A stretch of DNA of 64,000 nucleotides, taken from positions 8,092 to 72,091 of the forward strand of contig CALWKB010000017.1 in NCBI GenBank assembly GCA_944381125.1. The letters run 5' to 3'. Positions 1 to 64,000 of this stretch are shown piece by piece. Within the stretch, counting starts at the first letter, position 1. The number at the start of each line of letters is the position of its first letter. A program made the translations under genes and the position numbers. The notes under the pieces were generated by a model that did no database searches, had not been told where the DNA came from, and saw only the letters and a list, made by a program, of their open reading frames with translations. The stretch comes from an uncultured Mediterraneibacter sp. (lineage in GTDB: Bacteria > Bacillota > Clostridia > Lachnospirales > Lachnospiraceae).

Positions 1-696
1 CTGAAGCTGGTGGCGGACAGCCCCGACTGTCCGAAGTCTTCCTGCCCTTCTCCGGAAGAATACATGTCCCTTTACAGATGCGGCGCGGAACGGGTTTATG
101 TTGTAACCCTTTCGTCTGAGCTGAGCGGCTCCTATAACAGCGCTGAAGTGGGAAGGAAGCTTTTCGCGGAAGAGGACAGTGAAAAGAAAATTTATGTTTT
201 TAATTCCAGATCCGCTTCGGTGGGCGAGACGCTTATCGCGCTGAAGATCAGAGAGTGCGAGGAGCAGGGGATGGATTTTGAACAGGTGACGTCGCATGTC
301 GAGTCATATATTGAAAGTCAGAATACGTATTTTGTACTTGAGAATCTTGATACGCTGAGAAAAAACGGACGGCTGACAGGCATTCGGTCGCTTGTCGCAA
401 GCGCGCTGAATATCAAGCCGGTGATGGGCTCTACACCGAAAGGGACGATCTGTCAGCTCGGTCAGGCGCGCGGGATGAAGCGCGCGCTGGACAAAATGGC
501 GGACTATATTGCGCAGAACGCCGAGATGCCGGAGAAAAAGATTCTCGCTATCGCCCACTGCAACTGCCCGGAGAGGGCGGAAGAAGTAAGGCGGCTCCTG
601 CTTGACAAGATAAACGTCAGGTCAAGTTTTGTTGTAAATACAGCGGGAATCAGCACAATGTATGCGAATGACGGCGGAATTATTGTTGTACTGTGA
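1..696 (+). CDS. DegV family fatty-acid-binding protein (5'-partial)
   Basis: Frame open from base 1; motifs TLSSELSGSYNSA, FNSRSASVGE, L.KNGR, IKPVM and IAHCN are typical of DegV. Confidence 0.9.
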   Translation: MKLVADSPDCPKSSCPSPEEYMSLYRCGAERVYVVTLSSELSGSYNSAEVGRKLFAEEDSEKKIYVFNSRSASVGETLIALKIRECEEQGMDFEQVTSHVESYIESQNTYFVLENLDTLRKNGRLTGIRSLVASALNIKPVMGSTPKGTICQLGQARGMKRALDKMADYIAQNAEMPEKKILAIAHCNCPERAEEVRRLLLDKINVRSSFVVNTAGISTMYANDGGIIVVL

Positions 697-745
697 CGGA
701 TGTTGTGGTAAACTGTCAATAGTGCAACGAAGGGAGCGATGAAAG

Positions 746-994
746 ATGAGTCAGGAAAAGGTGGATCGCTATAAAAAAGATAAAGCGAACAGAAAGCAGC
801 AGATGAGAAAACAGAAGATGCAGGGGATCGTACGAAAAGCGGTTCTGTCGCTTGCGGCGCTTGCCCTGGTAGGATGGCTGGGATACTCCGCGTGGGAATC
901 CTGGGATTCCAACAGAGAGAGGCCGGTGGCTGAAGTAAATTACGATTCTGTTTCAGATTATCTGAATACACTTACAACTTCCGAAACGGAATAA
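746..994 (+). CDS. Small single-pass membrane protein of unknown function
   Basis: 82-aa ORF with RBS (GGGAG); basic N-terminus, hydrophobic segment AVLSLAALALVGWLGYSAW, followed by a terminator. Confidence 0.75.
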   Translation: MSQEKVDRYKKDKANRKQQMRKQKMQGIVRKAVLSLAALALVGWLGYSAWESWDSNRERPVAEVNYDSVSDYLNTLTTSETE

Positions 995-1029
995 AATGTT
1001 TTTTATCAGATAGAATATGAGTTGTGCAC

Positions 1030-1074
1030 AAGATATGGGGTACAGGGATTTCCTTGTACCCCATATCTTTGTTT
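1030..1074 (+). terminator. Intrinsic terminator
   Basis: 18-bp stem aagatatggggtacaggg / ccttgtaccccatatctt (one G-U), loop attt, followed by tgttt. Confidence 0.8.
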
Positions 1075-1132
1075 ATGCCCGAAAACGGCATATTTTCGCG
1101 CTTTTTCGTGAATGAAAAAGATAAAAAAGGGG

Positions 1133-1161
1133 TTGAAAAAGGCAGGGGCGTGGTATAAAAT
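1133..1161 (+). promoter_or_regulatory. sigma-A promoter of the mraZ/dcw operon
   Basis: TTGAAA-17nt-TAAAAT upstream of mraZ. Confidence 0.7.
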
Positions 1162-1204
1162 GGAGTCAAGTGGTAACAAGTGGTGGACGGTGGGATAAAG
1201 TGGG
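1150..1204 (+). promoter_or_regulatory. MraZ-binding direct repeats
   Basis: (G/A)TGG(T/A/G) repeated six times at exact 10-bp spacing (1150, 1160, 1170, 1180, 1190, 1200), overlapping the -10; matches known MraZ autoregulatory boxes. Confidence 0.85.
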
Positions 1205-1243
1205 GAGCGATGTGGAGGCTCACATTTAGAGAAAGGGTTCCGG

Positions 1244-1681
1244 ATGTTATTAGGAGAATTCAATCACAGCATTGATGAAAAGGGCAGACTGATCATCCCG
1301 GCAAAGCTGAGAGATGATCTGGGTGACAGCTTCGTTATCTGCAACGGACTGGAAGGCTGTCTTTTTGTCTACTCCAGGGAAGAATGGAACAAATTTGTCT
1401 CTGAACTTGAAACCTTACCACGAATGAACAAGGATGCCAGAATATTTAAGCGATACTTCTTTGGAAGCGCTTCGGAGGGCAGTTTCGACAGGCAGGGGAG
1501 AGTGCTTGTCCCCCCTTCGCTCCGCAAAGCGGCGCATCTGGAAAAAGACGTAGTCCTGGTGGGAGTTCAGGACCGCGTTGAGATCTGGGACAAAGCTCTC
1601 TGGGAAGAGAGAAGCCAGGTGAGCGAAGAAGATCTGGATGCAATCGCGGAACGTATGGAGTCCATCGGAATCCGTATCTGA
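1244..1681 (+). CDS. mraZ: Division/cell wall cluster transcriptional repressor MraZ
   Basis: [11 protein letters not shown] and FD.QGRVLVP duplicated motifs; first gene of the dcw cluster. Confidence 0.97.
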
Positions 1682-1694
1682 CAGGGAGGAGATT

Positions 1695-2642
1695 ATGGCA
1701 TTCGAACACACAACAGTTCTGCTGGATGAGACAGTGGACGGGCTTAACGTCAGACCTGACGGCATATATGTGGACGCAACCCTCGGAGGAGGCGGACATG
1801 CCTTTAAAGTCTGTACGAAGTTAGGCAGCACGGGGAGATTAATAGGAATAGACCAGGATGCCGACGCCATTGAGGCGGCGGGGAAACGCCTGGAAGGCTT
1901 CGGGGAGAAGGTCACGATAATCAGGAGCAATTACCGTGATATGAAGCCAGAGCTCCATAAGCTGGGCATTGACGGTGTAGACGGCATTACGCTTGATCTT
2001 GGAGTCTCGTCCTATCAGCTGGATACTGCGGAAAGAGGTTTTTCCTACCGCATGGACGCTCCGCTTGATATGCGGATGGATCAGAGACAGAAGCTGACGG
2101 CCAGAGACATTGTCAACGGGTACAGCGAGGCGGAGCTTTTCCGCGTGATCCGCGATTACGGTGAAGACAGATTCGCGAAAAACATCGCGAAACATATCGT
2201 GGCGGAGCGTGAAAAAGCGCCTGTTGAAACGACGGGGCAGCTGAATGAAATTATAAAGCGGGCCATTCCGATGAAAGTTCAGAAAACCGGAGGACATCCG
2301 TCAAAGCGGACCTTTCAGGCGATCCGGATCGAACTGAACCACGAACTGGAGGTGCTCAGAGATTCGCTGGATGAAATGATCGACATGCTTCGTCCGGGAG
2401 GGAGAATCTGTGTGATAACATTTCATTCGCTGGAAGACAGGATCGTAAAAAGCGCGTTTCGGAGAAATGAAAATCCTTGTACCTGTCCAAGTCATTTTCC
2501 TGTTTGTGTCTGTGGGAAAGTATCAAAAGGGAAAGTGATTACGCGTAAACCGATTCTTCCGACGCAGGAAGAAATGGAATCAAATCCCCGCTCAAAAAGC
2601 GCGAAGCTTCGCATATTTGAGCGCTCAGACACAGCAAAATAA
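1695..2642 (+). CDS. rsmH: 16S rRNA (C1402) N4-methyltransferase RsmH
   Basis: [49 protein letters not shown]; start placed at ATG 1695 after GGAGG. Confidence 0.97.
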
Positions 2643-2866
2643 AGGGAGTATTTAAAACATAGTTCACACGTGGAGACATGTTTTCACTGACGCCGGGGAA
2701 AACACGCGGATGCAGACGTGTCTGTACGAAGAACATTTTCAGAACGGGGAAGGCCCCGGGCTGAGAACTGCGCGGCGGAGAATTAAAAAGAGCCGCGAGG
2801 AGTTGTTCCGACGGGAAGGGGAGAGCCCGGAAGAACGAAGAGAAAGAGAAAGGAGCTTTTGCAGAT

Positions 2867-3406
2867 ATGGCATCAGGCAGATATACAGGAAAGAGACAGT
2901 ACCATACGGCGGAAACGGGCAGAACACGGATTTACGTATACGGAAGCGCGGTCAGAAAAGCAGAGGCGATCCCGGCGCGCAGCCCGAAAGCAAGGCCGGT
3001 TCAGCCGAAAAGGACAAGCCATCAGGTGAAGAAAAACAGAAACCGCGCTATGAGCATCAGCCCGGCATACGCTGTGTTCCTTGCTGTCGCCGCTGTCTGT
3101 GCGGTAATGCTCTGCGTGATGTATCTGAGGCTCCAGTCTGATATAATGAACCGCTCTCAGAACGTAACAGCCCTTCAGCAGGATCTTGCGGACTTGACAG
3201 AAGCTAATGATACGGCATATAATGCAGCTGCGGACTCTGTTAATCTGGAAGAGGTAAAAGACCGGGCGATGAACGAGATGGGCATGGTTTATGCGTCAGA
3301 GGGCAATGTCATTGAATATGACAGCCCCACCGGCAGCTACGTAAAGCAGTACAGCTCGATTCCGGAAGACGGGATCCTTGCACAGTCAAAGATGGTATCA
3401 GAATAA
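2867..3406 (+). CDS. ftsL: Cell division protein FtsL-like
   Basis: Basic N-terminus, one TM helix and a coiled coil; lies between rsmH and the PBP genes. Confidence 0.75.
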   Translation: MASGRYTGKRQYHTAETGRTRIYVYGSAVRKAEAIPARSPKARPVQPKRTSHQVKKNRNRAMSISPAYAVFLAVAAVCAVMLCVMYLRLQSDIMNRSQNVTALQQDLADLTEANDTAYNAAADSVNLEEVKDRAMNEMGMVYASEGNVIEYDSPTGSYVKQYSSIPEDGILAQSKMVSE

Positions 3407-3418
3407 GGATTTTGGAGA

Positions 3419-5428
3419 ATGGCCGGTAGAAGAAAAAGAAGACACAGATTTCAGTTTTTAAAAAAGAGATTTCCGATCAGAATGCAACGGAAGCTGGTAA
3501 TGCTGTTTATGGCAATTATACTGGCTTTCGTTGTTCTTATTGGAAGAATTACATGGATTAATCTTACAAAAGGCAGCAGCTATACAAAGATTGTCCTGGA
3601 TCAGCAGAACTACAGCAGCCGTGTTATCGCATATAAGCGGGGAGACATTGTGGACCGCAACGGCACAAGGCTTGCCACGAGCGAGCGCGTGTACAATGTA
3701 ATCCTGGACATAAAGGTAATGACGGACAGAAAAGAGTACATCGAACCGACCAAAGAGGTTTTAAGCGAATGCTTTGGCATCGACGGAAGCACGGTCGACA
3801 AACTGATTGAAGAGAGGCCGGACAGCCAGTATGAGATCATGGCCCGGGGCGTGGATTATGAGACCGCGCAGAAATTTAACGCGATCGACGAGGATGACAA
3901 AAACTATCCGAATGTCAGGGGAATCTGGCTGGAGGAAGACTTTGTGCGGACGTACCCGTACGGAGAACTGGCGGGCGATGTGATCGGATTTACCTATTCG
4001 GGGAACCAGGGCGCGACCGGCATCGAGAGCGCGTACAACAGCGTTCTTAACGGCACTGACGGCAGAGAGTACGGATATTTTGACTCTGAGTCTTCCATGG
4101 AGAGGACTGTTAAAGACGCAAAAGACGGGAATACGGTTGTATCTACCATAGATGTGACGCTTCAGGGAATTGTTGAGGACTGCATCCGTGAGTTCAATGA
4201 AGAACTGGCGGGAGAGGGCGAACTGGGAAGCAAAAATACCGCGGTGATTATTGTGGATCCCAATACAGGAGAGATCCTTGCCGAGGCGTCTTATCCCGGA
4301 TATGATCTGAATGATCCTTGGGATCTTTCGTCGCTTTACACGGAAAAAGAGATTGACGCGATGACGGAGGAGGAAGAACTCGACGTGCTCAACAGCCTGT
4401 GGCGTAATTTCTGCGTCAGCGACGCCTATGAGCCCGGATCCACAATTAAGCCGTTCACCCTGGCGACAGGGCTGGAGACAGGCGCGCTGAACGGAGAAGA
4501 GTGGTATTACTGCGGAGGCGCTCTGGATGTGGAGGATTACACGATCCGATGCAGCATGAGAAGCGGACACGGCTCGGAGTCGACGCAGGACGCCATCGCC
4601 TATTCCTGCAATGTGGCTCTTATGCAAATGGCCGCGAAAATCGGGGCGGAGGATTTCTCCAGATATCAGCATATTTTCGGCTTCGGAGAGTATACGGGCA
4701 TCGATCTTCCGGGCGAAGCCGCGACACAGTCGCTGCTTTATACCGCGGATACGATGGGAAATGTGGAGCTTGCCACAAATTCGTTCGGACAGGGATTTAA
4801 TGTTACGATGACTCAGATGGCGGCCGCGTTTTCTTCACTTATTAACGGCGGTTATTATTATGAACCTCATGTGGTAAAACAGATTCAGGATGAAAACGGC
4901 AGCGTTATTGAGACAAAAGACCCGGCGCTGCTGCGCAAGACGATTTCTTCTGAAACATCGGAGAAAATGCGCGAATATCTGGGCGCGGTTATGGATTACG
5001 GCACCGGAAAAGGAGCCAGCGTAGAAGATTATGACATCGGAGCGAAGACGGGAACTGCCGAAAAACTTCCCAGAGGCAACGGGAAATATCTTTTGTCTTA
5101 TATGGGATTTGCTCCTCAGGATAATCCGGAGGTGCTGATCTATGTGGTTGTTGACGAACCGAACGTAGAGGCTCAGGACGACAGCTCGCTTGTGAGAAGG
5201 CTCGCCAAGAGCATTATGGAAGAAGCCTTCCCGTATCTTGGAATTACTACGATAGAGGACGAGGAAAAAGCGGCGGCTGAGGCGGCGGCCGCGGAAAGTA
5301 AATTTACCGGCGACGAAGAATATACGGATTATAATGAAGATTATAATGATACGTATAATAAGCCGGACGGAGAGTACATTGATGAAAATTATGCCCCGGA
5401 CCTGGATGACTGGGCGGGAGGCGAGTGA
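3419..5428 (+). CDS. Class B penicillin-binding protein (FtsI/PBP2B-like), acidic C-tail
   Basis: RG.I.DRNG dimerisation domain; SxxK (GSTIK), SxN (SCN) and KTG motifs. Confidence 0.92.
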   Translation: MAGRRKRRHRFQFLKKRFPIRMQRKLVMLFMAIILAFVVLIGRITWINLTKGSSYTKIVLDQQNYSSRVIAYKRGDIVDRNGTRLATSERVYNVILDIKVMTDRKEYIEPTKEVLSECFGIDGSTVDKLIEERPDSQYEIMARGVDYETAQKFNAIDEDDKNYPNVRGIWLEEDFVRTYPYGELAGDVIGFTYSGNQGATGIESAYNSVLNGTDGREYGYFDSESSMERTVKDAKDGNTVVSTIDVTLQGIVEDCIREFNEELAGEGELGSKNTAVIIVDPNTGEILAEASYPGYDLNDPWDLSSLYTEKEIDAMTEEEELDVLNSLWRNFCVSDAYEPGSTIKPFTLATGLETGALNGEEWYYCGGALDVEDYTIRCSMRSGHGSESTQDAIAYSCNVALMQMAAKIGAEDFSRYQHIFGFGEYTGIDLPGEAATQSLLYTADTMGNVELATNSFGQGFNVTMTQMAAAFSSLINGGYYYEPHVVKQIQDENGSVIETKDPALLRKTISSETSEKMREYLGAVMDYGTGKGASVEDYDIGAKTGTAEKLPRGNGKYLLSYMGFAPQDNPEVLIYVVVDEPNVEAQDDSSLVRRLAKSIMEEAFPYLGITTIEDEEKAAAEAAAAESKFTGDEEYTDYNEDYNDTYNKPDGEYIDENYAPDLDDWAGGE

Positions 5429-5439
5429 CGGATTTACCG

Positions 5440-5468
5440 GAATAACCCTGCAGGAGATGTAATATGCT
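5440..5468 (+). promoter_or_regulatory. Putative sigma-E promoter for the second PBP
   Basis: GAATAAC-14nt-AATATGCT, similar to the B. subtilis sigma-E consensus (ATA -35, 14-nt spacer, MATAnnnT -10). Confidence 0.55.
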
Positions 5469-5499
5469 GTAACAACATCTCCTTCGGGGTTATTTTTTT

Positions 5500-7221
5500 A
5501 TGAAGAATAAGACATATAATAAAAAAAAGCTGCTGATTGTATTTCTTTTCGCGGCGGCCATGATTTTCGGTCTTGTCGGCCGGCTTGTCTATCTTATGAT
5601 ATTCGACGCGGAGTATTACCAGGAACTGGCGGAGGACCTGCATGAAAGAGAAAGAGAAATCAAAGCCGCGAGGGGAGAAATTGTTGACAGGAACGGAGTT
5701 GTACTGGCGACAAACAGAACTGTCTGTACGATTTCGGTTATTCACAGTCAGATAAAAGAACCGGAGAAAATCATCCGCGTGCTTTCGGAAGAACTGGAAA
5801 TGGATCCGTCTGACGTCAGGAAGCGTGTGGAAAAAGTATCTTCAATGGAAAGAATTAAGACAAATGTGGACAAATCCGTGGGCGACCGGATCCGGGAATG
5901 TGATCTGGACGGGGTAAAAGTGGACGAAGATTACAAAAGATACTATCCGTATGACGATCTTGCCTCAAAAGTGCTCGGCTTTACCGGCGGAGACAATCAG
6001 GGAATTATCGGCCTGGAAGTAAAGTACGAAGATTATCTGAAAGGGACAAACGGGACGATCCTGACAGTGACGGACGCCAGGGGAATAGAACTGGAAGGAG
6101 TGGCCGAGGACAGGATCGAGCCGGTGGCGGGGGAAACGCTGCGGATCAGTCTGGATTATAATATCCAGGAGTACTGTGAGCAGGCGGCCCGCAGGGTTAT
6201 GGAGGAAAAGCAGGCGGACAGCGTGTCCGTTCTCCTTATGAATCCGCAGAACGGTGAAATATATGCGATGGTAAATGTCCCTGAATTTAACCTGAATGAC
6301 CCTTTTGAGCTGAATACAGGAGACGCAGACCGGCTGTCGGATGAGGAGCTGCAGGACGCTCTGAATCAGATGTGGAGGAACGGATGCATCAATGATACAT
6401 ACGAACCGGGTTCCACATTTAAAATTATTACCTCGGCGGCATGCCTGGAGGAAGGGGTTGTGAGCCTCGACGATACATTTGTCTGTCCGGGATACCGGAT
6501 TGTAGAAGACAGGAAAATACGCTGCCATAAGGTGGGAGGGCACGGGACGGAGACTTTTGTCCAGGGAATTCAGAATTCGTGCAATCCGGTTTTTATGGAT
6601 ATCGGACTGCGCCTCGGGAGCAGCCGCTTTTATGATTATTTCGGGCAGTTCGGGCTCCTGAAGCTGACGGGAGTGGATCTGCCGGGGGAGGCGGGAACAA
6701 TCATGCACCGGCGCGAAGACATCGGGACGGTGGAACTGGCCACCATGACTTTCGGCCAGTCGTTTCAGATTACGCCGATACAGCTTGCCACAACCGTGAG
6801 TTCGATAATAAACGGGGGCAGAAGGATAACGCCGCATCTTGCGACAGCTGTGGCGGATAGAGAAGGGGAGATAATCGAAGAGTTCCGGTATGAAACAGAA
6901 ACGGGAATTGTGTTGGAGGAGACTTCGGAGACGATGCGGATGCTTCTTGAGGGGGTTGTGTCGGAAGGATCCGGCAGAAACGCGTATATCGAAGGCTACT
7001 CGATCGGGGGGAAGACCGCCACTTCACAGACGCTTCCGCGAAGCGCCAATAAATACATTTCCTCTTTCCTCGGATTTGCCCCTGCGGACGATCCGCAGAT
7101 TCTCGGAATTGTCGTGATTCACAACCCGCAGGGGATTTACTATGGGGGAACGATAGCGGCTCCTGTTCTGAGAGATATATATGACAATGTCCTGCCGTAT
7201 CTCGGGATTGAAAAAAACTAA
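5500..7221 (+). CDS. spoVD: Class B PBP, stage V sporulation protein D-like
   Basis: RGEIVDRNG, EPGSTFK, SCN, KTA(T); upstream sigma-E-like promoter; position before mraY. Confidence 0.75.
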   Translation: MKNKTYNKKKLLIVFLFAAAMIFGLVGRLVYLMIFDAEYYQELAEDLHEREREIKAARGEIVDRNGVVLATNRTVCTISVIHSQIKEPEKIIRVLSEELEMDPSDVRKRVEKVSSMERIKTNVDKSVGDRIRECDLDGVKVDEDYKRYYPYDDLASKVLGFTGGDNQGIIGLEVKYEDYLKGTNGTILTVTDARGIELEGVAEDRIEPVAGETLRISLDYNIQEYCEQAARRVMEEKQADSVSVLLMNPQNGEIYAMVNVPEFNLNDPFELNTGDADRLSDEELQDALNQMWRNGCINDTYEPGSTFKIITSAACLEEGVVSLDDTFVCPGYRIVEDRKIRCHKVGGHGTETFVQGIQNSCNPVFMDIGLRLGSSRFYDYFGQFGLLKLTGVDLPGEAGTIMHRREDIGTVELATMTFGQSFQITPIQLATTVSSIINGGRRITPHLATAVADREGEIIEEFRYETETGIVLEETSETMRMLLEGVVSEGSGRNAYIEGYSIGGKTATSQTLPRSANKYISSFLGFAPADDPQILGIVVIHNPQGIYYGGTIAAPVLRDIYDNVLPYLGIEKN

Positions 7222-7236
7222 GTGATGAGTTATACT
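7208..7236 (+). promoter_or_regulatory. Internal sigma-A promoter for mraY-murD-ftsW-ftsQ
   Basis: TTGAAA-17nt-TATACT overlapping the end of the spoVD-like gene. Confidence 0.6.
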
Positions 7237-7302
7237 GTATTAGATATTCTGGGGAGAATCTGATTTCACCCGTGAAAACAAAAGAGAGGAAGAGGTAGAA
7301 CT

Positions 7303-8259
7303 ATGAGCAGTCATATTGTAATCCCGGTGCTGATATCATTTGCAGTCAGCCTTGTGCTCGGCCCGGTTGTGATTCCGTTCCTGAGAAAGCTGAAAATGAA
7401 GCAGACTGAAAGGACGGACGGGGTTAAGTCCCATCTGAAAAAGGCGGGCACGCCCACTATGGGGGGCATTATTATTCTCGTTTCCGTTATTGTGACTTCG
7501 CTTTTTTATGTGAAAGATTATCCGGCGGTCATCCCGGTTCTTTTTCTGACGGTGGCTTTCGGCCTGATCGGTTTTCTGGACGATTATCTGAAGGTTGTGC
7601 TGAAGCGTTCGGACGGCCTGATGCCCATGCAGAAAATGGCGCTTCAGATTGTAGTAACGGCCGTGTTCGCTTTTTATCTTGTAAAGGTGGCGGATGTGCC
7701 GCTGACCATGCTTGTGCCTTTCTCAGGCGGACGTTATCTTGATCTTGGCTGGGCGGCTGTACCGGTACTGTTTTTTGCCGTGATCGGTACGGTAAACGGA
7801 ACGAATTTTACAGACGGCCTGGACGGTCTTGCTTCCAGCGTCACTGTTCTTGTGGCTACGTTTTTTACCGTGGTAGCCGTCGGGACAAAGAGCGGCGTGG
7901 AGCCGGTTACATGCGCGGTAGTCGGAGCGCTTCTGGGATTTTTGCTCTTCAACGTATATCCGGCCAGTGTGTTTATGGGGGATACGGGTTCGCTCGCGCT
8001 GGGCGGCTTTGTGGCAGGTACGGCGTACATGATGCAGATGCCTCTGTTTATCATTATTGTCGGTTTTATTTACCTTGTGGAAGTGGCGTCTGTTATTATT
8101 CAGGTAACATATTTTAAGAAGACAGGCGGAAAGAGAATTTTCAAAATGGCGCCGATACATCACCATTTTGAGCTGTGCGGATGGTCTGAAACACGGGTTG
8201 TGGCTGTTTTTTCCATAATTACGGCGATTCTCTGTCTGATCGCTCTGATGGGGGTGTAA
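7303..8259 (+). CDS. mraY: Phospho-N-acetylmuramoyl-pentapeptide transferase
   Basis: KAGTPTMGG, GFLDD, NFTDGLDGL, VFMGDTGS, MAPIHHHFEL. Confidence 0.97.
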   Translation: MSSHIVIPVLISFAVSLVLGPVVIPFLRKLKMKQTERTDGVKSHLKKAGTPTMGGIIILVSVIVTSLFYVKDYPAVIPVLFLTVAFGLIGFLDDYLKVVLKRSDGLMPMQKMALQIVVTAVFAFYLVKVADVPLTMLVPFSGGRYLDLGWAAVPVLFFAVIGTVNGTNFTDGLDGLASSVTVLVATFFTVVAVGTKSGVEPVTCAVVGALLGFLLFNVYPASVFMGDTGSLALGGFVAGTAYMMQMPLFIIIVGFIYLVEVASVIIQVTYFKKTGGKRIFKMAPIHHHFELCGWSETRVVAVFSIITAILCLIALMGV

Positions 8260-8263
8260 GTAC

Positions 8264-9643
8264 ATGAATATAAAAGGTAAAAAAGTACTTGTATTCGGCT
8301 CGGGAATCAGTGGCGAAGCGGCGGCGGGCCTGCTGCTTCGACAGGGCGCCCGTGTTGTTCTGTATGACAGAAATGAAAAGATTGACCGGGACGCGGTGGA
8401 GAGGAAGATAGCGGACAGCGTGCAGGATAAGCAGGACATGCCGTGCGGCTGCCTGGAAATTATTCTCGGCAGATTCCCGGAAGAAATACTCGGCGAGCTT
8501 TCTCTTACGGTTATCAGCCCCGGCGTGCCTTCGGATCTGCCGGAAGTAGAGCAGATGAGAAAAATGGGGATACCGGTGTGGGGCGAGATTGAGCTGGCGT
8601 GGGTATTCGGAAAAGGCGACGTCCTCGCGATAACCGGAACAAACGGAAAGACGACGACAACCACGCTGCTCGGCGAAATCATGAAAAACTTTAAAGAGAG
8701 CGTCTTTGTTGTGGGAAATATCGGCAATCCTTATACAAGCGTGGCTTTAGAGACGGAAGAGGATTCGGTAATCGTCGCTGAGATCAGCAGCTTCCAGCTG
8801 GAGACGGTGCATACTTTCCGGCCGAAAGTCAGCGCGATTCTGAATATTACGCCGGATCATCTGAACCGCCACCATACAATGGAGGCATATATTGAAGCAA
8901 AAGAGCGGATTGCCGGAAACCAGACAAAAGACGAAGTGTGCGTGCTCAATTACGAAGATGAAGTACTCCGCGCGTTCGGAGAAAGAACAGAAGCTGAGGT
9001 TCTATATTTCAGCAGCGGACGTAGACTTAAAAGAGGAGTTTATCTTGACAATGGAGAGATCATTATAGACCTCGGAGAGAAAATTACTCTGTGCAGGACG
9101 GATGAGCTCCATATTCTGGGAATCCACAATTATGAAAATGTGATGGCGGCCGCGGCCATGGCCTTTGTCTTTGGCGTGCCTGCGGATATTATCCGCAGTA
9201 CAGTACTCGGATTCCGGGGAGTCGAGCACAGGATTGAGTTTGTGGCGGAAAAGAACGGCGTCGCTTTTTATAATGACTCGAAGGGGACGAATCCGGACGC
9301 GGCTATCCGCGGCATCCGTGCGATGAACCGGCCGACAGTGCTGATCGGAGGCGGATATGACAAAGATTCCACGTACGATGAGTGGATCGGCGCCTTTGAC
9401 GGCAAGGTGAAAAAGCTCGTGCTCCTTGGGGCAACCCGGGAGAAAATAGCAGCGGCGGCCAGAAAGGCCGGGTTTGACGACATCGTAATGGCCGACACGT
9501 TTGAGGAAGCTTTTGAAAAGTGCGTAGAGTACGCCGTGCCGGGCGATGCGGTTCTGCTCTCGCCGGCGTGCGCGAGCTGGGGAATGTTTAATAATTATGA
9601 AGAACGCGGAGATAAATTCAAAGAACTTGTAAATCAGCTTTAG
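8264..9643 (+). CDS. murD: UDP-N-acetylmuramoyl-L-alanine:D-glutamate ligase
   Basis: SPGVP, ITGTNGKTTTT, EISSFQL, NDSKGTN, LLSPACASW. Confidence 0.97.
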   Translation: MNIKGKKVLVFGSGISGEAAAGLLLRQGARVVLYDRNEKIDRDAVERKIADSVQDKQDMPCGCLEIILGRFPEEILGELSLTVISPGVPSDLPEVEQMRKMGIPVWGEIELAWVFGKGDVLAITGTNGKTTTTTLLGEIMKNFKESVFVVGNIGNPYTSVALETEEDSVIVAEISSFQLETVHTFRPKVSAILNITPDHLNRHHTMEAYIEAKERIAGNQTKDEVCVLNYEDEVLRAFGERTEAEVLYFSSGRRLKRGVYLDNGEIIIDLGEKITLCRTDELHILGIHNYENVMAAAAMAFVFGVPADIIRSTVLGFRGVEHRIEFVAEKNGVAFYNDSKGTNPDAAIRGIRAMNRPTVLIGGGYDKDSTYDEWIGAFDGKVKKLVLLGATREKIAAAARKAGFDDIVMADTFEEAFEKCVEYAVPGDAVLLSPACASWGMFNNYEERGDKFKELVNQL

Positions 9644-9657
9644 GGAGTGGATTTATA

Positions 9658-10743
9658 TTGGAGCGTTCCGAAAAGAGGCAAAGATATGACGACGTGCTTC
9701 TGGCGGTTGTGCTGATTCTTGTCGGGATCGGTCTCGTGCTGCTTTACAGTACAAGCGCGTACAACGGCAGAGTGAAATTTCATGATTCGTTATACTATCT
9801 GAAAAAACAGGGCTTCGCCGCCCTGGCAGGACTTTTCGGCATGGTTGTCATCTCCCGCATTGATTATCATAAATGGGTGCCTTTTGCCATACCGGGTTAT
9901 CTGATGGCTGTATTTCTCTCCGTTGCGGTTATGCTGTTTGGAGATGAATATAACGGGTCCAAAAGATGGCTGTCTTTTGGGCCTTTTTCATTTCAGCCGT
10001 CGGAGTTCGCCAAGGTGGCGGTAATCCTGTTTTTATCCTGTCTGATCAGCAGAAATGTAAAAAAGATGGGCCGTTTTTCATCCCTCCTGCTGACGCTGCT
10101 TCCGGTTCTTCCGGTTGTGGGGCTGGTGGGCGCCAGCAATCTGAGCACGGCGATTATCATTCTGGGCATTGCGGTCGTGCAGATTTTCGCCGCCAGCCCG
10201 AAGTATTCGCAGTTTATCTGGATGGGGAGCGCGGCGGCGGCTTTTATGGCTGTATTTCTTGCCATGGAGAGCTACCGGCTGGAGCGGATCGCCATCTGGC
10301 GCAATCCGGAGCAGTATGAAAAAGGATATCAGACACTTCAGGGGCTGTATGCCATCGGAAGCGGCGGGCTTTTCGGCAGAGGGCTGGGAAACAGCGTGCA
10401 GAAGCTCGGCTTCCTTCCGGAGGCGCAGAATGATATGATTTTTTCCATTATATGCGAAGAACTCGGACTGGCGGGAGCCTGCGGCATCATTTTTCTGTTT
10501 CTGATTCTGATCTGGCGCTTTTTCGTAATCGCCACAAAAGCCCGGGATCTGCTCGGCGCTCTGATCGCCGGCGGGGCTATGGCTCATATGATGATCCAGG
10601 TTATTCTGAATATCGCGGTGGTGACAAATTCGATTCCGAATACAGGAATTACGCTGCCATTTATCAGTTACGGCGGTACGTCCATAGTATTTCTGCTCTT
10701 TGAAATGGGGCTTGTGCTTAGTGTATCCCGTCTGATAGAATAG
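9658..10743 (+). CDS. ftsW: SEDS peptidoglycan polymerase FtsW/SpoVE
   Basis: NGSKRW, FQPSEFAK, LPEAQNDMIF, TGITLPFISYGGTS; TTG start. Confidence 0.9.
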   Translation: MERSEKRQRYDDVLLAVVLILVGIGLVLLYSTSAYNGRVKFHDSLYYLKKQGFAALAGLFGMVVISRIDYHKWVPFAIPGYLMAVFLSVAVMLFGDEYNGSKRWLSFGPFSFQPSEFAKVAVILFLSCLISRNVKKMGRFSSLLLTLLPVLPVVGLVGASNLSTAIIILGIAVVQIFAASPKYSQFIWMGSAAAAFMAVFLAMESYRLERIAIWRNPEQYEKGYQTLQGLYAIGSGGLFGRGLGNSVQKLGFLPEAQNDMIFSIICEELGLAGACGIIFLFLILIWRFFVIATKARDLLGALIAGGAMAHMMIQVILNIAVVTNSIPNTGITLPFISYGGTSIVFLLFEMGLVLSVSRLIE

Positions 10744-10762
10744 GGGCTGAGGAGGAATATGG

Positions 10763-11509
10763 ATGAAAGAAAAAAAGAACGGAAAGAGAAAAATACTGCC
10801 TGTTGTATGCGGGGCGGTTATCATACTTCTGCTGGCAGGGGTTATTGCCGTGTTCGGATTCCGGGTGCGGGCATTTGAAGTGGATGGAAATAAATATTAC
10901 AGCGACAATTCGGTGACCGCGTGGATAAATAACGATGAGCTGGCCGCGAATTCCCTGTATATTCTGATAAAATACAATCTGACAGATCCGGATCTCCCCG
11001 ACGCGGTGGAGCGGCTTGACATTTCCCTGAAAAATCCCTGGACGGTTCATGTTCAGGTAAAGGAAAAACAGATGGTCGGATATGTGGATTATGACGGAGC
11101 CTTTCTTTACTTTGACCATGACGGCACCGCTTTTGTGTCGCGCAAGAAAGAAGTCGAGGGAGTCTTTCGCGTGGAAGGCCTCTCTTTTGACGCGGGGAAT
11201 GTCGTGATGGGAAAAACCATCCCCGCCGAGGATCCTGATATTTTTGAAAAGATAGCGGAAGTGTCCCGCGGTCTGGACAAATACGAGCTGGTGCCTGACA
11301 AGGTATCCTGTGCGGGAGGAGAGATGCAGCTGATGTTCGGCAAGGTGCGGATCCTCCTGGGAAATGATAATTACGATGAGAGAATGGCGCAGATCAGTCC
11401 GATTCTTCAGAAGCTGGACGAACGGTATCCGGATACGGCCGGAACCCTTCATCTGGAGAAGTTTGACGGTGATTCTGAAAACATTCCGTTCGTACCGGAA
11501 AGCAAATAA
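10763..11509 (+). CDS. ftsQ: Cell division protein FtsQ/DivIB-like
   Basis: Short basic N-terminus, TM helix, POTRA-like region (V.GNKYY...PWTVHVQVKE); located before ftsZ. Confidence 0.75.
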   Translation: MKEKKNGKRKILPVVCGAVIILLLAGVIAVFGFRVRAFEVDGNKYYSDNSVTAWINNDELAANSLYILIKYNLTDPDLPDAVERLDISLKNPWTVHVQVKEKQMVGYVDYDGAFLYFDHDGTAFVSRKKEVEGVFRVEGLSFDAGNVVMGKTIPAEDPDIFEKIAEVSRGLDKYELVPDKVSCAGGEMQLMFGKVRILLGNDNYDERMAQISPILQKLDERYPDTAGTLHLEKFDGDSENIPFVPESK

Positions 11510-11562
11510 GGGAGGAATGGCCGTAAATAGTATAAAAAATCTGAAAAACAGGAAAAAATGTA

Positions 11563-11591
11563 TTGATTATTTGAGAAAAAGACTTTATTAT
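11563..11591 (+). promoter_or_regulatory. Putative sigma-A promoter of ftsZ
   Basis: TTGATT-17nt-TATTAT in an AT-rich intergenic region. Confidence 0.5.
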
Positions 11592-11665
11592 ATACTTATT
11601 GAATTGGATTATTCAATAAAAGGGATGTATAAGAGATTAATAAGACGACAAAGGAGGAAATACTC

Positions 11666-12838
11666 TTGTTAGAAATTAAAACCAACGAATCGGAAGCGGC
11701 CGCAAGAATAATTGTTGTCGGAGTAGGCGGCGGCGGAAATAATGCCGTTAACCGGATGATTGACGAGCAGATTGCGGGTGTGGAATTTATCGCAGTTAAT
11801 ACAGATAAACAGGCGTTACAGCTCTGCAAGGCACCGACTCTGATGCAGATCGGAGAGAAACTGACCAAAGGACTTGGCGCCGGAGCACAGCCTGAGGTAG
11901 GAGAAAAAGCGGCGGAGGAAAGCTCTGAGGAGATTTCAGCGGCTCTCAAGGGAGCGGACATGGTGTTCGTAACCTGCGGTATGGGCGGCGGAACCGGTAC
12001 GGGAGCGGCTCCGGTAATCGCGCGCATCGCGAAAGAGCAGGGCGCTCTTACGGTCGGCGTTGTAACAAAGCCTTTCCGTTTTGAGTCAAAGACAAGAATG
12101 CAGAACGCTCTTACCGGAATTGATAAGTTGAAAGAGAATGTTGACACAATTATTGTGATCCCGAATGATAAACTTCTTGAAGTTGTGGACAGACGCACAA
12201 CAATGCCAGAGGCATTAAAGAAAGCGGATGAAGTTCTCCAGCAGGGTATCCAGGGAATTACAGACCTGATTAATGTTCCGTCACTGATTAACCTTGACTT
12301 TGCGGACATTCAGACGGTTATGAAAGACAAGGGAATCGCCCACATCGGCATCGGCGCCGGAAGAGGCGACGACAAAGCCCTTGAGGCGGTTAAAGAGGCT
12401 GTTGCCAGCCCGCTGCTTGAGACTACGATACAGGGAGCTTCCAATGTCATTGTCAACGTATCCGGCGACATTACGCTTATGGATGCATCTGACGCTGCTG
12501 ATTACGTACAGGAGCTCGCGGGAGAGGGCGCAAGCATTATCTTCGGCGCTATGTACGATGATACGAAGTCTGACGAGTGTACGATTACCGTTATCGCCAC
12601 AGGCTTACATAATGTCGGCGGCAGCGCTTCCAAGCTGAAAGCGAGACTGGAAGGCCAGCAGAAAGTCGGTTCCATTCTCCCGTCCGGGGATTCACCGATA
12701 AGAAGCCGTTTCGACAGCGACGGAAGAACAGCTTCTTCCAGAACTCAGGGAGGCACGATGCCTACTCTGCAGCCGAGGACTCCCTCCAGCAAGGTAAAGG
12801 AGCAGCCGATTAAAATACCGGATTTCTTTAAAAAATAA
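11666..12838 (+). CDS. ftsZ: Cell division GTPase FtsZ
   Basis: [17 protein letters not shown] tubulin signature, NLDFAD, C-terminal IKIPDFFKK peptide; TTG start after AGGAGG. Confidence 0.99.
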
Positions 12839-12855
12839 TATATGCATGAAATGAT

Positions 12856-12898
12856 CTCTGCGTACACAAAACGGATGTGTACGCAGAGTTTTTCTTTT
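12856..12898 (+). terminator. Intrinsic terminator after ftsZ
   Basis: 12-bp stem ctctgcgtacac / gtgtacgcagag followed by tttttctttt. Confidence 0.9.
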
Positions 12899-12920
12899 GG
12901 GAAAGTCGTCCGGACTGTCC

Positions 12921-12986
12921 TGTCGAAATAAAAATCATATTATCCGTCAGCATCTGACAAATTTCCGAAACCTGCGGGCTTATAAT
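12921..12986 (+). promoter_or_regulatory. spoIIG promoter region with Spo0A box
   Basis: Perfect 0A box TGTCGAA at 12921-12927, near-match TTCCGAA at 12963-12969, TATAAT at 12981-12986; spoIIG is a known Spo0A~P target. Confidence 0.7.
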
Positions 12987-13052
12987 TTTCTGGAGCTTTA
13001 AGAGAACACTGCCGTTTCCGGCAGATACTACAAAGGAGAAAGAAGGTGGAAC

Positions 13053-13838
13053 ATGTACTATGAACTGTACATAGATGTGTTTTTTCTGGAAAATTTTATG
13101 ATAGACAGCCTGCTGCTCCTGGCTGTGGGGCGGGCGATGAAATGTTTCCGGTCATACGGGCGCGTCGTTCTTGGCGGGATGCTTGGCAGTCTGCTCACAT
13201 GTCTGGTGGTCGCGGCCCCGCTCCCGGCGGCGTTAAAGCTGCTGCTTTTTCATTTTGCCGTAAACAGTCTGATGCTAACCGCGGGGTTAAGGATATCCGG
13301 CGCGGCGCAGTTCGCGAAGGCGTTCGTCCTGCTGTATCTGGCGGCTGTTGCCACGGGAGGAGCGGCAGAGCTTTTACGGCCGTGGATGAGGTATGCGGGC
13401 CTTCTCTACGGGGCTTTCGTAGCGGGCTATTTCCTGTTTTACGCAATCTGGAGGACGGCCGCGCGCTCCGGCAGAAGGGAAGAGGAAATACTGAGTGTTA
13501 CACTGTACGCCGGAAAAACGGTGATAGAGACGACTGCGTTATGGGATACGGGAAATAATCTTACGGATCCTCTTACCGGCGATCCGGTAAACATTGTGGC
13601 GCCCGGCCTGGCAAAAGAGATGCTCGCCCCGGAAGGAGCGGACAAAGGGTTTCGCTATATACCGTTTCGCTGCGTGGGCGGGGAGAGCGTTCTGCCGGTG
13701 TTCCGCGGAGAAAAGATGTGCATACACACAGGGGAAGACTGCTGGATCATGAGGCCGCTTCTCGGAATCAGCCCTTCGGGGCTTCTCCGGGAGGAAGGAT
13801 GCCAGATGATACTGAATCCGGGTGTTCTGTACCGGTGA
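13053..13838 (+). CDS. spoIIGA: Pro-sigma-E processing aspartic protease SpoIIGA
   Basis: Y.DVFFLENF.ID.LLL, multiple TM helices, ALWDTGN.L.DP, R.IPF. Confidence 0.93.
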   Translation: MYYELYIDVFFLENFMIDSLLLLAVGRAMKCFRSYGRVVLGGMLGSLLTCLVVAAPLPAALKLLLFHFAVNSLMLTAGLRISGAAQFAKAFVLLYLAAVATGGAAELLRPWMRYAGLLYGAFVAGYFLFYAIWRTAARSGRREEEILSVTLYAGKTVIETTALWDTGNNLTDPLTGDPVNIVAPGLAKEMLAPEGADKGFRYIPFRCVGGESVLPVFRGEKMCIHTGEDCWIMRPLLGISPSGLLREEGCQMILNPGVLYR

Positions 13839-13881
13839 TAACACAGAACTTTACATGAAATAAATGCAGGAGGAAAATAAA

Positions 13882-14625
13882 ATGGTTTTAAAGGCAGCTG
13901 TTCCGCAGCAATTCAAGTTTCGGGTAATACCGGGGATACGGAACCTGATTTTCGGAGAAGGACGCGAGATTCATTATATCGGAGGGACGGAAGTGCTTCC
14001 GCCGCCGCTGGAAGGAAAAAAGGAAAGGGAGCTGATCCGGCGTCTCGGCACGGAACATGACGAGGCGGCAAAAAAGATGCTGATTGAACACAATCTGCGC
14101 CTTGTCGTGTACATAGCAAAGAAGTTCGACAATACAGGGGTAGGCGTGGAGGACCTGATTTCTATAGGGACGATCGGGCTTATCAAGTCGATTAATACAT
14201 TCAATCCCTCAAAGAAAATCAAGCTTGCCACATATGCATCAAGATGTATTGAAAATGAGATTCTCATGTATCTGAGAAGGAACAGCAAGACAAAGATGGA
14301 AGTGTCGATAGACGAACCGCTGAATGTGGACTGGGACGGGAATGAGCTGCTGCTGTCGGATATCCTCGGGACAGAAGAAGACACAATCTACAGAGACCTG
14401 GAGAATGAGGCGGAGAGAAAGCTTCTGGTCCGCGCGCTGAACAAACTTTCCGGAAGAGAAAAGATGATTGTAAAGATGAGGTTCGGACTGGATAATCCGG
14501 AGGGAAAAGAAAAAACTCAGAAGGAGGTGGCCGATCTGCTCGGTATTTCACAGTCGTATATTTCCAGACTTGAAAAAAAGATAATGCAGAGACTTAAGCG
14601 CGAGATGATAAGGTATGAACAGTAG
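13882..14625 (+). CDS. sigE: RNA polymerase sporulation sigma factor SigE
   Basis: [24 protein letters not shown]-like region, [30 protein letters not shown]; start at ATG 13882 after AGGAGG. Confidence 0.97.
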
Positions 14626-14696
14626 CGAAAAACAGGTGGATATTTCCGGCGGAGATGGTACAATATAAGAAAAGCGAAAAGGGTTGGTGAGACATT

Positions 14697-16301
14697 ATGA
14701 AGCTTACTTTTATCGGAGCAGCCCATGAAGTTACGGGAAGCTGCCATTTCCTTCAGGCGGCCGGGAAGAATATCCTGGTAGACTGCGGCATGGAGCAGGG
14801 TCCGGATCTGTATGAGAATCCGGGGCTCCCGATTCCGGCCGGAGAAGTTGACTATGTGTTTCTGACACACGCGCACATCGACCATTCCGGGATGCTTCCG
14901 CGGCTGGCGAAAGACGGATTTAAGGGAAAGATATTCGCCACATTCGCGACGGCGGATCTGTGCAATATCATGCTGCGTGACAGCGCCCACATTCAGGAAT
15001 TTGAGGCGGAGTGGCAGAACAGAAAAGGAAGACGGGCGGGCAGGCCGGAAGTTGAGCCGGTGTATACGATGCAGGACGCGCTGAGCGCAATAGAACTTCT
15101 TGTCCCCTGCCAGTACAGAGAGATGATCCGGATCTGCGACGATATCCAGATACGGTTTACCGATGTGGGGCATCTGCTCGGTTCCGCAAGCATCGAAGTG
15201 TGGGCCACGGAAGAGGGCGTGACGAAAAAGCTTGTATTTTCCGGCGATATCGGGAATCTGGATCAGCCGATTATCAAAGATCCCGCCTACACAAGGACGG
15301 CGGATTACGTAATTATGGAATCCACATACGGAAATCGGATCCATTCTGCGGAAAAACCGGACTATATAGGCGAGTTTACGAAGATTCTTAAAGAAACATT
15401 TGACCGGGGAGGCAACCTTGTAATTCCGTCGTTCGCTGTGGGCAGAACGCAGGAGATGCTGTATTTTATCCGGGAAATCAAGGAGAAAAATCTTCTGCCG
15501 GAGTATCCCGGGTTTGAAGTCTATCTGGACAGTCCGCTTGCCATTGAGGCGACGAAGGTGTTTACTCTGAATATGAAAGACTGTTTTGACGAGGACGCCA
15601 TGGCTCTTGTCAACGCCGGAATCAACCCGCTTGTATTTCCGGGACTTCACACATCCACAACAAGCGACGATTCCAAAATGATCAATTTTATCGAAAAACC
15701 AAAGGTGATTATTTCCGCTTCCGGAATGTGCGATGCCGGACGTATCCGCCACCACCTGAAACATAATCTGTGGAGGCCGGAATGTACGGTGCTCTTTGTG
15801 GGATACCAGGCGCAGGGAACTCTGGGACGCAGACTTCTGGAAGGCGAAAAAAATATCCGGCTTTTCGGAGAGGAAATCGAAGTGCATGCAAGAATCGAAA
15901 GCCTTCACGGCGTCAGCGGGCATGCGGACATGAACGGGCTGCTCAGGTGGGTGGGCGCCTTTGAAACGCCTCTGGAGAGAGTGTTTGTCGTCCATGGCGA
16001 GGATGCTGTGACCGACGAGTTTGCCCGGACTGTTTCGGAAAAATTAGGCTGCCGGACATGGGCGCCTTATCCGGGCTGCGAGGCGGATCTTCTGACGAAC
16101 GAGATTATAAATGAAGGCGTTAAAATTCCGGCGAAACCGAAGAAAGCGGCTCAGAAGAAAGCCGATACCGCATTCGGCCGTCTGGTCGCGGCAGGAAAGA
16201 GGCTGCTTGATGTTATTTACAGAAACGAGGGGCTTTCAAACAGAGACAAGGCGAAATTTGAAGGCCAGATCAATAGTCTGGCTGATAAATGGGAAAATTA
16301 A
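14697..16301 (+). CDS. MBL-fold beta-CASP metallo-hydrolase (RNA-processing family)
   Basis: GAA.EVTGS, THAHIDHSG, FSGDIG, MESTYG, SGHAD, VHGE. Confidence 0.92.
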   Translation: MKLTFIGAAHEVTGSCHFLQAAGKNILVDCGMEQGPDLYENPGLPIPAGEVDYVFLTHAHIDHSGMLPRLAKDGFKGKIFATFATADLCNIMLRDSAHIQEFEAEWQNRKGRRAGRPEVEPVYTMQDALSAIELLVPCQYREMIRICDDIQIRFTDVGHLLGSASIEVWATEEGVTKKLVFSGDIGNLDQPIIKDPAYTRTADYVIMESTYGNRIHSAEKPDYIGEFTKILKETFDRGGNLVIPSFAVGRTQEMLYFIREIKEKNLLPEYPGFEVYLDSPLAIEATKVFTLNMKDCFDEDAMALVNAGINPLVFPGLHTSTTSDDSKMINFIEKPKVIISASGMCDAGRIRHHLKHNLWRPECTVLFVGYQAQGTLGRRLLEGEKNIRLFGEEIEVHARIESLHGVSGHADMNGLLRWVGAFETPLERVFVVHGEDAVTDEFARTVSEKLGCRTWAPYPGCEADLLTNEIINEGVKIPAKPKKAAQKKADTAFGRLVAAGKRLLDVIYRNEGLSNRDKAKFEGQINSLADKWEN

Positions 16302-16433
16302 ATTCCGGACCGGCGGCATCTGAGGAAAGCTCTGTCAAGGGCTAAAAGTTTATAAAATTTTTCTCTGTCGGGAATATCTTTCAATCTGAATGAGAATCAT
16401 TCTAGGTAGAAAATGCTTAGGAGGATTCTTGCG

Positions 16434-17216
16434 ATGATGGTAAATAAGGTTGAACTGTGCGGAGTGAATACGTCCGGGCTTCCGCTTCTCAAAGAAGAGG
16501 AAAAAGCCGAGCTGTTTCAGCGGATTCAGGAAGGAGACGAGGAAGCGCGGGAAAAATATATAAAGGGAAATCTCAGGCTTGTTCTCAGTGTGATCAGGAG
16601 ATTTGAAGGCAGCAGCGAAAATGCGGACGATCTGTTCCAGATCGGCTGCGTCGGCCTGATGAAGGCAGTGGATCATTTTGATCCCGGCAGACTGGTGAAG
16701 TTTTCCACATATGCGGTGCCGATGATTATCGGAGAGATCCGCAGATATCTGAGAGACAACAGTTCCATACGGGTCAGCCGTTCCCTCAGGGACACAGCCT
16801 ATAAGGCGATTTACGCGAAAGAAGGATACGTACGGCGGCATATGAAGGAGCCTACGGTACAGGAAATCGCCGATGAGATCGGAATCGCGAGGGAGGACGT
16901 CGTCTTTGCCCTTGACGCCATACAGGCTCCCGTAAGCCTCCATGAGCCGGTCTACAGCGACGGAGGAGATACGCTGTATGTGATGGATCAGGTCAGCGAC
17001 AGAAAAAACCGGGAGGAAAACTGGGTGGAGGAACTGTCTCTTGACGCGGCGATGGAACGGCTTAACGAGCGGGAACGGTACATTATAACGCTCCGCTTTT
17101 TCGAGGGGAAAACACAGATGGAAGTGGCGGAGCAGATACGCATTTCACAGGCGCAGGTGAGCCGGCTCGAAAAAAACGCGCTGAAGACAATGCGAAGATA
17201 TCTTCTCGGCGAGTAA
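16434..17216 (+). CDS. sigG: RNA polymerase sporulation sigma factor SigG
   Basis: NKVELCGVNTS.LP.L, DDLFQIGC.GL, RVSRSLRD.AY, ISQAQVSRLEK; start after AGGAGG. Confidence 0.97.
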   Translation: MMVNKVELCGVNTSGLPLLKEEEKAELFQRIQEGDEEAREKYIKGNLRLVLSVIRRFEGSSENADDLFQIGCVGLMKAVDHFDPGRLVKFSTYAVPMIIGEIRRYLRDNSSIRVSRSLRDTAYKAIYAKEGYVRRHMKEPTVQEIADEIGIAREDVVFALDAIQAPVSLHEPVYSDGGDTLYVMDQVSDRKNREENWVEELSLDAAMERLNERERYIITLRFFEGKTQMEVAEQIRISQAQVSRLEKNALKTMRRYLLGE

Positions 17217-17363
17217 GAAGGGATTGATCTTTTTCCCGCTTCATACTATGATTAAGACAGCGTCGGCCGGAGCCGGCGCTGTAAACAGTATAAAGCAGGG
17301 TATGAATGCATTTTCCGATGGCAGCCGGGAAACGCAGTACAGAAAGAGAAGGGAGCATGAGAT

Positions 17364-18032
17364 ATGTATAAAGCCTGTGTATTCGATCTGGACGGAACTC
17401 TGACCGATACGCTGGAGTCTCTTATCTGTTCGGTTAATGAAGTGATGAAGGAGATGAAACTTCCGGAAATTACAAGGGAACAGTGCAGGATGTTTGTGGG
17501 AAACGGAGCAAAAGTGCTGATCCGGAAAACACTGGAGGCCGCAGGCGTATCGGAGGCCGAATATTTCGACCCGGCTTTTCGGGCGTTTCAGAGGATATTT
17601 GATAAAAACTGCACCTATCGCGTAAAGCCTTATGATGGAATTGTGCCGCTTCTTGAAAATCTGAAGAAAGCGGGAATCCGGCTTGGCGTTCTGTCCAACA
17701 AACCGGACAGGCAGGCGGTTCATGTGGTCGGCAGTGTTTTTGGCGAAGACGTCTTTGATATTGTATGGGGACAGAAAGAGGGAGTGCCGAGAAAACCGGA
17801 TCCCGCCGCGCTTCTGATGATGGGCAGGGAACTCGGGGCGGCTCCTTCGGAGATGATCTACATCGGTGATTCCGAGGTGGATATACAGACCGGAGCGGCG
17901 GCCGGAGTAAAAACCGTTATTGTATCATGGGGCTTCCGTACAGTAAAAGAATTAAGGCGGGCCGGCGCGGAGCTGATTGTGGACTCCGCGGACGGGATTT
18001 TTGAAATGGCAGAAGAAGGAGGAACAGTATGA
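17364..18032 (+). CDS. HAD-family hydrolase (phosphoglycolate phosphatase-like)
   Basis: FDLDGTL, SNK, KPDP, YIGDSEVD. Confidence 0.92.
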   Translation: MYKACVFDLDGTLTDTLESLICSVNEVMKEMKLPEITREQCRMFVGNGAKVLIRKTLEAAGVSEAEYFDPAFRAFQRIFDKNCTYRVKPYDGIVPLLENLKKAGIRLGVLSNKPDRQAVHVVGSVFGEDVFDIVWGQKEGVPRKPDPAALLMMGRELGAAPSEMIYIGDSEVDIQTGAAAGVKTVIVSWGFRTVKELRRAGAELIVDSADGIFEMAEEGGTV

Positions 18033-18292
18033 GCGAATTCAGAGAAGAGGATCTGGCAGTGTTTATAAAAAATCAGACAAAGCTGTTTGATGAACCGGTG
18101 GCGGAGACGCCGGAAGAAGCTGAGGCGTTTCTGGAAGACTGCATGGCTGTTGTGGCGGATTCCATAGAGGAAGTAAGAGAGTATTTTGACGAAGCAGGGG
18201 CCGATGTAAGCGGTATGACCGAGGAGGAGCTTAAGGAGGCATCCGAAGTTTTTGCCCTTTCCGACGGCAGATACCTGATTGTGGAAGGGTAG
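18029..18292 (+). CDS. Small acidic protein of unknown function
   Basis: 87-aa ORF, ATGA overlap with the HAD gene, RBS GGAGG. Confidence 0.75.
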   Translation: MSEFREEDLAVFIKNQTKLFDEPVAETPEEAEAFLEDCMAVVADSIEEVREYFDEAGADVSGMTEEELKEASEVFALSDGRYLIVEG

Positions 18293-18355
18293 ACGGAAAA
18301 CCGGAGCAGACGGAAAGAAGACCGGCCGACTGCGGATTAAGAGCATAAACGGACG

Positions 18356-18388
18356 AAAAAAGCCGCAGTTCACCGGACTGCGGCTTTT
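18356..18388. terminator. Bidirectional terminator
   Basis: aaaaaagccgcagt-tcaccgg-actgcggctttt between convergent genes. Confidence 0.8.
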
Positions 18389-18804
18389 GAAACAGCTTCT
18401 TTGATAGTGTCGAGTATAATCTGAGACGTATAGGGCGCCTCATCAGACAGCGTCACGTCGTCCAGGGACTGTGTTTCGCAGACCTGTTCGGCAATGTCTT
18501 CTATGGCCGGCTGGACGAGCGGAAACATTGCGGCAACTGTCTCATCCAGATTGGAAAAGCGTATGGAATTGATACGGGATTCGTCTACAGATACTTCCAC
18601 CTCCAGATTTGTATTGTTCAGAGTCAGCGTGGATGTATAAATACCCGGGGTGTACTGCCGGCGTGCGTCTGCGCCGTCTTCTTTATTCTCCGGCCTGAAC
18701 ATGATGAACAGAAGAATGATCAGCAGTATCCCAAGCGCGGCAAAAACAGCAGTGTAAATGATCTCTTTCATGTGCAGAACGATGATCTTTGTTCTGGAAC
18801 CCAT
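18370..18804 (-). CDS. Membrane-anchored protein with degenerate FMN-binding-domain-like fold, probably sporulation-related
   Basis: N-terminal TM helix; Y.PG.Y...EVEVSVD..RI.SI and QSLDDV..S.EAPYTS..I resemble the FMN_bind family; RBS GGAGG; sigma-E promoter upstream. Confidence 0.7.
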   Translation of the reverse strand: MGSRTKIIVLHMKEIIYTAVFAALGILLIILLFIMFRPENKEDGADARRQYTPGIYTSTLTLNNTNLEVEVSVDESRINSIRFSNLDETVAAMFPLVQPAIEDIAEQVCETQSLDDVTLSDEAPYTSQIILDTIKEAVSKAAVR

Positions 18805-18859
18805 AGAATTACCTCCCGTTTTCGGCGGCCCTGTGTGCGGCCTGCCTCATGTTTTTATA

Positions 18860-18888
18860 ATTGTATGACTGAAAATGGGAAATTATTC
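18860..18888 (-). promoter_or_regulatory. Consensus sigma-E promoter
   Basis: Minus strand reads GAATAAT-14nt-CATACAAT, matching the B. subtilis sigma-E consensus in both boxes and spacing. Confidence 0.8.
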
Positions 18889-18981
18889 ACGGCTTTTGCG
18901 TGACAAAAGCGGCTCGATAGAGTAAAATAGATAATCCCGGAAAGCATCGTCAGGCGCTTCCGGTGATCTGCCAGGGAAGGA

Positions 18982-19566
18982 ATGAAAAATATGTTTATTA
19001 TTGCAGGACTTGGAAATCCTTCAGGGAAATACGAGGGAACAAGACACAATGTCGGATTTGATGTAATAGACCGCATTGCGGAAAAATATAATATATCCGT
19101 AGACACGAAAAAGCATCTGGCCCTGACCGGAAAAGGGATAATCGAAGGCCGGAAAGTAATTCTTATAAAACCGCAGACATTTATGAATCTGAGCGGGGAG
19201 AGTATACGGAGCGCGGTGGATTTTTATAAAGCGGATCCGTCTCAGGAACTGATCGTGATATATGATGATGTAAATCTGGCGCCGGGCCAGCTGCGAATCC
19301 GCGAAAAGGGAAGCGCGGGCGGTCACAACGGTATAAAAAATATTATCGCGCATCTGGGAACACAGGTGTTTCCGCGGATCCGTGTAGGAGTCGGAGAAAA
19401 ACCGGCAGGATATGACCTTGCGGATTATGTGCTGGGGCATTTCAGCAGGGCGGAGAAGGAAAAGATGGAAGAGGGATACGACCGGGCTGCGGACGCGGCG
19501 CGGATGATTCTGTCCGGCGATATCGGAGGAGCTATGAGTACGTATAACCGGAAAATCGAATCATAA
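18982..19566 (+). CDS. pth: Peptidyl-tRNA hydrolase
   Basis: GLGNP..KY..TRHNVGF, KPQTFMNLSG, GSAGGHNG. Confidence 0.98.
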   Translation: MKNMFIIAGLGNPSGKYEGTRHNVGFDVIDRIAEKYNISVDTKKHLALTGKGIIEGRKVILIKPQTFMNLSGESIRSAVDFYKADPSQELIVIYDDVNLAPGQLRIREKGSAGGHNGIKNIIAHLGTQVFPRIRVGVGEKPAGYDLADYVLGHFSRAEKEKMEEGYDRAADAARMILSGDIGGAMSTYNRKIES

Positions 19567-19590
19567 TCCGGGAAGAAAGAGAGGAACGGC

Positions 19591-22500
19591 ATGCAGGCTT
19601 TATTATCTCCGCTGACAGAGCTTGCGGACTATCAGGAAATCGTAAAAAAAAGAGGCAGGGAAAAAGGATATATTCAGATCGCGGGCTGTGTGAATTCGCA
19701 GAAAACGCATCTGATGTACGCGCTGAGCGATGGCTGGGAATACCGGGTCATCGCTTTTTCCAGTGAGGAAAAAGCAAAAAAAGCGTATGAGGAATACCGT
19801 TTCCTCAGTGATGATGTGTGGCTGTATCCGGCAAGAGATTTTCTCTTTTATCATGCCGACATAAAAGGAATGCTGCTGACAAGCAGGCGCATGGAAGTGC
19901 TGCGTTCGCTGCTTGAAAAGAAAGAAGACAGAGAAATTACTGTTATTACTACAATTGACGCCTTCCTGGACGGTCTGCCCTCTTTGGAGGAGCTTGGAAA
20001 GCGCAGAATATCTCTGGCCGCCGGGCAGACGGTGGATTTCGCCCTGCTTCAGGAACGGCTGGCAGGAGCGGGATATGAAAGGGAAAGCCAGATCGAAAGC
20101 CCGGGACAATTTGCCGTGAGAGGCGGTATACTGGACGTATATCCGCTGACGGAGGATATGCCTGTGCGAATCGAACTCTGGGGCGATGAGATTGATTCCA
20201 TACGAAGTTTTGACGCGGAAAGCCAGCGCTCGGTGGAAAATCTGGAAAAGGTGGAAATATATCCGGCTTCGGAGAATCAGGAGCCGGGAGGGAAAACCGT
20301 ATCTTTTCTGGATTATTTCCCGGTGAAAAAAACGCTGGTGTTTCTGGATGAGCCTGTCCGTCTTCTTGAGAAAGCGGATGAGGTTGAAGAGGAGTATGTA
20401 CACAGTATGCAGAACCGGGAGGACGCCGGGATGGATCCGGCGGAAGAGACTCTTACGGTTTATCCTCTGGCGGAAATTACAGAGAAGTTCAACGGTTATT
20501 CGGGCATTGCGTGCACTACGCTGGAGTCACGGTGCGGAGATTTTAAGATCAGCAGCACTTACAGTATTCAGACTAAAAGCATCAATCCGTACAACGGCAG
20601 TTTCGAGCTGCTGACCAGGGATCTGAAAAACATGAAGCGCACCGGCAGCAGAGTTGTGCTTTTGTCCGGCTCCAGAACCCGCGCAAAACGGCTTGCAGAG
20701 GATCTGAGGGATTATGATCTGAGCAGTTTTTACAGCGAAGATATGGAGCGGCGCGTCAATCCCGGCGAGATCATGGTTTCCTACGGACACGTATCGGAAG
20801 GATATGAGTATCCCATGCTGAAATTTGCAGTGATTTCAGAGACGGATATATTCGGAAGGAAGAAAAAGAAAAAGCGCCGCAGACGGTTCGACGGGCAGAG
20901 AATCAGAGACTTTGCCGAACTGAGGCCGGGAGATTTTGTCGTCCATGAAAACCACGGGGTGGGCGTTTACCGGGGAATCGAAAAAGTCGAAGTAGACAAA
21001 GTAGTCAAAGACTATCTGAAAATTTCCTATGCGGAAGGCGGCGTGCTTTACATTCCTGTGGCGCAGATGGATCTTATTCAGAAATATTCCGGAGCGGAAG
21101 GGAAAAAACCGAAGCTTAATAAGCTGGGGACGTCTCAGTGGAGCAGAACGAAAAGCCAGGTGAAGAAAGCAGTCCGGACGGTGGCGAAAGATCTGGTGGA
21201 GCTGTACGCCGCAAGGCAGCAGGCGGAAGGATTTGTGTACGGCCCGGATACCGTGTGGCAGAAAGAATTCGAGGAAATGTTTCCGTTTGAGGAGACGGAA
21301 GATCAGGCGCAGGCTATTGCGGATACAAAGCGTGATATGGAGAGCACAAAGATAATGGACCGGCTGATCTGCGGAGATGTGGGATACGGCAAGACAGAGA
21401 TTGCGATCCGCGCCGCGTTCAAGGCCGTTCAGGAAGGCAAACAGGTCGTTTATCTTGTTCCGACTACGATTCTCGCCCAGCAGCATTACAATACGTTTGT
21501 TCAGAGAATGAAGGATTTCCCCGTGCGGATTGATCTCCTGTGCCGGTTCAGGACCGCGCTTCAGCAGAAGAAGACGGTGGAGGATCTGAAAAAAGGGCTT
21601 GTGGATATTGTAATCGGCACGCACCGGGTGCTTTCAAAAGACGTGGGCTATAAAGACCTGGGGCTCCTGATTATAGACGAAGAACAGAGATTCGGAGTTA
21701 CCCATAAGGAAAAGATCAAAAAACTCAGGGAAAATGTAGATGTGATGACTCTGACGGCCACGCCGATCCCGAGAACTCTTCATATGAGTCTTATCGGAAT
21801 CCGGGATATGAGCGTGCTGGAGGAGGCTCCGCAGGACCGTATGCCCGTTCAGACTTATGTTATGGAGTATAATGACGAGATGGTGAGGGAAGCCATCGAG
21901 CGGGAGCTGTCCAGAGACGGGCAGGTATATTATGTGTATAACCGCGTCAGTGACATTGCCGATGTGGCCGGAAAGATACAGAAAATGCTTCCCGAGGCAA
22001 ATGTGGCATTCGCCCACGGACAGATGAGCGAGAGACAGCTGGAAGATATTATGTACGATTTTATAAACGGCGATATCGACGTGCTCGTATCAACGACGAT
22101 TATAGAAACCGGCCTTGATATTCCGAACGCAAATACAATGATTATCCAGGACGCGGACCGGTTCGGCCTTTCCCAGCTGTATCAGCTCCGTGGCCGCGTG
22201 GGGCGCTCAAGCCGCATGGCTTATGCGTTTCTTCTGTACCGGAGAGATAAGCTGCTGAAAGAAGTGGCGGAAAAACGTCTTGCCGCTATCCGGGAGTTTA
22301 CTGATCTGGGCTCCGGCATTAAGATCGCCATGCGGGATCTCGAGATCCGCGGCGCGGGCAACCTTCTGGGAGAGGCTCAGAGCGGACATATGGAGGCTGT
22401 CGGATATGATATGTACTGCAAAATGCTCAGCGAGGCGGTAAAGGAACTCAAGGGCGGCGAAGCGGAGGAAGTGTATACGACAACCATGGACCTGAATGTA

Positions 22501-22935
22501 GACGCATATATTCCTTCGTCTTATATTAAAAATGAATTCCAGAAACTTGATATTTACAAACGGATCGCGGCTATTGAGACCGAAGAAGAGATGGACGATA
22601 TGCTGGAAGAACTGATCGACCGGTTCGGAGATATTCCGAAAAAAGTACAGCAGCTTCTGCATATCGCCCTGCTCAAAGGCCTGGCTCATTCCGCTTATGT
22701 AACCGCAGTGGAGCAGAAAGGAAAGAAAATAAAATTTACCATGTATGAACGGGCCGGGATCGACCCGGGAAAGATTCCGGAACTTCTGAAAAAATACGGG
22801 CCGGATCTGATTTTCAGAACCGGGGAGCCGCCGTATTTTCTGTATGAGAAAAAAGGAAGAAGCGGAAAGGACAGCGGAGCGGAGATTCTGGAAACAATCC
22901 GGAATGTGCTGGAGGATATCAGGAGTCTCGGATAA
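19591..22935 (+). CDS. mfd: Transcription-repair coupling factor
   Basis: RGGILD, VVHENHGVG, CGDVGYGKTE, DEEQRFGV, QLRGRVGRS, DLEIRGAGNLLG. Confidence 0.98.
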   Translation: MQALLSPLTELADYQEIVKKRGREKGYIQIAGCVNSQKTHLMYALSDGWEYRVIAFSSEEKAKKAYEEYRFLSDDVWLYPARDFLFYHADIKGMLLTSRRMEVLRSLLEKKEDREITVITTIDAFLDGLPSLEELGKRRISLAAGQTVDFALLQERLAGAGYERESQIESPGQFAVRGGILDVYPLTEDMPVRIELWGDEIDSIRSFDAESQRSVENLEKVEIYPASENQEPGGKTVSFLDYFPVKKTLVFLDEPVRLLEKADEVEEEYVHSMQNREDAGMDPAEETLTVYPLAEITEKFNGYSGIACTTLESRCGDFKISSTYSIQTKSINPYNGSFELLTRDLKNMKRTGSRVVLLSGSRTRAKRLAEDLRDYDLSSFYSEDMERRVNPGEIMVSYGHVSEGYEYPMLKFAVISETDIFGRKKKKKRRRRFDGQRIRDFAELRPGDFVVHENHGVGVYRGIEKVEVDKVVKDYLKISYAEGGVLYIPVAQMDLIQKYSGAEGKKPKLNKLGTSQWSRTKSQVKKAVRTVAKDLVELYAARQQAEGFVYGPDTVWQKEFEEMFPFEETEDQAQAIADTKRDMESTKIMDRLICGDVGYGKTEIAIRAAFKAVQEGKQVVYLVPTTILAQQHYNTFVQRMKDFPVRIDLLCRFRTALQQKKTVEDLKKGLVDIVIGTHRVLSKDVGYKDLGLLIIDEEQRFGVTHKEKIKKLRENVDVMTLTATPIPRTLHMSLIGIRDMSVLEEAPQDRMPVQTYVMEYNDEMVREAIERELSRDGQVYYVYNRVSDIADVAGKIQKMLPEANVAFAHGQMSERQLEDIMYDFINGDIDVLVSTTIIETGLDIPNANTMIIQDADRFGLSQLYQLRGRVGRSSRMAYAFLLYRRDKLLKEVAEKRLAAIREFTDLGSGIKIAMRDLEIRGAGNLLGEAQSGHMEAVGYDMYCKMLSEAVKELKGGEAEEVYTTTMDLNVDAYIPSSYIKNEFQKLDIYKRIAAIETEEEMDDMLEELIDRFGDIPKKVQQLLHIALLKGLAHSAYVTAVEQKGKKIKFTMYERAGIDPGKIPELLKKYGPDLIFRTGEPPYFLYEKKGRSGKDSGAEILETIRNVLEDIRSLG

Positions 22936-23094
22936 TTATGTCAGTTTTGTGTTTTCTACTTGTTAGAAGAGGGAAAACACGTTATAATGTATCAGTATAT
23001 GCGGGCATTAGAGATACTACAATACAGGCCCGCCGCCGGGGAAGCCAGATAAGACAGGTCGGAAGCTCCGGCGGAAGAAGAGGAGGCTATACAG

Positions 23095-24258
23095 ATGATG
23101 CGATTAAGAAAAGGCGCGGCGATAGCTGCGGCCGCAGGCGCTCTGACGGCGATGACAGTTACGGGATGCAGCGGTTCTCTGGATCCGGATGCAGTAGTTA
23201 TGACCGTAGGCGGCGAGGAGGTTACTCTCGGAGTTGCCAATTTTTATGCCAGAATGACTCAGGCGCAGTATGAAACTTACTATCTCGGCATGATGAGCAG
23301 CAACGGGATGACGATGACTGCGGAAGATATGTGGAATCAGGAGTATGACGGGGAGACGACGGAAGAGTCGACAAAGGAGAGTCTTCTGGAAAGTCTGCAG
23401 AATATGTATGTGATTTCCCAGCATGCGGAGGAGTATGATGTAAGCCTTACAGAAGATGAGGAGAAGGCGATCAGCGACGCTGCGGATCAGTTTGGCAAAG
23501 ATAATACAGACGAAGCGAAGGACAAAGTATCCGGCTACAAAAAGGATATCGAAAAATATCTGGAGCTTGTAACTATTCAGACGAAGATGGACAGCGCCAT
23601 GAAAGAAGGCGTTGACGAGGAAGTTTCCGATGAGGAAGCGGCGCAGAAGGCAATGGATTATGTGTTCTTCTCTTACACGACGACAGATGATTCCGGCGCT
23701 ACGGTCGCTCTTTCGGATGATGAGAAAACAGCTCTGAAAACGACGGCGGAAAATCTGACGGAGCGGGTGAAAAACGGAGAAGAAATGGCGGATGTAGCCG
23801 AGGAATCTTCCACGGCGGTTCAGGAAGCGACATTTGACGCCGAGACATCCACTTATGACGCGGATCTTATCGCCGCGGCGGACGCTCTGGCGGAGGTCGG
23901 AGATGTGACAGATGTGATAGAGACGGACAACGGCCTTTATGTTGCGCAGCTTACAAGTCTTCTTGACCGGGACGCTACGGATACGAAAAAACAGGAAATC
24001 GTGGAAGAGAGAAAGCAGGAACAGTACGATTCCCTTCTGGAAGACTGGAAGGACGCTGCCGATATTGAAGTGGACGAGAAAGTCTGGGACAAGATTGACT
24101 TTATTGATCAGGGTGTAACGATTATTACTTCAGAGGACGAGGAGAGCACGGAGGAAGGCACGTCCGCGGAAGACAGTGAAGATACATCCGACAGCGGCTC
24201 TTCGGAAGATGAAGCGTCATCCGGCGAAGAGGCGGCGGATGAAGGCACGGAAGAATGA
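23095..24258 (+). CDS. PrsA/SurA-like foldase lipoprotein, very acidic
   Basis: Lipobox TVTGC; SurA-N-like helical region and parvulin-like region (DVIETDNGLYV); typical position after mfd. Confidence 0.7.
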   Translation: MMRLRKGAAIAAAAGALTAMTVTGCSGSLDPDAVVMTVGGEEVTLGVANFYARMTQAQYETYYLGMMSSNGMTMTAEDMWNQEYDGETTEESTKESLLESLQNMYVISQHAEEYDVSLTEDEEKAISDAADQFGKDNTDEAKDKVSGYKKDIEKYLELVTIQTKMDSAMKEGVDEEVSDEEAAQKAMDYVFFSYTTTDDSGATVALSDDEKTALKTTAENLTERVKNGEEMADVAEESSTAVQEATFDAETSTYDADLIAAADALAEVGDVTDVIETDNGLYVAQLTSLLDRDATDTKKQEIVEERKQEQYDSLLEDWKDAADIEVDEKVWDKIDFIDQGVTIITSEDEESTEEGTSAEDSEDTSDSGSSEDEASSGEEAADEGTEE

Positions 24259-25643
24259 GGACGCTGATAAAAAACGGTAAAATTGTCACGGAAGCTCAGG
24301 TATATTCCGGAGACATTCTTGTTGAAGACGGGAAAATAAAGGAAATAGGAACCGGTCTTTCCGACAGAGACGCGGACGTAATAGACGCGTCCGGAAAGTA
24401 TGTGCTTCCGGGAGCCGTCGACGTGCATACGCATATGGATCTGCAGGCGGGCCGGTACCGGGCGGTGGATGACTTTTATGACGGAACTGTCGCGGCGGCC
24501 TGCGGCGGGACAACAACGATTGTAGACCATATGGCTTTCGGTCCTGCCGGATGCAGCCTGTGGCATCAGGTGGAAGAATATCACAGACTGGCTGACGGGA
24601 AAGCGGTGATCGATTATGGATTTCACGGAGTGATCCAGCATGTGGACGACAGTGATTTAAAAGAAATGAATGAGATCGCCGAAAAGGAAGGGATTACCAG
24701 CTTTAAAGCATACATGACTTATGATTTTATGCTGAAGGATGATCAGCTCTTCCGCGTGCTCCGGGAAGCGGGAAAAGACGGAATTGTGATTGCCGTCCAC
24801 TGCGAAAATGACGGAGTAATCGGGTATCTGCGGGGGAAATATAAGGATGAGGGCCATACGGAGCCGAAATATCATCCGTTGAGCCGCCCGGCAGGATGTG
24901 AGGCGGAAGCGGTTTCAAGAATACTTCATCTTGCAGCGATGGCGGACGACGCGCCGCTGTATATTGTGCATCTCTCGGGAAGGGAAGGGCTGGAAGAAGT
25001 GATAAAGGCAAGGAGATCAGGCCAGAAACATTTCGCTGTGGAGACCTGCACGCAGTATCTTACCCTGACGGATGATTTGTACCAGGATGACAGAGAGGGG
25101 TTAAAAGCGATCATGTCCCCTCCGCTTCGAAAGAAGGAAGATCAGGATGCATTGTGGAAAGCGCTTTCCGACGGTGTGCTGGATGTTGTAGCCACCGACC
25201 ACTGTCCGTTTAATTACGAAGTGGAAAAACAGGCCGGAGCGAAGGATTTTACCGTCTGCCCGAACGGGGCGCCCGGTGTGGAAGAACGTCTGAGGGTAAT
25301 GTATTCCGAGGGAGTCGCGAAGAAACGGATTACGCTTCCCCAGCTGGTGAAATATCTCTGTACAAATCCGGCGCGGATGTACGGACTGTATCCGGAAAAA
25401 GGCGCGCTGCTTCCGGGAAGCGATGCGGATTTGGTAATTTTTGACCCGGCAAAGGAAAAAGTGCTTACTCACCGGGACATGCACAGCGCCGTAGATTATA
25501 CCTGTTATGAAGGTATGAATGTAAAAGGGGACATCGACCTCGTTATGCAGAGAGGAAAGACAATTGTTAAAGACAATGTATTTCTCGGAAAAAAAGGAGA
25601 CGGAAAATATCTGAAGCGCTCAAAAAGCGTTCTGGCGGAATAA
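24255..25643 (+). CDS. hydA: Dihydropyrimidinase / D-hydantoinase
   Basis: PG.VDVHTH, GGTTT, SFK, VHCEN, VHLS, ATDHCPF, G.PGVEER. Confidence 0.9.
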   Translation: MRTLIKNGKIVTEAQVYSGDILVEDGKIKEIGTGLSDRDADVIDASGKYVLPGAVDVHTHMDLQAGRYRAVDDFYDGTVAAACGGTTTIVDHMAFGPAGCSLWHQVEEYHRLADGKAVIDYGFHGVIQHVDDSDLKEMNEIAEKEGITSFKAYMTYDFMLKDDQLFRVLREAGKDGIVIAVHCENDGVIGYLRGKYKDEGHTEPKYHPLSRPAGCEAEAVSRILHLAAMADDAPLYIVHLSGREGLEEVIKARRSGQKHFAVETCTQYLTLTDDLYQDDREGLKAIMSPPLRKKEDQDALWKALSDGVLDVVATDHCPFNYEVEKQAGAKDFTVCPNGAPGVEERLRVMYSEGVAKKRITLPQLVKYLCTNPARMYGLYPEKGALLPGSDADLVIFDPAKEKVLTHRDMHSAVDYTCYEGMNVKGDIDLVMQRGKTIVKDNVFLGKKGDGKYLKRSKSVLAE

Positions 25644-25664
25644 AAACCGTCCGACGCGATTGCG

Positions 25665-25709
25665 AAAAAAAGCCGGAGCGGACTGTGGAGGCAGTCCGGC
25701 TCCGGCTTT
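25665..25709. terminator. Terminator hairpin between convergent genes
   Basis: aaagccggagc-ggactg / cagtcc-g-gctccggcttt with an upstream A-run. Confidence 0.8.
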
Positions 25710-25721
25710 GCAGTTCAGGGA

Positions 25722-26207
25722 TCAGATATATTCCAGTTTTTCGAAATAGTGCATGAGGATATCGGCACAGTTTTCTACACCGAGTTCGCTGGTGTCGATA
25801 ATCATGTGATAATCGTTTACGTCGCCCCATGTTTTTCCTGTGTGCTCATAATAATAAGCGGCTCTTTCCTCATCCGTCCGTTCGACTTTTTCTTTCGCGT
25901 CTTCATAGCTCAGATTGTCTTTGCCCATAATTCTGTGAATGCGGTCTTCCTTGTCGGCGCAGACGAAAATGTTCAGCACGTTCATACGGTCTCTCAGAAT
26001 GTCGGACGCGCACCGGCCGAGTATAATGCAGGGCTTTTCTGCAAGCTTACGGATTGCCTCAGCTTCACTTTCATACATATGATCATGAATCTGTTCTTCT
26101 ATGTAGGCCTTATCATATACAGGAATGTCAAGCCTTTCAGAAAGCTCTTTTGCAATAATACTTGCCCCCGTCCCAAAACGGCGGCTCATGGTGATTACTA
26201 ATTTCAT
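25722..26207 (-). CDS. Cytidylate kinase-like family protein
   Basis: VITMSRRFGTG...IAK.L, IILGRCA, R.AYY..HTG..WGD...YH..IDTS. Confidence 0.85.
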   Translation of the reverse strand: MKLVITMSRRFGTGASIIAKELSERLDIPVYDKAYIEEQIHDHMYESEAEAIRKLAEKPCIILGRCASDILRDRMNVLNIFVCADKEDRIHRIMGKDNLSYEDAKEKVERTDEERAAYYYEHTGKTWGDVNDYHMIIDTSELGVENCADILMHYFEKLEYI

Positions 26208-26359
26208 AAGAACTCCTCCTTTGTAGACAAAATGTAGGCTGAATCCTATTATAGCACTTCTTTTTCATTTTGTCTTGCTTCTGTTTCGCATTCTGCTAAA
26301 ATGATTATGACGGCAGTCAGAACTACGAAAAAGTGAAAGACAGCAATATGGAGGAGAAT

Positions 26360-27310
26360 ATGACAGGTTTGGAATATGGCGCGCAGCGTGTAATTGAAGA
26401 AGTGGAAAAAGCGGTTGTCGGGAAGAAAGATGTTCTGACAAAAATAATGACGGCAATTCTGGCCGGCGGGCATATCCTGATCGAAGATATACCGGGAACC
26501 GGAAAGACGACAATGGCTCTTGCCTTTTCGAAGGCAATGGGACTGAAAGCGCGGAGAGTGCAGTTTACGCCGGATGTCCTGCCGGCGGATCTGACCGGTT
26601 TTAATATTTATCAGAAAGAAACAGGCAAATTTGTCTATCAGCCGGGAGCGGTTATGTGTAATCTTCTGCTGGCTGATGAGATTAACCGTACGTCTCCGAA
26701 AACTCAGTCGGCTCTTCTGGAAGTAATGGAGGAGCAGCAGGTCACGGTAGACGGCGTGACCCGGAAGACAGGGCGGCCTTTCATAGTAATCGCCACAGAA
26801 AACCCAGCGGGTTCCGCGGGGACCCAGCTTCTGCCTGAATCTCAGCTGGACCGCTTTATGATATGTGTAAGTATGGGATATCCTACGGTAGAAGAAGAGA
26901 TGGAGATTATGAACAGGAGCCGTGAAGAGGACCGTACGTCCGGAATCCGTCCGATTCTTGGCGCGCCGACGCTGCTGGAGATGATGGAGGAGGCGCGCGG
27001 AATATACATGCACGAGAGAATCAGCCGTTATATTGCAGAGCTGGCAAAAGCCACAAGGGAAGATTCTTTTACAGAGCTGGGTATAAGTCCCAGAGGCACG
27101 GTGGCTCTGACGGCGATGGCAAAAGCATGCGCGTATTTAAAAGGGCGGGAGTATGTAATTCCTTCGGACGTGGAAGAAGTATTTCCCTGCGTGGCTTCAC
27201 ACAGAATTATTCTGAATATGAAGGCAAAAGTCGGCCGCGTAAAGGTGGAAGAAATTGTCCGGCAGATTCTCGAAAGAGTGGAAAAGCCGGCGCTGAGGAC
27301 AAGGCGGTAG
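26360..27310 (+). CDS. MoxR-family AAA+ ATPase
   Basis: HILIEDIPGTGKT, QFTPDVLPAD, ADEINRTSPKTQSALLE, ESQLDRF, SPRG. Confidence 0.95.
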   Translation: MTGLEYGAQRVIEEVEKAVVGKKDVLTKIMTAILAGGHILIEDIPGTGKTTMALAFSKAMGLKARRVQFTPDVLPADLTGFNIYQKETGKFVYQPGAVMCNLLLADEINRTSPKTQSALLEVMEEQQVTVDGVTRKTGRPFIVIATENPAGSAGTQLLPESQLDRFMICVSMGYPTVEEEMEIMNRSREEDRTSGIRPILGAPTLLEMMEEARGIYMHERISRYIAELAKATREDSFTELGISPRGTVALTAMAKACAYLKGREYVIPSDVEEVFPCVASHRIILNMKAKVGRVKVEEIVRQILERVEKPALRTRR

Positions 27311-27314
27311 AAAA

Positions 27315-28370
27315 ATGATCAGAAGAACGGCAGGGTATCTGGCAGTGCTTCTTTTCACTGCCTATCTGTTTTTTATGTATGACGCGGAGGCTCTTTCGGG
27401 AATGCTGGCGCTTTGCTGCCTGTATCCGGTTTTTTCCGCGGCCTGGCTTCTTTTTGCCGGGAAAAAGGCGGTTCCGGATCTTTACAGAGTGCCTTCTGTG
27501 GGAGAGGCGGGAAAACAGGTAAAAGCAGGAATATCGGTAAAAAATATGTCGGCGCATAATTGCCTGCGATATGAGGCCGTTTTGTCCGTAGGGGGCAGGC
27601 GCGGGAAAAAACGCGCGAAAAGGCGGCTTGGCGGCGCGCTGGAGCCCGGAGGGACAGAAACAGTATGGTGCGTGTTTGAAGCGCGCTATTGCGGAATTAC
27701 GGAAATATGCCTGGAAAGTATAAAGGTATACGATTTTCTTGGAATTTTTTACAGAAAAGTAAAATGGAACAAAAAGGCGCAGGTGAAGATTATGCCGGAA
27801 TTCCGGCTTATGCCCCTGGAAATTACAAGGAAAACAAGAGAATTTCAGGCGGAGGCCCAGGAGTTTTCCGGACAGCGCAGAGGCGATGACCCCTCTGAGA
27901 TCTATCAGGTCAGAGAATATAAAGAAAAGGATTCTCTGAAAGATATTCACTGGAAATTAAGCGCGAGAGAAGAAAAACTGATGGTAAAGGAACGCAGTTT
28001 TCCACTGGGCTGCGTTGTGCTTATCTATATTGATTACCGAAAGGAAAATGAGTCGGAATCCGGTTTTTCGCATATGCTCGAGACGGTTGCATCGCTCTCC
28101 GTTACGCTGGCGGAGGAAAAATGTATTCACATGGCCGCATGGTATGAGGAAAAGAATGAAAGAATTATCAGATGGAGGATTTCCGACGCGGAAAGCGCCT
28201 GCGAGATGATCTGGGGACTTATGGAAGCGGAACCATGCCGGGACGCGGAAAAATCGGAGGCCTGTTACAAAGACGCGTTCCGGGGTGTGGAATTCAGCAG
28301 CATTATAACGGTTGACGGAAACGGGGATATGAAAAAGGACGGAGAATCCTTTGATTTTCTCCGTGTGTAA
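27315..28370 (+). CDS. DUF58 domain protein
   Basis: N-terminal TM helices; VREY...DSLKDIHWKLSAR..LMVKE signature. Confidence 0.88.
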   Translation: MIRRTAGYLAVLLFTAYLFFMYDAEALSGMLALCCLYPVFSAAWLLFAGKKAVPDLYRVPSVGEAGKQVKAGISVKNMSAHNCLRYEAVLSVGGRRGKKRAKRRLGGALEPGGTETVWCVFEARYCGITEICLESIKVYDFLGIFYRKVKWNKKAQVKIMPEFRLMPLEITRKTREFQAEAQEFSGQRRGDDPSEIYQVREYKEKDSLKDIHWKLSAREEKLMVKERSFPLGCVVLIYIDYRKENESESGFSHMLETVASLSVTLAEEKCIHMAAWYEEKNERIIRWRISDAESACEMIWGLMEAEPCRDAEKSEACYKDAFRGVEFSSIITVDGNGDMKKDGESFDFLRV

Positions 28371-28404
28371 CCCGGATCCGGACAGGAAGAGGGAGAAGCG
28401 AAAA

Positions 28405-30453
28405 ATGAGAAACAAAAGTTCGGGAATAAAGATATACCGGACAGCAGCGGGAAAAAGACAGAAAAATCAGGGGACATTTTCGCTGTTCTGCGTGCAGGCG
28501 GCGGCGACGTGTCTGGTGATGATTTTATGGTGGAATGCCTTTCTGTCTGTATTTCCCGTTCCGTTTCACCGCGGATGGATGTACGCAGGCACATGTCTCT
28601 GGATTGTGATTTCAGGCCTTGCGGGAAGACGGTTCGGATGGAAGGCGGCGTGCGCCGCCCTGGCCGCTGCAGGGCTGTTTTTGTGGTTTTACAGGGAGCC
28701 GCTGTCCGGACTGTATGAGTGGATTTTACAGATGGTACAGAGTATGTCTGTGGAGTCGGCCGGGCAGCAGCCGTTTGAAGACGCATACAGCGGCGTGGCT
28801 GTACTGTGTACGGTTCCTGTTATCGAGCTGCTCATGGCCGTACAGAGACGGGGCCGGGGAAAAGTCTGGGCCGCTCTTATACTCGCGGCGCCCTTTTTTG
28901 CGGCGGCCGCCGCAGGACTGTTTCAGTCCCCGCTGCCCGCATGGCTTCTGATTGCGGGAGAAGGGGTTTACTTCGCGTCTGCCGGGCTGGGCGGAGCGGG
29001 AACAAAGGGCGGAAAAAAGTTTTTCGCCTGGAAACACGCGGCGGCTTCCATACTGATTACGGCAGCGGCGGCTTTTCTTTTTTTTCAGGCAGGAAAGATT
29101 CTGGATGTGCAAAGAGATGAGGAAAACGGCTTTTATATGCAGACCAGGAGCGCGATCCGCACGGAAGTGATCGGGAGAGTACAGGATCTGCTGGATCAAA
29201 GATCTGAAGAAAACCCGGAAGAAAATATGGAAGAAGCTTTCCCTGAGGAAGACGGCTATATTCCGGAACAGGAAACAGCAGAGGATGACATTTCAGAAGA
29301 CAGTCCGGATACTGATTTTTCAGGCCGGATGGGAGAAAGCGGAATGGATGATCTTGGTAGTCTGGCATATTTCCGTCCGCGGCAGGGGCAGGTGTCTTAT
29401 ATAGAGGTGGATGAAAAACCTGAGAAAACCGTATATGTGCCGCTGAGATGGGGAGTCAGTTATTCAGATAATTCATGGACAAAAGAAGATGTGACTTTTT
29501 CAACTCTTGCCCCGTCGGAGGAATACAGAAAATACCCGGATGAACTTGAAAACATGCTGGAAACGCTCTGCGGGGACTGGAAAAACGCGTCGTTTTCTGA
29601 GGTCAGCAGGGGAATCAGCAGTGAGCTTTCCGAAAGGGCGGTTTACGATACAGAACCGGGAGCGACGCCGGAAGGCAGGGATTTTGTAGAATATTTCCTG
29701 ATGGAAAACCATAAAGGGTTTTGTGTTCATTTTGCCACGGCGGCTGTACTGATGTACCGATATTGCGGATATACTGCCAGATATGCGGAAGGATACGCCG
29801 TTCCGGCGGCTTCTTTCCGGGAAAATGATTCCGGCGGCTATGAAGCGCAGATTACAGCTGAAATGGGACATGCGTGGTGCCAGGTATACGACGGGCAGAC
29901 GGAAGAGTGGACGGATATGGAGCATACGCCTCCGGCGCCTGAAGGGGCGGACATACAGCCGCCGGCATCGGATTCGGTCAGAGAGGGGACGGCTGCGGAG
30001 AAAGCAGGAGCAATGCCTGTCTGGCTTCGCAGGCTGAAAGTATGGAGCGCGGCTGCGGCGGGAATTATCGCTTCCGGCGCGATCCTCTTTTTCGGGCAGG
30101 CGGCGGTCCGGACGGCGCGAAGACGAAGAAAATTTTTCGGAAAAGACAGAGGACGGGCGATCTGTGAAATGTACGCGGGAATCATAAAAACAGCTCAATT
30201 TCAGGGTGTGGAAATAAAAGATCCGCTTCTGGAAGACGCGCCTGCCCGGCTGGAAGCCGTATATCCGGAACTGTCCCGGGAAGAATGGGAATGGATGTAT
30301 CGGTGCGTAATGGAAAATATGTTTTATCATCCCCGGCGCGGAAAAGAAAGCCGGGAAAAAATGAGAAGCCTGTATATCAGGTTCAGGAAAGCGGCATACA
30401 GCCGCATGAAGCCTGCGGAAAAATGGCGGTTCAGATATATTCTCTGCCTGTGA
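28405..30453 (+). CDS. Membrane transglutaminase-like domain protein
   Basis: Multi-TM N-terminus; GFCVHFATA (catalytic Cys), ARYAEGY, HAW; the third triad residue appears to be Glu (MEHTP). Confidence 0.88.
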   Translation: MRNKSSGIKIYRTAAGKRQKNQGTFSLFCVQAAATCLVMILWWNAFLSVFPVPFHRGWMYAGTCLWIVISGLAGRRFGWKAACAALAAAGLFLWFYREPLSGLYEWILQMVQSMSVESAGQQPFEDAYSGVAVLCTVPVIELLMAVQRRGRGKVWAALILAAPFFAAAAAGLFQSPLPAWLLIAGEGVYFASAGLGGAGTKGGKKFFAWKHAAASILITAAAAFLFFQAGKILDVQRDEENGFYMQTRSAIRTEVIGRVQDLLDQRSEENPEENMEEAFPEEDGYIPEQETAEDDISEDSPDTDFSGRMGESGMDDLGSLAYFRPRQGQVSYIEVDEKPEKTVYVPLRWGVSYSDNSWTKEDVTFSTLAPSEEYRKYPDELENMLETLCGDWKNASFSEVSRGISSELSERAVYDTEPGATPEGRDFVEYFLMENHKGFCVHFATAAVLMYRYCGYTARYAEGYAVPAASFRENDSGGYEAQITAEMGHAWCQVYDGQTEEWTDMEHTPPAPEGADIQPPASDSVREGTAAEKAGAMPVWLRRLKVWSAAAAGIIASGAILFFGQAAVRTARRRRKFFGKDRGRAICEMYAGIIKTAQFQGVEIKDPLLEDAPARLEAVYPELSREEWEWMYRCVMENMFYHPRRGKESREKMRSLYIRFRKAAYSRMKPAEKWRFRYILCL

Positions 30454-30492
30454 TGCGTGTGGCGGAAAAATAAACAGAAAGAGGATCAGATC

Positions 30493-30933
30493 ATGATACG
30501 AAGACTGGAAGAAAAAGACAGAAAACTGTATATAGAAATGGCGGGAGAGTTTTATCATTCGGATGCGGTGCTCCATCCTGTTCCGGATATACATTTTGAA
30601 AAAACAGTTTCCGAGGCTCTGCGTTCCGGCGGAGGGGCGGAAATATTCATTCTGGAATACAACGGCGAGCCTGCCGGATATGCCCTGACAGCAAGGAGCT
30701 TTTCTCAGGAGGCCGGAGGCATGGTGACATGGATTGAGGAAATCTATGTGCGGGACGCGTACCGTTCGAAAGGGCTTGGAAGAGAATTCTTTGATTATGT
30801 GGAAAAAAACAGGGGAACTGGAACGGTGCGCATACGTCTGGAAGTGGAAGCGGATAACACAAGGGCTATGGATCTTTACAGAAAACTTGGGTTTGAAGTG
30901 CTGGATTACGTGCAGATGGTCAGAGATTTCTGA
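30493..30933 (+). CDS. GNAT family N-acetyltransferase
   Basis: WIEEIYV...YRSKGLG, N.RA..LY.KLGF. Confidence 0.9.
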   Translation: MIRRLEEKDRKLYIEMAGEFYHSDAVLHPVPDIHFEKTVSEALRSGGGAEIFILEYNGEPAGYALTARSFSQEAGGMVTWIEEIYVRDAYRSKGLGREFFDYVEKNRGTGTVRIRLEVEADNTRAMDLYRKLGFEVLDYVQMVRDF

Positions 30934-31011
30934 CAGGGCGCTTTGCCGGGCGCGCGCACGGCGCCGTGAATACATGTATACAATCCAAAACTAAATTCTT
31001 TGATTATACCG

Positions 31012-31041
31012 TTGCAAGAAATATATGAATAATGCTATAAT
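31012..31041 (+). promoter_or_regulatory. sigma-A promoter of the 31092-36435 operon
   Basis: TTGCAA-18nt-TATAAT with extended -10 TGc. Confidence 0.7.
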
Positions 31042-31091
31042 TCATAGTAGCGTTTTTTTGCCATTTGGGCAGAAAAAAGAATTGTGAGTAG

Positions 31092-34000
31092 GTGACTGTT
31101 TTGAAAAATAAGATCAAGCGATTTGCCAAAGGAGATTTTCATATTCCGCAGCCGGATATAATTTTTCCTGAAACCCGGATTGTGATGCGGGTCGGCGAAG
31201 GAGAAAAGTACAGAGGAAGTTTTTCGCTTCAGAATCAGGGAGAGGGGACCATACGGGGGCTTGTATATCCTTCTTCTTACCGGGTGGTCTGCGACGAGCA
31301 GGGGTTTGACGGAAACCCGGTAAATATTTACTATACATACGATGGAACGGGCCTCGTTCCGGGACATGTCGAGCACGGTAAATTTACGATTGTCTGCAAC
31401 GGAGGAGAGTACGATATCGAGTTTACCGCAATCATCGAAAAGCCTTACGTTATGACGCACTACGGGAAAATTCAGAGCCTGGAAGATTTTAAAAAGCTTT
31501 CTTTCCGTGACGCGGCCGAGGCTGTGAAACTGTTCCGGTCCCGTGATTTTTATGAAATTCTCAAATACGAAGACAAGCGGATTCAGGCGCTCTATGACAA
31601 TATGCGCAGATGGGAACTGGATCAGCATGCCCTGGAGGAATTTCTTGTAGGCTGTAAACAGAAGGAAAAAATATTTCTGACGCTGGAGGAGGAGAGCCGG
31701 GCTTTCATATCTCTTACCGAAGCGCGCAAGGAAACGTTCACAATAAAGAAAAACACATGGGGATATCTTGAAATTGACGTCCGCACGGAAGGGGATTTCC
31801 TCTATGTGGAGCATACCCGCATTACGACGGAAGAGTTTATCGGGAATTCCTACCGGCTTGAATATTTTATCACGGTCGAGAATCTCCACAAAGGCAGCAA
31901 TTTCGGAAGGATCATACTTGAAACGCCTTACGAAACGCTGACTTATGAGATTGTTGTGGAAAAGGATATCGTAAGAGGAGAGGAACGCCGCGCAAATGAC
32001 AGGGAGTTTGCCGGAATCATAAGGAATTATCTGAAATATGAGAGCGGAGCGACGGATCTTAATACATGGGTGGAAGACGCTCTGAAAAGAATTACTCATC
32101 TGGAAGAAGCGGATCCTAAAAACGAGACATATCTTCTTGTCCATGCGCACATCTGTCTGCTGAGCGGCGGACAGGAGGAGGCGAAGCAGCTTCTTGAATC
32201 CTATAATTATAATCGCTTCGCGATCGGGAAGGATGTGGAACTGAGCTCTTATTATCTTTATCTCACCACCCTTCTGAGCAACGACTCGGCCGGACAGAGA
32301 AGAGTGGCGGAAGAGTTGTCAAGATCTTTTGTGAAACATCTGGACAGCTGGAGAATTCTCTGTATGCTTGTGGAAGTGGACTCTGAGTACAAGATTTACA
32401 GCGAAAGGCTCAGAGCGCTGGAAAAACAGTTTTACGAGGACCGTTCGCACAGTATCTGGTTTTACCTGCAGGCGTTCAGATGCTTCAGAGAGAAGAGCTC
32501 TTCTCTTAAAAAACTGGGAATGTTTGAAGTCCGGGTGCTTCTGTTCGCGGTGAAGCACAGGCTTATGACGAGGGAGCTGGCTCTTTATACGGCAAATCTC
32601 GCAAGTCAGATGAAAGTCTTTGACAGACATCTGTATGACGTGCTTGTACAGTCTTACGGCATGTACAAAGAGTCCATGATCCTGACGGCAATCTGTCCCC
32701 TTCTGATAAAAGGAAACTGTGTTGAGTCTGTGTATTTTAAATGGTATCAGAAGGCGGTGGAGTCGGAACTTAAGATCGCTCAGCTGTATGAATATTATAT
32801 GGCGGCAGTAATTCCCGAGCGGTTCAACAAAGCGCTTCCGAGATCGGTATACCTGTATTTTATGCACGGAAATACGCTGAATTATCAGAAATGCGCGTTT
32901 CTGTACGCAAATCTGATTACATATGAAGACGAGACGAGTGAGATATACGCACATTACAGGGATGAGATGGAGGCGTTCGCCTGGAATCAGCTGGACCGCA
33001 GAAATGTGGACAATCAGCTCAGGATTATCTATAAACGCTTTATCTCCGAATCCCAGATGAATACGGAACGCATCAAAGCGCTTTATGACATATGCCACGC
33101 GTATCAGATTACGACAAAAGTACCGAATATGAAATATATTCATGTAATTGCGGAAGACGGAACGGTTACGCAGAAGGCGCCTTATACAGAAAACGGCGCG
33201 AGAGTCTTTCTGTATTCCAAGACAGACCGGCTTGTATGGGAGGCGCGGGACGGAAGGCATTACACAGATTCCATTCCGTATGAGAGCAGAAGGCTGTTTT
33301 ACGAACTCCGGTATATGGATATGTGCAGGAAATATCTCAGCGGAATGCGCAGAAACCGTGCGGAGGAAGAAGACGCGGAGCTTACGCTCGAGCGCGTGCG
33401 TGAAAAAGGGCTGGAAAACTTCCGTGAAGAAGAGATATTTAATCTGTGCAGCAGAACGATACGTGAAAACAATTATGAAAATGATGACTTCCTCACATAT
33501 GTCTGCTTTGATCTTTTCCTGAAGCGGCAGTACGATAAAGTAATTCTTACTTATCTGGCAAATTATTACTGCGGGGCCACTTCAGACATGAAGCTTCTCT
33601 GGAGAGAGGCGCGCGAATACGAAGTCCACACGCATAAACTGGCGGAGCGCATTCTTACGCAGATGCTTTTCTCTGAAGAACTTTTCCAGGAAGCGCAGAT
33701 TTTTGAACAGTACTATGCGGAAGGAGCATATTTCCGGCTGCAGCAGGCATATCTGGTTTATGTTTCCAGAGAGTATGTGGTTGAATCAAGGAAAATCGGG
33801 CGGAGTGTAATAGATATCATATGCCGTGAGTACGAAAAAGGCGAGGAAACGGCGGACGTCTGCAAGATCGCGGTTCTGAAATATTACGCGGATAAGGAGT
33901 ACAGCTCCCAGACTCGCAGGACTCTCAGAAAGTTCATGCAGGATCTCTGCGGCAAGCAGATATATTTCCCGTTTTTCCTGTCTTACGAAAAGGAATGGCT

Positions 34001-34394
34001 GATCGAGCTTCAGCTCTGGGATAAAACTCTTATTGAGTATAAAGGCCAGAAAGGAAGCCGCGTTATGCTTTACTATCAGCTTCAGAACGGCAGGAATGAA
34101 TCCACGGAGTATTCGACGGAAGTTCTGACGCCGATGTATGAAAATCTGTATGTGAAGAAATTTGTTCTGTTTACAGATGAAAGGCTGAAATATTATTTTA
34201 AAGAGACGATAGACGGCAATTCCTACCGGAGCGACAAAGAGACATGTACGGGGAAAGCCGAGCCGGGCGAGCCGGGACGATTCGGAAGAATTAATGATAT
34301 TCTGCTCGAAAAAGATGCGGAAAAACGCGAGAAAAAGATGAAAAACTACGCGCTGGAAGACGCATGTGCGGCGCGGATGTTTGTACAGTATTAA
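31092..34394 (+). CDS. Large cytoplasmic protein, probably DUF5717 family (Ig-like domains plus helical repeats)
   Basis: 1100-aa ORF with GTG start; no signal peptide or TM; DUF name from recall. Confidence 0.75.
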   Translation: MTVLKNKIKRFAKGDFHIPQPDIIFPETRIVMRVGEGEKYRGSFSLQNQGEGTIRGLVYPSSYRVVCDEQGFDGNPVNIYYTYDGTGLVPGHVEHGKFTIVCNGGEYDIEFTAIIEKPYVMTHYGKIQSLEDFKKLSFRDAAEAVKLFRSRDFYEILKYEDKRIQALYDNMRRWELDQHALEEFLVGCKQKEKIFLTLEEESRAFISLTEARKETFTIKKNTWGYLEIDVRTEGDFLYVEHTRITTEEFIGNSYRLEYFITVENLHKGSNFGRIILETPYETLTYEIVVEKDIVRGEERRANDREFAGIIRNYLKYESGATDLNTWVEDALKRITHLEEADPKNETYLLVHAHICLLSGGQEEAKQLLESYNYNRFAIGKDVELSSYYLYLTTLLSNDSAGQRRVAEELSRSFVKHLDSWRILCMLVEVDSEYKIYSERLRALEKQFYEDRSHSIWFYLQAFRCFREKSSSLKKLGMFEVRVLLFAVKHRLMTRELALYTANLASQMKVFDRHLYDVLVQSYGMYKESMILTAICPLLIKGNCVESVYFKWYQKAVESELKIAQLYEYYMAAVIPERFNKALPRSVYLYFMHGNTLNYQKCAFLYANLITYEDETSEIYAHYRDEMEAFAWNQLDRRNVDNQLRIIYKRFISESQMNTERIKALYDICHAYQITTKVPNMKYIHVIAEDGTVTQKAPYTENGARVFLYSKTDRLVWEARDGRHYTDSIPYESRRLFYELRYMDMCRKYLSGMRRNRAEEEDAELTLERVREKGLENFREEEIFNLCSRTIRENNYENDDFLTYVCFDLFLKRQYDKVILTYLANYYCGATSDMKLLWREAREYEVHTHKLAERILTQMLFSEELFQEAQIFEQYYAEGAYFRLQQAYLVYVSREYVVESRKIGRSVIDIICREYEKGEETADVCKIAVLKYYADKEYSSQTRRTLRKFMQDLCGKQIYFPFFLSYEKEWLIELQLWDKTLIEYKGQKGSRVMLYYQLQNGRNESTEYSTEVLTPMYENLYVKKFVLFTDERLKYYFKETIDGNSYRSDKETCTGKAEPGEPGRFGRINDILLEKDAEKREKKMKNYALEDACAARMFVQY

Positions 34395-34409
34395 GGAGGT
34401 TGTCTTCTC

Positions 34410-35693
34410 ATGGGGCAGGGCAGCATTATAGGATATGAAATAAATGAAAAGACATGCCAGATCAGTTATTATAACGATCAGCATCTTGAGCCGGATACGC
34501 TTGAAGTGGACGCCGACAATTATCAGATTCCTCTGATTATCGGAAAACTGAGAGACACCTGGGCATATGGCAAAGAGGCAAAGAGGCTTGTCTCGATAAA
34601 AGAAGGCTTTACTGTCACGCGGCTTCTGAGCAAAAGTCTGGCCGGCGACAAGATTGAATTCGGAGAGGAAACTTATGACGCGGTCTGGCTTTTATCTCAG
34701 TTTATACAGATGTCGCTTCAGCCGTTCCCGGAGATAGAAGGAATTGTATTTACCGTTCCCGCGCTGACGGAGGATCTTGCGCATATGCTCCGGGGAATAG
34801 CGGCAAGAATGAATATCAATAAACATCATGTATTCATACAGGATTATAAGGAAAGTTTCTGCAACTATCTATTTTATCAGCCGAAAGAACTGTGGCAGTA
34901 CGACGCCGCGCTGTTCTGCTGTGACAGAAACGAAATCCGCGCGTTTATGCTCCGCAGACTGAAGCCGGGGCTTGGCGGCGGCAAGACGACGTTTGTTACG
35001 GTGGACGAGGTGGCCAGCGCCCATATGAAAGAACTCGCCATGGTTTACCCTGTTCTGAACGAGGACAAGGCAAAAGAGGCGGACACGATGTTCTGCAAAT
35101 TTATTCAGAGCGTTTTTGACAAAAGGCTTGTTTCTTCCGTATTCCTGACGGGAGAAGGATTTGAAAACAACTGGTATCCGAAAGCGCTTCGCATGCTCTG
35201 CAACGGGCGCAGGGCCTTTATCGGAAACAACCTTTACAGTAAAGGAGCCTGTTACACGGCGTACCGCAGACTTTTTATGCATATCGAAAATCCGGTCTAT
35301 CTTTCGGCGGACAAGCTGACGGACCAGATCACTGTAAACATGCGGGTGGATGGACAGGAGATGTGGTATCCGATTGTTTCCTGGGGGGCGCACTGGTATG
35401 AGTCGAATAATCAGTGGGAAGTGATTCTCGAGAATACAGAAGACATTGAATTCCATATTGAGTCTCTGATTCAGGGAAATGTGAGAACGGAAAAGATTTC
35501 TCTGGAGAAATTCCCGAAACGGGCGGAATACTCCATGCGTCTGCAGCTGGAAACCATGTTTCTGGATGAAAAAACATGTAAAATCACAGTCAGAGACGAG
35601 GGGTTCGGAGACTTTTTCCCGGCTACGGATTTCCGGGAGGAGAAGATTATTCACTTAGGAGGCAATGATGGGAAGTTTAATTCTTTGTCATGA
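34410..35693 (+). CDS. Degenerate Hsp70/DnaK-fold protein, probably DUF5716 family
   Basis: RBS AGGAGG; collinear similarity to DnaK motifs (see findings); DUF name from recall. Confidence 0.75.
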   Translation: MGQGSIIGYEINEKTCQISYYNDQHLEPDTLEVDADNYQIPLIIGKLRDTWAYGKEAKRLVSIKEGFTVTRLLSKSLAGDKIEFGEETYDAVWLLSQFIQMSLQPFPEIEGIVFTVPALTEDLAHMLRGIAARMNINKHHVFIQDYKESFCNYLFYQPKELWQYDAALFCCDRNEIRAFMLRRLKPGLGGGKTTFVTVDEVASAHMKELAMVYPVLNEDKAKEADTMFCKFIQSVFDKRLVSSVFLTGEGFENNWYPKALRMLCNGRRAFIGNNLYSKGACYTAYRRLFMHIENPVYLSADKLTDQITVNMRVDGQEMWYPIVSWGAHWYESNNQWEVILENTEDIEFHIESLIQGNVRTEKISLEKFPKRAEYSMRLQLETMFLDEKTCKITVRDEGFGDFFPATDFREEKIIHLGGNDGKFNSLS

Positions 35694-36435
35694 CAGGCAT
35701 GCGGCGCATCCCTATGAGATCACCAGGATCCACTGCAGGATATATACAATAGAGGAGCTCTGCTATTATCTTTGCAACAATCTTTATCTGATCGATTACA
35801 CGATTATGAATGAACAGCTTTGTACGTGGCTGGACGATGAACTGGGCATGAACAGCCTGGCGGAGAGTCTGAGAGACGTGCTGAGGCTGCGCGGATCAGT
35901 GGAGAAATTTGTACTTACCATTTTGAAAGAATCCAGAATATACCGGGAGCCGGAGATGATACGGATCCAGAATGTTCTGGAGCATCTGAAAAACCAGAAG
36001 GATATTGAACGCCAGAAATATAAGGGAGACAACCTGCTGGAAAGCGGGGAAGTCGAGGAGGCGATTCTTGTCTATCAGGCGATTCTTAATCAGGAAAAGG
36101 ACGAAAGCGTAGACGAAAAGTTTTACGGCAAGATTTACGCCGGGCTCGGAGCGGCATACGGCAGGCTTTTCCTGTACCAGGAATCGGCCAGAATGTATGA
36201 CAGAGCTTATCAGATCTGCGCGGACGAGGCTCTTCTCAAGCCATATCTTTACGCGTCTTATAAATATCTTTCTCTGGAGGAGTATCACATCCTGATTACA
36301 AAGCGTGACGACTACATGCGGATAAACGCTGAAATGCGCAGAGAAATCGAAGATGTGAAAAAGGGAATGCAGACAGAAACGGACGAAGACCTTCTGGAAC
36401 AGTGGAAAAGACAGCACCGCAGGAGCCACGGTTGA
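35668..36435 (+). CDS. TPR-like helical protein of unknown function
   Basis: Start overlaps the upstream stop, RBS AGGAGG; TPR-like GDNLLESGEVEEAILVYQAIL and YAGLGAAYGRLFLYQESARMYDRAYQ. Confidence 0.75.
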   Translation: MGSLILCHDRHAAHPYEITRIHCRIYTIEELCYYLCNNLYLIDYTIMNEQLCTWLDDELGMNSLAESLRDVLRLRGSVEKFVLTILKESRIYREPEMIRIQNVLEHLKNQKDIERQKYKGDNLLESGEVEEAILVYQAILNQEKDESVDEKFYGKIYAGLGAAYGRLFLYQESARMYDRAYQICADEALLKPYLYASYKYLSLEEYHILITKRDDYMRINAEMRREIEDVKKGMQTETDEDLLEQWKRQHRRSHG

Positions 36436-36460
36436 CAGCCGGGAGCGGGTATGGTAGAAT
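36432..36460 (+). promoter_or_regulatory. sigma-A promoter of the amino acid ABC operon
   Basis: TTGACA-17nt-TAGAAT with extended -10 TG; short inverted repeat acggta-ctt-taccgt at 36464-36478. Confidence 0.75.
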
Positions 36461-36541
36461 ACAACGGTACTTTACCGTAGTACAGTAGCTCATCGGTAGA
36501 GAAAAAAAGTGACACCGAATCTGCGGTGGTGGGAGGAAAAA

Positions 36542-37351
36542 ATGAAAAAAAGAGTAGTGAGTTTATTATTGTGTGCGGTTCTCGCGGTTTCTGCAACAGT
36601 CGGATGCGGCTCAGACAAAAAGTCCGCGGGAGATGATTCGGCGACTGATATGGAGTATGTAAAGGATAAAGGGACGCTTGTTGTCGGCATCACCAATTTT
36701 GAACCTATGGATTATAAGGACGAAAACGGCGAGTGGATCGGATTTGACGCGGATCTGGCTAAAAAATTCGGCGAAAGCCTCGGCGTGGATGTGGAATTTA
36801 TCGAAATTGACTGGGATAATAAAATCATGGAGCTTGACGGAAAGACGATCGACTGTGTCTGGAACGGAATGACTCTTACAGATGAGGTGACAAGTTCCAT
36901 GGACTGTACGGACGCTTATCTTGTAAATGCGCAGGTTGTAGTTGTTCCGACTGACGTTGCCGATAAATATCAGGATGAAGAAAGTCTTGCGGATCTGAGC
37001 TTTGCGGCTGAGGCGGGAAGCGCGGGCGAAGAACAGCTGGAAACGAGAGAGCTTCAGGTGACTCCGGTGCCGGCGCAGGCGGACGCGCTTATGGAAGTTG
37101 CCGCAGGTACGTCTGACGCTGCGGTGATAGACCTTCTGATGGCGGCGGCTATGATCGGCGAGGGAACAAGCTATGAGGATCTTACATATACCGTACATTT
37201 AAACAGTGAAGAATACGGAGTCGGATTCAGAAAAGGATCGGATCTGAAAGATGAACTGAACGGGTTCTTCAGCACCTGCTATGAAGACGGCACGATTCAG
37301 GAACTGGCTCAGACTTACGGCGTACAGGATATGCTGGTCGGCCAGGAATAG
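36542..37351 (+). CDS. Polar amino acid ABC transporter substrate-binding lipoprotein
   Basis: Lipobox TVGC; GFDADLA, IDWD.KI.EL...IDCVWNGM, EEYGVGFRKG. Confidence 0.93.
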   Translation: MKKRVVSLLLCAVLAVSATVGCGSDKKSAGDDSATDMEYVKDKGTLVVGITNFEPMDYKDENGEWIGFDADLAKKFGESLGVDVEFIEIDWDNKIMELDGKTIDCVWNGMTLTDEVTSSMDCTDAYLVNAQVVVVPTDVADKYQDEESLADLSFAAEAGSAGEEQLETRELQVTPVPAQADALMEVAAGTSDAAVIDLLMAAAMIGEGTSYEDLTYTVHLNSEEYGVGFRKGSDLKDELNGFFSTCYEDGTIQELAQTYGVQDMLVGQE

Positions 37352-37401
37352 AGAATATGCGCGCATATTAGGTAAAATAAGCAGATAAACGGAGTTGTAT
37401 C

Positions 37402-38085
37402 ATGACATTTTCAGAACAGTTTCCAATTGTTTTTCAGGCGCTGAACGTAGGATTCGCGCAGACTTTAAAGTTGTTTTTTGTAACGCTTTTAGGCGCGATT
37501 CCGCTGGGGCTGATTATTTCTTTCGGATCCATGTCCCATTTCAGGCCCCTGAGTTATTTTACAAAGATTATTGTATGGATCATCAGAGGAACTCCTCTGA
37601 TGATCCAGCTTTTGATCATATATTTTATGCCGGGGCTTGTGTTCGGAAATAATATATGGGGCGGCGACGAGAACGGGCGGTTCCTGGCCGCTTCCGTTGG
37701 CTTTATTTTCAATTACGCATGTTATTTTTCAGAAATCTACAGGGGCGGCATTCAGGGAGTCCCGAAGGGCCAGGAAGAGGCCGGGCTTGTCCTTGGTATG
37801 ACGAAAAGCCAGATTTTCTTCAAAGTAACATTTATGCAGATGGTAAAGCGGATTGTGCCGCCGATGTCCAACGAAATTATTACGCTTGTTAAGGATACTT
37901 CCCTTGCCCGCATCATTTCCCTGCAGGAGGTTATCTGGGCGGGACAGTCTTTCATGAAGGGAAATATGGGCATTGCAGGAGTGATCTGGCCGCTGTTTTT
38001 CACGGCGGTATATTATCTTATCTTCAGCGGCATCCTGACCGTCCTTCTGGGCCGTCTTGAGAAAAAACTTGAATATTTCAGATAG
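37402..38085 (+). CDS. Polar amino acid ABC transporter permease
   Basis: RGTPLMIQL, YFSEIYRGGI..VPKGQ.EA, LVKDTSL. Confidence 0.95.
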   Translation: MTFSEQFPIVFQALNVGFAQTLKLFFVTLLGAIPLGLIISFGSMSHFRPLSYFTKIIVWIIRGTPLMIQLLIIYFMPGLVFGNNIWGGDENGRFLAASVGFIFNYACYFSEIYRGGIQGVPKGQEEAGLVLGMTKSQIFFKVTFMQMVKRIVPPMSNEIITLVKDTSLARIISLQEVIWAGQSFMKGNMGIAGVIWPLFFTAVYYLIFSGILTVLLGRLEKKLEYFR

Positions 38086-38097
38086 GAGGCGGGATAT

Positions 38098-38883
38098 ATG
38101 GCTATTTTGGAAGTACAGCATGTAAGTAAAAGCTTTGGCGATACAGAAGTGCTCAAAGATATCAGTTTTTCACTTGAGAAAGGAAAGGTACTGTCTCTGA
38201 TCGGTTCTTCCGGAAGCGGGAAGACGACGCTGCTGCGCTGTCTCAATTTTCTGGAGCGGCCGGACGGAGGCGTCATCCGCGTGAACGGCGAAACCCTCTT
38301 TGACGCGGATGATCCGGAAACAAGGCAGGAGAGCGAAATCAGAAAGAAAAGACTTCATTTCGGCCTTGTATTCCAGTCTTTTAATCTTTTCCCGCAGTAT
38401 ACGGCGCTGCAGAATGTGATGCTGGCCAAAGAACTTCTGGAAAAGGAGAAACCGGATTATAAAGCGAGAAAAAAAGAAATTCACGCACAGATTGAAAAAG
38501 AGGCGAGAGCGCTTCTGGATCAGATGGGGCTGTCTGACCGTGTAGACAATTATCCTCATCAGCTTTCGGGCGGCCAGTGCCAGAGAGTCGCAATCGCGCG
38601 CGCGCTTGCGCTTAAACCGGATATTCTCTGTTTTGACGAACCGACTTCGGCTCTGGATCCCGAACTGACAGGGGAAGTGCTTAAAGTAATAAAAGGGCTG
38701 GCGGATCAGGAGACAACGATGGTGATAGTCACCCATGAGATGGCGTTTGCCAGAGATGTTTCAAGTCAGGTTATATTTATGGATGAGGGATGCATCCTTG
38801 AAAAAGGGACGCCGGAACAGGTATTTGAACATCCCTCCAAAGAGAGAACAAAACAGTTTTTATCCCGTTATACGCAGGGATAA
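38098..38883 (+). CDS. Polar amino acid ABC transporter ATPase
   Basis: [39 protein letters not shown]. Confidence 0.96.
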
Positions 38884-38908
38884 GTGAGAAAACAGGGCAG
38901 AGCGGATG

Positions 38909-38937
38909 TTGATTTTCCCTCTGCCTTATATTATAAT
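38909..38937 (+). promoter_or_regulatory. sigma-A promoter of purF-purB
   Basis: TTGATT-17nt-TATAAT. Confidence 0.7.
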
Positions 38938-39115
38938 CAAGTCTGCGGAGCCGGCGCCCGCGGGGAATCGGGCGCCCGGCCGCTGCTGAATGAATGAAAA
39001 ATACAGAACGGACGGCGGGTCCGTTCTGTCATACGGGTGTGCCGTCTGGGGGATGTCTGCCGCATTCTGGAAAACGGGCAGCAGGGCATGGAAAACAGAT
39101 AAGGAGCGAATTTAC

Positions 39116-40543
39116 ATGAGTGATTTTGAAAGATTTTCCACCGGACTGGGAGAAGAGTGCGGAGTGTTCGGCGCTTATGACACCGACGGAGGCGATGTTG
39201 TTCCGTATATCTATTACGGCCTTTTCGCGCTTCAGCACAGAGGGCAGGAAAGCTGCGGAATTGCCGTGACGGATACTGCAGGAAAGAGAAAGGTGACCTC
39301 AGCGAAAGGGCTCGGTCATGTTGACGATGTGTTTAACGAGGAGGCTCTTTCGGAACTGAAAGGAAACCTGGGGGCCGGCCATGTGCGCTATTCCACCGCC
39401 GGCGGAACCCGGGCGGAAAACGCGCAGCCGCTTGTGATTAACTATGTCAAAGGAACCCTGGTCATCGCGCATAACGGTAATCTTGTCAACGCCATTGAGC
39501 TGCGACGGGAACTGGGGTATACGGGAGCGATTTTCCAGACGACGATAGATTCCGAGGTGATCGCCTACTGTATTGCCAGGGAAAGACTGAACTGCCATTG
39601 CGCGGAAGAGGCTGTAAAGCGGGCCATGCGGAAGATAAAAGGCGCCTATGCGCTGGTTGTGAACAGCCCGCGCAAGATGATCGGGGCGAGAGATCCTTTC
39701 GGTCTGAAGCCTCTGTGCATCGGAAAGAAAGACAATACGTATTTTCTTGCGTCAGAGAGCTGCGCCATTGCCGCGGTGGACGCTGAGTTTGTGCGGGATG
39801 TGCGGCCCGGGGAAATTGTGACCATCACAGGGGACGGCATAGCCTCGGATATGAGTATGGCGCTTCCGGGAGAAAAGCAGGCGAGATGTATATTTGAGTA
39901 TATTTATTTCGCGAGAACAGACAGCACACTGGACGGAGTAAATGTATATCATTCGAGGATTCTCGCGGGAAAAGCGCTTGCGCAGTCCTGGCCTGTGGAG
40001 GCGGATCTTGTGGTGGGCGTGCCGGATTCCGGCCTTGTGGCGGCGAAAGGGTATTCCGAGTATTCCAAAATCCCTTATGGGATGGCATTCCACAAAAACA
40101 GTTACGTGGGAAGAACATTTATTAAGCCGAGCCAGAGCGAACGGGTTTCCAGCGTTAAAATCAAGCTGAGCGTAATTCCCGAAGTAGTCCGGGGGAAGCG
40201 CATTGTCATGGTGGATGATTCAATTGTGCGCGGCAATACGTGCGCGAACATTATCAGAATGCTGAAAGCCGCGGGAGCGGAGGAAGTCCATGTAAGAATC
40301 AGCTCGCCGCCGTTTCTTTATCCGTGCTATTTTGGAACGGACGTGCCGTCAAATGACCAGCTTATCGCCCATTCCCATACGACGGAGGAGATCCGCCGGA
40401 TGATCGGGGCGGATTCTCTGGGATATATGGAGATTGAAAAGCTGGCCGGAATGGTGGACGGCCTGAAATACTGTGACGCATGCTTTTCCGGCAGATATCC
40501 GATGCCGGTGCCGGATACGGATATCAGCAGGGCGTTTGAGTGA
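39116..40543 (+). CDS. purF: Amidophosphoribosyltransferase
   Basis: EECGVFG (N-terminal nucleophile Cys), LQHRGQE, HNGNLVN, VDDSIVRG, PCYFG. Confidence 0.97.
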   Translation: MSDFERFSTGLGEECGVFGAYDTDGGDVVPYIYYGLFALQHRGQESCGIAVTDTAGKRKVTSAKGLGHVDDVFNEEALSELKGNLGAGHVRYSTAGGTRAENAQPLVINYVKGTLVIAHNGNLVNAIELRRELGYTGAIFQTTIDSEVIAYCIARERLNCHCAEEAVKRAMRKIKGAYALVVNSPRKMIGARDPFGLKPLCIGKKDNTYFLASESCAIAAVDAEFVRDVRPGEIVTITGDGIASDMSMALPGEKQARCIFEYIYFARTDSTLDGVNVYHSRILAGKALAQSWPVEADLVVGVPDSGLVAAKGYSEYSKIPYGMAFHKNSYVGRTFIKPSQSERVSSVKIKLSVIPEVVRGKRIVMVDDSIVRGNTCANIIRMLKAAGAEEVHVRISSPPFLYPCYFGTDVPSNDQLIAHSHTTEEIRRMIGADSLGYMEIEKLAGMVDGLKYCDACFSGRYPMPVPDTDISRAFE

Positions 40544-40596
40544 GAAGCCCCGGCAGATTCTGAAGAGAAACAGATAGTTTAAGGAGGAAGATGATT

Positions 40597-42030
40597 ATGT
40601 CAAATGACCGTTATGTCAGCCCGCTCTCAGAGCGTTATGCCAGCAAAGAGATGCAGTATATTTTCTCACCGGACAAAAAGTTCCGGACATGGAGAAAACT
40701 CTGGATTGCGCTGGCGGAGACAGAAAAGGAGCTTGGATTAAATATTACGGATGAGCAGATCGAAGAACTGAAGGCTCATGCGGATGATATTAATTATGAC
40801 GTGGCAAAAGAGAGAGAAAAAGTTGTGCGCCATGATGTCATGTCCCATGTATATGCGTACGGCGTGCAGTGTCCGAAGGCGAAGGGAATTATCCATCTGG
40901 GAGCTACTTCCTGTTATGTGGGAGATAATACAGATATTATTCTGATGGCGGACGCTCTGAAGCTTGTGCGGAAAAAACTGGTCAACGTGATTGCGGAGCT
41001 CGCCGGATTCGCGGACAGACAGAAAGCTCAGCCGACACTTGCGTTTACGCATTTCCAGCCGGCCCAGCCTACAACTGTCGGGAAAAGAGCGACGCTCTGG
41101 ATGCAGGAATTTGTGATGGATCTTGAAGATCTGGACTATGTGCTCGGAAGCCTGAAGCTTCTCGGCTCCAAGGGAACGACGGGAACTCAGGCCAGCTTCC
41201 TCGAGCTTTTCGACGGAGATCAGGAGACGATTGACAAAATCGACCCGATGATCGCTGAAAAGATGGGATTCAAGGCGTGCTATCCTGTTTCCGGCCAGAC
41301 ATATTCCAGAAAAGTGGATACAAGAGTGCTTAACGTACTGGCGGGAATTGCCGCCAGCGCTCATAAATTTTCCAATGACATCCGCCTCCTCCAGCATCTG
41401 AAGGAAGTAGAGGAACCGTTTGAAAAGACGCAGATCGGCTCCTCGGCAATGGCATATAAGAGAAACCCGATGAGAAGTGAAAGGATCGCGTCTCTTTCCA
41501 GGTATGTGATGATTGACGCGCTGAATCCGGCGGTTACATCCGCTTCCCAGTGGTTTGAGAGAACGCTGGACGATTCGGCGAACAAGCGGCTGAGCGTGCC
41601 GGAAGGCTTCCTTGCGATAGACGGCATTCTCGATCTGTGCCTGAATGTGGTGGACGGACTTGTCGTATATCCGAAAGTAATTGAAAAGAGACTGATGGCT
41701 GAACTGCCGTTTATGGCTACGGAGAATATTATGATGGACGCGGTAAAAGCCGGCGGCGACCGCCAGGAACTGCATGAAAGAATCCGTGAGCTTTCTATGG
41801 AAGCGGGAAGAAATGTAAAAGAAAAAGGACTGGACAACAATCTGCTGGAACTGATTGCCCGTGATCCGGCGTTCAACCTCAGCGAAGAGGAACTGAAAAA
41901 GACAATGGATCCGTCCAGATATGTAGGACGCGCAAAGGAACAGACAGAGGCTTATCTGCGCAACGTAATTTCTCCGCTGCTTGAAGAAAACAGGGAGATT
42001 CTCGGACTCAGAGCAGAGATCCAGGTATAA
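40597..42030 (+). CDS. purB: Adenylosuccinate lyase
   Basis: YVSPLSERYAS, RHDVMSH, FTHFQPAQ, GSSAMAYKRNP signature; alternative start at 40591. Confidence 0.97.
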   Translation: MSNDRYVSPLSERYASKEMQYIFSPDKKFRTWRKLWIALAETEKELGLNITDEQIEELKAHADDINYDVAKEREKVVRHDVMSHVYAYGVQCPKAKGIIHLGATSCYVGDNTDIILMADALKLVRKKLVNVIAELAGFADRQKAQPTLAFTHFQPAQPTTVGKRATLWMQEFVMDLEDLDYVLGSLKLLGSKGTTGTQASFLELFDGDQETIDKIDPMIAEKMGFKACYPVSGQTYSRKVDTRVLNVLAGIAASAHKFSNDIRLLQHLKEVEEPFEKTQIGSSAMAYKRNPMRSERIASLSRYVMIDALNPAVTSASQWFERTLDDSANKRLSVPEGFLAIDGILDLCLNVVDGLVVYPKVIEKRLMAELPFMATENIMMDAVKAGGDRQELHERIRELSMEAGRNVKEKGLDNNLLELIARDPAFNLSEEELKKTMDPSRYVGRAKEQTEAYLRNVISPLLEENREILGLRAEIQV

Positions 42031-42067
42031 ATTTCCTGCCACAGATAAGAACCGGCGGCAAAAATGC

Positions 42068-42104
42068 AAAGGAATGTTGCAAACAATTGCGGCATTCCTT
42101 TTTC
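42068..42104 (+). terminator. Intrinsic terminator after purB
   Basis: aaaggaatgttgc / gcggcattccttt followed by a T-run. Confidence 0.8.
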
Positions 42105-42212
42105 TCTGATACCTTATCTTCTGGAAATAGAGTGGTAAAGAATACCATTGGGTAAAAACAGACAAACAAAAGGGCGTTTGTCTGCCGGAAAGAAAGGACA
42201 GGGATCTGGGGT

Positions 42213-43328
42213 ATGGAATGGTGCATGAAATTGTATGCAAAGAGAACTGCGGGCAGGTATATGCGGTACACAGCCGTAATTGTCCTGTCTGCTCTTATGT
42301 TCTGCCTGTTTCGCGGAGAGGCCGGCGGCCGTGACAGGCTTTCTGAGTTCAGGCCTGCAGAGGAAACAGCCGGCGGGAACAAAGCCGCATCTGAGCCGGA
42401 AGGGATACCGGATCTTTCCGGATACGGGAATGACGCCTCTTTTGCCCTGCCGGCAGAAGCACAGGAAATATGCGTGATAAACTCATGCGCATCCGCCGCC
42501 ATGGAATTCGGAAAAGATCTGTCCGTTCCTGCGGCGGAACGTCCGGAGGACAGGACGGAGAATACGCGGACGGACAGGATGGAATACGCTGAGGCGCAGG
42601 AAAGCCGGGAAAGCCTTACCGACTCCGGATTCGGTACAGCGACAACCCCGGCGGTATCTGCGGGCAGCATAACGGATGTGCCGGATTCAGCCGTCGAAGA
42701 GGAAACGGAATATACGGATGATATTATTTCCGGTCCGGAGGAACTGCCTGTCGTGCCGGAGGAGGTGCCTGCCGTGCCGGAGGAGGTGCCTGCCGGTCCG
42801 GAGGAACCGGCTCCTTCCGTTCCTGTAATGAAGGTGGCGGACGGATTTTTTGTAGACGAATCGGGCGCGGTCTGCGCAATTGCGGATCCGGAGACAGCAG
42901 TGAAGGACGGGCGGCTGATTCTGCCTTCTGACGGGTGCAGTTCAATTGCGGCCGGGGCGTTTCTCTCTGCGCCGGAAGGAATCAGGGAAGTTTATATTCC
43001 GGCCTGCATTACGGAAATTGCGGAGGGCGCTTTCGCCGGCCTTAATGAGACTGAATGGTTCAGCACAGACGGGGAAGGAAGCTACGTGGCGGTGGATGGC
43101 GTACTGTTTTCAGAAGGAGGCGCATGCCTGTTCGCGTTTCCGGCGGCAAGAATCGGAATATATAAAGTGCCGGACGAGGTTGTCCGGTTTGCGTCCGACG
43201 CGTTCGCAGGCGCTTCCATAAGCAAACTGGACGCGAGGGGATGCAGTCTCGAAGACGTGGGGAACCTGCCCGAAGAGATTGACCTGTTAAGAGCTCCGGA
43301 GGAAGAGGATGCCGGTTTTATTTATTGA
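42213..43328 (+). CDS. Membrane-anchored surface protein with BspA-like (LRR_5) repeats
   Basis: N-terminal TM, acidic Pro-rich linker, I..GAF...I.EVYIPA.IT.IAEGAF and Y.AVDGVLFS...L..FP; start uncertain. Confidence 0.65.
   Translation: MEWCMKLYAKRTAGRYMRYTAVIVLSALMFCLFRGEAGGRDRLSEFRPAEETAGGNKAASEPEGIPDLSGYGNDASFALPAEAQEICVINSCASAAMEFGKDLSVPAAERPEDRTENTRTDRMEYAEAQESRESLTDSGFGTATTPAVSAGSITDVPDSAVEEETEYTDDIISGPEELPVVPEEVPAVPEEVPAGPEEPAPSVPVMKVADGFFVDESGAVCAIADPETAVKDGRLILPSDGCSSIAAGAFLSAPEGIREVYIPACITEIAEGAFAGLNETEWFSTDGEGSYVAVDGVLFSEGGACLFAFPAARIGIYKVPDEVVRFASDAFAGASISKLDARGCSLEDVGNLPEEIDLLRAPEEEDAGFIY
42735..42806 (+). repeat. 21-bp in-frame tandem repeat (about 3.4 copies) encoding PEE(L/V)P(V/A)(V/G)
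   Basis: ccggaggaactgcctgtcgtg / ccggaggaggtgcctgccgtg / ccggaggaggtgcctgccggt / ccggaggaa. Confidence 0.9.
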
Positions 43329-43422
43329 AGAATACCCTGAGTTGTTTTATAATAATACATTATAAAAGAACAGAACAAAAGCCGTCTGATGATAGATACG
43401 GCAATGGGAAGGAGGGTTCTTT

Positions 43423-44178
43423 ATGAGAGAAAACGGCATACTTCAGATTCTGGAAAACAGCAGGTATACGGTCGTCCTTACGGGAGCGGGGATGATGCTG
43501 GAAAGCGGATACCCGCTTTTGCGGGACGGAGAGGAATCCTATGAAATCGAGAATAAATACGGGTATTCCTATGAAGAAATTTTCAGCAGCGGATTCTACG
43601 CGGCGCGGAAGGAACTGTTTTTTCAGCTGTATAAGGACGTTATGCTCCGGACGGTTCAGAATACTCCGCCGGGACCGGGATATGCCTGTCTGAAGAAACT
43701 TCAGGATTACGGGAAAATACAGTCTGTCGTCACCCGCAGAATCGCCGGTCTGGAACGGCGGGCCGGATGTACCAACGTAGTGGAGATGAAAGGCTCTATT
43801 CTGGATAATGTATGCCCGAACTGCGGCAGACAGTATTCGATCGAATATATTACGGCGGCAAAGGGAGTGCCGCTTTGCGAACAGTGTCTTGTGGCAATCC
43901 GGCCGCAGGTATGTCTGTTCGGAGAAATGATTAACAATGCTCTTATGACAAGAGCGGCAGAGGAAGTTTCCAGGGCGGAGGCGCTGATTGTTCTGGGAGC
44001 CAGTCTGCATTCCCCGCTGTGCAGTCAGCTGCTGCAGTATTATACGGGGACAAACCTGGTGCTTGTGACGGATTCGGAACATTATTCCGATCAGCAGGCC
44101 GACGAGATTGTTTACGGACGCTGTGACGATTTCCTGAAAAGGATTGTTAATGAGTACGAATCCAGAACAAACAGGTAA
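43423..44178 (+). CDS. Sir2/sirtuin-family protein with substituted catalytic residues
   Basis: LTGAG...SG.P, CxxC..CxxC zinc site, RP.V.LFGE, LG.SL; His and QNxD motifs are altered. Confidence 0.85.
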   Translation: MRENGILQILENSRYTVVLTGAGMMLESGYPLLRDGEESYEIENKYGYSYEEIFSSGFYAARKELFFQLYKDVMLRTVQNTPPGPGYACLKKLQDYGKIQSVVTRRIAGLERRAGCTNVVEMKGSILDNVCPNCGRQYSIEYITAAKGVPLCEQCLVAIRPQVCLFGEMINNALMTRAAEEVSRAEALIVLGASLHSPLCSQLLQYYTGTNLVLVTDSEHYSDQQADEIVYGRCDDFLKRIVNEYESRTNR

Positions 44179-44202
44179 TAAAACGGAAATTGGAGAAAAG
44201 AC

Positions 44203-45672
44203 ATGAATAAGAAAGTAAGAACAAGATTCGCACCCAGCCCCACCGGCCGGATGCATGTAGGAAACCTTCGTACGGCTCTTTACGCGTATCTGATCGCGAA
44301 ACATGAAGGCGGCGATTTTATTCTGCGCGTGGAGGATACGGATCAGGAAAGATATGTGGAAGGAGCTCTCGACATTATATACAGGACACTGGAAAAGACG
44401 GGGCTCGTTCACGACGAAGGCCCTGATAAAGACGGAGGATACGGCCCGTATGTACAGAGTGAAAGGCAGGCGATGGGGCTGTATCTTAAATATGCGAAAC
44501 AGCTGGTGGAACAGGGAGATGCGTATTATTGTTTCTGCGACAAGGAGAGGCTGGACTCTCTGAAAACAACGGTTTCCGATGACGGAACAGACATCGTTGT
44601 CTATGACAAGCACTGCCTTGGGCTGAGCAGAGAAGAAGTAGAGGCAAATCTGGCCGCAGGCATGCCCTGGGTTATCCGGCTGAATGTGCCGAATGAGGGC
44701 GAGACTACTTTCCATGATGAGATATATGGAGATATTACCGTGCCGAACGCGGAGCTTGATGATATGATCCTGATCAAATCCGACGGATTTCCCACATATA
44801 ATTTCGCAAATGTGGTAGACGATCATCTGATGGGGATCACGCATGTAGTAAGAGGAAATGAGTATCTTTCTTCCGCTCCGAAGTACAACCGTCTCTATGA
44901 AGCTTTCGGGTGGGAGGTGCCTGTATATGTGCACTGCCCGCTGATTACGGACGAGAGCCATAAGAAGCTGAGCAAGAGAAGCGGACATTCTTCTTATGAA
45001 GATCTCATCGACCAGGGATTTGTTTCAAAAGCCGTGGTAAATTATGTGGCTCTTCTCGGATGGTGTCCGGACGACAACAGAGAAATTTTCTCTCTGGAAG
45101 AACTGGTAAAAGAATTTGATTACCGCCATATGAGCAAGTCGCCGGCTGTTTTTGATACGGTGAAGCTCAGATGGATGAACGGCGAGTATTTAAAGGCAAT
45201 GGATTTTGAGGAATTCTTTGCGCTTGCAGAGCCTTATATCCGAAAGGTGATCACGAAAGAAATGGATCTTCGCAAGGTCGCGGCGCTTGTAAAGACAAGA
45301 ATCGAGATTTTCCCGGATATCGAGGAACAGGCGGACTTTTTCCAGGAACTTCCCGAGTATGACACAGCGCTGTATACTCACAAAAAAATGAAGACAGATG
45401 CTCAGAAAGGCCTGGAACTTCTCCGCGAAGTCCTTCCGGTTCTGGAAGAGCAGAATGATTTCAGCAATGACGCTCTTTTTGAGACTCTGAAAAAATTTGC
45501 GGAAGAAAAAGGATATAAGATCGGATATGTGATGTGGCCGATCCGCACCGCGGTGTCCGGAAAACAGAATACGCCTGGCGGCGCGACGGAGATTATGGAA
45601 GTGCTTCAGAAAGAAGAGTCGTTAAAGCGTATCCGTTTCGGAATCGAAAAGCTGACGGAAGAACAGAATTAA
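44203..45672 (+). CDS. gltX: Glutamate--tRNA ligase
   Basis: [40 protein letters not shown]. Confidence 0.98.
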
Positions 45673-45688
45673 CAGACAGGATGTATAT

Positions 45689-47521
45689 ATGAAGCTTAAT
45701 TATGCACAGGCGCAGGCCGTTTCCCACAGAGACGGCCCCTGCCTGGTTCTGGCGGGACCCGGATCAGGCAAGACGCTCACGATCGTAAACAGAATAAAAT
45801 ATCTGATAGAACAGTGCAAAGTAAGACCAGAAGAAATTCTGGTCGTTACTTTTACCCGTTTTGCGGCTCAGGAGATGAAAAGCCGGCTGTGTTCCCTTAT
45901 GGGAAGGCCGTCCATTCCGGTTACGGCCGGAACATTCCACGGGGTTTTTTACGGGATTCTGAGGTGCACATACCGGATGAACGGGCAGAATATTCTGTCG
46001 GAAGAGGAAAAATATCAGATTCTGCGGGATGCGGCGGGCCGACAGGAGACGGAGGCTGTCGATGAAGAGGATTTTATCGCCGATCTTGCGGCGGAGATCA
46101 GCAGGATAAAAAATAACAGGCTGAAATTAGAGGAATATGTTTCGGAAAAGTGCGGGGCTGAAACGTTCCGGGATATTTACAGGGCATATGAGGAAGAGAG
46201 GAAACGGCGCAGAAAAATTGATTTTGACGACATGCTCGTCCTCTGCTGCGATCTTCTCTCATCCCGTCCTGAGGTTCTGCGGGGCTGGCAGAAAAAGTTC
46301 AGATATATTCTGATTGATGAATTTCAGGATATCAACCGGATCCAGTACGATGTAATACGGATGCTTGCCCTTCCTGAGAATAATGTCTTTGCAGTAGGAG
46401 ACGACGACCAGGCGATTTACGGATTCCGGGGGGCGGACAGCGAGCTTATGTTCCGGTTCGAAAGAGATTATCCGCAGGCGCGGAAAATACTCCTCGGGAC
46501 AAATTACCGTTCCACGGAATTTATTGTCCGCAATTCTCTGAAAGTAATCCGGCACAACGAAAAAAGATTTGAAAAGAAGCTTGAGGCGTCCAGAGACGGC
46601 GGGGCATGTCTGCATGTGCAGGAACTCGCCGATCCCGCGGAGGAGGCGGGCTATATTCTGGATGAAATTGAAAAATGCACTGCAGCCGGGGTAAAGCCGG
46701 AAGAAATCGCGGTTCTTTTCCGTGTTCACACGGATGCGGGGCCGGTGGCGGAAGCCCTCGTCGAACGACGGATCCCGTTCCAGATGAAAGAACATCTGCC
46801 CAATATTTACAGTCATTTTATCGGAAAAGACATAATGGCGTATTTCAGACTCGCCATGGGAGAGCGGAACAGACAGGATTTTCTCCAGGTAATGAACCGG
46901 CCGAAACGGTATATCGGGAGAGACAGTCTTTCAGGAAAAGAAGTCTCGTTTGAGCAGATCCGGCGATACTACTGTGATAAAGACTGGATGATGGATCGGG
47001 TGGACCAGTTCGAGTGGGATATAAAGATGCTGGCTAAAATGGCCCCGTATGCGGCTGTCCAGTATATACGCAAGAGGATCGGATATGATGATTATATACG
47101 GGACTATGCCTTTGCCCACAATATTCCGCGCGCAGACCTGACAGAGGTGATTCAGGAAATCGCGGAAGCTGCCAGGCCGTACAGGACGCTGGAAGAATGG
47201 TTCCGTCATGTGGAGGAATATACACGCGTCCTTATGGAAAAAGAAAAGAAGAAGAAAGACAATCCGGAGGGCGTGCGTCTTATGACAATCCATGCGGCTA
47301 AAGGCCTCGAATTTCACACGGTATTTATCCTGGAGGCAAACGAAGGGAGGCTGCCTTATAAAAAAGCAAGGACAGACGCTCAGACAGAAGAAGAGCGGAG
47401 ACTGTTTTATGTAGCCATGACACGGGCCAGAGAGAAGCTGACGGTGTGTTATGTGAAAACAAAAAGCGGAAAAGAGATTTCTCCTTCCCGCTTTGTAGAC
47501 GAATTACTGGATGTCGTCTAA
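45689..47521 (+). CDS. UvrD/PcrA-family SF1 DNA helicase
   Basis: AGPGSGKT, DEFQD, VGDDDQAIYGFRG, TNYRS, TIHAAKGLEF, EERRLFYVAMTRA. Confidence 0.95.
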   Translation: MKLNYAQAQAVSHRDGPCLVLAGPGSGKTLTIVNRIKYLIEQCKVRPEEILVVTFTRFAAQEMKSRLCSLMGRPSIPVTAGTFHGVFYGILRCTYRMNGQNILSEEEKYQILRDAAGRQETEAVDEEDFIADLAAEISRIKNNRLKLEEYVSEKCGAETFRDIYRAYEEERKRRRKIDFDDMLVLCCDLLSSRPEVLRGWQKKFRYILIDEFQDINRIQYDVIRMLALPENNVFAVGDDDQAIYGFRGADSELMFRFERDYPQARKILLGTNYRSTEFIVRNSLKVIRHNEKRFEKKLEASRDGGACLHVQELADPAEEAGYILDEIEKCTAAGVKPEEIAVLFRVHTDAGPVAEALVERRIPFQMKEHLPNIYSHFIGKDIMAYFRLAMGERNRQDFLQVMNRPKRYIGRDSLSGKEVSFEQIRRYYCDKDWMMDRVDQFEWDIKMLAKMAPYAAVQYIRKRIGYDDYIRDYAFAHNIPRADLTEVIQEIAEAARPYRTLEEWFRHVEEYTRVLMEKEKKKKDNPEGVRLMTIHAAKGLEFHTVFILEANEGRLPYKKARTDAQTEEERRLFYVAMTRAREKLTVCYVKTKSGKEISPSRFVDELLDVV

Positions 47522-47809
47522 ATCAATATCGCCGAAATCCTGCTCGTCCATCCATTCGTTGAAGACTTCTGAAACGCGGTCAAACTCTGAGTCGTCTTCG
47601 ATATTTTCCAGATCCGGCTCCGCGTCTTCCCCGTTATTGATAAAACGGTACAGATATATCTGGCCGTCGTCGCTCTCTCCGTCCTCATTGAGGGGGAGAA
47701 GGGCGATATATTCCTGTCCGTCCGTTTCGAAAATAGTAAGGACGGCGCATTCCAGTTCTTCGTCGTTATCCAGCGTCAGTGTCACAGTGAGGGTTTCGTT
47801 TTCGTTCAT
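47504..47809 (-). CDS. DUF1292 domain protein
   Basis: VTLTLD.DEE.EC.VL.IFE....YIALLP and L.NIEDD.EFD.V; RBS AGGAG. Confidence 0.85.
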   Translation of the reverse strand: MNENETLTVTLTLDNDEELECAVLTIFETDGQEYIALLPLNEDGESDDGQIYLYRFINNGEDAEPDLENIEDDSEFDRVSEVFNEWMDEQDFGDIDLDDIQ

Positions 47810-47949
47810 ATTTTTTCTCCTTTTTGCAGATGCCCTGATGCGGGCAGGTGTTTGTCAGGCCTTATTCGCGGACATTTAACCGCGAATCGGGCGCTGTTCC
47901 TGTATACAGGTTATCAAAACTGCGGAGAAAAAGCAAGCCGGACTGTCTA

Positions 47950-47977
47950 TTGACATTCCCCTGAAACAAGGTAGAAT
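47950..47977 (+). promoter_or_regulatory. sigma-A promoter of the SBP-glgX-like operon
   Basis: TTGACA-16nt-TAGAAT; a 12-bp palindrome cctgtatacagg lies upstream at 47899-47910. Confidence 0.6.
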
Positions 47978-48029
47978 GAAAGAGTGGATAGAGATATTCC
48001 TGAATTGAGCAGAAAGGGTAAATGACAAT

Positions 48030-49016
48030 ATGAAAAAAAGAATCACTGCGGTTCTTCTGATTACTGTTCTTACTGCTGTTCTGGCCTCAGGCTGCAAAAA
48101 AAATGTAGGCACGCCGGAAGATAACGCGGTAGTTGACGAGCAGGAGAGCGGTCAGAAGGAGACAGAGACAGAACGGGTTTTCGGCTTCAGCTGCAGCGAC
48201 CTGTCCAATCCTTTTTATATGGTTTTAAACGAAGCGCTTCGGTCAGCGCTGGAGGAAGAAGGAATCAGTCTTATAACTCTGGACGCGGAAGCTGACACGG
48301 ATATTCAGATCAGTCAGGCTGACAGGCTGATTGAAGAGGAGGCTGAAGTTGTATTTTTGTGCCCGGTGGACTGGGAAGAGGTCACTCCCGCGCTGGAAAA
48401 ACTGAATGAAGCGGGAATACCGGTCATTAATCTTGACACCGAAGTAAAGGAAACGGATCTTGTAAAGGCTTTTGTAGGTTCGGACAACCGGAATGCGGGA
48501 TATGTGTGCGGAGAAGATCTTGTATCGCGCATGCCGGAAGGGGGAAGAATCGTTATTGTGGAGAATTCCGGCATAAATTCTATCAATGAACGGATCACCG
48601 GATTTGAAGAGGCGGTTTCGAACAGCGGTTTCGAGGTTGTAAAGCGTATTGATGCGGGCCGGAAAAAGGTGGAGGATGAGATGCGCCTGCTCCTGGGGGA
48701 GGAGCAGATTGACGCTGTCATGTGCGGAAATGATGTGGCGGCGCTTCAGGTGCTCAGCGTTCTTGACCGGGCGGAGAAAACAGGAATTCTTGTATACAGT
48801 GTGGACGGTTCGCCGGATATGAAAAGCCGGCTTCTGGAGCAGGACAGCCCTGTCGCGGGCATCGGAGCGCAGTCCCCGATCACAATGGGGAAAACTGCCG
48901 CAAAAACAGCTGCCGCTATACTGAACAGGGACAGATATGAGAAAGAGACTTATGTAGAGACGTTTTTTATCAACAGAGAAAATGTTGATATGTATGGAAC
49001 AGACGGCTGGCAGTAG
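48030..49016 (+). CDS. RbsB-like sugar-binding lipoprotein (no adjacent permease or ATPase)
   Basis: Lipobox LASGC; NPFY, VGSDN..AG, ER..GF, ND, VDG, AQ.P..MG motifs of Peripla_BP type I. Confidence 0.85.
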   Translation: MKKRITAVLLITVLTAVLASGCKKNVGTPEDNAVVDEQESGQKETETERVFGFSCSDLSNPFYMVLNEALRSALEEEGISLITLDAEADTDIQISQADRLIEEEAEVVFLCPVDWEEVTPALEKLNEAGIPVINLDTEVKETDLVKAFVGSDNRNAGYVCGEDLVSRMPEGGRIVIVENSGINSINERITGFEEAVSNSGFEVVKRIDAGRKKVEDEMRLLLGEEQIDAVMCGNDVAALQVLSVLDRAEKTGILVYSVDGSPDMKSRLLEQDSPVAGIGAQSPITMGKTAAKTAAAILNRDRYEKETYVETFFINRENVDMYGTDGWQ

Positions 49017-49029
49017 AAAGGAATAAAGT

Positions 49030-50856
49030 ATGAAAAAAGTTAAAGGAAGTCCGCAGCCTTTCGGGGTATCTGCAGAAAAAAACAGGGTGAATTTCGCGGT
49101 ACAGGTACCCGCCGGAAAGGAATGTGAACTTTTGCTGTATAAAAAAGGACAGGAGATTCCAAAATACCGCTTTGAGATGCCGGAAGATGAGGGGATCGGA
49201 GAGGTCAGATTCCTGGCGCTTGAAGAGATCAACGGTTCAGAGTACGAGTATAACTTCTGCATCGCGGGGCAGGTTTTTGTAGATCCGTATGTAAAAGAAC
49301 TTGCCGGAAGAGAGGTGTTCGGCCGCGCCAGAGATGTGCAGAAGCATCAGGTGCGCGGGAGAATCGTTCCCCGCGGGTATGACTGGGAAGGCGACAAAAG
49401 GCTTCATATTCCCTGGAATGAGGTGATTGCCTACAGTTTTCATGTAAGGGGACTGACAAAGCACAGTTCCTCCCGTGTGGCTCACAAAGGTACGTACAGA
49501 GGAGTGATTGAAAAGCTTCCGTATATGAAAGAACTTGGCATTAATCAGATCCAGTGTATGCCGGTATACGAGTTTGACGAATGTACAAAGGGCAGGATAA
49601 ATTACTGGGGGTACGGGCCGGCCTACTATTTCGCGCCGAAAGAAGCATACGCCGCGGGAGACAGCGCGGTGAAAGAACTGAAAGATATGGTGCGCGCCTG
49701 CCACAGAGAAGGTGTGGAAGTGGTGCTTGAGATGCCGTTCACGCAGGGCGTCGCAAGTCAGACGGCCCTGGAATGCCTGAGGTTTTATATGCTGGAGTAC
49801 CATGTAGACGGCTTTGTCGTAAATCCTTATACGGTTTCCTGGGAACTGCTCCGGGAAGACCCTCTTTTAAAGGATGTTAAACTGATAAAAAGAGAGGACG
49901 GATTCCAGAATGTGATGCGCCGCTTCCTGAAGGGCGACGAAAATATGATAAATGATGTAATCTGGGCTCTGAAACATAATTCCGCGTATGACGGCGTGTG
50001 CAATTATATCACAACCCATACCGGATTCACTCTCTGGGATCTTGTGTCCTATGACTGTAAGCATAATGAGGAAAACGGAGAAAATAATACGGACGGTCCG
50101 GATTATAATTACAGCTGGAACTGCGGAGCGGAAGGACCGAGCAGAAAAAAAGCGGTTGTCGAACTGCGCAGAAATCAGGTGAGGAACGCTTTCCAGCTTC
50201 TTCTGACCGCTCAGGGGACGCCGTGTATTCTTGCCGGAGATGAGTTTTTTAACAGTCAGAAGGGAAATAACAATGTGTACTGCCAGGACAATGAGACAGG
50301 ATGGGTTAACTGGAGCAGACTTAAAACAGATGATTCTCTTTTCCGATATGTGAAGGATCTGATCGCTTTCCGGAAAAATCATTCCTGCATGCACAGGGCG
50401 GAAGAATTAAAAGGTATGGACCGAACAGCCTGCGGCATGCCGGATGTATCTTATCACGGGGAAAGTGCATGGCAGGTAAAAGCCGAAGTGTCAAGCAGGC
50501 AGCTGGGCGTGCTTTACAGCGGCGTCGGGCCGGATGACGAGGCGTGCTTCATCGCTTATAATATGCACTGGATTCCGCACGTGTACGCGATCCCGTCTCC
50601 CGGAAAAGGCAGGAAATGGTATCTGGCCGGAACTACCGGCAGGGGCATTCTTGAGACTCCGGAGCCGCTGAAAGAGCAGAAAGAGGCGGAACTGGAAGAG
50701 AGAAGTATCTCATTATACGTCAGCAGAAAGACGGAGGAAGACCCGAAAAAAGCGGGAAAAACCGAAAAGAATCTGACGACGCGCAGGAAAAGGCAGCTGG
50801 AAGGCAGGGATGAAAATGAAGACAGTCCGGCATTTTTGCACAATCACAAAGCATAA
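49030..50856 (+). CDS. GlgX/isoamylase-like GH13 protein with substituted catalytic residues
   Basis: CBM48-like N-terminus, NYWGY, FTL.DLVSY..KHNE.NGE.N.DG, GTP.ILAGDEF.NSQ.GNNN.YCQDN; GH13 conserved regions are altered. Confidence 0.85.
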   Translation: MKKVKGSPQPFGVSAEKNRVNFAVQVPAGKECELLLYKKGQEIPKYRFEMPEDEGIGEVRFLALEEINGSEYEYNFCIAGQVFVDPYVKELAGREVFGRARDVQKHQVRGRIVPRGYDWEGDKRLHIPWNEVIAYSFHVRGLTKHSSSRVAHKGTYRGVIEKLPYMKELGINQIQCMPVYEFDECTKGRINYWGYGPAYYFAPKEAYAAGDSAVKELKDMVRACHREGVEVVLEMPFTQGVASQTALECLRFYMLEYHVDGFVVNPYTVSWELLREDPLLKDVKLIKREDGFQNVMRRFLKGDENMINDVIWALKHNSAYDGVCNYITTHTGFTLWDLVSYDCKHNEENGENNTDGPDYNYSWNCGAEGPSRKKAVVELRRNQVRNAFQLLLTAQGTPCILAGDEFFNSQKGNNNVYCQDNETGWVNWSRLKTDDSLFRYVKDLIAFRKNHSCMHRAEELKGMDRTACGMPDVSYHGESAWQVKAEVSSRQLGVLYSGVGPDDEACFIAYNMHWIPHVYAIPSPGKGRKWYLAGTTGRGILETPEPLKEQKEAELEERSISLYVSRKTEEDPKKAGKTEKNLTTRRKRQLEGRDENEDSPAFLHNHKA

Positions 50857-51355
50857 ACTGCTTGTGATGAAATACTGTTTCCGGGTCGGCCTGTACCGGC
50901 AGGGCCTTCTTCATGATCTGTCAAAATACAGCTGGACGGAATTCCGCGTGGGATGCCGGTATTTTCAGGGGAACAGGAGTCCGAATAACGCGGAGCGGGA
51001 GGAGACGGGGTGTTCTACCGCCTGGCTGCACCACAAGGGAAGAAATAAACATCATTACGAATACTGGATTGATTACAGTCTGGACGGGAGCGGAAGACTG
51101 ACCGGAATGAAGATGCCCGTAAAGTATGTCGTTGAGATGTTTATGGACCGGATTGCCGCGAGCAGGGTATATAAAGGCAGCAGCTATACGGACAGTTATC
51201 CTCTGAAATATTACCGCCAGGCAAAATCCAATACGCTGATGCACGAAGAGACGTGCGCGCTGCTGGAACATCTTCTGTGCATGCTGGCGGATAAGGGAGA
51301 AAAAACTACTTTCCGCTATATCAGGCGGGAAGTACTGAAAAACAAAAAATATTAA
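50810..51355 (+). CDS. HD-like protein, probably DUF5662 family
   Basis: H..TIT.HK, GLLHDLSK, WLHHKGRNKHH.EYW, EM..DRIAA; family name from recall. Confidence 0.7.
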   Translation: MKMKTVRHFCTITKHKLLVMKYCFRVGLYRQGLLHDLSKYSWTEFRVGCRYFQGNRSPNNAEREETGCSTAWLHHKGRNKHHYEYWIDYSLDGSGRLTGMKMPVKYVVEMFMDRIAASRVYKGSSYTDSYPLKYYRQAKSNTLMHEETCALLEHLLCMLADKGEKTTFRYIRREVLKNKKY

Positions 51356-51452
51356 AAAGTGCGGAAAGGGCATTGCTTCTGCTCCAGTGTGAATAAACAC
51401 CACCCGGCCAGACGGCGATGCCCTTTTCAGTGAGAAACGGAGGATTCGGAAA

Positions 51453-51938
51453 ATGGAGATGAAAAAGATCGCCAGTTTTACGGTGGACCATATCCGGCTT
51501 GTGCCGGGAATATATGTATCCAGAAAAGATGTAGCGGATGGCGCGGTAATAACAACTTTTGATATCCGCATGACAAGTCCGAATGATGAGCCGGTAATGA
51601 ATACGGCGGAAGTTCACACGATCGAACATCTGGGAGCAACATTTCTCAGAAATCACGAAATATACAAAGACCGGGTGATATACTTCGGGCCGATGGGCTG
51701 CAGAACCGGCTTTTATCTTCTTCTGGCGGGAGACTACATATCTGCGGATATTGTGCCTCTGATGCGCGAGATGTTCACTTTTATCGCGGAATACCGCGGC
51801 GAAGTGCCGGGGGCAAGTCCGAAGGACTGCGGAAACTGTCTGGACATGAATCTGCCTATGGCGAATTATCTGGCGAAGAAATATCTGGCCGATGTGCTTG
51901 AGAATATTCATGATTTTCAGCTGAATTATCCGGAATAG
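51453..51938 (+). CDS. luxS: S-ribosylhomocysteine lyase (AI-2 synthase)
   Basis: IASFTVDH, TFDIRM..PN, HTIEHLGA, GPMGCRTGFY, CGN. Confidence 0.97.
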   Translation: MEMKKIASFTVDHIRLVPGIYVSRKDVADGAVITTFDIRMTSPNDEPVMNTAEVHTIEHLGATFLRNHEIYKDRVIYFGPMGCRTGFYLLLAGDYISADIVPLMREMFTFIAEYRGEVPGASPKDCGNCLDMNLPMANYLAKKYLADVLENIHDFQLNYPE

Positions 51939-51953
51939 AAGGAGTGTGCGCCG

Positions 51954-52598
51954 ATGATATTGTATTTTGTAAGACACGGAGAAACTGACTGGAACAAAAC
52001 GCATAAAGTACAGGGACAGACGGATATACCGCTGAACGATTACGGCCGCCTCCTTGCTCGCGAGACCGCTGAAGGAATGAAAAATCTGAAAATCGATCTG
52101 GCGTACACAAGTCCCCTTTCAAGAGCAAAAGAGACTGCCGAAATCATACTTGACGGCAGGGGCGTTCCCCTGATCCAAGACGGCAGGATTAAAGAATTCT
52201 CTTTTGGAAGTTATGAAGGCATGTACTGCGGAGGAGAGAATCAGGATCCGAAAAGCGTGGAATTTAACCGCTTTTTCACAGATACGGCAAATTATATTCC
52301 GCCGGCGGACGGAGAGACAGTCGCACGTCTCTATGAGAGAACCGGTGAATTCCTGGCGGAACTGTGCGGCGCAGAAGAATTGCGGGAGAAAGCTGTTCTC
52401 ATCTCCACGCACGGGGCCGCAATGACCGCGCTGCTCAACCGGATCAAAGGCAATCTGAGTGTGGACGGATTCTGGAGAGACGAAGTGCCTCCAAACTGCT
52501 CGGTTACAATTACAGAAGTCGCAGACGGGAAGCCGGTCATAAGAAAAGAAGCGGTCATTTATTATAAAGAACAGGTAAAACATTGGAAAACCTGTTAA
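51954..52598 (+). CDS. Histidine phosphatase family protein
   Basis: RHGETDWN, TSPL.RA.ETA, E..FG..EG, THG. Confidence 0.92.
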   Translation: MILYFVRHGETDWNKTHKVQGQTDIPLNDYGRLLARETAEGMKNLKIDLAYTSPLSRAKETAEIILDGRGVPLIQDGRIKEFSFGSYEGMYCGGENQDPKSVEFNRFFTDTANYIPPADGETVARLYERTGEFLAELCGAEELREKAVLISTHGAAMTALLNRIKGNLSVDGFWRDEVPPNCSVTITEVADGKPVIRKEAVIYYKEQVKHWKTC

Positions 52599-52615
52599 AA
52601 AGGGACAGGGCAAAT

Positions 52616-52664
52616 CTTAATTGGGGACGTAGTAAAATCCGATTTTACTACGTCCCCAATTAAG
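52616..52664. repeat. Perfect 24-bp inverted repeat with a 1-nt centre
   Basis: cttaattggggacgtagtaaaatc-c-gattttactacgtccccaattaag, between convergent genes. Confidence 0.95.
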
Positions 52665-52668
52665 TGTT

Positions 52669-54303
52669 TTAATCGTTTTCTTCTGTCTGTACGGAATATG
52701 TCTGACGTTTTCTTGCCATTTCATCGCTTTCCAGATATTCGTCATAGGTCGTGATTTTGTCGATCAGCTGACCGCCCGGCACGATTTCCATGATGCGGTT
52801 GGCTGTTGTCTGGACGATCTGATGGTCTCTGGAACTGAACAGGATAACTCCCGGGAATTTGATCATTCCGTTGTTCAGCGCCGTGATGGCTTCCATGTCC
52901 AGGTGGTTGGTCGGCTCGTCGAGAATCAGTACGTTGGCGCCCGAAATCATCATTTTGGAGAGAAGGCAGCGTACTTTTTCTCCTCCGGAGAGAACTTTGA
53001 GTTTCTTTACGCCGTCTTCTCCGGAAAAGAGCATTCTTCCAAGAAAGCCGCGTACATAAGTGACGTCTTTTTCTTCTGAATACTGGGTCAGCCATTCGGT
53101 GATGTTGTAATCACTGTCGAACTCTCCGCCGAAATCTTTCGGGAAATAGGCCTGGGATGTTGTGACGCCCCATTTGTATGTTCCCTCATCCGGCTCCATC
53201 TCTCCGATCAGAATTTTGAAGAGTGTTGTTTTTGCGAGTTCGTTGCCGCCGACAAAGGCGACTTTGTCATCATGTCCCAGTGTAAAACTGATGTTATCGA
53301 GTATTTTTTCTCCGTCGATTGTTTTGGAGATACCCTCTACTGTCAGCACTTCATTGCCGATTTCACGGTTCGGACGGAAATCAATATACGGGTATTTTCT
53401 GCTGGAGGGCTTGATTTCTTCCAGCTGAATTTTCTCCAGGGCGCGCTTTCTTGATGTAGCCTGTTTGGATTTGGATGCGTTTGCGCTGAAACGGGAGATA
53501 AATTCCTGGAGCTCTTTAATTTTTTCTTCTTTTTTCTTATTTGCCTCTTTCATCTGGCGGATAAGAAGCTGGCTTGATTCATACCAGAAATCATAGTTTC
53601 CGGCGTAGAGCTGTATCTTTCCGTAGTCAATGTCCGCAATCTGAGTGCAGACTTTATTGAGGAAATAACGGTCATGGGATACAACAATAACGGTATTGTC
53701 AAAATTAATAAGAAATTCTTCCAGCCACGCAATCGCGTCCAGATCAAGATGGTTGGTCGGCTCGTCGAGGAGCAGGATGTCAGGATTGCCGAAAAGAGCC
53801 TGCGCCAGAAGTACTTTGACTTTTTCAGGGCCGGTCAGCTCCTTCACATATTTTCCGTGAAGCGCAGTGTCGATGCCGAGTCCGTTCAGCAGCGAAGCGG
53901 CGTCAGACTCTGCCTCCCATCCGTTCATGGTGGCGAACTCTGCTTCCAGTTCGCTTGCGCGGATCCCGTCTTCGTCGGTAAAGTCTTCTTTGGCGTAAAT
54001 GACTTCTTTCTCTTTCATGATTTCGTAAAGGCGGGCATTACCCATAATTACCGTATCGAGAACGATATATTCGTCGTACTTATACTGGTCCTGCTGCAGA
54101 AAAGAAAGCCGCTCGCCGGGAGTAATGGCAATTTCACCTTTTGTCGGTTCAAGCTGTCCGGACAGTATTTTCAGAAAAGTTGACTTCCCGGCTCCGTTGG
54201 CTCCGATAAGACCGTAACAGTTTCCTTCTGTAAACTTAATGTTGACATCTTCAAAAAGCGCTTTTTTTCCGACGCGCAGCGTTATATTATTTGCACTAAT
54301 CAT
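52669..54303 (-). CDS. ABC-F family ATPase (YbiT/YkpA-like)
   Basis: Two ABC domains (GANGAGKST ... LDEPTNHLD; LSGGEKVR ... LDEPTNHLD), no TM; start after AAGGAG. Confidence 0.93.
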   Translation of the reverse strand: MISANNITLRVGKKALFEDVNIKFTEGNCYGLIGANGAGKSTFLKILSGQLEPTKGEIAITPGERLSFLQQDQYKYDEYIVLDTVIMGNARLYEIMKEKEVIYAKEDFTDEDGIRASELEAEFATMNGWEAESDAASLLNGLGIDTALHGKYVKELTGPEKVKVLLAQALFGNPDILLLDEPTNHLDLDAIAWLEEFLINFDNTVIVVSHDRYFLNKVCTQIADIDYGKIQLYAGNYDFWYESSQLLIRQMKEANKKKEEKIKELQEFISRFSANASKSKQATSRKRALEKIQLEEIKPSSRKYPYIDFRPNREIGNEVLTVEGISKTIDGEKILDNISFTLGHDDKVAFVGGNELAKTTLFKILIGEMEPDEGTYKWGVTTSQAYFPKDFGGEFDSDYNITEWLTQYSEEKDVTYVRGFLGRMLFSGEDGVKKLKVLSGGEKVRCLLSKMMISGANVLILDEPTNHLDMEAITALNNGMIKFPGVILFSSRDHQIVQTTANRIMEIVPGGQLIDKITTYDEYLESDEMARKRQTYSVQTEEND

Positions 54304-54580
54304 CTGTAATCTCCTTAATTTCTGAAACTGATGACAGGCCCGCATCCGACGGACAGGCCGGGAAAATCAGGAAAAATCCCCGGACGTCCGGAAACAGGCC
54401 GGATTTCCACCGCTTATATTAACATGGGTCAGAGTCAAAGGCAAGGCCTGACTTTATCACACAGAGGAAGACAAGTATAAAAATTAAACTTACAGTTCCC
54501 GTCAGAAGAAAAACAGTATATAATAGCAGTGTCAGAAACCGTCAGGACAGCAGAAAAGTATGGAAGCGAGGGAAAAGTCT

Positions 54581-55444
54581 ATGAGCATAAAAAAGGCGAC
54601 AATGGTATTGGAAGGCGGCGCTACCAGAGGAGTATTCACATCAGGGGTTCTGGATTATCTGATGGAGAAGGATATTTATACGTCTCACGTAATCGGAGTA
54701 TCCGCGGGAGCATGCAACGCGGTGGATTATGTATCCAGGCAGCCGGGCCGGACCCGGGACTGCATGATTCCAAAAGATAAAGAACTGGGATATTATTATG
54801 GAATCCGCGATTTTGTAAAAGAAAAAAGCGTGATGAATATGGATCTGATCTTTGACAGGTATCCGAAGGAGATCTACCCGTTTGACTTTGAGACTTACTT
54901 CAAGTCAGAGATGGAATGTGAACTCGTGACAACGAACTGTCTGAACGGAAAGGCAGAGTATATGAAAGAGCGCGAAGACAGAGACAGGCTGATGAAGATA
55001 TGCCGGGCGTCCAGCAGCATGCCGCTTCTGACGCCGATTGTAAATGTGGACGGCGTGCCCTATCTGGACGGCGGACTTGCGGATTCGGTGCCGATCCGAC
55101 GGGCGGAAAAAATCGGGAACGAAAAAATCATTGTTGTGCTTACAAAAAATGCCGGATACCGGAAGAAGACGGTTTCAAAAGGCCTGCAGAAAATATACCG
55201 GCGGGCATACGGCTCCTATCCGGAACTGGTGCGGACAATATTTCGCAGAAGCTTTGAATACAATAAAACCATGAATTATCTGGATCAGCTGGAAAAAGCA
55301 GGAAAAATATTCGTAATCCGGCCCCAGGTAAGACCGGTATCACGCCTGGAGCGAAATGTGGAAACGCTTCATGCGTTTTACGAACACGGATATAAACTGA
55401 TGGAAAGAAAAATGGATGCTCTGACGGAGTATCTGGAAAAATAG
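54581..55444 (+). CDS. Patatin-like phospholipase
   Basis: EGGATRG, GVSAG, LDGG. Confidence 0.93.
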   Translation: MSIKKATMVLEGGATRGVFTSGVLDYLMEKDIYTSHVIGVSAGACNAVDYVSRQPGRTRDCMIPKDKELGYYYGIRDFVKEKSVMNMDLIFDRYPKEIYPFDFETYFKSEMECELVTTNCLNGKAEYMKEREDRDRLMKICRASSSMPLLTPIVNVDGVPYLDGGLADSVPIRRAEKIGNEKIIVVLTKNAGYRKKTVSKGLQKIYRRAYGSYPELVRTIFRRSFEYNKTMNYLDQLEKAGKIFVIRPQVRPVSRLERNVETLHAFYEHGYKLMERKMDALTEYLEK

Positions 55445-55459
55445 GAAGGGGGAAATTCA

Positions 55460-57583
55460 ATGAGCAGACCGGAAAATCTGGATTACACACAGAACCGGGA
55501 ACTGTCCTGGCTCCGGTTTAACCAGCGGGTGTTGGAGGAAGCGCAGGATGAGACTGTTCCGCTGATGGAAAGGATGAAATTTGTCGCCATATTCACCAGC
55601 AACCTGGATGAGTTTTTTATGATCAGGGTAGGCAGTCTGTATGATATGGCGGCGGCAGACAACACAAAGCTGGACATACGTTCCGGAATGACGGCGAAAG
55701 AGCAACTGGCGGCGATTTACAAAGCTGTCGCGCCGCTGTACAAAGAGCGGGACAGGACTTACGCGGAGATCAAAAAACAGCTGCATCCCTACGGCGTGTG
55801 CGGACTTGGATTTAAGGAACTGGAACAGCAGGAAAGAAAATACGTAAAAAAATATTTTAAAGAACAGATTCTTCCGGTCCTTTCTCCTCAGATTGTGGAT
55901 GTGAATCATCCGTTTCCTCATCTGCTGAACAAAGAGATTTACGTAGTGGCGAATCTGAGGCAGGGAAACAAAACAATGCTGGGAGTAGTTCCCGTCCCCC
56001 AGTATATTTCGGACGTCCTGTTCCTCCCCGGACATGATATCCGGTATATCCGCATGGAAAAAGTAATTATGGAATATCTGGAACTTGTGTTTGAAAAATA
56101 TCAGGTTTCGGATAAAAACTATATATGCGTAACAAGAAACGCGGATATCGCGCCGAACGACGAACTGATGGCCGACAATGAAGATTTCCGGTTTGTTATG
56201 CAGGAAACTCTCCACAAAAGGAGAAGGATGGCCGTAGTCCGCCTGGAGGCGGCGAATCCTCTCGGAAAAGAAATGGAGAAATATTTCTGCGAGAAATTTT
56301 CCATCACGCCGGAGTGTATTTTCCGGACCAAGATGCCCATGAAACTGGGATTCATATTTAATATTGCGGATAAAGTTCCGGAGTCCATGAAAAAAGCGCT
56401 TACGGATTCTCCGTTTATTCCGCAGCCGTCGTCCATGCTTTCGGAAGGAAGTGTGATGGAACAGGTAAAGAAAAAAGACGTGCTTCTTGCGTACCCGTAT
56501 GAAAGCATGGAGCCTTTCCTGCAGATGATCAAAGAAGCATCCACCGATCCGGATGTGATGACTATCCGCATTACCATTTACCGCCTGGCGAAAAAGGCCC
56601 GCCTTGTGGAATACCTGTGCGCGGCGGCGGAGAATGGCAAGGAAGTGACCGCTCTGATCGAGCTCAGGGCAAGATTTGACGAGCAGAACAACATTGAGTG
56701 GTCCGAGCGGATGGAGGAAGCGGGCTGCCGTGTAATCTACGGGTTTGAAAACTATAAAGTTCATTCCAAGATATGTCTTATCACATACAGAAATAAAAAT
56801 GAAATCCGGTATATCACCCAGATCGGAACAGGAAATTATAATGAAAAGACGGCGAAGATGTATACGGATTATTCTCTGATTACATCCAGCCAGGAAATCG
56901 GGGAAGACGCGGCGGTCTTTTTCAAAAACATGTCTATCGGCAATCTGGACGGGGTATATAATCATCTGATTGTTTCACCTACCAGCCTGAAGCAGAAAGT
57001 CCTTCAGCTTATGGATGAAGAGATTGCCAAAGGTACAGAAGGAAGAATTCTGATGAAAATGAATTCTGTGACAGACATGGATTTTATCCGCAAAGCGGCC
57101 CAGGCCTCGCAGGCAGGGGTGAAGATTCAGCTGATTGTAAGAGGCATATGCTGCATTCTTCCGGGAATTCCGGGAAAGACGGAGAATCTTCACGTAACCA
57201 GCATTGTGGGCAGATATCTGGAGCATCCGAGAGTATTTGTCTTTGGCAGCGGTTCCGACGCCAGAATTTATATCGGTTCGGCGGATATGATGACCCGGAA
57301 TACGGAAAACCGTGTAGAGGTGGCATGCCCGATCTATGATGAAACAATCAGAAAACGTCTGCTTCACGATCTGAAAGTAATGCTTTCGGATAATGTGAAG
57401 GCGCGCGAAATGACAAGCGACGGCACTTACCGGAAAAAAACCGCCGGCGACAAAAGTGTAAACGCGCAGGAAACATTTATGAAAGAAGCGATGAATGCAA
57501 GAAGGCCGTCGGCTCTGCCCGCAAAGAAAGAAAAGAAATCACTGCTGAGCAGGATTTTCGGGCGGTTCGCGGGAAAAGAATAA
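55460..57583 (+). CDS. ppk1: Polyphosphate kinase 1
   Basis: NRELSWL.FN.RVL, SNLDEFFMIRV, EL.ARFDE.NNI, KVHSKI, GTGNYNE.TA..YTD, SADMM.RN. Confidence 0.96.
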   Translation: MSRPENLDYTQNRELSWLRFNQRVLEEAQDETVPLMERMKFVAIFTSNLDEFFMIRVGSLYDMAAADNTKLDIRSGMTAKEQLAAIYKAVAPLYKERDRTYAEIKKQLHPYGVCGLGFKELEQQERKYVKKYFKEQILPVLSPQIVDVNHPFPHLLNKEIYVVANLRQGNKTMLGVVPVPQYISDVLFLPGHDIRYIRMEKVIMEYLELVFEKYQVSDKNYICVTRNADIAPNDELMADNEDFRFVMQETLHKRRRMAVVRLEAANPLGKEMEKYFCEKFSITPECIFRTKMPMKLGFIFNIADKVPESMKKALTDSPFIPQPSSMLSEGSVMEQVKKKDVLLAYPYESMEPFLQMIKEASTDPDVMTIRITIYRLAKKARLVEYLCAAAENGKEVTALIELRARFDEQNNIEWSERMEEAGCRVIYGFENYKVHSKICLITYRNKNEIRYITQIGTGNYNEKTAKMYTDYSLITSSQEIGEDAAVFFKNMSIGNLDGVYNHLIVSPTSLKQKVLQLMDEEIAKGTEGRILMKMNSVTDMDFIRKAAQASQAGVKIQLIVRGICCILPGIPGKTENLHVTSIVGRYLEHPRVFVFGSGSDARIYIGSADMMTRNTENRVEVACPIYDETIRKRLLHDLKVMLSDNVKAREMTSDGTYRKKTAGDKSVNAQETFMKEAMNARRPSALPAKKEKKSLLSRIFGRFAGKE

Positions 57584-57601
57584 AACCACAGGAGGAAAAA
57601 T

Positions 57602-58654
57602 ATGAAACAGCTTACAGTGAAAGATTTCGGGACATTGAAAAACGGGGAAAAAGCCCGCCTGTATGTAATGGAAAACGACAACGGCATAGTCGCCGCAGTG
57701 ACGGATTACGGCGCTGCGCTGGTCAACATGCTCGTTCCGGATAAAAACGGCGCCCTGCTGGATGTAGTGCTCGGATTTGACGACGTATCGGGATATGAGA
57801 ATGGAACAGAGTGCTTCGGCGCGTCTGTGGGAAGAAGCGCGAACCGGATCGGCGGCGCGCAGTTCGAGCTGAACGGGGTTACATACCGGCTGAATAAAAA
57901 TGAAAAAGGGAACAGCCTCCACAGCGGTCCGGACATGTACTTTAAGCGTATGTGGAAAGTGACGGATACGGGAGACGACCATGTCACCTTCGTTCTGCAC
58001 AGCCCGGACGGAGATCAGGGGTATCCCGGCAGTCTGGACATGAGCGTAACATATACGCTGGACGAAGAAAACGGCATTACGGTTCATTATGAAGCGGTAC
58101 CTGATCAGGACACCATTATCAATATGACGAATCACAGTTATTTTAATCTGAACGGCCAGGGCAGCGGTACAGCGCTCGGGCATACGCTTATGATGGATTC
58201 GGATTTCTTTACGCCGGCGCGCCCGGACGCTATTCCTACAGGGGAAATCCGTCCGGTAGACGGCACTCCCATGGATTTCAGAAACGGACGCGTGCTCGGC
58301 GCGGATATTGATTCGGATTACGAACCGCTTAAACTCGGAAACGGATATGATCACAACTGGCTGTTGAAGACGGAAGGAAAGTTTATAAAAGTGGCTGAAC
58401 TTTCGGCGGATCAGAGCGGCATCATTATGGATACGTATACAGACCGCCCCGGTGTGCAGATGTATACGGCGAACTTCCTTGAGGGAAGCATTGGAAAAGG
58501 CGGAGCGTGTTATAACAGCAGAGACGCCGTCTGCCTGGAAACACATTTTTATCCCGACGCGATCCATCATGAAAACTTCCCGGGACCGGTATGCAGAGCC
58601 GGAGAGAAATATGATACAAAGACAATGTACCGTTTCCGCACCGTGACAGAATAG
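57602..58654 (+). CDS. galM: Aldose 1-epimerase (galactose mutarotase)
   Basis: VGR.ANRI, NSLHSG, NMTNHSYFNL, GYDHN, CLET. Confidence 0.95.
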   Translation: MKQLTVKDFGTLKNGEKARLYVMENDNGIVAAVTDYGAALVNMLVPDKNGALLDVVLGFDDVSGYENGTECFGASVGRSANRIGGAQFELNGVTYRLNKNEKGNSLHSGPDMYFKRMWKVTDTGDDHVTFVLHSPDGDQGYPGSLDMSVTYTLDEENGITVHYEAVPDQDTIINMTNHSYFNLNGQGSGTALGHTLMMDSDFFTPARPDAIPTGEIRPVDGTPMDFRNGRVLGADIDSDYEPLKLGNGYDHNWLLKTEGKFIKVAELSADQSGIIMDTYTDRPGVQMYTANFLEGSIGKGGACYNSRDAVCLETHFYPDAIHHENFPGPVCRAGEKYDTKTMYRFRTVTE

Positions 58655-58680
58655 AAAGGCAGAACAGGAATCAGCAGCAT

Positions 58681-60789
58681 ATGGGAAAAGCATTATATAT
58701 TGCGGAAAAGCCGAGCGTAGCGATGGAATTCGCGAAGGCTCTGAAAATAAGCGCAAAAAGAAGAGACGGATATATGGAATCGGAGGAGGCCGTTATTACC
58801 TGGTGCGTGGGGCACCTTGTGACAATGAGTTATCCCGAGGAATATGATCCGGCTCTGAAGCGCTGGAGTATGGAGACTCTGCCTTTTATTCCGAAGGAAT
58901 TTAAGTATGAGATCATTCCCGGCGTGGAAAAGCAGTTTAAAATCGTAAGCTCCCTTCTGAACCGGGAAGACGTGGACACAATTTATGTGTGTACCGACTC
59001 CGGAAGAGAAGGGGAATACATATACCGTCTGGTAGAACAGGAGGCGCATGTAAAGGGGAAAAAACGGCTGAGAGTATGGATTGATTCACAGACCGAAGAA
59101 GAAATTTTAAGAGGAATCCGGGAGGCGAAAGATCTGTCCGAATACGACAATCTGAGCGAATCCGCGTATTTAAGGGCAAAGGAAGATTACCTGATGGGGA
59201 TCAATTTTTCGAGGCTGCTTACGCTGAAATACGGAGGAAGCATTTCAGCCTATCTGCAGACCAGATATTCCGTAATTTCCGTCGGCAGGGTAATGACCTG
59301 CGTGCTTGGCATGGTCGTGCGGAGAGAACGGGAGATCAGGGAATTTAAAAAGACTCCGTTTTACCGGATTGTCAGTCTGACGGGCGCGGGCGCGGCGGCG
59401 TTTGAAGGCGAGTGGAGAGCGGTGCAGGGCTCCGCATATTTTGAATCTTTTGATCTTTATAAAGAAAACGGATTTAAAGAGCGGAAAAAAGCAGAAGAAC
59501 TGCTGGAGCGTCTGAACAGGGAACAGCCTCTTTCATGCCGGGTGGAATCTGTGGAAAAAAAGAAGGAAAAGAAAAATCCGCCGCTTTTATATAATCTGGC
59601 GGAGCTGCAGAACGACTGTTCCAGGAAATTTAAAATCAGTCCAGACGAGACGCTCAGGATAGCGCAGGAATTGTATGAAAAAAAACTTGTCACTTATCCG
59701 CGTACCGACGCCAGAGTTCTGTCCGCCGCGGTGGCAAAGGAGGTCAGCCGCCATCTCAACGGACTGATGGGATACGCCCCGGCAGCTGAGTTCCTGCAGG
59801 ATATCCTTCGGTTCGGAACATACAAAACGCTGGAAAAGACCAGGTATGTCAATGACAGGCAGATTACGGACCATTACGCCATTATACCGACAGGACAGGG
59901 GCTTAAGGCGCTGGATTCGGTATCCGGGACGGCACGGAAAGTGTATGATCTGATTGTAAGGAGATTTCTGAGTATTTTTTATCCGCCGGCAGTGTACCAG
60001 AAAGTATCTGTCGTTACCCGGATGCAGGACGAACGGTTCTTTTCCGCGTTCCGCGTCCTGGCGGAGGAGGGATACCTCAGGGTCGCGGGGGCCGGGAAAC
60101 AGCCGGGAGCGGAGAAGAACGCCTCCGGGGAAGCGCCGGAAAACGCGTCGGAGAAAGAAAATACGGCCGGAAACGGTGCGGATGAAAATCAGGACCGCGC
60201 GCTTTTTGAGCAGGTCAGACAGCTGAAAAAGGGCGACGTCCTTCCGGTTAAAAAACTGGAGATTAAAGAAGGAGAGACATCGCCGCCCAAAAGATATAAT
60301 TCCGGTTCCATAATCCTGGCCATGGAAAATGCGGGACAGCTTATCGAAGATGAAGAACTGAGGGCGCAGATTAAAGGAAGCGGCATCGGAACAAGCGCAA
60401 CCCGGGCGGAAATACTGAAGAAACTGATCAACATCAGATATCTTGATCTGAGCAGAAAAACACAGATTATCACTCCAACACTTCAGGGAGAGATGGTGTA
60501 TGACGTGGTGGATCATTCCATCAGATCACTGCTCAATCCCGAACTGACCGCAAGCTGGGAAAAAGGGCTTGCCTATGTGGCGGAAGGAACAATAAGCCCG
60601 GATGAATATATGGAGAAGCTGGACCGGTTTGTGGCCGGCAGGACACAGGGAGTCAAAGGGCTTAATAATCAGTATCAGCTCAGGGAATGTTATGACAGGG
60701 CGGCTCTTTTTCACAGAAAGTCCGGCGGGAGAAAGGCGGGAGAGACTGCCGGGAAAAAGAAAAAGACGGGCAACGCAAAGACAAAATAA
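58681..60789 (+). CDS. topB: DNA topoisomerase III
   Basis: IAEKPS, TDSGREGE, SVGRV.T, TYPRTD (catalytic Tyr), GIGT.ATRAEI, LT..WE..L. Confidence 0.92.
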   Translation: MGKALYIAEKPSVAMEFAKALKISAKRRDGYMESEEAVITWCVGHLVTMSYPEEYDPALKRWSMETLPFIPKEFKYEIIPGVEKQFKIVSSLLNREDVDTIYVCTDSGREGEYIYRLVEQEAHVKGKKRLRVWIDSQTEEEILRGIREAKDLSEYDNLSESAYLRAKEDYLMGINFSRLLTLKYGGSISAYLQTRYSVISVGRVMTCVLGMVVRREREIREFKKTPFYRIVSLTGAGAAAFEGEWRAVQGSAYFESFDLYKENGFKERKKAEELLERLNREQPLSCRVESVEKKKEKKNPPLLYNLAELQNDCSRKFKISPDETLRIAQELYEKKLVTYPRTDARVLSAAVAKEVSRHLNGLMGYAPAAEFLQDILRFGTYKTLEKTRYVNDRQITDHYAIIPTGQGLKALDSVSGTARKVYDLIVRRFLSIFYPPAVYQKVSVVTRMQDERFFSAFRVLAEEGYLRVAGAGKQPGAEKNASGEAPENASEKENTAGNGADENQDRALFEQVRQLKKGDVLPVKKLEIKEGETSPPKRYNSGSIILAMENAGQLIEDEELRAQIKGSGIGTSATRAEILKKLINIRYLDLSRKTQIITPTLQGEMVYDVVDHSIRSLLNPELTASWEKGLAYVAEGTISPDEYMEKLDRFVAGRTQGVKGLNNQYQLRECYDRAALFHRKSGGRKAGETAGKKKKTGNAKTK

Positions 60790-60835
60790 AAGAAATAAGA
60801 GAAATAACAGAATATAAAATTAAAAGGAGAATCTT

Positions 60836-61501
60836 ATGAAAGGCGTAACAGTAAAAGAACTTTACACACTGGAAGAAACTATTGCAAAGGACATTTTTGA
60901 GGGGGTCGAGTATCCGTGGGAAGTGCTCCCGAAAATCAGCGCTTTTATATTAGAGCTTGGCAGTACACTGAACAGCGAGGAGTATGACTGCATAAACGGG
61001 AATGTCTGGATCGCGAAATCAGCCAAGGTGGCTCCGACGGCATACATCAACGGGCCGGCTATTATCGGAAAAGAAGCGGAAGTGCGTCACTGTGCGTTCA
61101 TCAGGGGAAATGCGATTGTAGGAGAAGGAGCTGTCGTGGGAAATTCCACAGAGCTTAAAAATGTAATTCTGTTCAATAAAGTACAGGTGCCGCATTATAA
61201 TTATGTGGGTGATTCCATACTCGGATACAAATCCCACATGGGTGCAGGTTCTATTACATCAAATGTAAAATCTGACAAGAAGCTCGTTGTTGTAAAAGGA
61301 GCGGACGGAACGATTGAGACAGGAATGAAAAAATTCGGGGCAATGCTTGGCGATGAAGTGGAAGTCGGATGCGGAAGCGTCCTTAATCCGGGAACAGTTG
61401 TCGGAAGCCGCACAAATATTTATCCTCTTTCTTCCGTGCGCGGAGTTGTTCCGGCGGAGAGCATTTATAAAAAGCAGGGCGAAGTGGTGAAAAAAATCTG
61501 A
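60836..61501 (+). CDS. Stand-alone hexapeptide-repeat acetyltransferase similar to the GlmU C-terminal domain
   Basis: Left-handed beta-helix repeats; HYNYVGDSILG, MGAGSITSN, KFGA..GD.V.VGC.SVLNPG. Confidence 0.8.
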   Translation: MKGVTVKELYTLEETIAKDIFEGVEYPWEVLPKISAFILELGSTLNSEEYDCINGNVWIAKSAKVAPTAYINGPAIIGKEAEVRHCAFIRGNAIVGEGAVVGNSTELKNVILFNKVQVPHYNYVGDSILGYKSHMGAGSITSNVKSDKKLVVVKGADGTIETGMKKFGAMLGDEVEVGCGSVLNPGTVVGSRTNIYPLSSVRGVVPAESIYKKQGEVVKKI

Positions 61502-61522
61502 TCCGGTCAGACATACTTTTAG

Positions 61523-61552
61523 TTGACACGGGCCGCCGGCCCGTGTTATTCT
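61523..61552 (+). promoter_or_regulatory. sigma-A promoter of the symporter, overlapping a GC hairpin
   Basis: TTGACA-18nt-TATTCT; hairpin acacgggcc-gcc-ggcccgtgt at 61526-61546 may terminate the upstream gene. Confidence 0.55.
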
Positions 61553-61565
61553 ATACCAGACAACT

Positions 61566-61600
61566 TCATCGCTTTAAAGCGTTGCGCTTTAAAGCGATGA
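61566..61600. repeat. Nested palindrome: two copies of CGCTTTAAAGCG inside a 16-bp inverted repeat
   Basis: tcatcgctttaaagcg-ttg-cgctttaaagcgatga. Confidence 0.9.
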
Positions 61601-61663
61601 GCAGGACGCAAAAGAGTCTGCGCAGAGGCGGACAGATTAAAAAAGGAAGACGAGGAAGAAAAG

Positions 61664-63196
61664 ATGGGAATTAAACTTGCGATGCTGATTATTTTTTTCG
61701 CGGTAATGGTTGGGGTAGGCATATACTCCAGACGGCATGTTACAAGCGTTGACGGCTTTGTTCTCGGAAGCAGGTCCGTAGGCCCCTGGCTGACCGCATT
61801 CGCCTATGGCACATCTTATTTTTCGGCAGTGGTATTTGTCGGATATGCCGGACAGTTCGGCTGGAAATACGGGATTGCCTGTACATGGATAGGGATCGGA
61901 AATGCGGTCATCGGAAGCCTTCTGGCCTGGGTTGTGCTGGGGCGCCGCACAAAAGTAATGACGCAGCATCTGAATTCAAAGACGATGCCGGATTTTTTCG
62001 GGGAAAGATATAACAGCAAAGCGCTGAAGATTACGGCTTCGATCATAGTTTTTATTTTTCTGATCCCCTATACCGCATCGGTATACAACGGTCTTTCCAG
62101 ACTGTTTGGAATGGCGTTCAACATCCCGTATTCATGGTGCGTAATCGCCATGGCTGTATTTACGGCGCTTTATGTAATCATGGGCGGCTATATGGCTACC
62201 GCGATTAATGATTTTATACAGGGCATCATTATGCTGGCGGGTATTGTGGCGGTGATTGCTGCCGTGTTAAGCGGACAGGGAGGCTTTATGGAGGCTCTTT
62301 CCAAAATGGCGCAGATTCCGAGCGACGTTCCTCTGACTGCCGGACAGCCCGGCGCATTTACGTCTTTCTTCGGGCCGGATCCGCTTAATCTTCTCGGAGT
62401 CGTAATACTGACTTCGCTGGGAACATGGGGACTGCCTCAGATGATCGGCAAATTTTACGCGATTAAAGACGAAAAGTCAGTCAATACGGGAACGGTAATC
62501 TCAACGGTATTTGCCATAGTTGTTTCCGGAGGATGCTATTTCCTGGGCGGGTTCGGGAGACTGTTCGACAGCCCGCAGATTTATGACGAGACGGGTACGG
62601 TCGTCTACGACAGTATTATTCCGTATATGCTTTCGGCGCTGCCGGATATTCTGATCGGAATTGTGGTTGTACTTGTGCTTTCAGCGTCCATGTCGACTCT
62701 TTCGTCGCTTGTGCTGACATCCAGCTCTACCATGACGCTGGATCTGCTCAAAGATAACGTAATAAAAAAGATGAGTGAAAAGAAACAGATCGTAGTAATG
62801 CAGCTACTGATTGTATTTTTCATTGTTGTATCTGTTGTAATCGCTCTGGATCCGCCTACATTTATCGCGCAGCTGATGGGCATTTCCTGGGGAGCTCTGG
62901 CCGGTGCGTTTCTTGCGCCGTTCCTTTACGGCCTCTACTGGAAGGGAGTTACAAAAGCCGGGGTGTGGGCAGGATTCGTCGCAGGCGTTGGACTTACGGT
63001 TTCCAATCTGTTTATCGGTTTTATCGAGTCGCCTATTAATGCGGGCGCGGCGGCTATGGTCGCGGGACTTGCGGCGGTTCCGGCGGTAAGTCTGCTTACT
63101 CCGAAAATGAAGAAGGAAAAAATAGACGAAATCTTCAGCTGCTACGAAGAGACAGTCACGATTACAAAGAAAAGATCACTTCAGCAGGAACGATAG
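61664..63196 (+). CDS. Sodium:solute symporter (SSS family)
   Basis: About 13 TM helices; F.LG.RS.GPW, SAV.FVG..G, T.PDFF..RY, SASMSTL.S. Confidence 0.92.
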   Translation: MGIKLAMLIIFFAVMVGVGIYSRRHVTSVDGFVLGSRSVGPWLTAFAYGTSYFSAVVFVGYAGQFGWKYGIACTWIGIGNAVIGSLLAWVVLGRRTKVMTQHLNSKTMPDFFGERYNSKALKITASIIVFIFLIPYTASVYNGLSRLFGMAFNIPYSWCVIAMAVFTALYVIMGGYMATAINDFIQGIIMLAGIVAVIAAVLSGQGGFMEALSKMAQIPSDVPLTAGQPGAFTSFFGPDPLNLLGVVILTSLGTWGLPQMIGKFYAIKDEKSVNTGTVISTVFAIVVSGGCYFLGGFGRLFDSPQIYDETGTVVYDSIIPYMLSALPDILIGIVVVLVLSASMSTLSSLVLTSSSTMTLDLLKDNVIKKMSEKKQIVVMQLLIVFFIVVSVVIALDPPTFIAQLMGISWGALAGAFLAPFLYGLYWKGVTKAGVWAGFVAGVGLTVSNLFIGFIESPINAGAAAMVAGLAAVPAVSLLTPKMKKEKIDEIFSCYEETVTITKKRSLQQER

Positions 63197-63315
63197 AAAA
63201 TATTAAACATAATCCACAGAGAACTTTTCTGACAAAGAGCTTTTTCAGAACTCCGGATTTTGCCGGAGGCATGAAAGGGCTCTTATTTTATCCGGACGAA
63301 AATTTTTATCCGCTA

Positions 63316-63393
63316 TTGAATATACGCAATACGTATGTTATAATGCGGCAAAGTCAAAAAAATATTGACATTTAGATACCGGTATAATACTAT
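63316..63393 (+). promoter_or_regulatory. Tandem sigma-A promoters of recA
   Basis: TTGAAT-17nt-TATAAT with TG extension (63316-63344) and TTGACA-17nt-TACTAT (63365-63393). Confidence 0.7.
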
Positions 63394-63404
63394 AATAAAA
63401 GATA

Positions 63405-63418
63405 CGAACAACTGTTCG
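63405..63418 (+). promoter_or_regulatory. LexA (SOS/Cheo) box
   Basis: CGAAC-AACT-GTTCG matches the Firmicute consensus CGAAC-N4-GTTCG, just upstream of recA. Confidence 0.9.
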
Positions 63419-63440
63419 GTTTGAAAAGGAGATATAGTTT

Positions 63441-64000
63441 ATGGCCAATAATGCAAATATGAATGAAGAAAAGAAAAAAGCGCTTGACGCAGCTATTGCA
63501 AAGCTGGAAAAGGATTTCGGAAAAGGCGCGGTAATGAAACTGGGAGAATCGGGAGCGCACGTAGCTGTTGAGACCGTTCCCACCGGGTGCCTGAGCCTGG
63601 ATCTTGCGCTCGGGCTCGGCGGAGTTCCAAAAGGCCGTGTAATTGAAATTTACGGGCCGGAGTCCAGCGGAAAGACTACCGTCGCTCTTCATATGATCTC
63701 TGAAGTGCAGAAGAGAGGCGGAATTGCCGGATTCATTGACGCGGAACACGCGCTGGATCCCGTTTACGCGAAGAATATCGGAGTAGACATTGACGAGCTG
63801 TATATTTCCCAGCCCGACAGCGGCGACCAGGCTCTTGAAATAGCGGAAACAATGGTGCGTTCCGGCGCTATTGATATCATTGTAATCGACTCTGTCGCGG
63901 CTCTTGTCCCCCGCCAGGAGATAGAAGGCGATATGGGAGACAGCCACGTAGGGCTTCAGGCAAGGCTGATGTCGCAGGCGCTGAGAAAACTGACGCCGGT
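63441..64000 (+). CDS. recA: Recombinase RecA (3'-partial)
   Basis: Manual translation from ATG 63441: [69 protein letters not shown]. Confidence 0.98.

Follow-up and report, generated by a model that had tools for sequence, protein, structure and literature searches.

Canonical Hsp70 chaperones (DnaK, HscA, HscC) work with a J-protein and GrpE. In the yeast ribosome-associated complex, the atypical Hsp70 Ssz1 is a structural subunit that pairs with the J-protein Zuotin on the ribosome, and eukaryotic Hop and CHIP hold an active Hsp70 by its EEVD tail, which their TPR domains clamp. The GAP1-N2 / DO-GTPase conflict systems, which are defined by a core TRAFAC GTPase, also have Hsp70, GrpE, TPR and beta-sandwich repeat proteins among their domain themes (Kaur, Burroughs, Iyer and Aravind 2020, PMC7159879). 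The locus presented here shares features with each of these and differs from each.

An ORF check of the window (the whole stretch of DNA analysed, 64,000 nt from an uncultured Mediterraneibacter sp.) confirmed three + strand open reading frames, genes A, B and C (Table 1), at the coordinates given by the initial annotation, which had described them as a self-contained unit flanked by promoters. Their order is conserved across the family, and promoter-like sites do exist at both positions proposed, the calls being consensus matches only. These two are the best among 19 promoter-like sites in 10 kb (12.7 in shuffled sequence). The upstream one is situated in a 160-nt gap past a GNAT gene ending at 30933. 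The downstream one is the putative 3' boundary of the module and is assigned to the following amino-acid ABC transporter (SBP_bac_3, BPD_transp_1, ABC_tran), outside the module; no + strand terminator was found after C.

By its sequence signals, the locus is predicted to be one translationally coupled operon. The tight coupling suggested before stands for the 15-nt gap between A and B, in which the AAGGAGG of B overlaps the stop codon of A, and for the overlap of B and C; the latter is genuine and 26-29 nt long, unlike the 4-nt ATGA stop/start type. Of the alternative starts, the in-frame TTG 31101 of gene A, 6 nt past AGGTG, is likelier, giving MKNKIK as in orthologues, and the second ATG of gene C (35668) is likelier as well, giving MGSLILC and matching 38 orthologues. 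In agreement with the cytoplasmic location assumed earlier, no TM segment was detected in A, B or C, as no 19-residue window exceeds a Kyte-Doolittle value of 1.6 (maxima 1.45, 1.05 and 0.67).

Table 1. Features of the A-B-C module; nucleotide positions refer to the window, residue numbers to protein A.
Feature	Position	Strand	Remarks
Promoter-like site, gene A	31012..31041	+	TTGCAA, 18 nt, TATAAT, TG-extended; 10/12 consensus match, transcription only putative
Gene A, DUF5717 scaffold	31092..34394	+	1100 aa from GTG 31092, 1097 aa from TTG 31101
Protein A, predicted layout, first part			beta-sandwich 25-127, helices 130-187, beta-sandwich 196-291, alpha-solenoid 296-668
Protein A, predicted layout, second part			beta domain 670-734, helical repeats 739-972, beta domain 979-1053, terminal helices 1063-1099
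Shine-Dalgarno AAGGAGG of gene B	34393..34399	+	read from sequence; 10 nt before ATG 34410
Gene B, DUF5716, lid-less Hsp70-fold protein	34410..35693	+	427 aa; nucleotide-binding motifs degenerate
Shine-Dalgarno AGGAGG of gene C	35657..35662	+	inside 3' end of B; ATGs 35665 and 35668 downstream
Gene C, TPR-like	35665..36435	+	256 aa from ATG 35665, 255 aa from ATG 35668
Promoter-like site of next unit	36432..36460	+	11/12 consensus match, TG-extended

Protein A is assigned as a full-length DUF5717 member by two Pfam models, both above the gathering score (cut-off 25): DUF5717_N (PF18984; 5.8e-211, 703 bits) and the C-terminal DUF5717 (PF18983; 2.3e-101, 339 bits). Since the clade to which A belongs lacks about 90 aa, the PF18984 match extends only to profile position 769 of 875. 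In Foldseek the AF2 model (pLDDT 85.7, pTM 0.48) was matched only by Ig domains of the ASH/PapD-like type and by TPR/HAT solenoid scaffolds, without any enzyme fold among the matches. Invariant residues in the orthologue alignment are mostly aromatic; conserved polar catalytic residues are absent, and no catalytic signature was found by alignment or Foldseek. As modelled, A is a giant non-enzymatic scaffold built of Ig-like (ASH-type) beta-sandwiches and TPR-like solenoids, which upholds the proposal of a giant Ig/helical protein.

Protein B matches DUF5716_C (PF18980) with 5e-102 and 341 bits (cut-off 34.7) over profile positions 2-296 of 296, and is classified accordingly as a full-length DUF5716 member; both families named in the initial annotation were correct. 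In Pfam, the DUF5717 and DUF5716 entries hold names only, with no attached function, structure or paper, and our search found no published function or paper on the trio. The Hsp70 fold postulated for the middle gene is borne out by the AF2 model (pLDDT 89.2, pTM 0.86): every one of the top 50 PDB matches in Foldseek is an Hsp70 (E 3.9e-18 to 2e-13, probability 1.0). Lid-deleted constructs match best, with DnaK without SBD-alpha in first place (3.9e-18), and Ssz1 structures (6sr6, 7x3k, 5mb9) rank high. The model consists of an NBD-like part (residues 1 to ~300) and an SBD-beta-like part (~300-415), as in canonical Hsp70s. The helical lid (SBD-alpha) is absent from it, the chain ending about 10 residues past the last beta strand.

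At the sequence level, hhalign pairs B with the genome's own Hsp70 at 82.8%, and echoes of Hsp70 are left in VFTVPA, ES, xGxGF, KGA and the final SBD-beta strands. In contrast to canonical Hsp70s, B has no PF00012 match at E <= 0.1; a whole-genome PF00012 scan found two canonical Hsp70s and MreB and did not detect B. The Hsp70 motif GIDLGTTNS reads GYEINEKTC in B of the window, both phosphate loops are lost (including the phosphate-2 DLGGGT loop), and counterparts of K70 and E171 are absent. Columns of the phosphate loops, K70 and E171 are variable across 39 B orthologues, in which G248 is invariant, D10 is kept in 32 and G250 in 34. ASKHA-fold proteins can bind nucleotide through unusual loops, and B may retain residual nucleotide binding. 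The predicted structure and the motif comparison characterize B as an Hsp70 descendant which has retained the NBD and SBD-beta folds and lost the ATPase motifs.

In the orthologue alignment, protein C opens with a conserved domain of about 100 aa, continues with TPR-like helices and ends in a basic tail. Its expected TPR character is indicated by the orthologues, of which 23 of 39 match TPR_2 (best E-value 6.6e-9), while C of the window gives only a weak TPR_12 match (0.015, below cut-off). In 39 of 39 loci C follows B, and in 7 genera the two are fused in frame, C being placed directly past SBD-beta, where the lid would sit. These natural fusions support physical pairing of B and C, and with it that part of the complex proposed in the initial annotation. 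C was also considered as a homologue of the Hsp70 lid, which was ruled out by hhalign (0.25%).

Pairing of an Hsp70-type protein with a TPR protein is reminiscent of Hop and CHIP, with the difference that B is predicted to be inactive and has no EEVD tail. In fact, neither an EEVD-type tail nor a J domain or GrpE was found in A, B or C, and DnaJ and GrpE domains are also absent among the neighbours, so the unit has no J-protein or exchange factor of the canonical type. The likeness to Ssz1 would lie in an Hsp70-fold protein acting as a fixed complex partner and not as a cycling chaperone. It differs in that no J domain or ribosome link was seen in the trio, the candidate partners of B being a giant Ig/TPR scaffold and a TPR protein.

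Genes A, B and C are present in 148, 148 and 146 of 151 Lachnospiraceae genera, single-copy and adjacent, which substantiates the co-occurrence anticipated for them. About 148 genera share the order A-B-C, while flanking genes vary, including those downstream of the module; neighbours are housekeeping genes (pur genes, gltX, pcrA, valS). Two complete-looking Lachnospiraceae genomes, G371 and G424, lack all three genes, and the module is therefore not strictly indispensable. Comparison with the same-genus species, in which synonymous sites are saturated, yielded dN values of 0.064 for B, 0.114 for C and 0.150 for the C-terminal part of A. The alignments indicate that the trio is under purifying selection.

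In other Lachnospirales families (for example in Defluviitalea phaphyphila Alg1 and ‘Ca. Epulonipiscium’ MAGs) the same core is found within a seven-gene operon in the order DUF5717, Hsp70, GrpE-domain protein, DUF5716/Hsp70 hybrid, Hsp70, Hsp70-vWA and TPR. Profiles confirm orthology of this outgroup core to the trio (A 2.6e-73, B 8.4e-49, C 5.3e-35); the 387-aa outgroup TPR protein is orthologous to C (hhalign 99.4%) and has a TPR match at 5e-26. The arrangement DUF5717 ... DUF5716 ... TPR is common to both forms. The expanded operon adds three motif-intact lid-less Hsp70s, a GrpE domain residing in a 644-aa protein and an Hsp70-vWA fusion, all of which the window lacks. Outgroup B matches both PF18980 (1.5e-26) and PF00012 (1.4e-17), so that homology of B and Hsp70 can be traced through it, and Hsp70 motifs decay stepwise from outgroup Hsp70 paralogues to outgroup B and on to the more degenerate B of the window. 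No publication on the expanded multi-Hsp70 operon was found. Because the same core is inside this Hsp70/GrpE/vWA operon of sister families, the trio is taken as its reduced form and appears to be a catalytically silent Lachnospiraceae remnant. The chaperone link assumed at first is in this way retained by descent.

In 67 of 151 genomes C is followed by a fourth gene, D, coding for a membrane protein with a two-TM hairpin and cytoplasmic coiled coils; neither C nor D has a Pfam family of its own. All 67 genomes with D carry FlhA and flagellin, and D occurs in none of the 71 FlhA-negative genomes. D and FlhA shift together in about 10 of 11 phylogenetically independent contrasts and apart in 0 (sign test, p ~0.002). 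Thirteen flagellated genomes are without D, among them G371 with its entire module missing. One outgroup (L075) carries D, and the genome of the window has neither D nor flagella.

Taken as a whole, we favour with moderate confidence the explanation that the products of A, B and C form a stable, non-enzymatic cytoplasmic scaffold or adaptor complex, ATP-independent and reduced from the larger Hsp70 operon. A, with its Ig-like beta-sandwiches and TPR-like solenoids, would be the platform. B would be a fixed docking or clamp subunit and not a motor, being predicted unable to bind or hydrolyse ATP in the Hsp70 manner, and C, as a TPR adaptor, would bind to it directly. The ATP-driven parts of the Lachnospirales operon would have been lost and the silent core retained under purifying selection, and in flagellated relatives D probably tethers the complex to the membrane. 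Association of A with B and C is suggested by synteny. As gene order is the only tie of A to the other two, the three could also be mere neighbours of unrelated functions which form no complex. This is highly improbable in view of an A-B-C order that persists amid variable flanks in about 148 genera, and likewise in the expanded operon of the outgroup, translational coupling, the B-C fusions, and the joint loss of all three genes in G371 and G424.

An unlikely alternative is a role of the trio as co-chaperone or adaptor in need of an active Hsp70 in trans (DnaK or the second canonical Hsp70), B pairing with or regulating the live Hsp70 in a manner like Ssz1. The sister families always encode the core with motif-intact Hsp70s and a GrpE-domain factor, the genome of the window keeps two canonical Hsp70 genes (C74; DnaK on C5 and C69, followed by DnaJ), and Ssz1 is among the top fold matches of B. 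However, the trio is devoid of a J domain, GrpE and an EEVD-type tail, no partner genes are linked to the second Hsp70, and no tie between DnaK and the trio was seen in the analysis. The strict restriction of D to genomes with FlhA and flagellin, with joint gain or loss at least about 10 independent times, and a flagellin gene 3 kb downstream of D in G321 would fit a factor for assembly of the flagellum or for motility, A-B-C of non-motile species being leftovers or repurposed. We regard this as improbable, since aflagellate genomes, that of the window included, have kept all three genes intact under purifying selection, most of the 71 FlhA-negative genomes carry the trio, flagellated genomes exist without D or, as in G371, without the module, and no flagellar gene is a conserved neighbour. 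The smallest chance is given to an anti-phage or conflict system, i.e. a sensor-scaffold with a chaperone-like switch (cf. Kaur et al. 2020), although Hsp70-like proteins, Ig/FNIII-like repeats, TPR and, in the expanded form, vWA are themes shared with PMC7159879. The defining GTPase of GAP1-N2 systems is missing from the trio, its neighbours and the expanded outgroup operon, and no effector domain or mobile-element genes were found nearby. In PADLOC none of the three proteins had a hit at E <= 0.1, and PHROGs gave no match. Distribution is that of a core gene and not a patchy one: single copies in 146-148 of 151 genera (about 98%), in a fixed housekeeping neighbourhood and, in the window, with native composition, do not fit an accessory system or a defence-island location. 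The conflict or stress-sensor option of the initial annotation is not supported on these grounds.

Members of the Lachnospiraceae rank with the most abundant bacteria in the human colon, and about 98% of their genera have retained this module of about 5.3 kb of coding sequence. Its origin is indicated to be an operon, so far unstudied, that combines several Hsp70s with GrpE and vWA and has no J-protein, with subsequent loss of all ATP-using parts of the ancestral operon. As a tentative and rather doubtful possibility, the DUF5717/DUF5716/TPR core might represent a fourth prokaryotic Hsp70 system beside DnaK, HscA and HscC, J-protein-independent, scaffold-organised and limited to Lachnospirales; Lachnospiraceae would have discarded its ATPases and exchange factor and kept the dead core as an ATP-independent cell-organising scaffold, coupled through D to the flagellar apparatus in motile species. 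Gene D, found only alongside FlhA, offers a handle on function. For the chaperone field, the locus is a natural experiment in which an Hsp70 machine has lost its live subunits and kept the dead ones, and gut microbiology gains a family-wide marker module amenable to knockout.

The initial annotation had described a unit of three genes, here A, B and C, and this trio was confirmed at the coordinates listed in the table. A and B are spaced by 15 nt, with AAGGAGG overlapping the stop codon of A, and AGGAGG at 35657-35662, inside the 3' end of B, precedes the start of C. Because C starts within the end of B, the two genes overlap by 29 nt if read from the ATG at 35665, or by 26 nt from the ATG at 35668. 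For C, orthologue alignments favour the ATG at 35668, and for A they favour TTG 31101. The two promoter-like sites proposed for this region proved to be the best two in a 10-kb scan, as consensus matches only, and there is no terminator on the + strand 3' of C. The Pfam families named there were also correct, A comprising DUF5717_N and the DUF5717 C-terminal domain and B comprising DUF5716_C. Hydrophobicity nowhere reaches a transmembrane-like level in A, B or C, in agreement with the lack of TM segments noted initially. The trio proteins had no match in NCBIfam, PADLOC or PHROGs, and PDB sequence searches with A, B, C and a profile of D, a fourth gene present in relatives, returned nothing meaningful. 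Literature searches by DUF name, Pfam accession and related theme turned up no study of the A, B or C genes.

Coordinates and properties of the trio, its upstream neighbours and related genes in other contigs and genomes
Feature	Location	Strand	Description
Gene A	31092-34394	+	ORF, 1100 aa
Gene B	34410-35693	+	ORF, 427 aa
Gene C	35665-36435	+	ORF, 256 aa
MoxR-type AAA_3 ATPase, DUF58 protein, transglutaminase-core protein (700 aa)	26333-30453		Classic set, directly upstream of the trio
GNAT acetyltransferase	30457-30933		After the transglutaminase-core gene
Second canonical Hsp70 of the window's genome (G000)	C74:7443-9164 (L067)		585 aa, full-length, lid and intact motifs
Expanded operon loci	L073:6320-19939 (complete genome G500); L074; L075; L076
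Expanded operon, gene 1			DUF5717
Expanded operon, gene 2			Hsp70, 559 aa
Expanded operon, gene 3			644 aa, GrpE domain at C-terminal end
Expanded operon, gene 4			523 aa, matches DUF5716_C (1.5e-26) and HSP70 (1.4e-17)
Expanded operon, gene 5			Hsp70, 551 aa
Expanded operon, gene 6			Hsp70-vWA fusion, 692 aa
Expanded operon, gene 7			TPR protein, 387 aa, orthologue of C (hhalign 99.4%)
Gene D, examples	L041:12641-13825; L040:12478-13698

A structural model of B was built from 39 diverse orthologues (pLDDT 89.2, pTM 0.86). Its best 50 PDB matches in Foldseek are all Hsp70s, including nucleotide-binding and beta-sandwich substrate-binding domains, and the top one is DnaK without SBD-alpha (E 3.9e-18, identity ~ 10%). 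The chain stops right after the beta-sandwich, so that B lacks a lid. Alignment of the B-family profile with the genome's own Hsp70 extends over lobe I (82.8%). At the position of the Hsp70 motif GIDLGTTNS, B has GYEINEKTC; K70 and E171 have no equivalent in B, which also lacks the DLGGGT loop. In the 39 orthologues these motif columns are variable, while the fold-defining glycines G8, G248 and G279 are retained. Since the fold is kept but the motifs are lost and their columns vary, B is an Hsp70-fold protein that very probably does not cycle ATP. In the window's clade B ends in a 13-residue tail, HLGGxxGxFNSxS (35655-35693), not found in other genera, whose coding sequence is the part overlapping the start of gene C.

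The model of A reached pLDDT 85.7 and pTM 0.48, the latter being expected because the protein is multi-domain. In the predicted layout, a pair of beta-sandwiches at the N-terminus leads into a long alpha-solenoid; a third and a fourth beta domain follow, separated by further helical repeats, and the chain ends in helices. In Foldseek, the N-terminal part resembles ASH/PapD-like Ig modules (hydin-like chains from the ciliary central apparatus, the CEP192 SPD-2 domain, 2qsv), and the helical parts resemble TPR/HAT scaffolds (Ski3, Naa15 and IFT-A among them), with enzymes absent from the matches. Almost all invariant residues of A are aromatic. The third protein, C, has TPR-like helices behind a conserved N-terminal domain of ~ 100 aa; its match to TPR models is weak in the window copy and clear in 23 of 39 orthologues. 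Descent of C from a detached Hsp70 lid was ruled out (hhalign probability 0.25%).

Distribution was assessed in one genome per genus for 151 genera of the window's family, which protein names (Schaedlerella, Clostridium sp. C105KSO13) place as Lachnospiraceae. A and B are each present in 148 of them and C in 146, as single-copy genes that neighbour one another wherever assembly continuity permits. All three are absent from two near-complete family genomes; in these, G371 and G424 (98% complete), D is missing as well. C directly follows B in 39/39 fetched loci, and in seven genera the two form a single open frame of 690-728 aa (for instance 720 aa in L062 and 698 aa in L064), fusions which constitute the strongest evidence for a physical B-C pair. 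Compared with the same-genus species, dN is 0.06-0.15; saturation of synonymous sites, which already holds within the genus, precluded a dN/dS ratio. Some D and C matches contain internal stops, which were not counted as signs of decay, given that profile alignments may overrun true start and stop codons. Flanking genes are housekeeping but varying (purA/B/C/F, gltX, pcrA, valS, an aminotransferase). This distribution marks the trio as a core module and not as a defence island. The upstream MoxR(AAA_3)-DUF58-transglutaminase genes were ruled out as part of the system, as they are not conserved beside the trio in 20 other genomes.

A class-wide scan gave hits only in Lachnospiraceae, in a sample that included just one other genome of the order Lachnospirales; restriction to this family was overturned by an order-level scan, with DUF5716_C detected in 81 of the 151 genomes sampled. 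Outside Lachnospiraceae the hits are weaker, lie in frames of ~ 520-550 aa, and usually occur as two neighbouring hits per genome. Five such outgroup loci were fetched, and four of them contain an expanded operon of seven genes, without any J-protein. Genomes with this operon include Defluviitalea phaphyphila Alg1 (L074), with 'Ca. Epulonipiscium' MAGs as relatives. Canonical motifs persist in the three outgroup Hsp70 paralogues, are half-degenerate in the outgroup B and fully degenerate in the window B. In the closest outgroup locus, L075, the middle gene is short, the third Hsp70 is split and C is fragmentary; D is present, and the locus looks like a decaying intermediate between the expanded operon and the trio. 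Judging from these comparisons, the Lachnospiraceae trio is an ATPase-free remnant of a larger Hsp70-based system without a J-protein.

In many relatives, gene D (~ 395 aa) is located 3-30 nt 3' of C. Its product starts with a coiled coil, continues with a hairpin of two TM segments and ends in a helical domain, with no Pfam or PDB match. D was detected in 67 of the 151 family genomes, always adjoining C, a result that serves as the positive control for its absence, anywhere in the genome, from the window's genome and its clade. Profiling against motility, suggested in the initial annotation, was performed with flagellin and FlhA in the same 151 genomes, and it revealed that D tracks FlhA while A, B and C do not. 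D is confined to genomes that carry FlhA and flagellin: FlhA is present in 67/67 D-positive genomes and D in 0/71 FlhA-negative ones (Fisher p 6e-30), with 13 flagellated genomes lacking D. On a B+C tree of 144 genomes the state of D changes at least 19 times. Supported branches yielded 11 phylogenetically independent contrasts, of which ~ 10 show FlhA changing in the same direction as D and none in the opposite direction (sign test, p ~ 0.002). A, B and C are retained in aflagellate genomes, the window's included. Flagella can also be built without the module, since G371 is flagellated (FlhA and four flagellins) yet lacks all four genes.

The window's clade is uniformly D-negative (15/15 members on the tree), although six are flagellated. 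Protein A is ~ 1100 aa long in this clade vs ~ 1190 aa elsewhere; the missing ~ 90 aa fall around residue 745-760, where the third beta domain gives way to the second helical region, and might be the part that works with D. In one relative with fused B and C (G321:C47:6237-16530), a flagellin gene lies ~ 3 kb 3' of D on the same contig; no other flagellar gene was noticed so close to the trio. Another ORF of the window, 42213-43328 (371 aa), has no Pfam match. A hydrophobic segment at its N-terminal end and a long acidic linker rich in Pro/Glu precede a C-terminal region resembling BspA-type leucine-rich repeats; the ORF shows no similarity to D and was ruled out as its displaced copy.

The most likely arrangement is that A, B and C form a stable, non-enzymatic complex. 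A would serve as the platform, B as a fixed Hsp70-fold docking or clamp subunit, and C as a TPR adaptor attached to B where the lid would follow; in motile species, attachment of the complex to the membrane would be provided by D, whose role would depend on flagella. Such a complex may still borrow the housekeeping DnaK, by analogy with Ssz1, an Hsp70-type protein which works with an active Hsp70 as partner. The window's genome does have two canonical Hsp70s, but nothing links either of them to the trio. Its dnaK-dnaJ lies partly on contig C5 and partly on C69. The second Hsp70, on contig C74, was rejected as a relocated operon member: it carries a lid, and it adjoins an ABC ATPase and a membrane protein, with no J-protein or GrpE nearby.

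The conflict-sensor role offered as an alternative in the initial annotation bears a likeness to themes described by Kaur et al. 2020 (PMC7159879), but it fails: the GTPase is missing, the distribution is that of a core module, and PADLOC gives no match. Overall, the interpretation in the initial annotation is supported in part.

The module is real and conserved, and is best classed as the reduced form of a system derived from Hsp70. Two testable new leads come out of it: the trio's origin in a multi-Hsp70 operon, and the link of a fourth subunit to flagella.
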